The notes: generated by a model from the sequence alone, not told the origin. DNA of 64,000 nt from a virus (IMGVR_UViG_3300014050_000003:1-64000); one strand, 5' to 3'; positions 1 through 64,000 are shown, counted from the stretch's first letter. Program-made: numbers and translations.

Positions 1-9306: not shown

Positions 9307-9498
9307 TTATTTATTATTTTTAAACTTTTCTTCGCTAGGAGTTTCACCAGCATCTTCTTTGTTAAAGATAGTCCTTTTGGGACGAACCTTCTTCATCTCT
9401 TTGCTTCTTTTTGTGTTACCCCAAGGATTCATACCAGAATTTTTAATATTATTCACGATGAATCTAATTTCTTTTATTTCTTGTTTTGTTAGTGCCAT
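9307..9498 (-). CDS. Basic hypothetical protein, copy 2
   Basis: Paralogue of 6062-6253; the true start is probably MALTKQ, which has a GGAG upstream. Confidence 0.8.
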   Translation of the reverse strand: MALTKQEIKEIRFIVNNIKNSGMNPWGNTKRSKEMKKVRPKRTIFNKEDAGETPSEEKFKNNK

Positions 9499-9920
9499 AG
9501 TGTCTCCTTTATACAAGTCTTTTAATAAAAGAGCAAACAAAAAGTATCAATGTTATACAAATTATTGCTCCTGCCATTCATATATAATACATCACTTTAA
9601 ATTGTTGAGCAAGAGTTATTTGCGTTTGTTTTTAGTTTTCTTTTGCTCTGCTTGCCACTTTTTAAATTGTTCTAAACGAACTTCAAGTCTACCAACAGAA
9701 AACCAATCTTCTGATTTGATGGCATCTTTAATAAAAGCCTCGATTTGCTCTACGGATTCGTATTTGCTGAACATTATTTAAATTTAATTTAAATTGATTA
9801 TTTTGTCAATGCTTTTTGCACTTACACGAACCACAATTCTTATTACATTTAACTTTTTCTGGAACTATTCTTGTTTTACAACCAGCACAACCACACTCTA
9901 GCTTTATGCTACACAACCAC

Positions 9921-10809
9921 TTAAACGCTTTTTTTAGTTTTTTTAGCACTTTTCTTTTTAGCTTTCTTTTTCTTTTTTGGTTTCTCTACCCAAGCACCAG
10001 CAATTCCCTCTGCTTGGTCTAATTCAGATGTATATTCTTCACCAACAAAAGGTTCTACTTCATAAGAATTGTTATTTAATTTATCTTTGATAGCGTAGAA
10101 AGCATCTTCAATTTTCCATCTAATAGTCCAATAAATTTCTGATAGAAAATTCATACACGAACTCCAAAAACTCCACCTAAAATAAAACAAACTGAAAGAA
10201 TTATAATTTCCATAATATTGTTATACTTGCTATTACACCTTCTTTTTAGCCTTTTCCTTAATATTTTTATTATGGGCTAAAACATCATCTAAATATTTAT
10301 TAATCATATTACGGCAAGTCCTCTCTTTTTCGGGATCTTTACTATAATAGGATTTTTCAAGAGCAAGTAATTGATCTCGCCAATGATTTAAACTGGCGAT
10401 ATGCTCTGTTAAAAATTCAATTTTAGCTTTCTTTGGTGGCATTTCTTACTTCCTCTCTCCATTCTTCAACAAGTTTTTCTGAATCATAATAGTCGTAATT
10501 TTGATTAGTTCTTAATAGATAAAAGATTTTATCACTAGAATCAATTTTATCTACAATATTTTTATAACCTTCTTTTAAATGTTCTTTATCAACAAAATAA
10601 TGACTTTTCATATATGGTTTTACCATATTATCTTTACTAAAAATACTTTGAGTTAATAGATAACCATTCTTATCATCCTTTTGGCAAAGAATCACGCTTT
10701 TATATTTATCTTTAGCATACAAATCAGAAAATTCTTTTGATAATCCTAAATTAATAATGCAATTATGATGATAAACACCAAAAAAACTAATGGTATTATC
10801 AATAATCAT
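9921..10809 (-). CDS. Hypothetical proteins (9921-10190, 10233-10442, 10423-10809)
   Basis: Co-oriented ORFs; 9921-10190 ends in a Lys-rich tail. Confidence 0.55.
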
Positions 10810-10810
10810 T

Positions 10811-11284
10811 TTAATATACAGCTACTTTAACTATTTTAGGATTATTATTAACAAACCTCATAGCTTCTCTTTCGGTCATAAAGAAAATATCAATAACTGG
10901 ATATTTACCTTGACTAGCTTTTTTACGGATAACATCTGTGCCAGTATCGTGAGCTACTCTAAATCCAAGATTAGGAATATAAACTTTTGAGAAGTAAGGA
11001 ATAATTCTAGGGTCTACTGCAACACTTTTATTAGGTTTAAGAGTTGCACCAGTTGAGCTTTGACGCTTTCTGCTCCAACTATCTGTATCGCTACCTTTTG
11101 CCCAATAAGCAGTTAAGCGAACTTTGATTTCTTTTTTAGGAGTTAAATCTTTAATAAAAGATTCAATCATTTGATTCTTAATAGTATTAGGAATAATAGG
11201 TTTATGAGATGATGCTGTGATTTCGTTCTTGAAAAAAATCCAAGAAGCACACAACAACACGGCTATTCTACATAGTATTTTCAT
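10811..11284 (-). CDS. 3D-domain (DPBB) putative peptidoglycan hydrolase with N-terminal signal
   Basis: VRLTAYW...STGATL...VAVDPRIIP..SKVYIP..G..VAHDTG...IDIFF contains the three Asp residues of the 3D domain. Confidence 0.85.
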   Translation of the reverse strand: MKILCRIAVLLCASWIFFKNEITASSHKPIIPNTIKNQMIESFIKDLTPKKEIKVRLTAYWAKGSDTDSWSRKRQSSTGATLKPNKSVAVDPRIIPYFSKVYIPNLGFRVAHDTGTDVIRKKASQGKYPVIDIFFMTEREAMRFVNNNPKIVKVAVY

Positions 11285-11401
11285 AACTTGTCCTCGACTT
11301 ATTTAAGATTAATTTAAATTGATTAAAATGTCAAGCTAGATTAACTTCTTCTAGCGACTGGATATTTCCTTATGATTAATAGACTTCATAACAATATAGA
11401 T

Positions 11402-11436
11402 TACACTCATAGGGTGGTTTATGCCCTATGAATGTA
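11402..11436 (-). terminator. 13-bp hairpin, putative terminator or stabiliser
   Basis: TACATTCATAGGG-loop-CCCTATGAGTGTA just after the stop of 11450-11626. Confidence 0.5.
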
Positions 11437-11449
11437 TCCTATAATAGTA

Positions 11450-11626
11450 TTACTTGGTAAGAAGATCAGAAGCTCGGAGCTTACTGGTCAATTTACGCTT
11501 GTCAAAGGAACGCCAATGACGAGCGTGTTGATTAACCTTATCAAGAACCTTTGCTTCACTAATGGTAAATGTGCCATTAGTGTTGTCAGTCATCTTAACG
11601 AAGTATGTTTTAGGTCTGTTTGCCAT
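11450..11626 (-). CDS. 58-aa hypothetical protein
   Basis: Not in the track. MANRPKTYFVKMTDNTNGTFTISEAKVLDKVNQHARHWRSFDKRKLTSKLRASDLLTK, co-oriented with neighbours and with a promoter upstream. Confidence 0.65.
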   Translation of the reverse strand: MANRPKTYFVKMTDNTNGTFTISEAKVLDKVNQHARHWRSFDKRKLTSKLRASDLLTK

Positions 11627-11648
11627 AATGATTAATAATATATATATT

Positions 11649-12062
11649 TTAACTATTTGTCAAATTATATTTATCAAATCCACCCTTAATATTGCTATAA
11701 TAAACATTTTTAAAATTTAGCTGATGAATCATATCGGTGCATCCAGAACAAGGAGCAGAATGATCTAATAGATTATTTCGATTGATTCTAGTATTAACAA
11801 GAGTTAATTTAGAGCAATCTTCTTCACCAAGTTTAATAACTGCATTTAATTCAGCGTGAGTTCCAACAATATCACTAATCTTTTCTTTATTTTTATTTAC
11901 ATAATTGTATTTTAAATTCATTGGATGAGTTTTTAAAGAGTTCATTCCAATACTAATAATACGATTGCGGTCAAGAATAAAAGAAAAGTGACGGCATCTT
12001 AAATCTGCATTATGCTTATTGATTAAGGCATAAGTAACCTCAATAATTTTATTGAAGTTCAT
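11649..12062 (-). CDS. Zn-dependent cytidine-deaminase-fold protein
   Basis: THAELNAV ... SAPCSGC (HAE/PCxxC) motifs. Confidence 0.8.
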   Translation of the reverse strand: MNFNKIIEVTYALINKHNADLRCRHFSFILDRNRIISIGMNSLKTHPMNLKYNYVNKNKEKISDIVGTHAELNAVIKLGEEDCSKLTLVNTRINRNNLLDHSAPCSGCTDMIHQLNFKNVYYSNIKGGFDKYNLTNS

Positions 12063-12066
12063 TGTA

Positions 12067-14414
12067 TTAATCTTTTTTATCTAAATCTTGATATTGTTTT
12101 TCGACTTCTTCTGATTCTTTGTCTAATTGTTCTTGAAATTCTTTTAAATAACTATCAATCTTATCTAAATCTGGAGCTTTTTGACTATAAAAATTACTAA
12201 TATAATTTGTGTTAGTATTACCAAAAAGAATCCTGCAAATTAAATGGATGCCAAATCCTTGAAGTATAGATAGATGAATATTAAAAGTTGGCTCAAAAAG
12301 ATAATTCCAACTCAAAGTTATAATCGTGCCATAAACAATTCCGAAGAAAAGGTAAGTTGTAGCAAGATTAAGCCAATCAATTTTTTTATTCATATCTCTC
12401 CAAGTATTTAGGAGTAAAATCACCTACATAAGCACCTTGGATATTAAATTCAAAATATTCAAACGCTTCAAAATAATCAATTTTAAATTCTCTAACGAGT
12501 TGTTTAATCATCTTCGACTTATCATAAACTGCAACTGGATTACCATTATCATTAGGAATAAAACCTATAAGGCAATTATCAAATCCATCTGCAAGAAGAA
12601 TTTTGTCTTTAAAATCTGGATAATTAATTTCAATGAATTGCGAGATTTCTTTTCTCGCCTTACTTATTTTTGCGATTGCCATAATATAGGGTGTCCTTTT
12701 AAAGAAAGTTATACTCACATTTTAACTTAGACGCAAGCATTATTTTTTAAATCTGTTATTAAAAGTTAAAAGTATAAAATAAAAAGGATAAAGTGCGTAG
12801 TATAAAATATTAAAAATAAATGTAGTAAAAAAATTTAAAACTTTCATTTTTTAATATATTTCTTGATTTTCTTTACAAGAGCTTCAACCTTATCAAGTTC
12901 TTGGCGTTTAATTCCAGATATATCTTTATTATGCTGATCGTGCCAAGCTACCAAAGCTGTAATATCATTTTCTAGTTCTTCGAGTTCTTTATTAACTCTG
13001 CCTACTATTGTTTTTTGATTTTCCATAAATTATCCCAAAAAGTTTTTAAGATATTCGTTCATTTCGTTTTCTTGTTCAATGATATATTTGAATTTGATAT
13101 AAAATTCATTTAATTTTAAAGCGATACTAGCTGGAATTGTAGAGTTATTATTTTCTTCATACCAAGAAACAAATTCCTTCATAGTGCGAAGTGCCTTGAC
13201 TTGTTCTTCCATACAAGAGATACTAACCTAGTTTTATTTTTTAATCAACTTTAATTTTGAATGATCTGCAAATAATTTTGGATTATCTTTATAAAGTTCT
13301 TCGAGACAATTTCTTGTAAATTCTCTTAAAAATTTTTCATCTTTAATAGCATCAACAATTTTTTTAGCCATTAAAGCAAAAGTCTTTTCTTCTTTCTCTA
13401 AACCTTTTTCTATTCGTGATTTTTCTACTTTTTTTCTGCCCATAATTCTAATTACACATTAGAACTTAAATTCAAACTGCTCTGCCATGTATTTCGGATT
13501 GGTTTCATATTTTTCAGAATATAATTGACAAAGCTGAAAATCTGTTAAATTATTTAAATATCCGAGAATCCTATCTACAAGAGTTGCTGGATGTTCTTTT
13601 AAATATGCTTTCTTTAAATCTGATAGGATTTTTGATCTTGGATTATTCATTTTCTTTCTCCAATAAAAATTCTGGAATCATATCTTCTTTTGCGTTCTTA
13701 TCTTCGATAACATCAATCCAATTACCAATGTTACCATACTTAACACCTTGCATTAAATCTTCATATAAACATTCGTAAGCTCGTTCAACCATTTCTTGAT
13801 TGTCCATATCTACAATATAATTTAAATCCAAACAAACTCGTCCCATTTTCATTTTTGGTTTTTATACTCCTTTACAAATTCACTTGCTTCTTCAAGAATA
13901 TTAGTGAAGTGAATTGTCCTATAATCGTGAGGACAATCCTCGTCAGCTTGATCTACAAGTTCTGCAAGTAACTTAATTGCTTTTTCCATTTCTTTATTTT
14001 GCTTCTTTTTCATTTTTTGTCAAACCAAATCCCAACTTTGGCCTTTCATCTTCGCTAAATAATTCTATGATACGAATATTGTCTTTTAAATGCCAATCAG
14101 CATTTATTTTAATACATTTCTTTGCAGGGGAAATTTCTGTTACTTTTCCTTCTTGAATTGCATATTTATTGATAGGATAATTTAAATAAAGGATTTTGCG
14201 GTCAATTAAATCTTCTAGTTTCATCTTTTTATTATACCATTAATTTAGATCATTAAAATAAATATCTATTTTTTCTACTAATTTATAATATTTATCAGTA
14301 GCATCGTGAGCTATTGAAACCTCATCTAGAAATTCTTTATTAGTCAATAAATCACCAAGAATACCCATAGCCAATTCAATTTCGCCGTCAGTAAAATAAG
14401 ATGATGCTTTCATA
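12067..14414 (-). CDS. Run of small hypothetical phage genes (12067-12423 membrane, 12386-12718, 12844-13026, 13030-13212, 13234-13443, 13459-13650, 13643-13852, 13994-14224, 14240-~14413)
   Basis: Densely packed, co-oriented ORFs; 12386-12718 carries the LADGFD..LIG...YFEFNI.GAYVG..TP motif seen in many phage hypotheticals. Confidence 0.6.
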
Positions 14415-15092
14415 TTAAAAAGGTTTGAGAACATATCCCCAATAATCACTATCTGGCTTTTTCTGAATATCATCCCACATAATACAACGAGCAATATACG
14501 ATGGAACATTTAATCTTTGGCAATTTTCCATCCAATGTTGCTCCATAGCTTTATACTTTATAGCACCAGTTTTTGATTTTGTATATTTTAAATCTGGCAT
14601 ACCATAAAAACGCAGATGGTGAACATCACCGCACAAAACTCTGGCAAAAAGCGGGTCAATCATCTCAAAGCTAAAACTTACTTTAGCATAACTTAACCCA
14701 CGAATACGCTCCACAAGATTATCACGAACAGAAACATATCGGTTTCTCTTTGTAGGGCAAGAAAAATCTTTGGGATTCTGCCAGAAATCTTTTGAGAAAT
14801 CCCAAATATAATCTGTGCGTTCTTTTTGGCAACCAACACCAGAACGAGTAAGACGCTTTAAAAGTTCTTTACGATTATGCTTCCAATAAACAAAATCACG
14901 AATTGCAAGATAACCATTAATATTACCTTTCCAAGTGGTATGAACAGAGCAAAATGCAAAAAGCCAACGCCTAAAAACATCTTCATCAGTCTTGGGTCTT
15001 AAACTCTCCCAATACTGCTTGTAAGGTTCTACTTTGTGGCTATGAAGCTCGTTAAAGCTGGCGAAAAACTGATCTGGTTTAGTTGTATCCAT
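14415..15092 (-). CDS. HhH-type DNA glycosylase/AP lyase (OGG/EndoIII-like)
   Basis: RDNLVERIRGLSYAKVSF (helix-hairpin-helix with catalytic K) followed by GDVHHLR (catalytic D). Confidence 0.65.
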   Translation of the reverse strand: MDTTKPDQFFASFNELHSHKVEPYKQYWESLRPKTDEDVFRRWLFAFCSVHTTWKGNINGYLAIRDFVYWKHNRKELLKRLTRSGVGCQKERTDYIWDFSKDFWQNPKDFSCPTKRNRYVSVRDNLVERIRGLSYAKVSFSFEMIDPLFARVLCGDVHHLRFYGMPDLKYTKSKTGAIKYKAMEQHWMENCQRLNVPSYIARCIMWDDIQKKPDSDYWGYVLKPF

Positions 15093-15122
15093 AGATCAAA
15101 TATAATTTAAATTTAATTTAAG

Positions 15123-15779
15123 TCAAAGAAAATCTTTTTCTGTAACAGGATTAAATAATCCTTTTTGTATAGACCATTCCTCCCAAGTATTTATAATAGA
15201 AATAGCTTTGTTTATATTTTTTATCTTAAATAAATTATTTTTTTGAATTTGATTTAAATTTACTAATTGATTGTGTTTTTTCGTATTTATATCAATATAA
15301 TTGATATGTAATAACTTACATAAATCTTTTTCTAAGGAATCAAATTTAATAAATTTGACATTTTTTGGTATTTCATTATTTATTGTGCAAAAAGACTTTA
15401 TATTTCTTGTCCATCTTTTTTGACCTAATTTTAGTATAAATGATTCAAAATCATTTGAATAAGTTCCTTTAAAACGATGAAATTTATAAAGAGATTTAAC
15501 TCTATCCAATGGATTTCTTAAACAAATAATTATGTTTTTAATATTATTTATATTGGGTAATTCGTTTTCTTTTTTAGAAAAAAACTCAATTTCTTCTAGA
15601 GACAAATGAACAAAATTATCTTTTATTTGAATAAAATCTTGTTTATTAAAGAATTTAGGATGAGTTTTCTTTTGTGCTAAATATATTGGTTTCTCTAAAA
15701 TTGGAATTAATGAACTTTTTATACATTTACCAGCAGTTCTTGGTATATGTATAAATAAATAATCTTTATTATATAACAT
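15123..15779 (-). CDS. Sulfotransferase family protein
   Basis: FIHIPRTAG 5'-PAPS loop and RNPLDRVKS 3'-phosphate motif. Confidence 0.8.
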   Translation of the reverse strand: MLYNKDYLFIHIPRTAGKCIKSSLIPILEKPIYLAQKKTHPKFFNKQDFIQIKDNFVHLSLEEIEFFSKKENELPNINNIKNIIICLRNPLDRVKSLYKFHRFKGTYSNDFESFILKLGQKRWTRNIKSFCTINNEIPKNVKFIKFDSLEKDLCKLLHINYIDINTKKHNQLVNLNQIQKNNLFKIKNINKAISIINTWEEWSIQKGLFNPVTEKDFL

Positions 15780-18700
15780 TATTTGCCGTCATTCTCCATC
15801 CAATTTCTTGCATGATAAGGACTTGGAAAAATTTTTACTATTTTTGCATCAATAAATTTTGCGTGAGGATAATTAAATTTTTGCGTTTCCTCATAAACTG
15901 CCCATTTATCAATAGGCTTACCAAACTCATCTTCAAGTTCTTTTATATATCTAATTACTTTCATATTTATCTAAAAAATTATTTGCATCTTTTAATTTCT
16001 TGAAAGTTTTAAGTTTAATAGTTTTAACTACTGGAGTTTTATAAACTGAAAAAGATTGAATATAGTTTCCATCTTTATCTTTATTTTGTTCTATATAATA
16101 TGTATATTTGATATTATTCATACAATCACATTAATTTTTGCGTTAAGTTTATAAACTCTATCGCCTTGTTGTTCATCGGGGTCATTTAAAGTGTTACGCT
16201 TTTTATCGCTAAATCCAAATACTTTACCATCATCAAGATCAACAATATTATTTGAACCATTTTTAATTTTCATATAAATCGAATGATTACCTTTTTGCAC
16301 AGATTCGGGGTCAAAAAAAGAGAAAACATCTCCTTCTTTGAGCGAATTAAATTCTACCATAGCTTCTTTGTCTCTTGATGTTATTGTGTATTTCATAAAT
16401 TAAAATGGTCTAAAGTTATACATCCTTTCAGCTATCTTACTTATATTTGATTTATTTGTCAAACTGAATCCGTATTTTTTCTTAAATTTTTCTAATAAAA
16501 TTTTATTGATAGTTTCTTTTCCAAAATGTCCAATCGTGCTTTCGTCAGTCAAAATATATTCGCCTTTTTTTAAATTAAATAAAGCCATTATTTCTTGGAC
16601 TTGATCTGCATACTTGTCTATTGCTTTTGTTTCAGCGAACTCAATAATTTCACCATCGTATGAAATTAATTTTCCTTTATTAAAATCGTATCTAGGTTTC
16701 ATCATTTGCTCCATTGAAACTCAAGAATCCAACCTAACCAATTAATCCCACATTCAATATAATATTTATTTTTATGTCCAAAAGGTTTGGGAATCCATCT
16801 AAATTTATACGAATTTAAAATATAAAGCCCCATATCTTTAACTCTCATACGATAATATACTTTGCTAATAAATATATCATTAGCTTTTAAATACATTTTA
16901 AAATCTTTCTTCGTTGTCCTCTTGCTTTTTCTTTTCATCTTCTTCAAGAATTTTCCTTGTTAATTTATTAATATCAAACGCTAAATTATATAACGATTGA
17001 TCTATTTTTTCTAAAACTGCTTTAATTTGATATAGTGTTCTATCTGTATTCATTATTTTAATCCCATAAATCTTTAAAGTAAAGTCCAAGTAAAAGAAGT
17101 CCATTTCTTTGACGCTCATAGGCTTTATTTAGTTTAGTATAATCTGGTTTAATATCATTTTCTGCTTCAAATTCGACTAAATAATTGTCATTAGATTCTT
17201 TTGTTAAAAACATTTTATTATCTTTGATTGGGTCAAATCCTTTTGGATAAACTTCATAAAGTTCTTCTAAGCTAATTTTGGGATTTTCTTCATCAACAAT
17301 CATTTGAAGTGCGAAAATAATTTCATCTAAAACATATTCATATTCTTTTTGATCTAAAGAAATTCCTAGACCAGTTGTTTTATCTGTATAACAACCAAGA
17401 GTTTTATTAAATTCAAAAACATTTTCTTCTGCAACATACGGAACAATCTTATTATCAATAATTAAATGATGACGATTAGCAAGACTATGATAGTTTTTAC
17501 GAAGATGCTTGATTATTGGAAGCATAAACTTTGCTGTGGATTGTGGAAGATTCCAACAATCACTATCAGAATAACCACGAATTAATTTTTGAAAAGTATT
17601 TTTTACTTTCCATTTGCCATTTAGAATACTATGATACCAATAATTAGTCTCGCCAAGAAACCAATTTAAAATAGGATTCTTGTGAAATCTAAAACTTTGC
17701 ATTAATTCTTCTAAAGTTTGTCTTTCGCTCATATTTTATTTATTGTTTCCCTTACTGAATCTAACACTTCTTTAAGGTCTTGTAAAGAAAATGATGTAAT
17801 TCCACCATTAAAACTATAACCTTCTTTTTCTTTTTCGAAAGTAACCATAAGTCTAGTTTCTGGACAAGTATAAGTTGTTCCTCCCCAAGATGTTCCTTGG
17901 GCTTCTTTTCCGTAGAAATATGCAGTTGCTACTGGATTTTTACTATTAAGATTAGCCATACGAATAGTTACTGCATCACAAGGAAATTTATCCGTAGATG
18001 TTTTATTGATGATTTGTCCAGATGGAACAACTCCCTTAACTCTGCTATTCTTTTCCCAAAATATTCTATGCTTCATAGACCATCCTCCTTACATTTTTCT
18101 TCGTAATCTTTTACAAATTTATATTCTTCCCAACGCCCAGCATTAGCAAGAACATTACTTGTTAAAAGAACACGATGTTCTCCTTCTTTTTTAATATCTT
18201 TTTCTAAATATGTCAAGAGAATAACTCCAAGACCAAAATCATCATAATCTTGAATCTTTAATTCTACTCCTTCTTTTTCTTCTTGATCTAAAACGCTTTC
18301 TACTGCTCTTGTGCAAGCCTCATTATACCAATCAGTTTTATCTATTGTTTTTGTATCAATATCAACCTTTGCAAGCCAATTATGTCCAGTAACATAAACA
18401 TTCATTCTTCATCCTCATCTTCAAAATCATAAACCGCCTCATTTTCCTCTGGTGATCTAAACCAAAGATATGTGTTATCATTTCTTTGTTGAGATTCTAT
18501 AAGTTCTAGATTGCAATTTTTTAATCTTTCTTTTACAATATCTATGAAACGATTACTTACTTTAATAAACAGACTTTCATCGCCAGCAATCCATTCATAG
18601 GATTCGCCAAACTCCTCTGCAATCATTTTAATTTTAGGGTGCAAATTCATTATACATCATCCAAGTTAATTTTTTCTGGCTCACCTTCTTGGCAAAGAAG

Positions 18701-19034
18701 CTGACCTTTTAAGTGCATTAAAGTTTCAATAACAGAATCTAAATCATATTCAGAAGTATCGCTAGTATCAAAATCAACACTTTCTTGAATATTCAAAATA
18801 TCTTCTATTACCAAATCAATTTTGTCAGTTATTTTCTTGTTCATTTAGTGTCATCTCCATTTTTAGATTATCCAATTCTTTCTCACCAATATCAAGCAAA
18901 AAAGCAGAAGGATGAATATGTAAATTCATATCAAGATGAGGAATATAACAATAAAACATTTTGATTTTACTATTATAGTATTTAACTTCTGAAATTGTGC
19001 CGTATTTTTTACTTTTAATTTTAACGCTTTTCAA
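15779..19034 (-). CDS. Run of hypothetical phage genes (15779-15964, 16118-16396, 16400-16714, 16702-16947, 16898-~17053, 17058-17732, 17729-18076, 18073-18405, 18402-18650, 18650-18844, 18825-19034)
   Basis: Overlapping start/stop junctions on one strand. Confidence 0.65.
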
Positions 19035-19956
19035 GATGCTCCTTATGATAATCGTGACCTTTCTTTGTCAAGGCACGACCAGTTGGACGAACCTCAATAA
19101 GATTATTTCTCATTAAATACATTTCAACATTTTTCTGCAACATATCTTTGGTAAGATTAGTTTTAGCTGAAAGATTAGTTAATCTAACTTCACCACATTC
19201 TTTAAGAATTTTAATTACATTAAGTTCGATTTCTGTAAGGCCAAGTGGATAGATAGATAATTTGCCTTTGATCTCGCTCCATCCTTCGCTAGTTAGTTTA
19301 TTGGAATTTTTAGATGCCAAATAAGACGAGATTTGATTTGCCATAGATTGAGCTTGTCTAGCATTACCACGACAAACACTAGCAATTTCATCAATAATGT
19401 TTGCTTCAATAAACTTATTTTTAGATTTTAAATTATTCTGAATGATATTACCAAGATTAACATAAGAATAATCTTCCATATCAATTCTATAAAGTCTATC
19501 AAGAAGTGCGTGAAATAACTTCTGGACTTCTGTGGTGCAAAAAATAAAAGAGTTCTGATTGAATCTGAAAGTATAAGTTCCATCTTCAAAAGTAAATTCA
19601 TTTTGATTATTAGTATTAGGATTTAAAATAGTGAGAAGTGCCATCGTAACATCTCTAGGCAATTCACTTGCTTCATCAAAAATAATTGTGGTATCTTTGT
19701 CATAAACAAATGGAAGCATTACTTGATTAAAGAAACTCTTAACATTTTTAATTGTAGAACAATTAACGATAACATTCCTCTGACGATTCATAATCTTCGC
19801 TGTCTCTTGAGCGATCATAGTTTTACCGCATCCTCTAGGAGCAACGAAAAGAAGATGAGGCATAATCTTTGTTTGACTATATCCTTCTAAAAGAAAGTTT
19901 AACTTTGCTTTGGTTTTTTCTTGTCCAACGATTTCTGAATAATTTTCTTTCGTCAT
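19021..19956 (-). CDS. ruvB: RuvB-like Holliday junction branch-migration AAA+ ATPase
   Basis: IVGQEK, HLLFVAPRGCGKT (Walker A), IFDEA (Walker B), CRGNAR, and a C-terminal winged helix with VE.YL....I...P.GR.LT.KG. Confidence 0.85.
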   Translation of the reverse strand: MTKENYSEIVGQEKTKAKLNFLLEGYSQTKIMPHLLFVAPRGCGKTMIAQETAKIMNRQRNVIVNCSTIKNVKSFFNQVMLPFVYDKDTTIIFDEASELPRDVTMALLTILNPNTNNQNEFTFEDGTYTFRFNQNSFIFCTTEVQKLFHALLDRLYRIDMEDYSYVNLGNIIQNNLKSKNKFIEANIIDEIASVCRGNARQAQSMANQISSYLASKNSNKLTSEGWSEIKGKLSIYPLGLTEIELNVIKILKECGEVRLTNLSAKTNLTKDMLQKNVEMYLMRNNLIEVRPTGRALTKKGHDYHKEHLEKR

Positions 19957-20000
19957 GTAAACTTTATATAGTGGTTTTAAATTCTACGCAAGAAGTTTTT

Positions 20001-20633
20001 TTAAACTACTTGGAAGTCAATGGGTTGCTCTAAACTATTATAGGTTTTAGTATTGACTTCCTTTTCAATTCCTTTTATATTTAAATTGTCGAGGAATTTC
20101 TTTGATACGATAACTACTGCATCTTGCTTCAATACTTTATTAAGTTCACTTAATGGAACCATTGAAAAACAAAACGAACCTTTTTTACGACCACGATTAG
20201 ATTTCATCTTCATCTCCTTCTTCTATATGTGCATTTCTCATAGCGTTTAATAAATCAAATTTCAATGATTCTAAAACGCCAATAACTTGATAAGCTGTCA
20301 TATCACTTTCTTGAGCATACCTTAATATATCTTTATATAAAGTATCTCTCAACTGATTTCCAGCTTTACAATTAAAATTATCTTCTTCGTTCATAAACTA
20401 AACTTGCTTACTTTAATTCCAAATCCAAAAATAATCAAGCTAAATATTTTTCCGTATTCATATGATTCAAATGATATGTCTGTCCTTAAATTGAATTTAA
20501 ATCCAAACCATTTAACATCATAATTTTTAATATAACCTAGAGCGATGGTTGGTAAAGATACTTTAATTGTATAATTATTTCCTTTACCAAACCATCTCTC
20601 CTTCCACCATAAAATGTGGAAACCTAGCTTCAT
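20001..20633 (-). CDS. Hypothetical proteins (20001-20213, 20197-20394, 20391-20633)
   Basis: Co-oriented overlapping ORFs. Confidence 0.6.
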
Positions 20634-21550
20634 TATCCCTTAATGAACCTTCCAGTTTTAGGGTCACGCTTATTGTGATAATTAGCTTTAAGTGTGCCAT
20701 CATTTCCCCAACTAGGAATATCATCTTCCTCATCTTCATCATCATATTCATCATCGGGGTCTACATCATACATTTCTTCCATAGCTTCTCTAGCCTCTGG
20801 ACGATATGGATGAATAAAGTTTCCGTAAGCAATATCATAAAGTTCTTTGTCAAGAGCTTTGCGATATAGTGCAACAACTTCTAGTTTAGATGCACGAAGT
20901 TTCTGACATTCACAATCTGTTGGAACAGATACAACATCAGCAGGGTTAATCTTAACTATTACAAGATTACTGCCACCATTGAAACTTTTTGCATATTCTT
21001 CTGAGCCAGCATGATAACCAGCAGAACAACCAATATCTGCGTCATCGCAAACTTGATTCCTTGCCATCTCACGGACTTGGCCGATAGCAAAATTATGTTT
21101 GCCACTATACCAATCAGTAAAATCATTTCTAACGCTCTTGTATGCAAGGAAATCGCCATCTGGTGTGAGAGGCATTTTCTTATGCTCCAAGAATTTATAG
21201 AGTTCATTAACTGCTCTGCGAGAAGGATTTGCCATTAGCTTATCAAGAAACTTAACAAGAGGCTCATAAGGCAAACCATTCTTAATAAAGTTCAAAATTC
21301 TATCTACAACGATATTATGAATTTCCTCGCCAGCATAAGTTACAAGACCATCACGAACCTCAATCTTGCCGTGAGAGAATCGTGCAATAGCTTTGCTCTT
21401 GTCGAGAATGTCTGGAAGATCGTTGAACCTTCCTTCTCTAATTGCGATGATAGCGTCATTCCAAACTGGATTTTCGCTAGTAATAGTCTTAGGTTCATCG
21501 TTAAGAACGATGGTAAGACTACGATCTGTTAATATATATGGTATCTTCAT
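20633..21550 (-). CDS. rIIB: rIIB-like protein
   Basis: NPS.RAV.ELY.FL..K.MP.T.DG.FLAYK.V..DF.D; C..G.H; VKINPADVVSVP.D...K.R; lies directly downstream of rIIA. Confidence 0.85.
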   Translation of the reverse strand: MKIPYILTDRSLTIVLNDEPKTITSENPVWNDAIIAIREGRFNDLPDILDKSKAIARFSHGKIEVRDGLVTYAGEEIHNIVVDRILNFIKNGLPYEPLVKFLDKLMANPSRRAVNELYKFLEHKKMPLTPDGDFLAYKSVRNDFTDWYSGKHNFAIGQVREMARNQVCDDADIGCSAGYHAGSEEYAKSFNGGSNLVIVKINPADVVSVPTDCECQKLRASKLEVVALYRKALDKELYDIAYGNFIHPYRPEAREAMEEMYDVDPDDEYDDEDEEDDIPSWGNDGTLKANYHNKRDPKTGRFIKG

Positions 21551-21571
21551 TTGTGTATTGTTACTCCTTTT

Positions 21572-23770
21572 TTAGTTTTTGTCAATAAGATTTATGTAAT
21601 TTACAATCTTTGTCATTTCTTTCTTTTCATTGTAATGCCACGCATAAGTATGAGGGACAAATACATCTAGAATTTCGTATCTGGTTTGAATATTCTTTAA
21701 AAGAACATCCAAATCGTAACTTGGATTGACCTTATCGAATTTAATTTCAATTTCAGCCAATTTTAAAAATTCAAGGACTTCGCCAACTTTCTTGAAGTTC
21801 GATTTTGCATAGAACATAACCGCACTTAAATATTGAGCAAACTCTGAATTTTCATTCTTAATCAATTCGTGCAAACCTTTCTTTTGAATTTCTTGCACAA
21901 GATCAGCAAAATTCTCATCTTTATTATTGTGTTCATCCCAATGCGTCTTGTCTGTGATTTGCTGTGATAGTTTAGAATACTCCTTGCGGATTCCATCCTC
22001 AAGATGTTTCCAGAGGTTTGTAAGATTTTTATTTTTATTAATAATCTTTTTCTTGGATTCAAAAGTTTTAGATTTGATTCCATAAATATCTGGAAGTTTC
22101 TGACCAGTAAGTTCTTCATACTTATCAAGAATATCTTTGAAAGTTCCATTCCTAAATTCGTGTTCTTTTCCTTGTGCTTGGAAGTTATTAATCTCTACAT
22201 AGATAGCAGTATCATTAGCAAGATCAATAGTCATAGTTTCCCAATTAGAAGATTTTGTTCCCCAATTTCTAGCGTCTTTACGATTAAATCTAAAAATTTG
22301 AGAGGAATGTTTTGGATTCTTATTCGCTACAACACTATTTCCAGAATTAATTTTCTGAATAGTAATCTTCTCGTAATCAGAAAGATTCAAATAATTTTCA
22401 TTAATAAGACCAAGTTCCTTGTCAAAGGTATCTTTAGTTGCTTGATCTGCAAATGTAAATACATAAGCACCATCAATTTGATCTCCTAGTTCATTCCATA
22501 GAGTAGCAAGACGATGAGTTACTCCCATAGCTGAACCAGTATCATTAACTAGAATCTTGTGCGTCTTTTCGCAGAGAATCCTTTTTTGTTCATTCTCTGA
22601 ATTTAATTTTGAGCTTCTGCGAGACTTCTGGTAAAACTTTGAAGTCAATTTACCATTCTCTAGCATCTTTGCAATCTTATCATTGAAATCAATATGATTA
22701 TCACTAATAGTTTTATTGTTCCAATTTACTTTGTTGCTTAAAGCATTACGAACAATATAACCTAAACTACCATAAGTTCCAAAGACTTCATTATAAAGAG
22801 CTTTTACATCATAGATGTTCGTAGCATCTTTAAATTGTTGAGAGATACATTCTGCCATCTCTTTCTTAATCTTACGAAACTTTTCTCTGATAGCTTTCCT
22901 AGTCTTTTCGGTATATTCTAGATTCTCACGGCTTGCAGTAATATCAAGTTCGCCAAGATCAAACTCAACTTCAAATCCTTGAGAACAAATACTTTGTTCA
23001 TCAGAATCTTCTTTGAATTGCACATCGCTAGTATCAATAGGATAACCAACTCCCATAATAGCAACAGATTCAGAACCATATTGAGAATTTCTATAATAAG
23101 CCCAACCATTACCTTGAAATACTGGTGTGCGATCATAGATTTCAGACAAATCTTCTTTTCTTGCACCTTTGATAACTGGCTTGTTCTTAAAATACTTAAA
23201 CAAGTTTTTAGCAGTATATAAGAAGGTTTCAGTATCTTCTTCTTTAATTGGAACAGAAATTAATACGCCAGTAGGCTCAGAAGATTTTTCTTCCTTGAGC
23301 TTAACAATCTTACCAATTTTAGTTTCATCAATAAAAGCGTTGTAAGTAGTTTTCTTACCATCGTGATAAGAAATCAAAACAAAGTTATCACCATAGCTGA
23401 ATGGTGCAAACTTACCAATCCCATAATATCCAATAGCAGAATTACTATTGCGTTTGGTAGACTCACCATAATAACAATAAAGATTCTTAATATCATCAGC
23501 AGAAAGACCATTACCAAAATCTCTGATAGTTAAAGTAGGGTCTAGCTTGGTAGGAAGTTTAACTTCGATAGGACGCTTGCTTTTCGCTTCGATGTTAGCG
23601 TCTTGTGCATTACAAGAAATTTCACGCAAAACTGCGAGAGGCTTGTTAGAATACAACTGATTACGAAGGATGTTAAAGATATAAGGAAGTCCAGATTGCT
23701 TGATTCCAAAACTTACGGACTCAAAACTATCAGACTCGACTACATTGATTGGTTGTTCGATTAATTTCAT
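21572..23770 (-). CDS. rIIA: rIIA-like protein (N-terminal GHKL/HATPase)
   Basis: LYSNKPLAVLREI.CNA.DA, IRDFG.GLS, YGESTKRNSN..IG.YGIG, FDLGEL.IT.SRE.L.Y. Confidence 0.88.
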   Translation of the reverse strand: MKLIEQPINVVESDSFESVSFGIKQSGLPYIFNILRNQLYSNKPLAVLREISCNAQDANIEAKSKRPIEVKLPTKLDPTLTIRDFGNGLSADDIKNLYCYYGESTKRNSNSAIGYYGIGKFAPFSYGDNFVLISYHDGKKTTYNAFIDETKIGKIVKLKEEKSSEPTGVLISVPIKEEDTETFLYTAKNLFKYFKNKPVIKGARKEDLSEIYDRTPVFQGNGWAYYRNSQYGSESVAIMGVGYPIDTSDVQFKEDSDEQSICSQGFEVEFDLGELDITASRENLEYTEKTRKAIREKFRKIKKEMAECISQQFKDATNIYDVKALYNEVFGTYGSLGYIVRNALSNKVNWNNKTISDNHIDFNDKIAKMLENGKLTSKFYQKSRRSSKLNSENEQKRILCEKTHKILVNDTGSAMGVTHRLATLWNELGDQIDGAYVFTFADQATKDTFDKELGLINENYLNLSDYEKITIQKINSGNSVVANKNPKHSSQIFRFNRKDARNWGTKSSNWETMTIDLANDTAIYVEINNFQAQGKEHEFRNGTFKDILDKYEELTGQKLPDIYGIKSKTFESKKKIINKNKNLTNLWKHLEDGIRKEYSKLSQQITDKTHWDEHNNKDENFADLVQEIQKKGLHELIKNENSEFAQYLSAVMFYAKSNFKKVGEVLEFLKLAEIEIKFDKVNPSYDLDVLLKNIQTRYEILDVFVPHTYAWHYNEKKEMTKIVNYINLIDKN

Positions 23771-23813
23771 ATATTGAATTTAAATTAAATTTAAAATGAA
23801 GTCAAATAATATT

Positions 23814-24926
23814 TTATTCGTAGCTATCTCGGTCAATGTTAATGACATAAGGAAATCTTGGCACTTCATCTGGCGTATAATTAAAGAATTTAATGGTAGC
23901 TTTCTTGCCCACTAATTCATTTCTTTGTTTATAAAGTTCTTTAAGATAACCAAAATCACCTTTGATGTTGCTCTTAAAGTATTTGCCTTTAGCATTTGTA
24001 AATTCCATATAACCAGCAGTTCCTTTGCGGTTGCCTTCGCCTTCTTTAACTCCTTTAATTACAAATTCAGCATCCATAAACTCTTTTCTTTTAAGAAGAA
24101 ATTTACTACGCTTATTTTCGTAAGGTCTATTTAGTCTAATCATTTGACCTTCATATCCGTGTTCTACATACATTTCGTATGATTGAGTAAGTTCTTCTTC
24201 ATTACTAATTTTTAAAGTTGTAACAACAACAATACTGCTATATTTTCTTTTAGATAGAGCATTTGAAACTGCTTCGTATCTCTCGTAAAATAAATCTTTT
24301 TCATTTAACAAACCAATTTTAGGTGCATCATAAACCCAATACTGAATACTATCAGCACTTTCCTCTAGCTCTGCATCAGTAGGTTTAGTTCTTTTTACAA
24401 GAGAACAAATCTTATTAAAATCATTAGCAAACTTATCACAATATAGCTCACCATCAAGAATTGCATTAGGATAATCTTTAAAGAATAAATCGAGATTCTG
24501 GCGAATGTGTGGTGCAGAAATAATCTTCTTGCCATTTCTGCTAAACATTCCATCTTTTGTTACAATACAACGAATACCATCAAGTTTGGGTTGGCTATAA
24601 ACTGGATAAGCAATTTCGTGATCTTCATACTTTTGTGCGAGCATTGGCTCAAAATATTGTTTCTTATTAATATCTTTTATATCTTCAAAATAACCAGATT
24701 CAAGTTTTTGCTTACGCTTTGCTTCTGCTTCTTTTAATGCTTGCTCACTTGCAGAGGTAGCATTTGCACGACCAGTATTTTTAGCTTTGCAATCTGTCCA
24801 TTCATTAGTAATCTTTTCGCCATCTGTTTGACCAGAAATTGTGCGGTATTGATTTCTTTTAACTTCAATAGTCCATTCTTGGACTTTGCCAGTTTTAGTC
24901 TTTTTATAAATTGTAGGTAACTTCAT
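23814..24926 (-). CDS. ATP-dependent DNA ligase
   Basis: PMLA, QPKLDGIRC (KxDG), LDGELY, GYEGQMIR, YENKRSKFLLKRK, PRFP motifs. Confidence 0.95.
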   Translation of the reverse strand: MKLPTIYKKTKTGKVQEWTIEVKRNQYRTISGQTDGEKITNEWTDCKAKNTGRANATSASEQALKEAEAKRKQKLESGYFEDIKDINKKQYFEPMLAQKYEDHEIAYPVYSQPKLDGIRCIVTKDGMFSRNGKKIISAPHIRQNLDLFFKDYPNAILDGELYCDKFANDFNKICSLVKRTKPTDAELEESADSIQYWVYDAPKIGLLNEKDLFYERYEAVSNALSKRKYSSIVVVTTLKISNEEELTQSYEMYVEHGYEGQMIRLNRPYENKRSKFLLKRKEFMDAEFVIKGVKEGEGNRKGTAGYMEFTNAKGKYFKSNIKGDFGYLKELYKQRNELVGKKATIKFFNYTPDEVPRFPYVINIDRDSYE

Positions 24927-24957
24927 AGTCTCAGTTTATACTGGACTAGCCAACTTG

Positions 24958-25149
24958 TCAAATTTTGTTTTTTTTTGATTTAGAAGGAGTTGCAACTTTT
25001 AACAAACTCCAAGTCCCATCTTTATTATCGTGCCAATCAATCGTATCACCGATTTTCCATCCCATTTTTTTCATTAAAGAATTTGGTAATTCAATGTATT
25101 GATAACCATTTTCTTCTTTTACTTCAATTTTAATAGGTTTTTTCTTCAT
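24958..25149 (-). CDS. AbrB/MazE/SpoVT-like DNA-binding protein
   Basis: YIELP..LM..MGWKIGDTIDW pattern. Confidence 0.65.
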   Translation of the reverse strand: MKKKPIKIEVKEENGYQYIELPNSLMKKMGWKIGDTIDWHDNKDGTWSLLKVATPSKSKKNKI

Positions 25150-25814
25150 TTTAAATTTGTAATAGATTCTAAGTTATCAAATAAACTTAATTTTCTAGCT
25201 CTTTCTTGAGGAGTATCGTTCAAAAGACGAAATTCTTCTAAGTTTAATTCTCTTATTTTATCATTGTATGCTTGACCTGCTTCATCTTCTGATTGAAAAT
25301 GACCTAAAGTTAATTGTATTGATTTAGAATTATTATACAAAGGATGATTTTTGGGAATAACTACTCTTGTTCTCCAAACTTTTCCACTTTTAAATTTTAT
25401 AAGTTTTTCGCAAAAACTAACTCCTATATACTTTGATGAAGTTTTTTTATTTTTTACATATTTTAATTTTCTTCTATATCCTCTATTGTTTTCTAAACTA
25501 ACTCCTCTTAAATTATTAATGTTATTATTTAATGGGTCAAAATCTATATGGTCTATTTCTTCTGGTAAATATCTATGCTTATGATAAAATAATATATTAT
25601 GCAATAATAATCGAATTACTCTGCCATTACGACTATAATTTATTTGATAATATTTATTTTTACCAGTTAATTGAAGAATATATGTGTGACCAGTATTTCT
25701 TCTAGCAACTGATTGTTTTTCTAAATCTACTATAAGTTCTTCATCCATTAAATCTGCGGTAGGCCAAAGTGCTGTTAAACGCCTAAACTTACATTCTTTT
25801 TTATTTTTTTTCAT
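25146..25814 (-). CDS. Free-standing HNH homing endonuclease with AP2-like C-terminus
   Basis: IDHID.DPLNN.INNLR; SSKYIGVS...W...LG.F.SE.EA..AYN. Confidence 0.85.
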   Translation of the reverse strand: MKKNKKECKFRRLTALWPTADLMDEELIVDLEKQSVARRNTGHTYILQLTGKNKYYQINYSRNGRVIRLLLHNILFYHKHRYLPEEIDHIDFDPLNNNINNLRGVSLENNRGYRRKLKYVKNKKTSSKYIGVSFCEKLIKFKSGKVWRTRVVIPKNHPLYNNSKSIQLTLGHFQSEDEAGQAYNDKIRELNLEEFRLLNDTPQERARKLSLFDNLESITNLK

Positions 25815-26458
25815 CTTGGAGTTAAAATTTTTACAACTTTTCTAATACCTTTCCATTGTAACCAATTTAACAATCTTATAATAAGATTAATACTTTTATG
25901 AAGTTTCCATTCAATAAGATTCATAGTCTTAACATAATATTTAAAATAAAAACTATAAACTGGACAACGCATTTTTCTTTCGTGTTTTTCTAATTCTACT
26001 TGTAATTTAATATCAGCTTCTATTCTGTCTTTAGATGAATGACGATCAACTGGAGTAATAAGTGACATTTCTTCTACTAAACCTTTGACTACAACACACT
26101 TCCAATCTGGAAAAAGATCATTATCAAAAATATGTTTTCCTCTAATATAGCAACCAAAAATAATTGTTCCAGTAAAATCATCTCTCAAGACTTCTTCTTC
26201 GCTATCTTTTACCCATTTATTTTTATTAAAAAATTCACTAAACTTCGTGCCATCTTTTACATAATCTGGATTATCCTCCCAATGACCAGATTCTTTTAAC
26301 TCAAATAATTTATAATCACGAATAATATAAGTAACCATTGTATTTGGTTCTAAATCTTTTGTTTGAAATTCCTCTTTCTTAAAATCAATATTAAGGGCTT
26401 TTAACTCGTCATTAAGAGGTAAATCTTGTTCGACTTTAATATAATTAAACATTCCCAT
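25811..26458 (-). CDS. Conserved phage hypothetical protein
   Basis: MGMFNYIK...EFQTKDL motif; promoter upstream. Confidence 0.65.
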   Translation of the reverse strand: MGMFNYIKVEQDLPLNDELKALNIDFKKEEFQTKDLEPNTMVTYIIRDYKLFELKESGHWEDNPDYVKDGTKFSEFFNKNKWVKDSEEEVLRDDFTGTIIFGCYIRGKHIFDNDLFPDWKCVVVKGLVEEMSLITPVDRHSSKDRIEADIKLQVELEKHERKMRCPVYSFYFKYYVKTMNLIEWKLHKSINLIIRLLNWLQWKGIRKVVKILTPR

Positions 26459-26489
26459 ATACTATATACTATATATTATATAAATTTTG

Positions 26490-27449
26490 TCAATTTAAAA
26501 TTTCTCTAGAAATCATATAATCTTCTATATCCTTGACAACGCTATTATCTTTTATGTAGATTTTATTATTATCGTAACCAATAAAAGATTTATTAAAATT
26601 ATATTTTTTAAGTATTTCATGCCTTTCTACATATTTTCTATATTCAATATTTCCGTGCCAATAAACTAAAATTTGTTGATTTATAAATGATAATTTACAA
26701 TTTTCAAATTGTTGATAATATTTCCATAAATTTTCTGCGTATTCATCAGAATAAGTAATATTAATTTTTTTATATAGTTTTACATCTTCCTCGTTAAATA
26801 ATTGGCTTGCAGAATGAGCTATAACTTTATCTCCTCCACCAATTAAATTAATATCCCATAATTGATTTATTTTATTAAAAAATTTTTTATTAATTGCCCA
26901 AGCAAATCCACAATGCCCTTTAGTGCCTATGTATGGATTAGGCGATTCTATATTTAATAATTGAAAAGGTAATTTTTTATTTAAAATACTATTTGCATAT
27001 CCAACATAGAATTTTTCTATTTTTTGTTTTTTTAAATTCAAAGATTGTTCAAACATTAATGCAAAATCAAACATTTGAACTAAATCAAAAACATTTAAAC
27101 TATCTATTGTTTTCTCTACCCAATCATTTTGTCTAAAAATAATATCTGCATCTAGCCAGCAAAGATATTTCCAATCTTGGGGCAATTCGTTTTTAATCGC
27201 TAAATTTATTAGATTTTCTTTTATCCATATCTTTTGATTGTAATAATATTTTTTATGTTTAAAAATTTTACTTGAAAAATCTGGCAAAGAATTTATATTA
27301 TCTACAATTCCTTCGACTAAAACAATTTTTAAATTTTTAATGTCTTTATATTTATTTAAAAATATATTTAAACCTTCAATTCTTTTTTTATTGTTGAAAA
27401 AATTATAATATGGTATAACTGCATATAATATATCCATATATATTACCAA
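26490..27449 (-). CDS. GT-A fold glycosyltransferase-like protein (paralogue of 32593-33597)
   Basis: W.KENLINLAI, WLDADIIF (DxD), GH.GFAWA, IGGGD, YWHG....R.Y.ERH. Confidence 0.7.
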   Translation of the reverse strand: MVIYMDILYAVIPYYNFFNNKKRIEGLNIFLNKYKDIKNLKIVLVEGIVDNINSLPDFSSKIFKHKKYYYNQKIWIKENLINLAIKNELPQDWKYLCWLDADIIFRQNDWVEKTIDSLNVFDLVQMFDFALMFEQSLNLKKQKIEKFYVGYANSILNKKLPFQLLNIESPNPYIGTKGHCGFAWAINKKFFNKINQLWDINLIGGGDKVIAHSASQLFNEEDVKLYKKINITYSDEYAENLWKYYQQFENCKLSFINQQILVYWHGNIEYRKYVERHEILKKYNFNKSFIGYDNNKIYIKDNSVVKDIEDYMISREILN

Positions 27450-27521
27450 TGATGAATTGCATTTATAATAAGCACAATATTAGCTATTACGCCTAAAATA
27501 ACCACAAACATTTCATATACT

Positions 27522-27872
27522 TTATGATTCATAAAATTTCTCCAAATATTTTAAAGCATTTTTTACTCCTTGTAAAGAATCATTTAATCTTCCTATACCT
27601 AAATTACAATTTTGGCATAACCAGCCACGAAAAGTATCAGTAATATGACAATGATCTAATATTAATTTTTTATCTGTTCTTCCACAACAATCACAAGGAG
27701 TTCCTATTTGTGGTCTTTCTTTTTTTCTAAATTTACTAGCAGTTCTTTTCTTTTGATAACTTTTTTCACATTCTATACATTCTGGTCTACGATAATTAAT
27801 TCCTTTACCTTTTGAATGAAGCCTAAAATCTGTAATAGGTTTTGAAACTTTACATTTTACGCAAACTTTCAT
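27522..27872 (-). CDS. Recombination endonuclease VII-family nuclease
   Basis: C.CC, LDHCH.T..FRGWLC..CN..IG...D motif plus an N-terminal zinc finger. Confidence 0.85.
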   Translation of the reverse strand: MKVCVKCKVSKPITDFRLHSKGKGINYRRPECIECEKSYQKKRTASKFRKKERPQIGTPCDCCGRTDKKLILDHCHITDTFRGWLCQNCNLGIGRLNDSLQGVKNALKYLEKFYES

Positions 27873-28765
27873 AATTTAGCAAAAGATTGCTCTTTCATTT
27901 TTAATTCAAAATCAACATCTACATTATGTCCGTATGTTTCTGGCAAACGAGTTGCATAATCGGCGTGTTTTCTAGGATTTTTGTGACCATCAATACTTTC
28001 AGAATAATGAAATAATGGAATATGATTACCCCAAGTAATTCGTGCAAGATGAAATGCTTGTTCCTCTGATAGATCATCTGGATGACATTTGTGATGAAGA
28101 TAATCAAAAGTAATAGGAATATTAGATACAGAATGAAAATACTTCATAAGTTTCTTGACTGACCAGCAAGTATCTTTATCGTCATTTTCTATAACTAATC
28201 TAGACTTAACATCATCTGATAGTCTTTGAAAGTTACTCATAAACTTTTTTACTACATCATTTAGATTGCTTTTGGAATTATGTATGTGCATATTCATAGG
28301 TGCATCATAGTTAAGTGGACAACCAATCTGCGTCATAAACCAACCATAGTGATTTAATTCTTTGATTGTTTTATCTACCGCATTGTCATTATCACTAGCA
28401 AGAACATTAAATTCAGAGGGATGGCAAGAAACTCTTGCGTTCTTGGATTGAATTAGATTCTTGATATTATTAAATTGGTTTAATATTCTCTCATAGTCTG
28501 GCAAATCTTGTAATGATACATTTGCCTTGTCATAAGTAATAAGAGGAAATAGATCAGAAGAAATTCTGTAAGTGTGATTATGGTCTGCACAATACTTTAT
28601 ATATTGATATGTAACAATCATATTGTTAAGGATTCTAGAAGATAGAGCAGATATAGCTTCTTTTCTATCCATAGACGAGAAACGAGCATAAGTCATAGTA
28701 TTGAACTTGATAGGGTTATCTTGTTCAGCAAGACTTAAAACAATACAACAAACTCCTTTTCTCAT
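27869..28765 (-). CDS. uvsE: UV damage endonuclease
   Basis: YRISSDLFP, R.S.HP.EF.VLAS, RLVIENDDK, PITFD..HH, P.FHYSE, HADY, E.K.KE. Confidence 0.9.
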   Translation of the reverse strand: MRKGVCCIVLSLAEQDNPIKFNTMTYARFSSMDRKEAISALSSRILNNMIVTYQYIKYCADHNHTYRISSDLFPLITYDKANVSLQDLPDYERILNQFNNIKNLIQSKNARVSCHPSEFNVLASDNDNAVDKTIKELNHYGWFMTQIGCPLNYDAPMNMHIHNSKSNLNDVVKKFMSNFQRLSDDVKSRLVIENDDKDTCWSVKKLMKYFHSVSNIPITFDYLHHKCHPDDLSEEQAFHLARITWGNHIPLFHYSESIDGHKNPRKHADYATRLPETYGHNVDVDFELKMKEQSFAKL

Positions 28766-28810
28766 ACTATGAGTATATTACTCTTTGTCAAATCTGTCAA
28801 TATTTATATA

Positions 28811-28975
28811 TTATTTGTAAATATATGTTGATGAGTTATTTTGTTTTTTTAATTCTTTTTTAATCAACGACTTTTGCTTATCTTCTGACCATTTTATACT
28901 ATCAAAGTTTTGTTTAAACCTATCAGAGAAACAATTTCTTGGTTTATCACCTTTGCCAGCACCTTTATTTGGCAT
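28811..28975 (-). CDS. 54-aa conserved small phage protein
   Basis: Not in the track. MPNKGAGKGDKPRNCFSDRFKQNFDSIKW... matches the GKGDKPR...FD.I.W pattern. Confidence 0.6.
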   Translation of the reverse strand: MPNKGAGKGDKPRNCFSDRFKQNFDSIKWSEDKQKSLIKKELKKQNNSSTYIYK

Positions 28976-29058
28976 TTTTTCGTTCACAAATTGATTCCTT
29001 TATTTGGCATTTTTCTGTTAGCAAATTCATTTATTTGGCATTTTTTCATTAGCAAATT
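28964..29058. repeat. Three degenerate tandem 31-35 bp repeats
   Basis: tttatttggcattttt at 28964, 28999 and 29030, each followed by tt(ca/ag)caaatt. Confidence 0.8.
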
Positions 29059-29353
29059 AACTTTTAAAAGTTTTTACGATTTCATTTACATGATCTTTAA
29101 TATTATTGTAAATATTTATTTCTTTTTGATTAGCTTTTCTTTCTATTTTTGATAAGTCATTAAACTTGTATTCTTTTAACTGATGATGTTTGAAATGATA
29201 TATGGGTTTATTTGACAAAAAATCATTCGTAAATCTGATATATCTAAATGGTAAATCTTCTCCTTGAATCTTATAAAGGGTTCCGAGAGTAGGCTGTTCT
29301 TTTTCTTCTTGTAAAATTCCATCAATGAAATTTAATATTTTAATCCAATTCAT
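29057..29353 (-). CDS. Hypothetical protein
   Basis: 98-aa ORF, co-oriented with neighbours. Confidence 0.6.
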   Translation of the reverse strand: MNWIKILNFIDGILQEEKEQPTLGTLYKIQGEDLPFRYIRFTNDFLSNKPIYHFKHHQLKEYKFNDLSKIERKANQKEINIYNNIKDHVNEIVKTFKS

Positions 29354-29580
29354 ATAATTATTTTTTCTTTCTATGTTTTACTGGTTTCCAAATTTTACCT
29401 TTTTCATCTAATTCAACGCTCCATAGCATAACTTTATTGTAAATTTTAAATCCATAACCATTACAATAATTCATAGTTGTTTTACTTATAAAATCGCCTA
29501 TTGTATATAAAATATAAGAAAGTATATATTTCATAATATGATTATATTATAAATATAAATATTGTCAAGTTTTATAAAAT

Positions 29581-30198
29581 TTATTTTTTACATATAAAGA
29601 AATCGTGAAATGTCATAATTTCATTTGATAAATAAATTTCAGCAAAATACTCTTTAAATAAATTAAAAGCGTCAACTCTTCCATATGTTCTATAATGATC
29701 TCTATATTCTATAGTTTTACGTTTTTCATGTACTTTTTTAATTTTTTCCTCAGACCAAATTTCTGTCTTATCACCATCTATAGGAATACTTATAAAAACT
29801 AAGCCATCTTTTTTAACAATTCTATGTATTTCTTCCAAAGCTTTTCTATCGTCTGGAATATGTTCTAGTACATGAGAACATACAATTATGTCAAAAAAAT
29901 TATCTTTAAAAGAATCCATATCATTTATATCAGTTTTTGAAACATATTCTTTATCTGCATATTTATCTACGCAATGATAAACTTTGCTGCATTTTTTAAT
30001 AAAATTACTTATTGATTTTTCTGGAGCAAAATGTAATATATATTTATTATTCAAAATATTTGTTTCAATAAAATATTTAAATAAATTTCTATGTCTTTTA
30101 CATGAATAACAATTTTTGCATTTAACATCTTCTTTTCCACCTTTGCCGTAAGCTAAAATAAGTTCCCCTCCACATATATTACAAATATTATTTTTCAT
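29581..30198 (-). CDS. Class I SAM-dependent methyltransferase with N-terminal CxxC..CxxC
   Basis: ILHFAPE, FDIIVCSHVLEHIPDD..AL.EI.R..K.DG, H.RTYG. Confidence 0.85.
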   Translation of the reverse strand: MKNNICNICGGELILAYGKGGKEDVKCKNCYSCKRHRNLFKYFIETNILNNKYILHFAPEKSISNFIKKCSKVYHCVDKYADKEYVSKTDINDMDSFKDNFFDIIVCSHVLEHIPDDRKALEEIHRIVKKDGLVFISIPIDGDKTEIWSEEKIKKVHEKRKTIEYRDHYRTYGRVDAFNLFKEYFAEIYLSNEIMTFHDFFICKK

Positions 30199-30994
30199 TT
30201 TTCAAAAAATTTAAAGTCTCTACATCATTAGATATTTCTGCGGCTTTTTTAAATTGTAAATAATTAATAATTTTATCTTCTAATTTATAAATATTAATTT
30301 TTTTATGACGGCCTATTCTTCCATCTTGTTTTTTAAGATTTATAATTGTATTAGGATCTAGTTCGAGAAAATTAAAAATTTTATTAAAACATTCATTAAA
30401 ATTTTCAGTAAGTTCTTCGTATGTTATGTGAAGGCATGGTAAATTATATTTTTTAATATTTGAAAGTATTTTTTTATCAATTTTTTCTGTATTAATTTTA
30501 TATTTAATAAATTCATTATAATCAATGTTTATAGGATTTAATTTAAAAATATTATTAGATTCTTTATGATTATGTGAAGAATTTACACATCCAATTTTTA
30601 AAGCTGTTTTTAAAGATATAAATCTTAATAATTTATTATTTCTAGTTAAAAATATAATTCTGGCATTTTTTTCATAAAGAAATTTAAAATAATCGGGTAT
30701 TTCTACAAAACTAGAAGGATGTGCTCTAAATCCAAAAATTTTTTGAAATGTTTTTTTTCTTGAAAGTATAGAATATGCTAATTTAATAATAAGATTGCCT
30801 TTTTTTCCACTACGAAATTGTAATCGTTTTTTAGCGTCATTATATTCGTTAGTTTTACCAAAACTTGAATATTTTTCTAAACTAGATAATGAGAAAAATA
30901 AAATATTTTTTTGTCTTGAAAGTGCAGTTGATAAAAGAGTAGATCCAGATCTATGTTGAGCAATAACAATGAAAAAATTGAAAGGAATTTTCAT
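30188..30994 (-). CDS. Sulfotransferase (Stf0-like)
   Basis: AQHRSGSTLL PAPS loop; IIFLTR.N.L..FIS; ITYEEL. Confidence 0.75.
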   Translation of the reverse strand: MKIPFNFFIVIAQHRSGSTLLSTALSRQKNILFFSLSSLEKYSSFGKTNEYNDAKKRLQFRSGKKGNLIIKLAYSILSRKKTFQKIFGFRAHPSSFVEIPDYFKFLYEKNARIIFLTRNNKLLRFISLKTALKIGCVNSSHNHKESNNIFKLNPINIDYNEFIKYKINTEKIDKKILSNIKKYNLPCLHITYEELTENFNECFNKIFNFLELDPNTIINLKKQDGRIGRHKKINIYKLEDKIINYLQFKKAAEISNDVETLNFLKNEK

Positions 30995-31626
30995 TTTTTA
31001 CATATAAAAAAATCATTAGATGTCATTTTTTGATTATTTGAAAATGATATTTCATTAAAATATTTTTTTAATAAATTAATCAAATCTATTTGTCCGTAAG
31101 TTCTGTAATGTCCTTCATATTTGCCAGTAAGCCCCCAAGTATTATCTTTTTTTTGTTTATTTATATCTTCTTCTGTCCAAATATAAGTAAATAAAGACTT
31201 TTCTTGTAAAGGAACTGATATAAAAGCTAAACCATCGGGTTTTAAAACTCTTTTAATTTCTGAAATAGCTTTAATATCATCTAAAATATGCTCCAGTACA
31301 TGAAAACATATAATTATATCAAAAGTATTATCGCTAAATATAGTTAAATCAGTTATATCATCTTTTGATACGAATGTTCTATTTGGATCTTTATCTATAG
31401 AATAATATCTTTTGCTTTCATTTTTTATTAATTTAAATAAACATTTACTTGGAGCAATATCTAAAATAGTTTTATCATTTAATAAATTTTTATTTAATAT
31501 AAATTTTATAAAATTTCTATGTCTTTCTAATGATTTGCATTCTGGACATTTTCTATTTGGAATTTTTCTATGTGAAAGAAATATACCGCTATATCCACAT
31601 ATATCACAAATTAGGTAATCTTTCAT
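30991..31626 (-). CDS. Class I SAM-dependent methyltransferase (paralogue of 29581-30198)
   Basis: CP.C.SLERHR, LDIAP, FDIIICFHVLEHI.DD, HYRTYG, DFFICKK. Confidence 0.85.
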   Translation of the reverse strand: MKDYLICDICGYSGIFLSHRKIPNRKCPECKSLERHRNFIKFILNKNLLNDKTILDIAPSKCLFKLIKNESKRYYSIDKDPNRTFVSKDDITDLTIFSDNTFDIIICFHVLEHILDDIKAISEIKRVLKPDGLAFISVPLQEKSLFTYIWTEEDINKQKKDNTWGLTGKYEGHYRTYGQIDLINLLKKYFNEISFSNNQKMTSNDFFICKK

Positions 31627-32603
31627 ATTCTATGTTTTTTAATTCGCATATCAGATACGCAACTACATTTTTCAAGTCTACAAATTATTGGTTCTTTAAA
31701 AAGTTTTATTCTTAAATTTGGATTTTTTAATAAATTTCCAAAAGCGATATCTTTTACTCCACAATGAGCAGCTCTTATATCTCCATCCCATTTTACAGAT
31801 ATAGCATCTATTCCTGCATAACATTTATATTTAAAAAACTTATTCAATTCTTGTGATTGTAATTTTTGTCCTAAAAATTTTTCTTTTGTACCATCTTCGT
31901 ACACAATATATGCATTTCTGCTTTGATAATTTGGATTAATTTTATTTAAACTTATATTATTATGGTAAACATTATTTTTAATCCATTCCATTTGTTCTGA
32001 AGTGTATGAATCATAATAATTTTGTTTTCTGTTATCATCTTTTGATTCTTTATCATGTCTAAATATTAATCCTTTAAATTCCATTATAGGAACATTATTT
32101 TCTTTAAAAAAATTAATTGCTTCATGTGCGCGTTCCCAATATTTTGGGTCCATTAATATTCCAATTTTTACTATAGATTGTTTTTCTATACCAAGTTTAA
32201 CAATTTCTAATACATGTTTAAAATTGGCGTATCTTGGGTGAACGCTAAGATTTGTCATATTTATTTTGCTTAAATTTTTTTCCCAAAAATCCATTTTTGC
32301 ACTTCCATTTGTATCTAAACCTATATAAAAATTATTTTCTTTAAAAAAGTCAATAAGATCATCTATGCCTTCATATATTGTAGGTTCTCCTCCAGTAAGA
32401 CCTACGAATCTTTTTTGATATTGCATTATTTCTGGATTATCTAATAATAAATTTTTAAAAAAATTAATATAAGTTTGAATAGATATTAATGGTGTGGATC
32501 CACTATTTAATTTTGGCGGACAATAAACGCATTGATAGTTGCATTTATTTAATATAGTAAATTGTATATTAAATTCATCATTTTCTATTGCTTTAATCTT
32601 CAT
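31623..32603 (-). CDS. Radical SAM enzyme with Cys-rich (SPASM/twitch-like) C-terminus
   Basis: CNYQCVYC (CxxxCxxC), TGGEPT, TNGS; C-terminal C.AG...C...GN...C...C.C. Confidence 0.9.
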   Translation of the reverse strand: MKIKAIENDEFNIQFTILNKCNYQCVYCPPKLNSGSTPLISIQTYINFFKNLLLDNPEIMQYQKRFVGLTGGEPTIYEGIDDLIDFFKENNFYIGLDTNGSAKMDFWEKNLSKINMTNLSVHPRYANFKHVLEIVKLGIEKQSIVKIGILMDPKYWERAHEAINFFKENNVPIMEFKGLIFRHDKESKDDNRKQNYYDSYTSEQMEWIKNNVYHNNISLNKINPNYQSRNAYIVYEDGTKEKFLGQKLQSQELNKFFKYKCYAGIDAISVKWDGDIRAAHCGVKDIAFGNLLKNPNLRIKLFKEPIICRLEKCSCVSDMRIKKHRI

Positions 32604-33597
32604 TGTTTTTAATAATTTTTGGAACTAAACATGTTTGTAACCTATATGATATAGAAAATATATGATTATTTTCATTTTCTATTTTTTGTTCGTTTTCTTT
32701 TCTAGAATAAAAATATTCTTTTATAAGTGGTTCTAATCTTTTCCCATGTTGAGTAAATTTAAGAACTCCATAATTATCATATTCGATGTCATTGTCTGGA
32801 TTATAATTTTCATTAATTAAAATATTGTGCCTTTCGTTATACTGCCTATTTTCCATGCTTCCATGCCAATAATGAATTATTAATCCATTTACATAATTGA
32901 ATTTAACTCCTTCAAATTTTTTTTGATATGATAACCATTTATTCTTACTTGAAGTTGTTATTTTTTTATTAAACACATTTTCATAAGTTTCATCTTTCAA
33001 TATACAAAAATTAGATATCATTGAATCTGCTCCACCAATAATTTCTATATCATTTATTTTTTCAATTTTATTATAAAATAATTTATTTATTGCCCAAATT
33101 TGGCCAGTAGATGCACCAAATTTATTACGATTATTAAAATTAATTGCATTATACATTACGCTTTTATTAGACATGCATAGCATGCCATCTTTTCTAGCTA
33201 TCATTTGTAATTCATTATTTGAATTTAAATGTATAATTTCTGACCAAGGTTGTACTATATCGTATACTTTTAATTTTTCAATAGTTTCTTCGACCCACGA
33301 TGGATTTAAAAAATAAATATCTCTATCTGACCAAGCTATATATTCAGCTTCGTTTGGAAGATGTTTTATTGCAAGATTAATTAAATTTTCCTTAACCCAT
33401 AAAATATTATTAAGTTTAAATTTTAAATGTTTATATATTATATTAGAATAATCAGATAGTTCTTCATTATATATTCCTTCGCATAAAATAATTTTAAGAT
33501 TATCTCTTTTTGAATAATTTTGTATAAATAAATCTAAGTTTTTTTTGGCAAAAATTGATTTAGTAAAATCAAAATATGGCAATATTAAATATAACAT
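32593..33597 (-). CDS. GT-A fold glycosyltransferase-like protein
   Basis: W.KENLINLAI, WSDRDI (DxD), HYWHG....RQYNERH; paralogue of 26490-27449. Confidence 0.7.
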   Translation of the reverse strand: MLYLILPYFDFTKSIFAKKNLDLFIQNYSKRDNLKIILCEGIYNEELSDYSNIIYKHLKFKLNNILWVKENLINLAIKHLPNEAEYIAWSDRDIYFLNPSWVEETIEKLKVYDIVQPWSEIIHLNSNNELQMIARKDGMLCMSNKSVMYNAINFNNRNKFGASTGQIWAINKLFYNKIEKINDIEIIGGADSMISNFCILKDETYENVFNKKITTSSKNKWLSYQKKFEGVKFNYVNGLIIHYWHGSMENRQYNERHNILINENYNPDNDIEYDNYGVLKFTQHGKRLEPLIKEYFYSRKENEQKIENENNHIFSISYRLQTCLVPKIIKNNED

Positions 33598-33637
33598 ATA
33601 TCTTCTATATTAAATTATAATATAGATATTATTAAAG

Positions 33638-33865
33638 TCAATCAAAAATACTTTTATTTTTTTCTGGTATAAACTGAACTAATGCTTGATCACCATATAT
33701 TTGAAAAGAATACATTTTATATTTTTTATGTATTAACATATCTTTAAGTTGATTCATATACTGACTTTCCATATAAACTACAATCGTTTCGCCATCATGA
33801 ATATCAACGCCATATTCTTCTGCAAATTCAGAACAAATTGCTAGAGCTTCGTTTTGATCGCTCAT
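33638..33865 (-). CDS. Hypothetical protein
   Basis: 75 aa, with GTGTAA 8 nt upstream; resembles 18402-18650 (.AEE(F/Y)G motif). Confidence 0.6.
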   Translation of the reverse strand: MSDQNEALAICSEFAEEYGVDIHDGETIVVYMESQYMNQLKDMLIHKKYKMYSFQIYGDQALVQFIPEKNKSIFD

Positions 33866-33885
33866 ATAATTAATTACACGATAAT

Positions 33886-33972
33886 CGGGGCGAGTAGGAT
33901 TCGAACCTACGAATGTATTTCTACATCGGCAGTTTAGTAAACTGCTGTTTTAAACCGCTCAACCATCGCCCC
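33886..33972 (-). tRNA. tRNA-Ser(ACT), rare A34 anticodon
   Basis: GGGGCGA/TCGCCCC acceptor stem, G73, anticodon arm GCAGT-TT ACT AA-ACTGC, long variable arm ATGTA-GAAA-TACAT, T-arm GTAGG-TTCGAAT-CCTAC. Confidence 0.9.
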
Positions 33973-33975
33973 CAT

Positions 33976-34047
33976 CTCCCAAACTAGGATTTGAACCTAG
34001 AACACCCTCGTTAACAGCGAGGCGCTCTACCATTGAGCTATTTGGGA
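33976..34047 (-). tRNA. tRNA-Asn(GTT)
   Basis: TCCCAAA/TTTGGGA acceptor stem, anticodon arm CCTCG-CT GTT AA-CGAGG, T-loop GGTTCAAATCC. Confidence 0.95.
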
Positions 34048-34052
34048 ATAAA

Positions 34053-34229
34053 TCAAATTATTTTAAAAACTTTAAGCATTATTATGCCAGACATAATAAT
34101 ACCAACAAATCCAGTAATTGTTCTAATAAGTTCCATTTTATGGTTATGCTTGTCTACCCATATCTCAAACTTATCTCTGAGTTTACCAGCTTTTTCTAAT
34201 TTCTTGAGTTTCTTTTTACTTATTTTCAT
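34053..34229 (-). CDS. 58-aa basic membrane protein
   Basis: MKISKKKLKKLEKAGKLRDKFEIWVDKHNHKMELIRTITGFVGIIMSGIIMLKVFKII. Confidence 0.55.
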   Translation of the reverse strand: MKISKKKLKKLEKAGKLRDKFEIWVDKHNHKMELIRTITGFVGIIMSGIIMLKVFKII

Positions 34230-34626
34230 TTTTTTGAAATATAAAAATTATTTTTACCTTTTGGACATAATTTAATTATATATTCTTTTGCGGATTTATA
34301 ACCTTCTTTTGTTAAAGGAAATACTCCATGAAGAAAATTATCATTTTTAGAATGAATAGCGTAATATTTTTGTTTTTTAGTTTTAGGCATTTTTTTGTCT
34401 TTCATATTCTTGTATTAAATCTCTTAATAATTTAAGATGATGTACATCCCAACTATCTCCTGTGTCAGTTTTTTCTTTGTTTAAAAGGTCATAATATACG
34501 TTTTTTTCTATTATTTGATTCAATAGTGTTAGTATTTTATCATATAAATTATTCATTAATATATTATATTAGAATATTTGCAAAAAGTCAAAAATCGTGT
34601 ATAATCTTATATAGTTCTTTTACATT

Positions 34627-35014
34627 GGGCCCGAATTGGTTTCGATTTTATAGATCGAAATTAAAATGCAAGTGGAGGTTGAATCGAGGACTCCTTAAAA
34701 AGTTTCAATTATATTAACTGCCAAAACAGCTAAATATAAAGGTCATATCTCTGCTAGAGTTTCTCTAGTCGAGGAGACCGCTTCTGTAGCTTAAGTTCTA
34801 CAGCGTGACTACCTTGACACATCTATTGGATAGTTGCGTAATTAGATGTCTTATTATTAATAGTTTTTTTATTCTATTAATATTAAGTATTAAAAATAAA
34901 ATCGCTAAGTATGTTTGTTCTTTATCTATATGAAGCTAAAAACAAAAAGAACTAAACTTGTAGTATTTTAATTTAAATCTTTAAAAGACCGCAGTTCAAC
35001 TCTGCGCGGGTCCA
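34627..35014 (+). ncRNA. ssrA: tmRNA
   Basis: 5' GGGCCCGAATTGGTTTCGA and 3' GACCGCAG-TTCAACT-CTGCG-CGGGTCCA give an Ala acceptor stem with G3:U70. Resume context TAACT-GCC; tag ORF 34720-34794 AKTAKYKGHISARVSLVEETASVA*; TTGCAA-16-TATAAT promoter at 34578-34605. Confidence 0.92.
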
Positions 35015-35045
35015 AGTTTATTAAAAATAAGTGTAATATATCAAT

Positions 35046-35387
35046 ATGCAAACAATTAATGTAAAAATAATAATAAATTCAATTCCTAAAACAATTCAAT
35101 CCGAGAATACTCGTCCTTGCCCAAGAGTTAATTGTTTTAAATATCCGCAAATTCCAGTTGATTTAAATAAAAAAGGTGAATATTATTTTAATTATGAAGT
35201 AAAAACTAAAAAGGGCGAGAGATGTGGTATAGATATATTTAGTTGGACAAATAATGATGTACAAATAATAAGCAATCCAAGATTACCAATAGAACAGCAA
35301 CCAGCTGGAGATAATTTAGATCAAATAAAAAGGACTATAAATATATTAAAACCTGGAGATTATAGTTTTATAATAGATATTACATAA
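35046..35387 (+). CDS. Hypothetical protein (GTGTAA-class promoter)
   Basis: 113 aa; GTGTAA at 35031-35036. Confidence 0.6.
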   Translation: MQTINVKIIINSIPKTIQSENTRPCPRVNCFKYPQIPVDLNKKGEYYFNYEVKTKKGERCGIDIFSWTNNDVQIISNPRLPIEQQPAGDNLDQIKRTINILKPGDYSFIIDIT

Positions 35388-35391
35388 ATTA

Positions 35392-36156
35392 TTATTTATT
35401 AATAATTTCTTCTAATAAGGCGATTAATTTATTTTGTTTTGATAATTCTCCAGCGATATTATGTTTATCAATATTAAATGGATAGTAAATAATATTTTTA
35501 AATTTTTTAATTCTTTTTATTCTTGCTTGTTCTTTTATATTTTTAGAATGAACAATATAAATTTCTAACTTATAATTTTTATCGTATTTATAATTAGATA
35601 CAATTGTTTCAATATCTTTATATTCTTTTTTCAAATTTAATAATAATTCTAAAGACTTTTCATATGTTATTCCTCTTTGTTGTGCATAAAAAATTTTATC
35701 AATTCCATATCTTTTAACCATATTTAAAATAATTCTTTTACTTATATATGTAATTGGATTAAATACTATAACTTTGATTTTATTAACATTCTGTAGTGAA
35801 TTCATATTCAAGCTATGGGCTATTGCCCCAAATCCACCCATACTAGTTCCAATAAAAAAAATTTCTTTATATTGATGAAAATTTATTAATTGTTCTAATT
35901 TAGAACATGTTTCTTTTATATTAGAAGAATATTTAGGAATACCATTAATATAATGGCTGCCTTGAATGTCACAAAAAAATAAACTGCTAAAATTAAATTT
36001 GTTTTTAGGGCCAAATGTTTTATAAAAATCAAATTTTATAAAAGAAGTAGCTCCAGTAAATATTACTGCTAATTTATTGGTTTTTTCATTTTTAAAAAAA
36101 AGATAACTTTCTTTTGTGCTATTTTTTAAAAAATAAGTTTCATCATAATCTTGCAT
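35392..36156 (-). CDS. Alpha/beta-hydrolase fold protein
   Basis: FIGTSMGGFGA nucleophile elbow and a C-terminal His. Confidence 0.7.
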   Translation of the reverse strand: MQDYDETYFLKNSTKESYLFFKNEKTNKLAVIFTGATSFIKFDFYKTFGPKNKFNFSSLFFCDIQGSHYINGIPKYSSNIKETCSKLEQLINFHQYKEIFFIGTSMGGFGAIAHSLNMNSLQNVNKIKVIVFNPITYISKRIILNMVKRYGIDKIFYAQQRGITYEKSLELLLNLKKEYKDIETIVSNYKYDKNYKLEIYIVHSKNIKEQARIKRIKKFKNIIYYPFNIDKHNIAGELSKQNKLIALLEEIINK

Positions 36157-36170
36157 AATTTTGCATAATT

Positions 36171-37178
36171 TTAAATGATATTTTTGTTTCCAGAAAAAAT
36201 AATTTCAACATATTCATCAATATTATTACTAATATAAGATTTTATAAAAGATTGCATTGCTTTTAAAGTATTAAATTTATATAGATTATTATTTTGAAAT
36301 AATTTGTATGTATTTATTTGTTCAAGAATATCACATTTATTTATAATTAATTTTGTAACACCAGATATTTTTATAGCATCAATTAATTTATTTAAATTAA
36401 GCCAATTAACAATTCTACGTCTTCCAGTAGTTGACCCAAATTCTTTTCCAATTTCTATTACCATATTCAATACTTCATCATTCCATAAGCTTTCTGGAAA
36501 TAAAGGATCTACGCCACTTTTTGTATCATAAATTTTAGCTACTCCAATTATATCTCTTATTTTTTTAGGACTAAAACCTAAAGAGCAAGCATTATAAGGT
36601 AAAGTTTCGCTACTTGTTACATATGGATAATCTCCATAATTTATATCTAACCAAAAACTCTGCGCACCTTCACAAAGAATATTCCCTTTAAGTTCTCCAT
36701 CCCAAATATATTTTTTATCAATATAATCTTTTGCTAATTTTCCAATTCGTAGCATTTTGTCTGCATATGCTGGAGCAATTCCTTGTCCAGTTGTGCCAAG
36801 TTTTGGTTTTAAGAATTTAAGATCATACTGAATATGTCTTTCAGTAATGATATGAGCTTTAGGACTAACTTTAATTAAAGAAGTGTCGAAGCCTTCTTTT
36901 TGTAAATATTCTATTTCATCAAAAAATTTATCAATATTGATAACGCAATTTGGACCGATAATACTAAGTTTATCTTGAAAAACTCCACAAGGAATAATAT
37001 GAGTTTTATATTTTTTATCATTAAGATAAACTGTATGACCTGCGTTTGGACCGCCATTCCAACGACAAACAATATCATAATTTTTAGCAATAGCATTACT
37101 TATCTTGCCTTTGCCTTCATCTCCCCAAGCTAAACCGAAAATAATATCAACTGCTTTGACCATTTTGTTTTTTAGCAA
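36171..37178 (-). CDS. purA: Adenylosuccinate synthetase (short form; start may be 37163)
   Basis: WGDEGKGK, GGPNAGHT, GTT..GI.PAY.DK, EGAQ..LD...G.YPYVTSS, EFGSTTGRRR, K.D.L. Confidence 0.95.
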   Translation of the reverse strand: MLKNKMVKAVDIIFGLAWGDEGKGKISNAIAKNYDIVCRWNGGPNAGHTVYLNDKKYKTHIIPCGVFQDKLSIIGPNCVINIDKFFDEIEYLQKEGFDTSLIKVSPKAHIITERHIQYDLKFLKPKLGTTGQGIAPAYADKMLRIGKLAKDYIDKKYIWDGELKGNILCEGAQSFWLDINYGDYPYVTSSETLPYNACSLGFSPKKIRDIIGVAKIYDTKSGVDPLFPESLWNDEVLNMVIEIGKEFGSTTGRRRIVNWLNLNKLIDAIKISGVTKLIINKCDILEQINTYKLFQNNNLYKFNTLKAMQSFIKSYISNNIDEYVEIIFSGNKNII

Positions 37179-37404
37179 TTTCTTCTAAATAATTAACAAG
37201 CATTTTTTTACAAAAATCATATCCTTCCTTACCACAACAATGCTTAAATTTCTTTCCTTCCAAGGCGCATAAATCATTTCTGCCCATTTTAGGCGCTACT
37301 CTATGAATTGGTGCTCCACCATAAGCTCTAATATATGGAGTATCTACATGACTAAAATCAATTTTTTGATTAGATGAGCTAGAGCTATTATTTTCTGTTT
37401 CCAT
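37147..37404 (-). CDS. SEC-C motif protein
   Basis: K.GRND.C...GKKFK.CCG. Confidence 0.75.
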   Translation of the reverse strand: METENNSSSSSNQKIDFSHVDTPYIRAYGGAPIHRVAPKMGRNDLCALEGKKFKHCCGKEGYDFCKKMLVNYLEEIAKKQNGQSS

Positions 37405-37405
37405 T

Positions 37406-37618
37406 TTATGGATACTCTACTGATGGAGATCTTAAATCAAAGATAGAAACTTTTTCAGTTTCTCCAGACAATCTTTTTACAATTACATTGGCTTCATCAA
37501 TAACAGAATCTACCTGTCCATAATAATAATCATTCTTTACATAATCTTTAATTATTACCATTTTTCTTCCAATAATCTTTTTTAAGATATTTAGTTTTAT
37601 GTTATTTTTAATACTCAT
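37406..37618 (-). CDS. Hypothetical protein
   Basis: 70-aa co-oriented ORF. Confidence 0.55.
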   Translation of the reverse strand: MSIKNNIKLNILKKIIGRKMVIIKDYVKNDYYYGQVDSVIDEANVIVKRLSGETEKVSIFDLRSPSVEYP

Positions 37619-37642
37619 TATATTAATATATTACTTTATATT

Positions 37643-38335
37643 TTATATTTCGTCAATATCATTTATTTGTATTAATTTAATTTTATTATTTTTATTAATT
37701 AAAATATAAGATGCTTGTTTTTCACAAAAACTTCCAGTATTAATGTATTTTTCGGTTTGTTCTGGTAAATGAGTATGACCACAAATTATAGTATTATAAC
37801 CATTCATATCAATATATTTGATAGCGTTTTGTTTGATATCGGAGCTTTTTTCAACAAAATCATTTGTATGATGTTTAAATATTCTAAAAAAATCATCTGC
37901 AAATGGAGTATAATGTCTAACAAAATAATATGCTTTTATAATAAAATTAGTAATCCACTTATATTTTGTGAAATAAATATCAAAAATATCGCCATGAACT
38001 ACTAATATTTTTTTATCTTTTAATTCTATGATATGTTCGTCCTTACAATTAAATCCAAGAAGAATACTCATAAACTCTGCTTTAAGAAAACAATGATTGC
38101 CAATCAAATAAATTATTTTAGATTTTTTAGAAAGCTTGCGTAATTTAGACAATACTTTCCAATGAGTTTTATTTAGTCTGTGTAAATTGTGGTGGTCAAA
38201 AAGATCCCCAGCAATTATAATAGTTTTCGCTTTGTTTTGTTTTAAAACTTTTAATAATAATTCAGCTTTACAATCTTTATCTCCAAGATGAATATCTGAT
38301 ATTATTAAATATTTATTTTGTTTCCTGTGAGCCAT
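37643..38335 (-). CDS. Calcineurin-like metallophosphoesterase (LpxH/YbbF-like)
   Basis: ISDIHLG, AGDLFD, IGNH, HGD.FD, GHTH, NTGSF. Confidence 0.85.
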   Translation of the reverse strand: MAHRKQNKYLIISDIHLGDKDCKAELLLKVLKQNKAKTIIIAGDLFDHHNLHRLNKTHWKVLSKLRKLSKKSKIIYLIGNHCFLKAEFMSILLGFNCKDEHIIELKDKKILVVHGDIFDIYFTKYKWITNFIIKAYYFVRHYTPFADDFFRIFKHHTNDFVEKSSDIKQNAIKYIDMNGYNTIICGHTHLPEQTEKYINTGSFCEKQASYILINKNNKIKLIQINDIDEI

Positions 38336-38750
38336 TATTTTTAGTTCTTAAATAGTTAATTACAACTAACAAATTTAAAATATCTTTTTCTTTAATGTTT
38401 TTAGGATCGCAAAAATCAGTTGTAGTCTTAAATTCGTGACAATAAAAATTTATTGTCTCAGCTATTTTTGATGCTAAAGAATAAGATATTTCTATATTTT
38501 GACTAACATTAGATAATGGTTTAAATAAAGCCCAAATTTGATTTTTTTTATTTATAAGTGATGATCTGACGATATCATTTTTTTCTAATTCTTGTAAAGC
38601 AAGTAAAACCATCGCTTTTTCTTCTTCTGGTTCTTTACCTGTTATTCCTAATAAATCTCTATATTTAGAAAGTTCAAATATAGAATTATTTTCGAAATAA
38701 TTTAATAATAACACTACATATTCTACAATAGTTTTATTTTCCATGAGCAA
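38313..38750 (-). CDS. Hypothetical protein
   Basis: 145-aa ORF between guaB and the phosphoesterase. Confidence 0.6.
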   Translation of the reverse strand: MLMENKTIVEYVVLLLNYFENNSIFELSKYRDLLGITGKEPEEEKAMVLLALQELEKNDIVRSSLINKKNQIWALFKPLSNVSQNIEISYSLASKIAETINFYCHEFKTTTDFCDPKNIKEKDILNLLVVINYLRTKNNGSQETK

Positions 38751-39840
38751 AACTTTCGTACATATTATTTGCTGTTGTTCTGACGGCTATTATTTTACCT
38801 GTCCATAATCCACCACGCATCTCTTCTATAGTTCTAAAACCAAGATAACTCATAGTACTTCTAAGTCCATTAGCAAAATCATAAACTACATCTTCTATTG
38901 ATTTATCTTGAATAAGAGGAATCATTGTTTTATCTCCTTCTACAAAAAGATTTTTCTTACTACCATCGTATAGTTCATAATCCTCTACTACATCTTTACT
39001 TGCCATTCCTCTGTATACTGCAAATAATTTACCATCTTTTTCTACAATATTTTCTTCATCAACAACATCACTCAATCCAGCAAATATTCTTCCGCAAATT
39101 ACTCCATCTGCTCCACTTGCAATAGCTTTAGCTAAATCTCTTGGATTTCTAATTCCACCATCTGCAAGAATACTTGGTCTATTTTCTTCTTTAGGATTTT
39201 CTTGTCTAAAATGATCCAAATTAGATAATTGATAATTTCTAATTGCAGTCCAAGCATAAGATAATCCAGTAACACTTGGACAACCAATTCCAGTTTTAAT
39301 TTGAGTTAAACACATACTTCCTGGACCAATCAAATGTCTAAATCCGTCAGCTTTCAAATTCGCTAATCTATAAACGCTTGCTTTGGTAAGTGTATTTCCA
39401 ACAATAATATCTTGTTTATATTGAGACTGCTTATACCATATTAAGAAATCTTCGACACTTTTAGCCAAACCATTAGCAGTATCTAAAAAGAATATATCTG
39501 TATATTTAGATAGTCCTTGAATCCTTTCTAAGGCATCTTTTAAACCAATAGCACATATTGATCTTCCACTTTCATCTTTAATTTTTTTAGCTTTAAGCGA
39601 TTGTTCCTCAACAGGCATGAACCTATGAAGAACTCCAGCACAACCAATTTTATTAGCCTTGATACACGACTTAACAGAAGAAACTGTATCCATCGGTGAT
39701 AATACTATCGGAATATCAATATAGTTGTTTTTAGAAATTTTCGTTCTTGTACTTACTTCTTTTCTTGAAACTATATCTGAAAAATTAGGTAAAAGTGAAA
39801 TATCATCATATCCGATAGCTTCTTTAAAAATTACTTGCAT
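38734..39840 (-). CDS. guaB: IMP dehydrogenase / GMP reductase family (no CBS domain)
   Basis: YDD..LLP, SPMDTV, D.ANG, IGPGSMCLT (catalytic C), ADGGI, YRGMAS, EG, GLRS.MSYLG. Confidence 0.88.
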   Translation of the reverse strand: MQVIFKEAIGYDDISLLPNFSDIVSRKEVSTRTKISKNNYIDIPIVLSPMDTVSSVKSCIKANKIGCAGVLHRFMPVEEQSLKAKKIKDESGRSICAIGLKDALERIQGLSKYTDIFFLDTANGLAKSVEDFLIWYKQSQYKQDIIVGNTLTKASVYRLANLKADGFRHLIGPGSMCLTQIKTGIGCPSVTGLSYAWTAIRNYQLSNLDHFRQENPKEENRPSILADGGIRNPRDLAKAIASGADGVICGRIFAGLSDVVDEENIVEKDGKLFAVYRGMASKDVVEDYELYDGSKKNLFVEGDKTMIPLIQDKSIEDVVYDFANGLRSTMSYLGFRTIEEMRGGLWTGKIIAVRTTANNMYESFAHGK

Positions 39841-39863
39841 TGTAAAATAATAATATAAATATA

Positions 39864-40655
39864 TTAATTAGTCAAGATATTTTTACCATATTCTAAAAGA
39901 GCATTTTTACTTCTCATTCCATGAACAATAGCGGGATTTATAATAAATTTTTCCATAGTCATATAAGATACCCATTCCCATGTTTTATCTTTTGGTAAAA
40001 TTCCACTAAAATTAGTTGTCCAATCAGAAGCCCAATAGTTAAAATATTTTTCTGCAAATCTATTTCTTATATCCTTACTTGACATGTGAGATATATATCC
40101 TATTGATACTTCTTCTGGAACAGTATGATTTTTAAGTTTTAAATAATTATGAGATTTAAAAGCTAAATCAAAAGCTTGGTTTGCGAAATCTTTTTTGCAA
40201 ATCCAAAAACCACCATTTGTGTTTCTTATTTCGTTAGATACAACTCCTAATTCTTGAAAATATTTAACTAGATCTTGATTTTTTATACCCCACCAATCCT
40301 GTCTTTGAGTTTTAATTGAATTTACTGGACTTTCTAGAAATGAATGCCAAGGATCTCCATTTAAAATTTCTTCTATACCTATATCTGGCTTTCTAACAAA
40401 AAAATGATCTGCATCAATAAAAACAAATATATCATAGTCTAATTTTGCTATTTCTTTTAAGTAATGAAATTTAAAAAATTGTAATTGATCTAATTGTATT
40501 GTGTCGATTAAATTATGATTTTTAGCATATTTTAATTCTCTATCAGAAAAAATATGAAAATCTTCTGTCATACCTACATCTTTAAATGATTTTAACAAAG
40601 ATTGTAATATATAAGAATATTGCCCCCAAGCTATTGACCAATAACATATCTTCAT
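39864..40655 (-). CDS. Nucleotide-diphospho-sugar transferase-like protein
   Basis: K...L......YD.FVFIDADHFF (DxD), NGGFW. Confidence 0.6.
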   Translation of the reverse strand: MKICYWSIAWGQYSYILQSLLKSFKDVGMTEDFHIFSDRELKYAKNHNLIDTIQLDQLQFFKFHYLKEIAKLDYDIFVFIDADHFFVRKPDIGIEEILNGDPWHSFLESPVNSIKTQRQDWWGIKNQDLVKYFQELGVVSNEIRNTNGGFWICKKDFANQAFDLAFKSHNYLKLKNHTVPEEVSIGYISHMSSKDIRNRFAEKYFNYWASDWTTNFSGILPKDKTWEWVSYMTMEKFIINPAIVHGMRSKNALLEYGKNILTN

Positions 40656-41707
40656 ATCATTTTTAAAAATGCAAAATTTTTATTTTGATGTAAATTAAAT
40701 TGACCTACTAAAACTTTATTTTTTTCAAAAAGTTTTTTACTTGTTCTAAAATAAGAAGTCATTTGCCGATCTTTATTAAGAATAATAAGAATATCATCTT
40801 TAATTTTCCAAAAACTTTCGTTTTCATTGCAGCTTTTTATGGAAAAATCTTCATTTAAAATAAAATTTTCACAAAATAAAGTACATTTTTTTAAATTATT
40901 TAATTCAAAAAATTTAAATTTTTTGCCTATTATATATTCTCTTATAAAATCTGAATTAATTAAATTTTTATAATTTTCATCTTTTAAATAATGAATATGG
41001 TAGTATTTCCCTCCATTTAAAGAAAATTGATCAATAAGATTTGCAAAATGAATAAATTTACATGGAATAACAGGAATTTTATTTATAAATGCCATAAGGC
41101 TCAATCCATGATCGCTGGGTACATTTTCATTTATTAAAGATGTTAAAATATCTATATTTTCTAATATTTTTTTAAAAAACCCATGACTTTGAATACTACA
41201 TTCCCATTCATGAACCCAATAAGTAGGAATAAATTCTAAATTATTTGATTGTTTTTCAATAATAATGTTATTATTTAATAATACTTCTTTAATTTTTGGA
41301 TGAAAATCGTGCAATTCTCCGCAAGTAAGATGCATTGGTATATTGTAATCATAAATTGAATCTAATCTATCCACTAATCCACTTATATCAGTAGATGAAT
41401 CATCGTCTACTTGGATATGCCATCTAGTAGAATTGCTAATATAAGTTGAATTATTAACATAAAATGAATATATTTTTTCTCCTATAGTGTCTTTTTCAAA
41501 ATAAAAAAAATTTACTGGATAAGGAAATTTTATATTCTCGAATGCTTTCTTGTCTCTTTCGCATACAAGAGCATTTAAAATAATTTTTTTATTTTTTATA
41601 TTCAAAAGGCCATATTTTAAAAAATTTTGAAAAGCTTTTATATATTTATCTTTAGATAAAGAAAACATGCAGGTAATCATTAAATCATATTTCATTAAAA
41701 ATATCAA
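40652..41707 (-). CDS. Putative glycosyltransferase (Fringe/GT31-like)
   Basis: RW..QVDDDS motif; lies in a GT cluster. Confidence 0.45.
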   Translation of the reverse strand: MIFLMKYDLMITCMFSLSKDKYIKAFQNFLKYGLLNIKNKKIILNALVCERDKKAFENIKFPYPVNFFYFEKDTIGEKIYSFYVNNSTYISNSTRWHIQVDDDSSTDISGLVDRLDSIYDYNIPMHLTCGELHDFHPKIKEVLLNNNIIIEKQSNNLEFIPTYWVHEWECSIQSHGFFKKILENIDILTSLINENVPSDHGLSLMAFINKIPVIPCKFIHFANLIDQFSLNGGKYYHIHYLKDENYKNLINSDFIREYIIGKKFKFFELNNLKKCTLFCENFILNEDFSIKSCNENESFWKIKDDILIILNKDRQMTSYFRTSKKLFEKNKVLVGQFNLHQNKNFAFLKMI

Positions 41708-42707
41708 TCCATTCTTTTAAATGTTTTTCTTTATTGCACCAAATTTCTTTACATATTTGATGAGCTTTTAAACCCATTTGTTTTCTAAGCATGAAATTTT
41801 TTTCAAGTTCTTGTGCTTGATATTTACATTCTTCATAAGAATTCCAAAGAAATCCAGTTTCTTTATCTATTATTTGATTAGGAAAATTATATTTGTTAGG
41901 TGCAATAATTGGTAATCCATTCAAAGCTGCTTCTATAATTGCTCTACTTTGATTTTCTATAAACATTTGATGACTATTATAAACATAAACATCTAATGAA
42001 TTTAAAAAATTAGATGTAATTTCTTGATTTGGTTTCAAAAGATCCCATTTAGAATCGAATTTATACCATAAAAATCTTGTTTTAAAATTATCAGAAATGC
42101 CCATTACCCTATATTTTGGATTTTTTAAATCTAAATTATGATAAAATAAAGGGAAATCATCTGAAAATTTTAAATTATCTGGTCTGCTATGTTTGCCTAT
42201 GGTAAAAATATTTTTAAATTTTCTTTCATAATAACAATATGAATTTGCATCAAAATAGTTTGGAATAATAAATTCTTTTGAGTTTTCTGTAAATTCATTT
42301 TTCATTTTTTCTTTATGAAATTTACTTGTATACAAGTAAGCATCTATCATTTTATTTTTTAAAGCTTCTTCTTCGTGTTCTGTATGCCACATCATATCAT
42401 TCGACCATATAAATTTTAATCCAGAATTTTTAATTTGGTCAAGTCTCCATTTTTCGGAAAATAATCTAAAATTACAAAAAGATAAGGCAATCCCATTAAG
42501 TTTTTTAGGAAGTGATTTATATGTCTCTATATCTATATTGTTGTCTAATAAAAAATCAATATTATGTTTTTCTAAAACTCTAAAGTCATCATTTGGAATA
42601 CATGTAACTTTAAAATCTTTAATACTACCAAAAAGTTTTAATAAATCTTTTAATCTTGTATCTGCTCCGCCAAGTTCAGATATCCATTGAAATATATAAA
42701 TATTCAT
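41685..42707 (-). CDS. GT-B (GT4-like) glycosyltransferase
   Basis: LGGADT, IPN.FD, E....IIEAA..GLPIIA, I.D..TGFL. Confidence 0.8.
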   Translation of the reverse strand: MNIYIFQWISELGGADTRLKDLLKLFGSIKDFKVTCIPNDDFRVLEKHNIDFLLDNNIDIETYKSLPKKLNGIALSFCNFRLFSEKWRLDQIKNSGLKFIWSNDMMWHTEHEEEALKNKMIDAYLYTSKFHKEKMKNEFTENSKEFIIPNYFDANSYCYYERKFKNIFTIGKHSRPDNLKFSDDFPLFYHNLDLKNPKYRVMGISDNFKTRFLWYKFDSKWDLLKPNQEITSNFLNSLDVYVYNSHQMFIENQSRAIIEAALNGLPIIAPNKYNFPNQIIDKETGFLWNSYEECKYQAQELEKNFMLRKQMGLKAHQICKEIWCNKEKHLKEWIDIFNEI

Positions 42708-43343
42708 TAAACATCAAATAAGAGATTATTTTCATGAAAAAATGAAATTTTATTAGCTTGCAAAGCGTTTTTTAATTCAAAAATAACTTCTGGATTAACT
42801 TTTTCATTTAATGTTTTATAAAAAAATAAAGCTTTATCTTCATTTTCTTTTCTTTTACACGAGCATCCATGATAAGCTGCATCTAAATAGTCTTTAATTA
42901 TTGCAAGATTTGAGTCTTTAAAAATTATTTCTTCATTATTATGAAGAACATCGTAAAATACTCTTAATGATGGGATTATTATATCTTTTTTATCTTCCAT
43001 AAATATATTTGTCTAGGATAAGATATACTACAATTGAAATCATATAATATAAAGCAAAAAATATAATATTAGAAAATAATATACATGAAAATAAAGTAAT
43101 CCAAAAATTTAAACAATATGGGCAAGTAACTAATTTTGTCAAAAAGTTAGGATTTTTTATGGTTAAAAATGTTATATAATTGATGTCTGGATTAATTTTT
43201 TTATAGTCTAAATATTTATCTATTCTAAAAAATTTACTTAATTTAAATAATTTGAAATATTCAACAATAGCTTCTGTTTTAAACCATACTAATAGTATAA
43301 AATTTATTAGACAAATTTGATTTATAAAGTCCTTGACTTCCAT
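42707..43343 (-). CDS. Hypothetical protein (42707-43000) and DUF1360-like membrane protein (42990-43343)
   Basis: The second has KLVTCPYCLNFWI plus TM segments. Confidence 0.6.
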
Positions 43344-43385
43344 ATATATTTATTATATTATATAAACACAGAATATTCTATATTA

Positions 43386-43796
43386 ATGAACGATAAATTT
43401 ATATTAATGGCTAAAAAAATTGCCAGTGAAATATCTAATTTCTCTGAAGATCCATATGCAAAAGTTGGTTCTGTAGTCTTAAATAAAGATGGTAGAATAT
43501 TATCTGTTGGGTATAATGGTCTAGCACCAAAAAAGAATGTAAGTGGCAAATTTTGGTTAGATAGAGATCATAGAAGAAACTTTATGATACATGCAGAAAT
43601 GAATGCTTTATCTTGTATTTCAAGATACGACAATCCATATAGTATATATATAAATCTTTCACCATGTACGTATTGTGCTAATTTAATAGCTTCTTATGGT
43701 TTAAAAGAAGTATATTATACTGAAGAATATTCTTATGGAACTAAAGCTAAAGAAGTTTTTGAATTTTATAATATAAAATACAGGAGAATAAATTAA
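43386..43796 (+). CDS. dCMP deaminase
   Basis: S.DP..KVG.V, GYNG, HAE.NAL, SPC..CA..I; start set at MNDKF. Confidence 0.9.
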   Translation: MNDKFILMAKKIASEISNFSEDPYAKVGSVVLNKDGRILSVGYNGLAPKKNVSGKFWLDRDHRRNFMIHAEMNALSCISRYDNPYSIYINLSPCTYCANLIASYGLKEVYYTEEYSYGTKAKEVFEFYNIKYRRIN

Positions 43797-44377
43797 TGAA
43801 AATCATTGGAATTTCTGGCGTAGCAACTTCTGGTAAAGATACTTTATGCAATCTTATATCTAGATATTTAGCTCAAAAAAATATAGAAACAAAAAGGGTT
43901 GCTTTAGCCGATAAATTAAAAGAAGACTTAAAAGATTTTTTAATTGAAAAATTTAATGTAGATATTACAAAACCTACTATAGAAGAAAAAACTTTAGTAA
44001 GACCAATATTAGTATCTTATGGTAAGGTTAAGCGTAACTTAACTAAAGGCACTTACTGGACTAATAAAATTAATTCAGATATAGATGATTTATTGAATAA
44101 TAATATATTGCCAATAATTACTGATATAAGATATATGGAATATCCAGAAGATGAATTTTCATGGCTTAAGAAAAAAAGTGGAGTGCTAATTCATATATCT
44201 AGATTAGATTCTAATGATAAATTAATTCCACCAGCTAATTCTGAGGAGAAAGAAAATGATAAAATGATAAAAGAGAATGCAGATTTATCTTGTACTTGGA
44301 AAACTCAAGAAGATTTGGACTCTCTATATTATGAACATATTAAATTTTTGGAGAAAATATATGAAACAATTAAATGA
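43796..44377 (+). CDS. Deoxynucleoside monophosphate kinase
   Basis: IIGISG...SGKDT, ALAD.LK, RP.LV.YG, ITDIRY...E. Confidence 0.8.
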   Translation: MKIIGISGVATSGKDTLCNLISRYLAQKNIETKRVALADKLKEDLKDFLIEKFNVDITKPTIEEKTLVRPILVSYGKVKRNLTKGTYWTNKINSDIDDLLNNNILPIITDIRYMEYPEDEFSWLKKKSGVLIHISRLDSNDKLIPPANSEEKENDKMIKENADLSCTWKTQEDLDSLYYEHIKFLEKIYETIK

Positions 44378-44975
44378 ACTTGAATACTTAACTGATGCTC
44401 AACTTATAGAAAATGTAAAATGCAATAATTGCAGTGATTCTATGAAAGAGCTAGAAGATAGACATAGCGGTATTTGTTATACTATGATTAAAAAATATTA
44501 TAACAGTATGTCTTCTATTGGTGTTGATCCTGTAGAAATAGCTAAAGAAAAAGATTATGTAATATACAAATCTGCTCTTAATTTTGATATTTCAAAAAAT
44601 ATAAAATTTTCTACTTGGTTAGGTAATCAAATGCGATTTCATTGTCTAAATTGTATGAATAAAAACAATAGTACTATTTCAATGGAAAATGAATCTATTA
44701 AAAATATTATGGAAAAAAATCAAATGCTTTATTCTAGCTCTGTTTTGAATAAAGATAATTGCGAATATATTTTTAATTTATTAGATCAATTAAAAGATAA
44801 AAGAATTATTGAAATTTTTAAAATGCGTTATTTTTCAGATAAAAAAACTGTATCTTGGAGTAAAATTGGAAAGAAACTTAAAATTAGTACCCAGACGGTA
44901 ATTAATTTGCATAATAAAACATTAAAGTTTCTTAAAAATAAATTAGAAAGTAATAGTTTTCAAGATACTATCTAA
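44361..44975 (+). CDS. Phage-encoded sigma70-family RNA polymerase sigma factor
   Basis: Region 2 (FD.SK..KFSTW) and region 4 HTH (IF.MRY....SW.KIGK.L.IS.Q.V..LH.K.L..LK); start set at MKQLNE. Confidence 0.8.
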   Translation: MKQLNELEYLTDAQLIENVKCNNCSDSMKELEDRHSGICYTMIKKYYNSMSSIGVDPVEIAKEKDYVIYKSALNFDISKNIKFSTWLGNQMRFHCLNCMNKNNSTISMENESIKNIMEKNQMLYSSSVLNKDNCEYIFNLLDQLKDKRIIEIFKMRYFSDKKTVSWSKIGKKLKISTQTVINLHNKTLKFLKNKLESNSFQDTI

Positions 44976-44988
44976 TAAGGAGAAACAA

Positions 44989-45297
44989 ATGAGCGAACAA
45001 AATAATGATTGGGCAAAGAGAGATATCGGAGCCCTTTGGAAAAGAGAAGGTAAGAATCAAAAATATCTTTCTGGATATTTTAAAGATGAACTTGGTGAGC
45101 AAGTAGAAATTGTAATTTTTGCTAATAAATTCAAAAAAGACAATCCAAAAGCTCCAGATTATAGAGTTTATCTATCTAAATCTGATAATAAACCAGCAGC
45201 TAAAACTTCTGCACCTGTAAAAAATGCAGTTCAAAAAGTTCCAGTTAAAGCAGTTGCTAAAGTAGCTGTTGAAGAGGAATCAGAAGATTTGTTGTGA
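44989..45297 (+). CDS. DUF736-like / small SSB-like protein
   Basis: IGALWK....KYLSG...IF.N.......PDYRVY, low-complexity linker and acidic C-terminus EESEDLL. Confidence 0.6.
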   Translation: MSEQNNDWAKRDIGALWKREGKNQKYLSGYFKDELGEQVEIVIFANKFKKDNPKAPDYRVYLSKSDNKPAAKTSAPVKNAVQKVPVKAVAKVAVEEESEDLL

Positions 45298-46388
45298 AGC
45301 TTTGTTTACATGTTCCAGTAAATCAAGTTAGTTTTGGACAGCTATCTACATTATTGCTTAGAGAAATATACAATTCTAATAAATTAGACACAAGTATCTT
45401 TCTTATAGGCAATAGTGTAGACTTAGCTTCTCAAAAAGATTTAGATCAAAATTTCTTAAATTGGTTGCAAGATCAAATAAAAGATACATTATCTACTCAT
45501 ACTAGAAATACTGATACATTTAAACTTTGGCATCTTAATGGTTCATTAGAGAGTATATCTAATAATCAAACTTTATTATCTTTTTATGAGTTAGACCAAC
45601 CAACTAAAGAAGAATTAAATATTGCAAGAAATCAAAAAAATACTATCTTTACATCTACATATACAAACAATATATTTAAAGAGCATGGATGTAAAAATAC
45701 TCATTTTATTCCTCTTCCATTTGATAAATACAATTTTAAAGTAACTAATAAAACTTATCATACTGATGATAGAATAGTTTTCAATCTTTGTGGTAAATTA
45801 GAAAAAAGAAAACATCATAAGAAAATTATTAGAGCTTGGTTGAAGAAATATGGAAATAACTCTAAATATTTTTTACAATGTTCTATTTATAATCCATTTT
45901 TAAAACCAGAAGATCAACAAAAATTAATATACGATATTTTAGAAGGTAAAAATTATTTTAATATATCATTTTTAGGAATGATGCAAAAAAATGAAGTATA
46001 TAATGACTATCTTAATAGTGCAGATATTATTATTGGAATGAGTGGTGGAGAAGGTTGGGGATTACCAGAGTTTCAATCTGTAGCTATGGGTAAACATGGA
46101 GTTATTTTAAATGCTCATGCCTATAAAGATTGGGCTGATAAAGATAATTCCACAATGGTTGAACCTTCTGGTAAAATTGAAGCATATGATAATATGTTCT
46201 TTCAAAAGGGTTCTATATTTAATCAAGGAAATATATATGATTTTAATGAAGATGACTTTATATCAGCTTGTGAACAAGCTTGTGAAAAAGTAAGATTAAA
46301 TAAAGTAAATAAAAATGGTTTAAAATTACAAGAAAAATTTACTACAGAAAAATTTTTAGAAGATATTCTTAATGTAATTAAAAAATAA
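45294..46388 (+). CDS. GT-B (GT4-like) glycosyltransferase
   Basis: GK.EKRK, S.GEGWGLP.F...A.G. Confidence 0.8.
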   Translation: MKLCLHVPVNQVSFGQLSTLLLREIYNSNKLDTSIFLIGNSVDLASQKDLDQNFLNWLQDQIKDTLSTHTRNTDTFKLWHLNGSLESISNNQTLLSFYELDQPTKEELNIARNQKNTIFTSTYTNNIFKEHGCKNTHFIPLPFDKYNFKVTNKTYHTDDRIVFNLCGKLEKRKHHKKIIRAWLKKYGNNSKYFLQCSIYNPFLKPEDQQKLIYDILEGKNYFNISFLGMMQKNEVYNDYLNSADIIIGMSGGEGWGLPEFQSVAMGKHGVILNAHAYKDWADKDNSTMVEPSGKIEAYDNMFFQKGSIFNQGNIYDFNEDDFISACEQACEKVRLNKVNKNGLKLQEKFTTEKFLEDILNVIKK

Positions 46389-46389
46389 T

Positions 46390-46740
46390 ATGCCAGAATA
46401 TTTATACGAGCATCCTAAAACTGGTAAAATTATCAGTATAGTTCAAAGTATTCATGAAAAGCATGAATATATTGATGATAAGAATATAAAATGGAATAGA
46501 GTATTTACTGCTCCAGAGTTAAACACAGAAGGTACATTAAAAGCTGATTGCACTCCTCAACAATTTAGCGAATATACTGGAAAAAGAAAAGGTACAATTG
46601 GTGATTTATTTGATCGCAGTGCTGAATTATCAGAAAAAAGAAAAAAGATTATTGGAAAAGACCCTTTAAAGGAAAAATATTTTCAAAATTGGAGTAAAAA
46701 ACGTAAAGGTAAAAAACATCCATTATCTGGTCAAGATTAA
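46390..46740 (+). CDS. FmdB-like N-terminus hypothetical protein
   Basis: MP.Y.Y...TG....W.RVFT.P pattern. Confidence 0.55.
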   Translation: MPEYLYEHPKTGKIISIVQSIHEKHEYIDDKNIKWNRVFTAPELNTEGTLKADCTPQQFSEYTGKRKGTIGDLFDRSAELSEKRKKIIGKDPLKEKYFQNWSKKRKGKKHPLSGQD

Positions 46741-47606
46741 AACCAGACTTCGTTGTGTATTATTCTTAATACTTTAATCCAATCTTGTAGATGTTCTGAT
46801 ACTTGTATCTTATCTGAATTTTCAAAACCATTTTTTGCTATATTATAATAAATTTTTTCAGATGGATAAGCTCTCCTAGCTTTATTTAAATTCTTATAAA
46901 AGAAACCTAAAAATACTAAAAGTGATTTAGCTGTATCTTCATCATGTTTAAATTCTAATATAGATTTTTTAATTATAGGTTCTCCAATTAAATCATAAAA
47001 TTTTAAACCAACTGCTTCTGAAACGTATTCTTTTTCTTCAAATGAATATTTTAAATCTTTACTATATTTTATAATTGTAATTTCTGCAAATACTGGAAAA
47101 CTTATATCAACAATTCCATCTACAGATTCTTCTGAAATTTTATTTAATATTTCTGGCAAACATTGTGGATCTTGAATAAGTAAGAAAGTCTTTTCTGCTG
47201 ACAATCCTAATTTCTTTGCGAAAAAATCAATATCTCTATCAGATACAATCACATTAACTATTACAGTTAATTTAACTTATTTTCTATTTAAATGATTTTG
47301 AATAATATCAAAATTACGATCTAATTTAGCTTCAATCCTATCGAAATAGGCTTCAAATGATTCTTTAGTAACATAAGTTGTACTAATTTTTAATGCCAAA
47401 TCTGATATTTCTTGTTGATGTTTTCTGCTTTCAACTTCCATTTCTTTTCTTAAAGTAATAAAATCACTAAAGGTTTTATCATTAATTTCTTTCATTAAAT
47501 TCTCTTGTTTATCAAAAAGAGAAAATAATCTAGTAAATAGCCATCCTCCAAGGAAAGAGGCTCCTCCCATAACTAAGTTAAATATCATTGAAATATCTAA
47601 ATTCAC
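46737..47606 (-). CDS. Hypothetical protein (46737-47252) and single-TM coiled-coil protein, possibly holin-like (47277-47606)
   Basis: Both have GTG starts with GTGTAA/CTGTAA upstream; the second has an N-terminal TM segment and a YV.K..F...IE.KLD coiled coil. Confidence 0.55.
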
Positions 47607-47635
47607 ATAGATATTTACACATTATTTAATAAATA

Positions 47636-48700
47636 TTATAGCTTTAAATCACCAAAATCTTCGTCTTCTATATCAGTCTTTCTTGCACCAACTTTATAAC
47701 TAGAAATCTCTGTTTCTTGAGGTGCGACTTGGACTTTACTACTATCTAGATAACTATCTAACCATCCAGAAATAGGATTATCTTTTTGATTAAATATCTT
47801 TTTATAGCCAAGACTTCTGAGCCTAGAATCACATAACCATTTAGAATATCCATCTAAAACTTCAGCATTTAAACCTAATAAACTACCTTTACTAAATAGA
47901 TATTTAGACCATTCGCTTTCATTTTTTGCAGCTTGCTCATAAAAAGCGTATATTTTATCTTCACTTTTTTTAACTATATTAGTGAAACCTTCTTTGTCTT
48001 CATCTCTTAAAATTTTAAGTAAATTTTGGCTTACTGCAAAATGCAAAGCCTCATCTCTTTGAATAAATTTTATGATCTTAGAATTACCTTCCATCTTTCC
48101 ACGATATCCAAAATAGAAAGAACAGGCAAAAGAAACGTAAAACACAAGACCTTCCATTACATTAATAGAAAGAATAGCATCAAAAATCTTTTGTTTAGGA
48201 TCTTTCTTTTCATCATCACCAAGAATTTTATCAAAATTATTTCTAATTAATTCTGCACGGCTTGTAATTTCTTTATCTTCCATAATACTATCAAAAAATT
48301 TAGTTGCATCTGGATATACGTTATTTAAAAGATAAGAGTAAGAATAACTATGAATACCCTCAAATTGTGCCCAAGTATTCATACAAATTTCAAGTTCTGG
48401 ATTAGTAACATAATCTTTAAGACTATGAATACTTCTAGAAAGCATACTATCTCCAAGAGTTTGAAATCTAAGATTGCTATCAAAAACAAATCTTTCTGTA
48501 TCTGTTAAATTTTTATAATCACTACGATCTTTTCCTAAAGCTATTTCATGAGGCCACCAAAAATTTTCATTTTGTTTTTTAAACAATTCAAAAAATATAG
48601 GATATTTAAACCGATCATATCTTTGAAGATTCAAATCTTCTCCAAGAAATAATGGTTGTTTAGTAGTATCTATATTTTTAAAATTTAAAACTGTTTTCAT
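47636..48700 (-). CDS. nrdB: Ribonucleotide reductase class Ia beta subunit
   Basis: FWWP.E, FQT..DS, E.IHS.SY, LE...FYVSFACSF, IQRDE..H, QVAPQETEI.SY. Confidence 0.97.
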   Translation of the reverse strand: MKTVLNFKNIDTTKQPLFLGEDLNLQRYDRFKYPIFFELFKKQNENFWWPHEIALGKDRSDYKNLTDTERFVFDSNLRFQTLGDSMLSRSIHSLKDYVTNPELEICMNTWAQFEGIHSYSYSYLLNNVYPDATKFFDSIMEDKEITSRAELIRNNFDKILGDDEKKDPKQKIFDAILSINVMEGLVFYVSFACSFYFGYRGKMEGNSKIIKFIQRDEALHFAVSQNLLKILRDEDKEGFTNIVKKSEDKIYAFYEQAAKNESEWSKYLFSKGSLLGLNAEVLDGYSKWLCDSRLRSLGYKKIFNQKDNPISGWLDSYLDSSKVQVAPQETEISSYKVGARKTDIEDEDFGDLKL

Positions 48701-50949
48701 AATTTACATGCTCCACTTGAACAATCTCTATCTTCTTTTTGATTAAGAGACTGCTCTTTATCTCCATCGTCTGTATTATTGTAATAAAGACTAATTAATC
48801 CAAGGCTATATGCGTACATAATTTCTTTCATTACTTTAGCGTCTGGTAATATATTATTTTCATAATGACTATAGTTATAGTATACATTAGTTGATATAGC
48901 CATGTCAATATATTTTTGAATAACTGCATTAATTTTTAACAATCCAGTATTATCTTTAAGATCATAAGCTAATTCATAATTATCATCATATTTTCCAATT
49001 CCTGGAACCATAACTGGAAGTTTACCCATTTTACTAGTTTTATAAGTAATAAGACTACGAATAGGCTCAACTCCATTTGTTGAGCATTGAATAACTGAAC
49101 TACTTTCACAAGGCATACAAGAAGATAATGTAGAATGTCTTAATCCAAATTCTTTAATATCTTTCCTTAATTTTTCCCAATCAAGTGATAATTTTCTTTT
49201 AACTAACTCATCTACTTTATCTTTATATGTATCAATCGGAAGTATACCTTTAGAGTATTTAGTTTTATCAAATTTTTCACATTTGCCTTTTTCTTTAGCT
49301 AATTCAAGGCTACTTTTTAATAGATAGTATTGAAAATGTTCCATCCATTCATCAACAACAGATAATGACTTATCTGAACTGTATTTTAATTCATTTTTAG
49401 CGAGAAAAGCCGCAAGATTAGTTATACCAACTCCAAGACTTCTACGCTTTTTTGCAAAATTTTCAGCAGCAATATTAAAGTAATCTTGCAGATCTATGAT
49501 TTCATCAAGAAATCTTACGATAAGATCGCAGGTCTTTTCAAGATCTTGCCAGCTCTTTATTTCTAACATATTTACTGCCGAAAGTATACACATTCCAATC
49601 TCCCCATTTTTATCATGATAATCATTCAATGGAATAGTTGGATGAATAACTTCAGTGCAAAGATTACTCATTGTAACTTTATCTAACCAAGCTCCATGAT
49701 TATTTGCATGATCAACATTTAATATATAAATACGACCAGTTTCAACTCTCTCTTTAACTATTAGAGAAAATAGTTTACGAGCAGATATTTTCTTTTTAAT
49801 TTTTAATTTTTTAGATTCACACTCTTTATAAATTTTATCAAAATCTTTTGTTCCCCATGCTTCATAAAGTTCTGGAACTTCTGCATTATTGAATAAAGTG
49901 ATATCTTCATCTTTTAAAACTCTATCATAAAACAACTTACTCATTCCAACAGTATAATCTAATTTACGAACACGATTGTCATCTGTGCCAGCATTATTTT
50001 TTAATACTACAATATCTTCAATTTCATAATGCCACCATTGAATATTACAAGTTGCACTTCCACCTCTTAATCCGTTTTGTTGCCATGCTTTGACACTACT
50101 TTCATAAATTTTTAAGAATGGAATTAAACCTGTATGAACAACTTCACCATTTTTAATTGGTGAACCTATAGCTCTAATTTTACTAACATCAATACCAATA
50201 CCGCATCTATTAGCAGTAGCCATACTAACAGCCGTAGCACTAGCAGTAATACTTTCTCTAGTATCATCTACTCCAATTAAACAACAACTAGCATAATTTT
50301 TACTAGAAGTCCTAACTCCTGCCATTACTGGTGTTGGAAGATTAATTTTATGTTTACTAATAGCATCATAAAATTTTCTTACATAAGATAGTCTTGTTTC
50401 TATTGGATAGCGTGCAAAAGCATATGCTGCAATTAAAATATAAGCAAATTGTGGAGTTTCATAAATTTTACCATTAGTTCTATTTTTTATCAAATATTTA
50501 TCGCAAAGTTGTTTGATTCCAGCGTATGTAAAAATATAATCTCTATCATGGTCAATAAATTCACCAATTTTATTAATTTCATCTTCGGAATAATGATTTA
50601 ATATAGATTCATCATAAATTTTATTTTTTATACTTTCTTTTAGAAATTCTAATAATCTTGGAGCATGTTTACCTTTCCAGACATCTTTTCTTAATTGATA
50701 ATTCAAAAGTCTAGCAGCAACAAATTGATAGTTTGGTTTATCAAAAGAAATTAAGTTAGCTGCACTTTCAATCAACAGATTGTGTATTTCTTTTGTTGTT
50801 ATACCATCTGTAATATTTATTTTAGCATTGATTTCGATATCTGTAAGACTTACTCCTGAGTATCCATCTATTGCCCAATTGATTACTTTGTTAATTTTTT
50901 CTATGTTAAATTTTTCTGTAGTATTATTTCTTTTTTTTACATGTATCAT
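48697..50949 (-). CDS. nrdA: Ribonucleotide reductase class Ia alpha subunit with ATP cone
   Basis: ATP cone, PTP.MAG.RT, ASCC, GLRGG, SNLCTE, MP.ESSS, LYY, C-terminal C..GAC.L; no intein or intron seen. Confidence 0.97.
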   Translation of the reverse strand: MIHVKKRNNTTEKFNIEKINKVINWAIDGYSGVSLTDIEINAKINITDGITTKEIHNLLIESAANLISFDKPNYQFVAARLLNYQLRKDVWKGKHAPRLLEFLKESIKNKIYDESILNHYSEDEINKIGEFIDHDRDYIFTYAGIKQLCDKYLIKNRTNGKIYETPQFAYILIAAYAFARYPIETRLSYVRKFYDAISKHKINLPTPVMAGVRTSSKNYASCCLIGVDDTRESITASATAVSMATANRCGIGIDVSKIRAIGSPIKNGEVVHTGLIPFLKIYESSVKAWQQNGLRGGSATCNIQWWHYEIEDIVVLKNNAGTDDNRVRKLDYTVGMSKLFYDRVLKDEDITLFNNAEVPELYEAWGTKDFDKIYKECESKKLKIKKKISARKLFSLIVKERVETGRIYILNVDHANNHGAWLDKVTMSNLCTEVIHPTIPLNDYHDKNGEIGMCILSAVNMLEIKSWQDLEKTCDLIVRFLDEIIDLQDYFNIAAENFAKKRRSLGVGITNLAAFLAKNELKYSSDKSLSVVDEWMEHFQYYLLKSSLELAKEKGKCEKFDKTKYSKGILPIDTYKDKVDELVKRKLSLDWEKLRKDIKEFGLRHSTLSSCMPCESSSVIQCSTNGVEPIRSLITYKTSKMGKLPVMVPGIGKYDDNYELAYDLKDNTGLLKINAVIQKYIDMAISTNVYYNYSHYENNILPDAKVMKEIMYAYSLGLISLYYNNTDDGDKEQSLNQKEDRDCSSGACKL

Positions 50950-51103
50950 TTATAAAATCCTTTTATTAGAGATGTAAGTAATGTTACAGTATTTTTAACT
51001 TTTAAAAAAGAAAAAAAATAAAAGTTATCAACATTAAATATAAAACTTTAAATTAAGTGTACTGATTTAATATCTTATAAAAAATAATAACTTTTCTTTG
51101 ATA

Positions 51104-51395
51104 TCCTAATAGGCTTTACCTCGCAAAGATATATTTTGCAAGGTTGTTTATAGATCTTCGCCAACTTTTCTTTTGACTCCTTTTTCTTTAGCGTTTCTTC
51201 CAAAGAATGGCTACGGCATTTATAGGAACGCGGTTGGTTATTCCTGTGCATTTTGCCGTACCTTACACCTACATTTCGTTGTAAGCTTTTTAAACAAACA
51301 ACATTTTAATGGTCGTCAGCCTATGGGACGTTGCCATCGCAAAGCTAAGATACTAGAGGATTTATTTGACTATCCACAAAACTGCTTTATTAGGA
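51104..51395 (-). ncRNA. Candidate ~290-nt multibranched structured RNA
   Basis: Relatively GC-rich non-coding island behind a TTGACA(51435-40)/TATTAT promoter. The ends pair (TCCTAATA..TATTAGGA) and enclose several internal stems. Confidence 0.6.
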
Positions 51396-51467
51396 AGCTA
51401 TGTAATGATATATAATATATTTTTATTATTGATTTGTCAAATAAAAAGTGTAATTTTATACAATAAT

Positions 51468-52457
51468 ATGGAAATTGATTTTACAAGCGATATTCAAGCA
51501 GCAAAAAAAGGTAAAGCACCTTTAAATAAACCTTTTAGATTACCTTCTGGAAGTAAAAAGAAATTTGGTGTTTATGTAAAAAACGATAAAGGTAATACTG
51601 TAATGGTAAAATTTGGTGATCCAAATATGTCTATTAAAAGAGATAATCCAGCTAGACGTAAAGCTTATAGAGCAAGACATGGTTGCAGTAATCCAGGTCC
51701 AAAATGGAAAGCTAATTACTGGAGTTGCAAAATGTGGAGTAAAAAACCAGTTAGTAAAATTACTGGAAGTGAAGAAGAAATTACTTTAGAAGCAGATATT
51801 CAAGCTAAAAATAAAGGTCTTTGGTATAATATTCAACAAAAGAAAAAAAGAATGGGTAAAAATTATCGTCCAGCAAAACCAGGATCACCAGATCGTCCAA
51901 CACAAGAAGCTCTTAAAAAAGCTCAAGCTGAAGAATACGAATGGGATGGTGAAACAGAATTTGATCAAGCCGAACTTTTAAAACTTGATCCATCTCTTGC
52001 TCAAGTTCCAGAAATGCCAGAATCTCCAGAAGAAGAACTACAAGAATATAAAGATGATTTTTATGGTATGATTGTTGGCTCTATTAATTCTATACAAGTT
52101 CATGCTCAAAATATTTTAAATAAATTAGAAGATCCAATCGTAAAAGAAAATCTTACAGAACCATTCCTACAACAAATGGCAGCTCTTGCTGAAGATTATA
52201 TGATTACGATTCATAATTTTGTAATGTTTAATAAAGAAGATGAAAGTATAGCTTCAACAATGTTTAAAGTTGGAGATAAAGTTCAAAACATTAATCCAGC
52301 TTGCATGCATTATGGTAGCGAAGGAATTGTAAAAGAAATTAGAGAACTTCCAGAAAATATGGGATATGCAGTAATTTATGAATGCACAAATAATGGTCCA
52401 ACTTGGAAAATGGGCGATGTGATTGGCAAAACTGAAATTCAATTAAGAAAAATATAA
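51468..52457 (+). CDS. Modular conserved phage protein (probable internal head protein)
   Basis: Start set at MEIDFT (GTGTAA upstream). Modules: KKF.VYVK..GN...VKFGDP...F/YRARH.C...A.YWSC..W; GLW.NI..K; and FKVGDKV...HYGSEG.V. Confidence 0.7.
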   Translation: MEIDFTSDIQAAKKGKAPLNKPFRLPSGSKKKFGVYVKNDKGNTVMVKFGDPNMSIKRDNPARRKAYRARHGCSNPGPKWKANYWSCKMWSKKPVSKITGSEEEITLEADIQAKNKGLWYNIQQKKKRMGKNYRPAKPGSPDRPTQEALKKAQAEEYEWDGETEFDQAELLKLDPSLAQVPEMPESPEEELQEYKDDFYGMIVGSINSIQVHAQNILNKLEDPIVKENLTEPFLQQMAALAEDYMITIHNFVMFNKEDESIASTMFKVGDKVQNINPACMHYGSEGIVKEIRELPENMGYAVIYECTNNGPTWKMGDVIGKTEIQLRKI

Positions 52458-52461
52458 TTTT

Positions 52462-52842
52462 ATGGCAAATGAAGGGCTTATCTTTCCAAAACTTAATGAA
52501 AGACAAAAAGATCTTTATCTTAAAATAATTACTAATTTACAAACTTATGGTTATTTTGATAGAGGGATTGGATCAAATGGAATTCAATATTTAAGTGCAG
52601 AACAAAATCCTTTTAAAAAACAAAATCTTGAATGTGAATATTGCGTATTCTATTATTTAGAAGGCGATAAACCAAGATGTGAATTGATTCAAGGAGATAT
52701 AGATAACGAAGGATGGTGCAAATTTTGGATAATTTCTGATGAAGATATCAAAAAAGAATCTCAAGCAGCTTTTAAAGTTTTAAATAAAAAGAATAAAATT
52801 ATTGAAATTACATACAGATTGGATGATAAACAAACTAAATAA
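52462..52842 (+). CDS. HiPIP-like Cys-motif protein
   Basis: Y....NP....C..C.FY....C..I.G.I...GWCKFW matches the high-potential iron-sulfur protein Cys spacing. Confidence 0.55.
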   Translation: MANEGLIFPKLNERQKDLYLKIITNLQTYGYFDRGIGSNGIQYLSAEQNPFKKQNLECEYCVFYYLEGDKPRCELIQGDIDNEGWCKFWIISDEDIKKESQAAFKVLNKKNKIIEITYRLDDKQTK

Positions 52843-53353
52843 ATTTTGGAATTGGAAATCGAAAACATTATTAGTTGGGCTCGTATTAATCGTATCTTGG
52901 ATCGCTTGTTTAAAAATTGGTTTTGAACTTAAAAAATATAGCAATATAACAAATCTTCCAAATTCCTGTTTTGTAGATGCAATGATTTATGCTTCTCAAT
53001 GCAATCTTCTTTTAACTACAAATACTGAAATATGGAATAGTGTTTATGGTTTTACTTTTCATTATAAGGATGATAAAGAAAATATGCTTGGTCATGCTAT
53101 CTGTGTTTTTGAGTATAAGAATAATTTATGGGTATATGATCCTAATTGGGGTACATCGCCAATATGTCAAACTGGAGATAAAAAACAATATAGAGAAAAA
53201 ATAAGATTGTATATTAATGAACATTACCCTATAATAGTAATAGAGGATTTTATGCTAAATGATTGGACATATGTTCAAAAAATAAAGAAAAATAAAATGA
53301 ACAAATCTTATCAAGAGGTGTCTATACATTTAGATGAATACAAAAAGGAGTAA
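52802..53353 (+). CDS. Membrane-anchored protein with possible papain/transglutaminase-like Cys-His-Asp triad
   Basis: TM segment, then NSC...GHA.CVF...WVYDPN.G. Confidence 0.5.
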   Translation: MKLHTDWMINKLNKFWNWKSKTLLVGLVLIVSWIACLKIGFELKKYSNITNLPNSCFVDAMIYASQCNLLLTTNTEIWNSVYGFTFHYKDDKENMLGHAICVFEYKNNLWVYDPNWGTSPICQTGDKKQYREKIRLYINEHYPIIVIEDFMLNDWTYVQKIKKNKMNKSYQEVSIHLDEYKKE

Positions 53354-53359
53354 GGAATT

Positions 53360-55294
53360 ATGAAAATAAACCTATTAAAAAGGTTATTAAAAAATACAAC
53401 CGCAAGTTTAGTTGCGGTTTTTTTATGCTCAAATGCCAAAGCTGCAACATTATATTGGGATACTAATGGTACAACTTCTGGAGTTGGTGGTACTGGAAAT
53501 TGGACCACTACAGGAACAACATGGTCTACAGATCCTAATGGAACAACTACAACCGTATCTGGAGGGTGGACAAGTGCGGGAACAGGACCAACTAATATAG
53601 CCGTATTCCAAGGAACAGCTGGTCAAGTTACTTTAAGTAGCAGTACTGTATACGCAAATAATGTTCAAGTAAATTCTTCTGGTTATACTTTTTGGAATAG
53701 CGGAACAACATCTTCTCAAAATAGATATATCAGAAGCACAAATGGTATTACTTTGGGTGCAGGAGTAAATTTAAACTGGGGATCAGCTGGTGCAGTTTTG
53801 GGACTAACTGGTCCTATAAATGGTGGGACAGGTTCACTATTAACTATTGTTGGTAGTACGGATGCTTCTACTGGTGTTAATTCAAAAATTGGGCTTTCTT
53901 CTAACGCTATAGCAACAGTTATCAATGTACCTATGACTGTAGCTACTACAGGTACAGGATATGCAGTAGTATCTGTAACTGATTCTTCTACTACAAATAG
54001 AATTAACGGAAATATTACCATTAATAATGGATCAAGACTTATTCTTGGCACAGGATCATCTACTAGCAGAGCATTAATTGTTTCTGGTGATATTACATCA
54101 TCTGCAGATGGCGCACTATCTATTAATGAGAGTGGTAATACTGGTCTTGTAGAATTAAGAGGAAGCAATACTATAACTGGAGATATTAATGTATATGGCC
54201 AATTAGGATATGCTAATAAAAATGCATTTGGTACAGCGAGATTAATTCTTAACCAAGGTGCAACTTTAGGTCAAAGCCAAACTATTGGTGATAATAGTGA
54301 TGCAGCAAGAATGATTAATAATAATATTCTACTAAATGGAGATGTTACTATTGGCGGATTAAGTTGGGCAAATATTCTTGGTGGTAATATAGATTTAAAT
54401 AATGCTACTAGATCTATTAAAGTAGACAACTCTACTACTATTTATGGAGGATTTGTTAATAGCACTACAGGTTTAATATTTACAAATAGTTCAAGTTCTG
54501 TAGGAGGTAGAACAATGGCATTTAATGGCGCTAGTGCATATTCTGGTAATACATATTTTAATTCTAGTGGAACAGGTTGGAATATTAGCGTTAATAATAC
54601 TAATGGATCTGCTTTTGGAACTGGAAATGTTTATGTATATAAAGGAACTTCTCTAAGCGCAAATAATACAGGCACAACATTAAATGGAAATGGAATTATT
54701 GCTGGAACAATTGGTGGAGATGCTATTGTAAGTCCAGGAAATAGTCCAGGATTATTAACTGTAGGAGCAGTAGATCCAAGTGGAGGAATGAGCTTTGCAT
54801 TTGAAATTACTAGTAATTTATTACATAATGGTACATCATATAATAATGATGTATTGAAAATAACAAATAGTCAACCATTTACTGTAGCATTAACATCTGC
54901 AAATGTTGTTAATCTATATCTAAATTCAAATGCATATAATTTAATGTATAATAATTTACTCAATAGTTTAAATTCTACATTTCAAGCTGGATTTTTTAAT
55001 GCTAATGATTTTAATACTGATATAGCAAATGCAACTTATAATATGTATTTTCAAAGTGGCTTTGGAACATTAACATTCAATGGTTTAACATACGAAACAT
55101 ATAATGAGTTTTTAACAAGAACAGGCTCTCAAGACGTTTCTTATTCTATAAATACAAGTCAAACTACATTGACTGACTCTACTCTTGGATATATTTCAAC
55201 TGTTAATATAATACCAGAACCTTCTCCGTTTAGTCTTTTAGCATTTGGTTCCGCAGCTTTATTAGTAGCTAGGAGATTGAGAAGAAATGGATAA
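53360..55294 (+). CDS. PEP-CTERM sorting-domain protein with beta-helix/autotransporter-like passenger repeats
   Basis: Signal peptide (AKA-A), ATLYWD.NG...G.GGTGNW, a G/T/S/N-rich body, SPGNSPG.LT, and C-terminal IPEPS + TM + RRLRR. Confidence 0.9.
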   Translation: MKINLLKRLLKNTTASLVAVFLCSNAKAATLYWDTNGTTSGVGGTGNWTTTGTTWSTDPNGTTTTVSGGWTSAGTGPTNIAVFQGTAGQVTLSSSTVYANNVQVNSSGYTFWNSGTTSSQNRYIRSTNGITLGAGVNLNWGSAGAVLGLTGPINGGTGSLLTIVGSTDASTGVNSKIGLSSNAIATVINVPMTVATTGTGYAVVSVTDSSTTNRINGNITINNGSRLILGTGSSTSRALIVSGDITSSADGALSINESGNTGLVELRGSNTITGDINVYGQLGYANKNAFGTARLILNQGATLGQSQTIGDNSDAARMINNNILLNGDVTIGGLSWANILGGNIDLNNATRSIKVDNSTTIYGGFVNSTTGLIFTNSSSSVGGRTMAFNGASAYSGNTYFNSSGTGWNISVNNTNGSAFGTGNVYVYKGTSLSANNTGTTLNGNGIIAGTIGGDAIVSPGNSPGLLTVGAVDPSGGMSFAFEITSNLLHNGTSYNNDVLKITNSQPFTVALTSANVVNLYLNSNAYNLMYNNLLNSLNSTFQAGFFNANDFNTDIANATYNMYFQSGFGTLTFNGLTYETYNEFLTRTGSQDVSYSINTSQTTLTDSTLGYISTVNIIPEPSPFSLLAFGSAALLVARRLRRNG

Positions 55295-56142
55295 TAGATT
55301 GAAAACTTTATTAAAAGAAAATTATTATACTCCGACTTCAGAACAAACAGAAAAATTTATAAATAATTTTCATCAATATAGAGCTAAAAAGAAAGCTGAA
55401 GAAAAAACATATTATTCTTTAGGATTAATAATTTTATTAATTATTACTTTATTAGGATCAATCGCTATAAAAGAAACAACAAATAAATTAGATATTCAAA
55501 CTTCTGCAGGAGAAGTTAAAAAATGAAAAAGATATTATTAATTATATTAGCAGCAATAGCTTTAACTACTTATTGTTATACAGAAAATCAAATTAAGGTA
55601 AGTATTAAAAGAAATAATAAGGGCGAAATTTTATTAAATATAACTGGGCATACTTCTCCAATTATTATAGAAATGGATGGAAAATTTACTACATTTAATG
55701 TTGGGGATAAAGAATTAAATCTTGATGAGGCTATAAGCGTTGAAGTTCCATCGCTTGATACATCAAGTGGAGTTGAAAAATCTAATACTGATGCTCAATC
55801 TCCTGTACCACCAGTTAATATGAATGCTTATCCAGAAGCGGCTACTCCATTTTAATATGGTGTAAGCTTTATGTTATGTTATCTAAGATTAAAAATTGGT
55901 GGAAAGATTTAAAATATTACGATAAAGTTTTCTTTATTACATTTATTCCAGCTATGCTTTTTACTCTTTGGGGTATGAGCGATCTTTATATTAATTATTT
56001 TGATGAATTAACAAAGCAAGATCATATGCAGTTTTTTTTAAGAATATTTTTTCCTATATCATTAGCGACTTTAATAACAGTATTAGAACGCAATAAAAGA
56101 CAAAAGTTAATAAAAGATATTAAAAACTATCTCAGCGAATAG
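55287..56142 (+). CDS. Three small membrane/secreted proteins (55287-55526, 55523-55855, 55876-56142)
   Basis: TM or signal segments; the first two are translationally coupled to the PEP-CTERM gene. Confidence 0.6.
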
Positions 56143-56156
56143 TGTAATTTGATTAT

Positions 56157-56870
56157 ATGAGTTTAATTATAAATTCAACTTTCATAGTTAAAAAATCTAA
56201 AATTAAAAATGGTTTAACTCAACAAACTGCTGGTGATAGCGCTTATCAAATCAAAACAGATTTTCCAAGCAGCGCAGATGGTCTTTATTGGATTAAAAAT
56301 AATAATATAAATGGAGCAAACCCATTTCAAATTTATGCTGATATGACAACTGATGGTGGAGGATGGACATTAATAATGTTAAATAATTATAGTTCTGGAT
56401 GGACTTATGAAAATACAATTTTAAGAAATGAATCTAATCCACCAGCTTCTCCAGATGATAGACCAAGACAAGGCGAAGGATCAGATGGTTCAGATAATTA
56501 TAGTATAATAAGTTATGCAGATTATATTAAAAAATCTTCTAGCGGATTTCAATATATGATTGATGCATATCAAAGAGGACATTGGGGAGGAATTTGGACA
56601 GCAAATGATAATTATAGTTTCATAGCAACAAATAATACTCAAACAAATATAACTTTAAATACAAAATTTGACAATTGGGAGTATTCTCAAGGCGGAGGCA
56701 TCGATCAAAGAATGCCTTGGTATGTAAATTCTCAAGCTTTTATTACTACAGATGACGAGGGGCATACATATTGGTGGGGAACACTAATACCTGCAGGAGG
56801 ATGGTCTCCAACCCCATGGATTGAAAATTTAATGCCACATCCTGGAATTATTTGGTATTGGGTTAGATAA
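56157..56870 (+). CDS. Fibrinogen-C-like / lectin-like domain protein
   Basis: DG.YWI....PFQIYADMTTDGGGWTL motif. Confidence 0.7.
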   Translation: MSLIINSTFIVKKSKIKNGLTQQTAGDSAYQIKTDFPSSADGLYWIKNNNINGANPFQIYADMTTDGGGWTLIMLNNYSSGWTYENTILRNESNPPASPDDRPRQGEGSDGSDNYSIISYADYIKKSSSGFQYMIDAYQRGHWGGIWTANDNYSFIATNNTQTNITLNTKFDNWEYSQGGGIDQRMPWYVNSQAFITTDDEGHTYWWGTLIPAGGWSPTPWIENLMPHPGIIWYWVR

Positions 56871-57018
56871 TTTTATTTTAATCTTTCAATAAGATAAAAT
56901 ACATATATAAAAACAGCAAAACAAATTAATATAGAAGAAAAGGTCATTTGAAAGTATTACACTTTTAATATTATTTAATTTTTTTATTAAATAAAAATAA
57001 GTGTAATAATATAATAAT

Positions 57019-59850
57019 ATGTCATTAGAATTAACGACAGCGACAGATCAGCAGTTATCAGGAATAAGGCAAACTCTAAAAACGGTAAGTTTAATTGGAG
57101 ACGAGAGCATTAGTGGAGTTAAAATTTTTGAAGGTGATGGCGTAAGTGATGGCGATCCGATTAAATCAAAAATATTAATAAATCCTATTGGATTATATAA
57201 TTTTGATTTTCCTACAACATATAATGTACCAACAATTAGTGGTTATCCATTATTAGATTTAAGAGGAGGATATGGGAATAGTAATGCTTATATACAAATA
57301 TTTGATGGAGTAATATATGCTTATTCTCCAGATTATTTAAAAATAGAAGGCGCACCAGTCGCAATAAATGATCAAAGTATATATGGAGTAGGAATAGGAA
57401 CAGATAATCCAAGTGAAAAATTACATGTAGTTGGTAATATAAAAGCTTCTAATAATATTTATGCTAATAATTTAGTTTATATTACTGGAAATCAAACAAT
57501 AGATGGTCAAAAAACTTTTAATTCTTTAATATATTTTTCTGGCGGAGCAAATATTAATATGCTTAGCGGAGCAGATGGGCGCGGAGGTTCAATTGATCTT
57601 TCAAATAATAATGCAGCAAATTTTTCAATTCAAACAGGAAATTTACCAACCCAAAACGATGGTTCAATTTATAATAAAATAAATGACTCATTATATCTTA
57701 GAAAAAATTCAGTTTGGGAAAAAGTAATAACAAATAAAGATAATCCTATTTATGCTACTGGGGATCAAAATATTAGTGGTTTAAAAACTTTTAATTCTGA
57801 ATTTTTTACATCAATGTGGGATGATGATGAAGTTATCTTATCAAATCCAGCTGTTCAAATTAAAAATAGTTTAAAAATAGCATCATATGATACTAGTAAT
57901 TATTTTGATCAACCAAAAATAATTTTGAGTGATGCTGGACTACTAAAATCTACTGGCCCTAAAGCAGGTTTAGAATATAGATCAATAACTCTTGGAGTAA
58001 ACATAATAGATGATTTAAATGGTGCAGATATTAGAAAAATATATTCTGGACAAAATGCTCCAATAGTAAGTCTAAATGCTGGTCCAGCAAGTTACTCTGC
58101 AAGAGATGGAATTTTAATATCAAATAATAAAAGTGCAACCTTTAACAATCAAAATGATTATATTTTATTTATTGATACTGATACGGGATCTAATACATAT
58201 GGTGGAGTTAAAATAGGAGGACTAGATAATTCTAATATTAGAAAAAATGTAACAAATCCAATAGCTCCTGGTTTTCTATTAGATGTAAACGGAAATATTA
58301 AAGCAAATAATTTAATTTATAATACTGGCGATCAAACTATAAGTGGAGTTAAAACTTTTAATAGCGGATTAAGTACAACATATATTTCTGGAGTATCAGG
58401 AAGTAGTTTAAATATATTAGGATGCTCTGATTCAATATCAGCACAAACTTTACGCAATATAAATATAACAGCGGGTTCAGGAACATCTACGATAGATGCA
58501 GGAGATATAATTTTAATAGGTGGCAATTTAAGTGGATTTGCGCCAAGTATATTAAAAACTGGCGCAAGTATTACTATTGGCGGCGCAAAGACTTCTTCAT
58601 ATACTGCAGATATAACTATAAAACCTTCAATTGATCAGAATGGGGCTGCTGGAAATATTGTTATTCAAGCAGGAGCAACTCCAACTTACAATGGTAAAAT
58701 TAATATGTTTGGTGATATAAATATTAATGGCACAAATGATATGGGGTCACCATTATCATCAAAAAATATAAACATATACAGAAGAGGCGATCTTCTTGGC
58801 TTTCCATCTCAAAGACTTGCTATTTCAATAGATAATAATAATGTTAATTTTCAAAATGAAATGGGACTACAAGTAAGTGGCGTACAAGTAACTCCAAGTC
58901 TTTATGTTCGTACAATTGGAGATCAAAGTATTAGTGGAGCAAAAACATTCTTTTCTGGATTAAATATAGCCAATGGCACTTTAAATTTAAATAATTCATA
59001 TTTATCTGGCGAAAATATTAAACCATCTACTGGAATATCTTTATACAATAGATCAACGACAGCAAGAAATATTTTAACTCAAGTAGATAGTGAAGGAAGA
59101 AGTTTGGCTTTCCAGCCTAATTTAGCAACAAATAGAATAATTAATTTCCAATCAAGATCTAATTCTACTTCAAGTACAAATGCGGGTTTTGGTATCAATT
59201 TAGCTACAAGCGGCATATTAGCTCGACCAGTTTATATGAAAGTCGGAGATGTATTAGGATCATTACCAAGGATTGGGTTTCAACACACGGGAGGATTAAA
59301 TGAAGCAGGAGTTACCAATAATGTTGATCAAAATATTTTTAGAGGCACAGGAGGACTTGGTGGATTTTTCTTTCAAGCAAGATTTGGAATAAGTGAAAAT
59401 AATATAAGTACAAGTGGTCGAGGATTTTTTGGATTATGGGATAAACAAACCGTACTTGTAACAAATTCTACATTTGATCCATATTCCTCTAATCGTCAAA
59501 ATCTTATTGGAGTAGGATTTAATAGCGGAGACTCAAATTTAAGTTTTATTCATTCAGATTCTACTTCTCCAGGTACAGATAATGTTAATAGAAAAAAAAT
59601 ATCATTAGGATCAAATTTCCCAATTAGAAGTGGAAATGTATATGAATTAAGTATATATGGATTGCCAGATAAATCTTATGTAGATATGAATATTTCTATA
59701 TTAAGAAGCGGAATATCAACAGGATACAGAGCAACCACAGCTCTTCCTGCCGCAGATTATGCATTAGCTCCAAATTTTTCAGTAAATGGACCAATTGCAT
59801 CAGGAAATATTGCTTTTGATTTATCTAATTTTTATATAGACACTCAATAA
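57019..59850 (+). CDS. Tail fibre / receptor-binding-like protein
   Basis: Repeats of (L/I)Y.TG(D/N)Q.I.G.KTF, GVGIGT..P.EKLHV.GN, Gly/Ser/Thr-rich, with a C-terminal beta domain. Confidence 0.7.
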   Translation: MSLELTTATDQQLSGIRQTLKTVSLIGDESISGVKIFEGDGVSDGDPIKSKILINPIGLYNFDFPTTYNVPTISGYPLLDLRGGYGNSNAYIQIFDGVIYAYSPDYLKIEGAPVAINDQSIYGVGIGTDNPSEKLHVVGNIKASNNIYANNLVYITGNQTIDGQKTFNSLIYFSGGANINMLSGADGRGGSIDLSNNNAANFSIQTGNLPTQNDGSIYNKINDSLYLRKNSVWEKVITNKDNPIYATGDQNISGLKTFNSEFFTSMWDDDEVILSNPAVQIKNSLKIASYDTSNYFDQPKIILSDAGLLKSTGPKAGLEYRSITLGVNIIDDLNGADIRKIYSGQNAPIVSLNAGPASYSARDGILISNNKSATFNNQNDYILFIDTDTGSNTYGGVKIGGLDNSNIRKNVTNPIAPGFLLDVNGNIKANNLIYNTGDQTISGVKTFNSGLSTTYISGVSGSSLNILGCSDSISAQTLRNINITAGSGTSTIDAGDIILIGGNLSGFAPSILKTGASITIGGAKTSSYTADITIKPSIDQNGAAGNIVIQAGATPTYNGKINMFGDININGTNDMGSPLSSKNINIYRRGDLLGFPSQRLAISIDNNNVNFQNEMGLQVSGVQVTPSLYVRTIGDQSISGAKTFFSGLNIANGTLNLNNSYLSGENIKPSTGISLYNRSTTARNILTQVDSEGRSLAFQPNLATNRIINFQSRSNSTSSTNAGFGINLATSGILARPVYMKVGDVLGSLPRIGFQHTGGLNEAGVTNNVDQNIFRGTGGLGGFFFQARFGISENNISTSGRGFFGLWDKQTVLVTNSTFDPYSSNRQNLIGVGFNSGDSNLSFIHSDSTSPGTDNVNRKKISLGSNFPIRSGNVYELSIYGLPDKSYVDMNISILRSGISTGYRATTALPAADYALAPNFSVNGPIASGNIAFDLSNFYIDTQ

Positions 59851-59863
59851 TTTTTAAATTAAT

Positions 59864-59896
59864 TCTTAGCGCCAAGGATTGAACTTGACGCTAAGA
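59864..59896 (-). terminator. 13-bp hairpin with T-loop between convergent genes
   Basis: TCTTAGCGTCAAG-TTCAATC-CTTGGCGCTAAGA on the minus strand. Confidence 0.6.
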
Positions 59897-59902
59897 TTAC
59901 TA

Positions 59903-60259
59903 TTAGTCTATTTTAATTTTATTTTGTAGTTTTTTATTTTCTTTACCAAAAGTAATTGTGAGCAAACCATCTTCATGTTTTGCTTTTACTTCTGAAAGAT
60001 CTACTTTTCTAGGCAAGTAAAAGGATTTTTGGTATTTTACTTTGCCTTCTTTTCTAGTAGCGTTAATATTTAGATATTCTTGATTTGTAGTAATATCAAT
60101 ATTTTCTTTTTTAAATCCTGCAAGAGGAATTTCAAGAGAATATTGATCATTTTCTAATACAAAATCAGAATATTCCTTGTCCCAACCAAATATAGAATCA
60201 TTAAATATATTTTCAAATACATCTAATGGTCTATGTCCATTTCTTAGTGTTAATAGCAT
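59903..60259 (-). CDS. Small heat-shock protein (Hsp20/alpha-crystallin)
   Basis: LAGFKKE.I.I, F.LP..VD...V.AK.EDGLL.I. Confidence 0.9.
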   Translation of the reverse strand: MLLTLRNGHRPLDVFENIFNDSIFGWDKEYSDFVLENDQYSLEIPLAGFKKENIDITTNQEYLNINATRKEGKVKYQKSFYLPRKVDLSEVKAKHEDGLLTITFGKENKKLQNKIKID

Positions 60260-60293
60260 ATTTAATATGCCTCCTTTCTCCTTTTAATATTAA

Positions 60294-60310
60294 TGCAGTT
60301 TTTATGCCAA
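60294..60310 (-). promoter_or_regulatory. Sigma54 (-24/-12) promoter of Hsp20
   Basis: TTGGCATAAAAACTGCA has GG-N10-GC spacing; strong SD AAGGAGG at 60270-60276. Confidence 0.7.
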
Positions 60311-60422
60311 CTTTTTATAGAGTAAAGTATTATGTATAGAGTCAAAATGACACAATGTGAATTATTTAAATTGTCAAAATGTCACATTTCTAGTTATATT
60401 TATTTTATGTGTAATAGCTAAT

Positions 60423-61166
60423 ATGCCAATACCCCAAAAAAAAGATAACGAATCACAAAATGATTATATGGGACGCTGTATGCATAAATTAAAAGACGAA
60501 AAACGTCCTCAAGATCAAAAAGTCGCAATTTGTTTAAATACTTATCGTAATCCTAAGAAAAAAGCTAAAGCAGAAATTGAGATAGACTTTACAGAAGATA
60601 TTAAAAACATGAATAAACCGCAAGAAATAATACCAACAGAAGCACCAAAAGTTGAAGCTAAAGTAGAAGAAGTAGCCAACACGGCAGTAACCGCACCAGC
60701 TCCAGAAGTTAAAATTCAAGAAAATACAGCTTCTTGTGGTAAACCAAATTGTGGATCGGTTCAAAAAGTAGAAGAAGTTAGAGCTGAAAATGATGGTAAA
60801 GGCGAATTAATTCAAACAACTCTTCTTCAAATGCAACATCAATATAAAATTTTACATTGGCAAACTACTTCATTTTCTCAACATAAAAGTTTTGATGAAA
60901 TTGTAAGTAGCTTGAGCGAAAATATTGATGAATTTATTGAAACTTACATGGGTAAATATGGTAGAGTAATTGCTGCTAATACTTTTAATATTACTCTCGC
61001 TAATTATAAAGATGCAGATTTCATGACTCTTACAAATAATTATATTACATTTTTAATTGGATTAAATGATATGCTAGATAAAGCTCAAGATTCAGATTTA
61101 TTAAATATAAGAGATGAGATTTTAGGATCTTTAAATCAATTAAAGTATTTATTTAGTTTAGTTTAA
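60423..61166 (+). CDS. DUF5856-like (ferritin/Dps-like C-terminus) modular protein
   Basis: Start set at MPIPQK. C-terminus has Q..ILHWQT.SF..HK..D....DEFIE.YMG.YG...DLLNIRDEILG.LN.LKYL. Confidence 0.7.
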   Translation: MPIPQKKDNESQNDYMGRCMHKLKDEKRPQDQKVAICLNTYRNPKKKAKAEIEIDFTEDIKNMNKPQEIIPTEAPKVEAKVEEVANTAVTAPAPEVKIQENTASCGKPNCGSVQKVEEVRAENDGKGELIQTTLLQMQHQYKILHWQTTSFSQHKSFDEIVSSLSENIDEFIETYMGKYGRVIAANTFNITLANYKDADFMTLTNNYITFLIGLNDMLDKAQDSDLLNIRDEILGSLNQLKYLFSLV

Positions 61167-62119
61167 TCTTTAAGAACTATATCTTTACAGTCGTACATCC
61201 AATGAGGTTGATTACCTTCAACAAAATCAACTTCTATTTCCTCAAGAGCATCAACACCATATATTAATTGCTTATCAATTACTGGACTGTAAATTTTTGC
61301 AACAGGCGATAAACAAGCTGCCCACCAACTAAATGATGAATTAGCGCGAAATATACTTCTTGCAAAATATAGTTTTAAAAAATCATCTAACCAATCAAAT
61401 CCTATTTTATCTAAAAAATCAGACCCTCTTGGATAACTCCATCCAGCTCTTATAGTTTTTGGTCTATCTTTATGCCAAGCCCCAGTATAATCATCTGAAA
61501 CCCATTCAATTTTGTCTTTATCAAAATCAAATTTTTTAAAAGCTCTAAAATATGAATCTTTAGAAATAACAGAGTACCCTTGATGATTCTTTTTATTATA
61601 TGACGGATTAGATATATCATCTCGTCTTAAATGAGCTATATCATAAGATCCTTGTCGATCTTCATTTCTTTTATATATATCTAACGATTTTATTTCATCA
61701 CTAAATTCAAATATTTGTTTTATTTCTTTTAAAGACATTGGATAAAATATCTTTGGATTATAAGCACAAACGTTATCAATAAACATATGATCTGAAGTGA
61801 CTTTATATGGTTCATCTTTTGGCATTCTATCATCGACTATAATTCTTTGCATTTTTGGAGAAAATTGTTTAAGAGCGTAAGTTCTAAAATGAATATTATC
61901 TAAAACTTTTTGAGTTTGATTTAATCTTAATCTTAAAATATCATCTTCAATTATTTTATGATATTGATTTTTAAATAATTTAGTACCTTCCCAATCGCTA
62001 GGTAAATAAAATTCGTGACCATTTATTTTTTGATAATAATATCCATATATATATTGATGTACTCTATTACCAAATCTTCCATTCCAATGGCATAAAACCA
62101 ATAACTTTTTATCAAGCAT
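61163..62119 (-). CDS. Alpha-1,2-fucosyltransferase (GT11)-like protein
   Basis: GRFGN..HQY, H.RR.D, ANSSFSWWAA.L. Confidence 0.7.
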   Translation of the reverse strand: MLDKKLLVLCHWNGRFGNRVHQYIYGYYYQKINGHEFYLPSDWEGTKLFKNQYHKIIEDDILRLRLNQTQKVLDNIHFRTYALKQFSPKMQRIIVDDRMPKDEPYKVTSDHMFIDNVCAYNPKIFYPMSLKEIKQIFEFSDEIKSLDIYKRNEDRQGSYDIAHLRRDDISNPSYNKKNHQGYSVISKDSYFRAFKKFDFDKDKIEWVSDDYTGAWHKDRPKTIRAGWSYPRGSDFLDKIGFDWLDDFLKLYFARSIFRANSSFSWWAACLSPVAKIYSPVIDKQLIYGVDALEEIEVDFVEGNQPHWMYDCKDIVLKD

Positions 62120-62159
62120 AGTAAATTATATTATATAAAAATATAAATATCAATAAAAA

Positions 62160-63626
62160 TTAAATTTGCCAAGGATAAAAAGAACTGGAATTAAAAAAGT
62201 TTTGACATCCTCCGCCAGCTATTCTAAATCTACTAAAATCTATTTTATATGTAAATATCCAAGGCCCTATTTTAGGAAGAATTAAAGGATTTTGTAATAG
62301 TCCTCCAGTGGGATCAATAAAATATTGATAATTAACATCCCATGGCCCAGTTCCAATATCATAAGCAGGATAAAGATAATTATTATTCGCTATACCATCT
62401 CCTGCGTCAACCTTAAAACTTCCATCAGGATTTCGCCAAATATTATTTATCAAAAAAGCATTTGGATGATTTACATCAGGTACACAAGGATCGTATAGTG
62501 AAGCTGTCCCACTGCCAACACATCCTACTCTAGGTAAAGTAAATGGAGCAGAATAATAATTAGTAAAAGTATAATTTTGAGGATATTCACCATCACAAAA
62601 TTCTGATCTTGCGCTTGGATTAAAATCTAATGGTACTGGGCAATTTAAAGAGCATTCCGTACCAAAATCACCCCCCATTTTTTGATTCATTTTATATGTT
62701 TGTACGCCAGTAAGTACCCCGCTCCAAGGAACATCAATTAATAAACCATTAACCACGGCTACATCATATTCAATATAATCTTTATACATTGCGACAAAAG
62801 CTCCAACAAAAGCTTTGCCAAATGGATGAGTTGGAAAAGAGTATTGACTAATGCTACATTGAGCAGCTCCTAGCCATGCTACTCCATTTCCAGGACCATA
62901 AATAGCATCATTATACGCAAGCTCTGGTAATACAAGCCCAGCTTGCTCTTCAAAAGAGCTATATTGAGTATTGAATGTTGGATCAAACATTAAAATTTCT
63001 ACATTTTCTATTACCCTTGTTAAATTTCCAGCCGCTTTTTGAATAGCACTTTTAAGATATGGAGGCAATAATGATACCGTTTGGTTTCCTTCGCAACTGC
63101 AATTTGGTTGAAGATTGTCCCACCATTTTGACCAAGTATTATATGTTTTAGCGATTCTATTTCCCATATCGAAACTCACGCCAACAGCATAATTTTCATT
63201 CTTTTTTGATTCTGGAGCAGGGATTCTATTCGCACAAGATCGCGCCCACGGACTATCTACAATAATTACTGCGTCTTTATAATTATAAGGCCCAAGCTCA
63301 TTACTTCCTCTTGTTAAATTATATAATGTATTGCTTTGTATTTTAATATTAGATGGAAATTGTAAAAAACTATTTGCGTCTCCAATAGGATTATTAGCAT
63401 TATTATATCTAGTACTTTTATTTGTATAATCATTATATATATGCCATTTATATTCATTAGCGTTAGCTTTTGTAGCACTTAATCCATTCGTAACAACGCT
63501 ACCATATGGATAAGCAAAAACCCAAAATAATAATGGTATACCATCGCCCCAATAAGTTATATAATTCCAATCAAAACCAGTTAAATTTCCTGGTGAATTA
63601 TTATCTTTAGGGAAAAAATTAATCAT
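62160..63626 (-). CDS. Large hypothetical protein (Cys/Pro/Gly-rich)
   Basis: 488-aa ORF with ATG; no recognised family. Confidence 0.65.
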   Translation of the reverse strand: MINFFPKDNNSPGNLTGFDWNYITYWGDGIPLLFWVFAYPYGSVVTNGLSATKANANEYKWHIYNDYTNKSTRYNNANNPIGDANSFLQFPSNIKIQSNTLYNLTRGSNELGPYNYKDAVIIVDSPWARSCANRIPAPESKKNENYAVGVSFDMGNRIAKTYNTWSKWWDNLQPNCSCEGNQTVSLLPPYLKSAIQKAAGNLTRVIENVEILMFDPTFNTQYSSFEEQAGLVLPELAYNDAIYGPGNGVAWLGAAQCSISQYSFPTHPFGKAFVGAFVAMYKDYIEYDVAVVNGLLIDVPWSGVLTGVQTYKMNQKMGGDFGTECSLNCPVPLDFNPSARSEFCDGEYPQNYTFTNYYSAPFTLPRVGCVGSGTASLYDPCVPDVNHPNAFLINNIWRNPDGSFKVDAGDGIANNNYLYPAYDIGTGPWDVNYQYFIDPTGGLLQNPLILPKIGPWIFTYKIDFSRFRIAGGGCQNFFNSSSFYPWQI

Positions 63627-63668
63627 AATATATTATATATTAATACAGCAATTAGTTATAATATAAGA

Positions 63669-64000
63669 ATGTTACACTATAAAATATCTTCATTTTGCTC
63701 GTTCTTTAAAGCTGAAAAATATATAAAAGGATATATAGAAGATGTATTAGATCAATCAATATTTAAAGATATTGAATTTGTATTTTTAAATTGTAATTCT
63801 CCAGAAAATGAAGAGCAATATATATTACCATTAACTAAAAAATTTAATAATATTAAATATCATAGATTAGATAAAGACCCTGGATTATTCCAAGGTTGGA
63901 ATTATGCTATAAAAAATTTATGTTCAGCGAATTTAATAAGCAATTGGAATGCGGACGACAGAAAATCTAATAATAGTTTCGAAATATTATATAAACAATT
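63669..64000 (+). CDS. GT2 glycosyltransferase (5' part; runs off the window)
   Basis: Not in the track. MLHYKISSFCSFFKAEKYIKGYIEDVLDQS...NCNSPE...DPGL..GWN.AI....SNWNADD. Confidence 0.75.
   Translation, partial: MLHYKISSFCSFFKAEKYIKGYIEDVLDQSIFKDIEFVFLNCNSPENEEQYILPLTKKFNNIKYHRLDKDPGLFQGWNYAIKNLCSANLISNWNADDRKSNNSFEILYKQ

Follow-up and report, generated by a model that had tools for sequence, protein, structure and literature searches.

Comparative evidence for a free-standing phage gene encoding a pseudoknotted RNA with two invariant purine-rich arms

The question raised by this locus is what occupies the gene-free gap between nrdA and a divergently oriented gene of 329 amino acids in an AT-rich, uncultured virus. 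The window, that is, the whole stretch of 64,000 nucleotides analysed here, belongs to a 121-kb record with an estimated completeness of 77%. The initial annotation had described in this gap a GC-rich non-coding island with a minus-strand promoter, and had proposed a novel large structured RNA acting either in trans or as a 5' regulator of the RNR operon. The island itself is evident, with a GC content of 0.39-0.43 in the gap (150-nt windows, 51100-51349) vs 0.15-0.23 in both of its flanks. Judging by nrdA, the closest cultured relatives of the virus are the T4-like Pelagibacter myophages Mosig and HTVC008M (52-53% amino-acid identity), both of them filed under Kyanoviridae, while the public runs containing the window stretch bear freshwater or lake water metagenome labels (it is present wholly or partly in 20 rows, which come from 14 studies, at least half of the sampled words being found in only 6 rows). 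The window also holds three tRNA genes and one tmRNA gene, found with Rfam at gathering score and located away from the RNA locus; the tmRNA, at 34627-35015 and about 16 kb from the RNA, is the only one called by ARAGORN and Rfam. The features of the locus are as follows.

47636-48700, minus strand: nrdB, RNR small subunit, from the annotation of neighbouring genes
48697-50949, minus strand: nrdA, class I RNR large subunit (Ribonuc_red_lgC, 1.2e-126, and ATP-cone)
51089..51403, minus strand: conserved RNA of about 315 nt, from alignments; covariance model R1 re-finds 51089-51403(-) at 261 bits
51412..51440, minus strand: sigma-70-type promoter (-35 TTGACA at 51440-51435, 17-nt spacer, -10 TATTAT at 51417-51412)
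51468-52457, plus strand: gene of 329 amino acids with no Pfam family match

Extent, strand and relatives of the RNA gene

Altogether, 62 distinct full-length sequences could be gathered from uncultured viral and lake-metagenome contigs, by means of exact-pattern scans rather than a covariance-model search of whole collections. The element was found in 8 of the 80 loci fetched through the 329-aa protein (nhmmer), and an exact pattern joining the two most conserved tracts matched 61 viral contigs. A pattern limited to the 5' half matched 19 metagenome contigs, 13 of them with new sequences; both tracts are present in all 12 of these that reach the 3' part, the thirteenth ending too early. The sequences fall into three groups, namely group A, which includes the window and is 83-86% identical to it, group B, which holds the majority, and group C, the other groups being about 59-66% identical to the window. 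As regards isolate phages, a blastn search with 50950-51470 ('distant' setting) found nothing among 50,697 phage records, and model R1 had no hit in the Pelagibacter phages Mosig and HTVC008M or in Phage C48C1.

The gene is single-copy in the 121-kb record. The core region delimited in the initial annotation stood, but its left edge had to be moved, since conservation continues for 15 nt, to 51089, adding a second invariant purine tract. The 5' end, a conserved ACAUAG, is placed from the position of the promoter and from where conservation begins, and the 3' end from the sharp drop in conservation, identity collapsing directly after the second purine tract (arm 2 below); no intrinsic terminator was found after the RNA, including the interval between the RNA and nrdA. 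The promoter previously proposed at 51412-51440 agrees with the consensus at 11/12 positions. Moreover, TTGACA, the 17-nt spacer and TAnnAT are kept in 51/51 relatives having upstream sequence, in which the end of the -10 box precedes the conserved RNA 5' end by 6-10 nt.

The minus strand folds with -77.7 kcal/mol (z = -2.73), a value equalled by only 1/100 shuffles, while the plus strand is not outstanding (z = -1.25). Furthermore, since a plus-strand RNA predicts the opposite, the excess of G-U cells (213) over A-C cells (37) in the helices identifies the minus strand as the RNA strand. This asymmetry also bears on the idea that the element acts not as an RNA, but as DNA (an origin, or protein-binding repeats) or as a small protein gene, for which a pair of direct repeats (about 18 bp, spaced by 74 bp) and overlapping open frames of 58 and 80 codons in the window could be invoked. 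Nevertheless, G-U excess and compensatory changes are signatures of RNA, indel lengths between groups are not divisible by three, and the longest open frames across relatives (30-72 codons sense, 44-97 antisense) are not conserved, which makes this explanation scarcely credible.

With regard to transcription, metatranscriptome contigs of 195 and 218 nt, from runs of two other studies, lie within the RNA and are 90-95% alike; contigs tell nothing of strand or ends, and DNA may be present in libraries of this kind, so that they give a weak hint of expression. In the RNA runs X3 and X4, which belong to the study of the likely source sample, genes and RNA were covered alike, and this coverage is therefore uninformative on transcription. 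On comparative grounds, the gap is best described as a free-standing gene with its own consensus promoter, specifying a stable non-coding RNA of about 315 nt.

Structure model and purine-rich arms

A model of 79 pairs in 15 helical segments, comprising nine helices and three pseudoknots, was derived from groups A, B and C, and its support was counted on a plain, structure-free MAFFT alignment (A2, 49 distinct sequences). Standard pairs fill 94.2% of the cells vs 85.0% in shuffles. Two-sided, compensatory changes occur at 41 of the 79 pairs vs 29.0 +/- 2.6 after shuffling, a number reached by 0/500 shuffles, and the covariation score is 0.298 vs 0.154 in shuffles and 0.043-0.082 after shifting the partners by 1-3 columns. 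The number of further pair types is unremarkable (86 vs 82.8 expected, reached by 102/500 shuffles). At the level of the model, these counts show nine helices forming a compact core, which three pseudoknots hold together. The order from 5' to 3' is H1, H2, H3, H4, H5, H6 with H7 inside, H8, arm 1, the return of H3, H9 and arm 2; the window coordinates given below were taken from alignment columns.

51384..51398, minus strand: H1, 4-bp hairpin (51395-51398/51384-51387), 100% paired, compensatory at 3/4 pairs
51391-51394, minus strand: H1 loop, 5' strand of PK1, a pseudoknot with the foot of arm 2
51352..51378, minus strand: H2, hairpin, 80% paired on the MAFFT alignment, length and register differing by group
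51343..51351, minus strand: H3, 5' strand of a long-range helix enclosing H4-H8 and arm 1, compensatory at 7/9 pairs
51308..51338, minus strand: H4, hairpin (H4a 51334-51338/51308-51312; H4b 51327-51330/51314-51317), 96% and 95% paired
51318-51324, minus strand: H4 loop, 5' strand of PK2, pairing with 51109..51115
51277..51303, minus strand: H5, hairpin with a large loop containing an invariant UGU, 87.5% paired, compensatory at 4/5 pairs
51209..51272, minus strand: core domain, made of pseudoknot PK3 and of H6 enclosing H7
51267-51272, minus strand: PK3, 5' strand, before H6, pairing with the H7 loop at 51233-51238; 6 pairs, 98.0% paired, 2 compensatory
51254-51262/51209-51218, minus strand: H6, 97.7% paired, 3 compensatory pairs
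51241-51244/51225-51228, minus strand: H7, 99.0% paired, 3 compensatory pairs
51185..51206, minus strand: H8, variable hairpin, 96.5% paired, compensatory at 7/8 pairs
51165..51182, minus strand: arm 1, NNGGAG-U-Y-AAAAGAAAAGU, unpaired in the model; GGAGU.AAAAGAAAAGU invariant
51152..51162, minus strand: H3, 3' strand, partner of 51343-51351
51118..51144, minus strand: H9, hairpin, 90% (outer) and 94% (inner) paired, followed by an invariant AGG.AAAG
51109..51115, minus strand: PK2, 3' strand, after H9; 7 pairs, 99.4% paired, 4 compensatory
51090..51108, minus strand: arm 2, the 3' end, UNGGAUAU-Y-AAAGAAAAGU; its first four bases (51105-51108) form the 3' strand of PK1

Individual pairs illustrate the kind of variation observed. 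In the H4 region, pair 77/94 is CG in 27 sequences and UA in 22. In PK1, which joins the H1 loop to the foot of arm 2 and is 99% paired, pair 12/320 is AU in 34, UG in 9 and UA in 5. The outer helix of H9 shows one-sided variation in 5/6 pairs (G-U to G-C), and its inner helix compensatory change in 2/3 pairs. Many unpaired nucleotides are likewise invariant across groups. Of seven pairings listed in the initial annotation, five are kept by covariation, namely TCCTAATA/TATTAGGA, TAG-T-ATCTT/AAGAT-CTA, ATGG-CGTC/GACG-CCAT, TACGGCA..AGGAA/TTCCT..TGCCGTA and ACCTTGCAAA/TTTGCGAGGT; the other two, CTTACA/TGTAAG and GCCA/TGGC, had to be given up, as they clash with covarying helices (H5/PK3 and H3) and no equivalent was seen in groups B and C on inspection of alignment A2 by eye. 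The pairing of the two ends was correctly recognised, but it is in fact a pseudoknot, formed by the loop of the 4-bp 5' hairpin with the 3' region.

The most conserved parts of the RNA are the two arms. Their cores, GGAGU-Y-AAAAGAAAAGU in arm 1 and GGAUAU-Y-AAAGAAAAGU in arm 2, are invariant in every sequence at all positions except Y, and share the form U-N-GGA-(G or UA)-U-Y-AAA(A)GAAAAGU. Each arm has 17 invariant positions, across groups which are about 60-65% identical overall, and the same invariance is found in the metagenome sequences, which were retrieved without using the arms. Patterns freeing one arm at a time brought a single new locus (L238, incomplete), no one-armed relative being seen. 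With a looser pattern based on the H4 hairpin only, the RNA was found in none of the 95 new loci among the matches listed (nhmmer), and the two-arm pattern had 0 hits among 185,579 prokaryote species genomes.

The arms are linked to the rest of the molecule through the H1 loop, whose sequence is complementary to the variable base N of each arm. In 34 sequences an H1 loop of CCCAA or UCCAA accompanies the arm feet UUGGA and UUGGA; in 8 a loop of UUCUA accompanies UGGGA and UGGGA; and in 5 a loop of UCCUA accompanies (A/C/U)AGGA and UAGGA. Since the five-base feet of both arms change together with the loop, this loop can pair with either arm.

The single variable core position, Y, also changes in both arms at once: among the 62 distinct sequences it is C/C in 45 and U/U in 17, and mixed in 0. 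Most of group C, one member of which is C/C, has U/U, as have three members of group B. By our reading, at least two separate switches would have taken place, one in group B and one in group C; the co-variation of Y thus rests on about two events and could stem from gene conversion between repeats. An association scan over the 62 sequences found no column inside the RNA pairing with Y, the only other linked column being 213, in the variable hairpin H8.

Neighbourhood of nrdA and tmRNA

The two roles suggested in the initial annotation, a trans-acting RNA or a 5' regulator of the RNR operon, make different demands on gene order. In group A (6/62 loci) the RNA, nrdA, nrdB and two small ORFs are all co-directional. 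Conversely, in 30/62 loci the same four-gene RNR cassette is inverted and converges on the 3' end of the RNA, and in the other 26/62 no RNR gene is in view downstream; several of the latter loci are short, and at least 11 show four or more other genes. Because the RNR genes converge on the RNA in 30/62 loci and follow it in just 6/62, the RNA is not an nrdA leader, and synteny contradicts a regulator of the operon while fitting action in trans.

A cis-acting leader or riboswitch of nrdA would have in its favour that, for the window and five relatives, the start of nrdA lies some 140 nt beyond the RNA in the same orientation, no terminator being detected in the interval, and read-through from the RNA into nrdA may occur in the group of the window. 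Nevertheless, besides the convergent and absent RNR genes, conservation stops 140 nt before nrdA and no riboswitch family gave a hit, and this explanation is considered very improbable. A cobalamin or other riboswitch was rejected for the same reasons of gene order, together with the lack of any hit to RF00174 or another riboswitch model.

On the 5' side, a tmRNA gene lies divergently upstream of the RNA in 43/62 loci. The interval between them holds a conserved ORF of 69 amino acids, which has no Pfam or PHROG family and no homologue in the genome of the window, the order being tmRNA<, 69-aa orf<, RNA>. In a complete relative of 171,916 bp (G003), the tmRNA occupies 70338-70725(-) and the RNA 70981-71288(+). 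In group A, both genes are 6.6-16 kb apart. The ancestral order looks like tmRNA - orf - RNA - small ORFs - nrdB - nrdA, and, as far as the loci compared suggest, the group of the window looks like the carrier of an inversion or translocation of it. Free-standing homing endonucleases of the HNH/endonuclease VII type occur near the RNA in many relatives (24 ORFs in the neighbourhood set), and such insertions fit a rearrangement-prone region.

This arrangement raises the possibility that the RNA is an accessory of a phage trans-translation module, acting with or on the neighbouring tmRNA or on rescued ribosomes. The order tmRNA<, 69-aa orf<, RNA> in 43/62 loci and in one complete genome is in accordance with it, as is the finding of both RNAs in all those relatives of the window that were examined and long enough. 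On the other hand, the two genes are well separated in group A, and the RNA is missing in 8/9 fragmentary genomes (31-70% complete) bearing the same tmRNA, the hit in the ninth being spurious. A tmRNA-anchored search for divergent relatives produced 25 new loci with just two incomplete hits. Also against it, R1 has no hit in the marine relatives Mosig and HTVC008M. In the case of the marine phage Melnitz, the accessible part of its description reports a tmRNA and a glutamine riboswitch, and nothing in that part resembles the present RNA (PMC9004378); blastn of the phage collection gave no RNA relative. Direct pairing of the arms with the tmRNA was rejected too, because neither a duplex scan nor column covariation gave support: the best arm-tmRNA duplex reaches just -11.3 kcal/mol, no tmRNA column covaries with the arms, and tmRNA columns do not track Y within group B. 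An accessory role of this kind is therefore held to be unlikely, and the adjacency of the two genes may be mere synteny.

Known RNA families and possible roles

No family of Rfam 15 (4227 models) was found at the RNA at gathering score. At E<=10, the region 50900-51520 gave three chance-level hits, RybB (17.7 bits, where 40 are needed, and on the wrong strand), rox1 and bxd_4, and the loci of groups B and C gave only the tmRNA at E<=1. A search of the literature (open-access papers and bioRxiv, main texts) found no description of this RNA. Thus, with 62 homologues, strong covariation and its own promoter, the structured RNA foreseen in the initial annotation is a family whose novelty is demonstrable with respect to Rfam 15 and the literature searched. 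The statement that signatures of RNase P, cobalamin riboswitches and group I introns are lacking was equally borne out, both by the absence of model hits and by an incompatible helix order or context.

RNase P RNA (RF00010/RF00011) is comparable in size and also has a long-range pseudoknot, and the strand following H9, GAGG(U/G)AAAG(C/U)C, resembles what we take to be the CR-I/P4 motif of that RNA. It was rejected because this strand (51109-51115 and the preceding bases) pairs with the loop of the H4 hairpin, unlike P4, because by our reading the helices of the present RNA do not follow the P1-P4 order, with or without circular permutation, and because RF00010, RF00011 and RF00373 gave no hit. 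A group I intron does not fit either, the element being intergenic and having its own promoter, with no hit to RF00028 and with pseudoknots which join loops to tails and are not P3/P7-like. Neither was any IscB or TnpB found among the neighbours, judged by ORF sizes and PHROG hits, as would concern HEARO/omega RNAs. The tmRNA (RF00023) shares with the present RNA its approximate size, its wealth of pseudoknots and its place in the phage genome, where in most relatives it lies directly beside it, but the present RNA has neither tRNA-like ends nor a tag reading frame.

To our knowledge, large and highly structured bacterial or phage RNAs without a known job are rare, and among earlier ones, ribozymes, RNP scaffolds and, of late, RNA-only cages have come to light. 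The nearest in character are ROOL (RF03087) and GOLLD (RF01998), which are also large, ornate, pseudoknotted, free-standing and borne by phages or prophages, with many conserved unpaired nucleotides. They measure about 580 and 800 nt, respectively, and often adjoin tRNA-like genes. The present RNA, with about 315 nt, has half the size of ROOL or less, its carriers are freshwater T4-like phages, and we know of no counterpart of its duplicated purine arm in either family. Models of ROOL, GOLLD, OLE, raiA and HEARO had no hits in the RNA or in the loci of groups B and C. What distinguishes the present RNA is the combination of compact size, unusually clean covariation, three pseudoknots and one sequence displayed twice and kept identical.

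Any role has to account for the arms, which also provide a direct experimental handle on function. Changes in the arm feet and in all helices are accompanied by changes in the bases with which they pair inside the molecule, but 11-12 purine-rich bases of each arm are constant and lack any such counterpart, a pattern that would suit a surface for a conserved external partner. Moreover, since the two copies are kept identical, including Y, it is suggested that one partner reads both. The reading which we prefer, tentatively and without giving it the greater part of our confidence, is that of an early, trans-acting RNA whose two identical arms would be single-stranded and would both be presented to the same partner, as a bivalent decoy or a recruiting platform. 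Transcription would proceed from the host-type sigma-70 promoter, probably early in infection, already within its first minutes, a timing suggested by the promoter type. The rigid core would display the invariant arm sequence twice, in trans, to one common partner, either a protein that recognises a specific sequence in single-stranded RNA or a pyrimidine-rich RNA, of host or phage origin, and the H1 loop would fix the geometry of one arm or toggle between both. In this way, the RNA could serve as a bivalent decoy or recruiting platform in host take-over. As the gene adjoins the phage tmRNA in most relatives, a partner from translation or ribosome rescue would be our first guess. CsrB/RsmZ or 6S sponge RNAs offer a parallel, in that repeated GGA-containing or single-stranded motifs titrate one partner; in contrast to them, the present RNA has just two copies of its motif, a rigid pseudoknotted core and no family match.

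Nevertheless, it is just as conceivable that the RNA uses its arms for contacts with itself, either tertiary ones or between molecules. According to the accessible part of a recent preprint, ROOL and GOLLD form RNA-only multimers (bioRxiv 10.1101/2024.12.08.627333). Should the present RNA be a homo-oligomer of the ROOL/GOLLD/OLE type, the assembly would be the functional object, with the H1 loop, the arms and perhaps hexamers of the H5 loop as contacts between copies. One loop complementing two equivalent sites with the same compensatory changes, which is hard to use fully within one molecule, speaks for such an assembly, as do the many invariant unpaired nucleotides and a phage-borne gene adjoining a tRNA-like one, as is often the case for ROOL and GOLLD. 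By eye, a self-complementary word of 6 nt was also found in the H5 loop of each group, but these palindromes lie at differing places and, by our estimate, about one third of such AT-rich loops would contain one by chance. Furthermore, a single donor loop for two receptors does not close the stoichiometry, the RNA is at most half the size of ROOL, and there is no sequence or covariance-model similarity to ROOL, GOLLD or OLE. Homo-oligomerization is consequently regarded as unlikely, to much the same degree as the trans-translation role.

The three pseudoknots and the invariant unpaired nucleotides would also suit a ribozyme or self-processing RNA, whose arms would guide pyrimidine-rich substrates or which would excise its own 3' end, in line with a sharp 3' boundary without a terminator. 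As no ribozyme family matched and no candidate substrate appeared in the phage genomes searched, catalysis is judged rather improbable. The same low weight, and a good deal less than that given to the decoy or platform, is attached to a bolder conjecture: a new class of catalytic or machine-like phage RNA tied to translation or rescue, where the core would be an active site or docking body and the arms twin guides, binding a pyrimidine-rich host RNA in two copies or a host factor through two of its subunits, and host translation would be re-programmed in concert with the phage tmRNA.

Returning to the preferred reading of a two-armed decoy or platform, several possible partners were considered. 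The GGAG and GGAU sites of the arms resemble what is presumably the target preference of RegB (GGAG or GGAU followed by an A-rich stretch); a T4-type early RNA processed by RegB/S1 was rejected, as PF10715 had no match at E<=1 in 4/4 genomes, including the complete G003. Mimicry of a ribosome-binding site (Shine-Dalgarno) is not favoured, since the phage genes are mostly without such sequences, G not exceeding 0.21 at any position upstream of 91 ORFs. In species genomes, the arm-2 17-mer had at least 120 scattered hits with no bacterial clade enriched. Within phage genomes, long complements of the arms in three whole genomes (G000, G002 and G003) correspond only to the antisense of the gene itself, and the arm 12-mer shows no enrichment in the window (3 matches vs 1.7 expected). 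Outside the window, two arm-like words were found in an ORF of 1416 amino acids (2 vs 0.1 expected, a number reached in 1/200 simulations, with a pattern chosen after one of the two words had been seen), and they are treated as chance occurrences because this ORF has no homologue in three related genomes.

tmRNA and neighbouring small genes

The phage encodes its own tmRNA, for which ARAGORN predicts an unusual tag of 24 residues with ASVA at its end, and the identical tag is predicted for the tmRNA of G003, the complete 171,916-bp relative. Several small genes lie close to it or, in the relatives, between it and the new RNA, the pseudoknotted non-coding RNA gene that adjoins nrdA in the window.

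Window 34627-35015, plus strand: one-piece tmRNA, phage-encoded (Rfam, 108.9 bits)
Window 34053-34556, minus strand: three small ORFs of 58, 59 and 57 aa, with the tRNA pair on one side and the tmRNA on the other
Relatives (loci L082-L142, e.g. L137:455-664), minus strand: conserved 69-aa ORF, between tmRNA and new RNA
Relatives (e.g. L099:672-1223), minus strand: free-standing endonuclease of 183 aa, assigned by PHROG to the endonuclease, endonuclease VII and HNH families

The 69-aa ORF has the same orientation as the tmRNA, with which it may be co-transcribed; Pfam and PHROG give no family for it, and no homologue was found in the window's genome. By our reading, the window's 57-aa ORF is similar to a small ORF adjoining the new RNA in G003. 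In many loci of group B, the majority sequence group, the endonuclease insertion adjoins the tmRNA/new RNA pair, and the protein looks like a homing endonuclease with the conserved RNA region as its landing site.

Other genes of the window

Window 36171-37178, minus strand: 335-aa ORF, GDEGKGK-type motif at the N-terminus
Window 51468-52457, plus strand: 329-aa protein, 80 related loci

A motif of this type occurs in adenylosuccinate synthetase (PurA), and the 335-aa ORF is a possible auxiliary metabolic gene. The 329-aa protein begins with a module of ~90 residues that is common to many marine and freshwater phages, its carriers including Roseobacter, Pelagibacter and Flavobacterium phages as well as Nitrosopumilaceae viruses, and in one record it is annotated as 'HVA1 family protein'.

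Arm-like words and the H5 loop

Two words resembling the purine-rich arms of the new RNA (GGAG..YAAA(A)GAAAAG) occur outside the window in genome G000, against an expectation of 0.1 per genome.

G000 95360-95377 (L239:1961-1978), minus strand: arm-like word
G000 97106-97121 (L239:3707-3722), minus strand: arm-like word

Both lie within one 1416-aa ORF, in different reading frames, and are probably due to chance, since three relatives have no homologue of this ORF.

In the loop of hairpin H5 of the new RNA (window 51277-51303, and relatives), a 6-nt self-complementary word was noted by eye in each sequence group; its position within the loop differs between groups, and it could be either a kissing-loop site or a chance occurrence.
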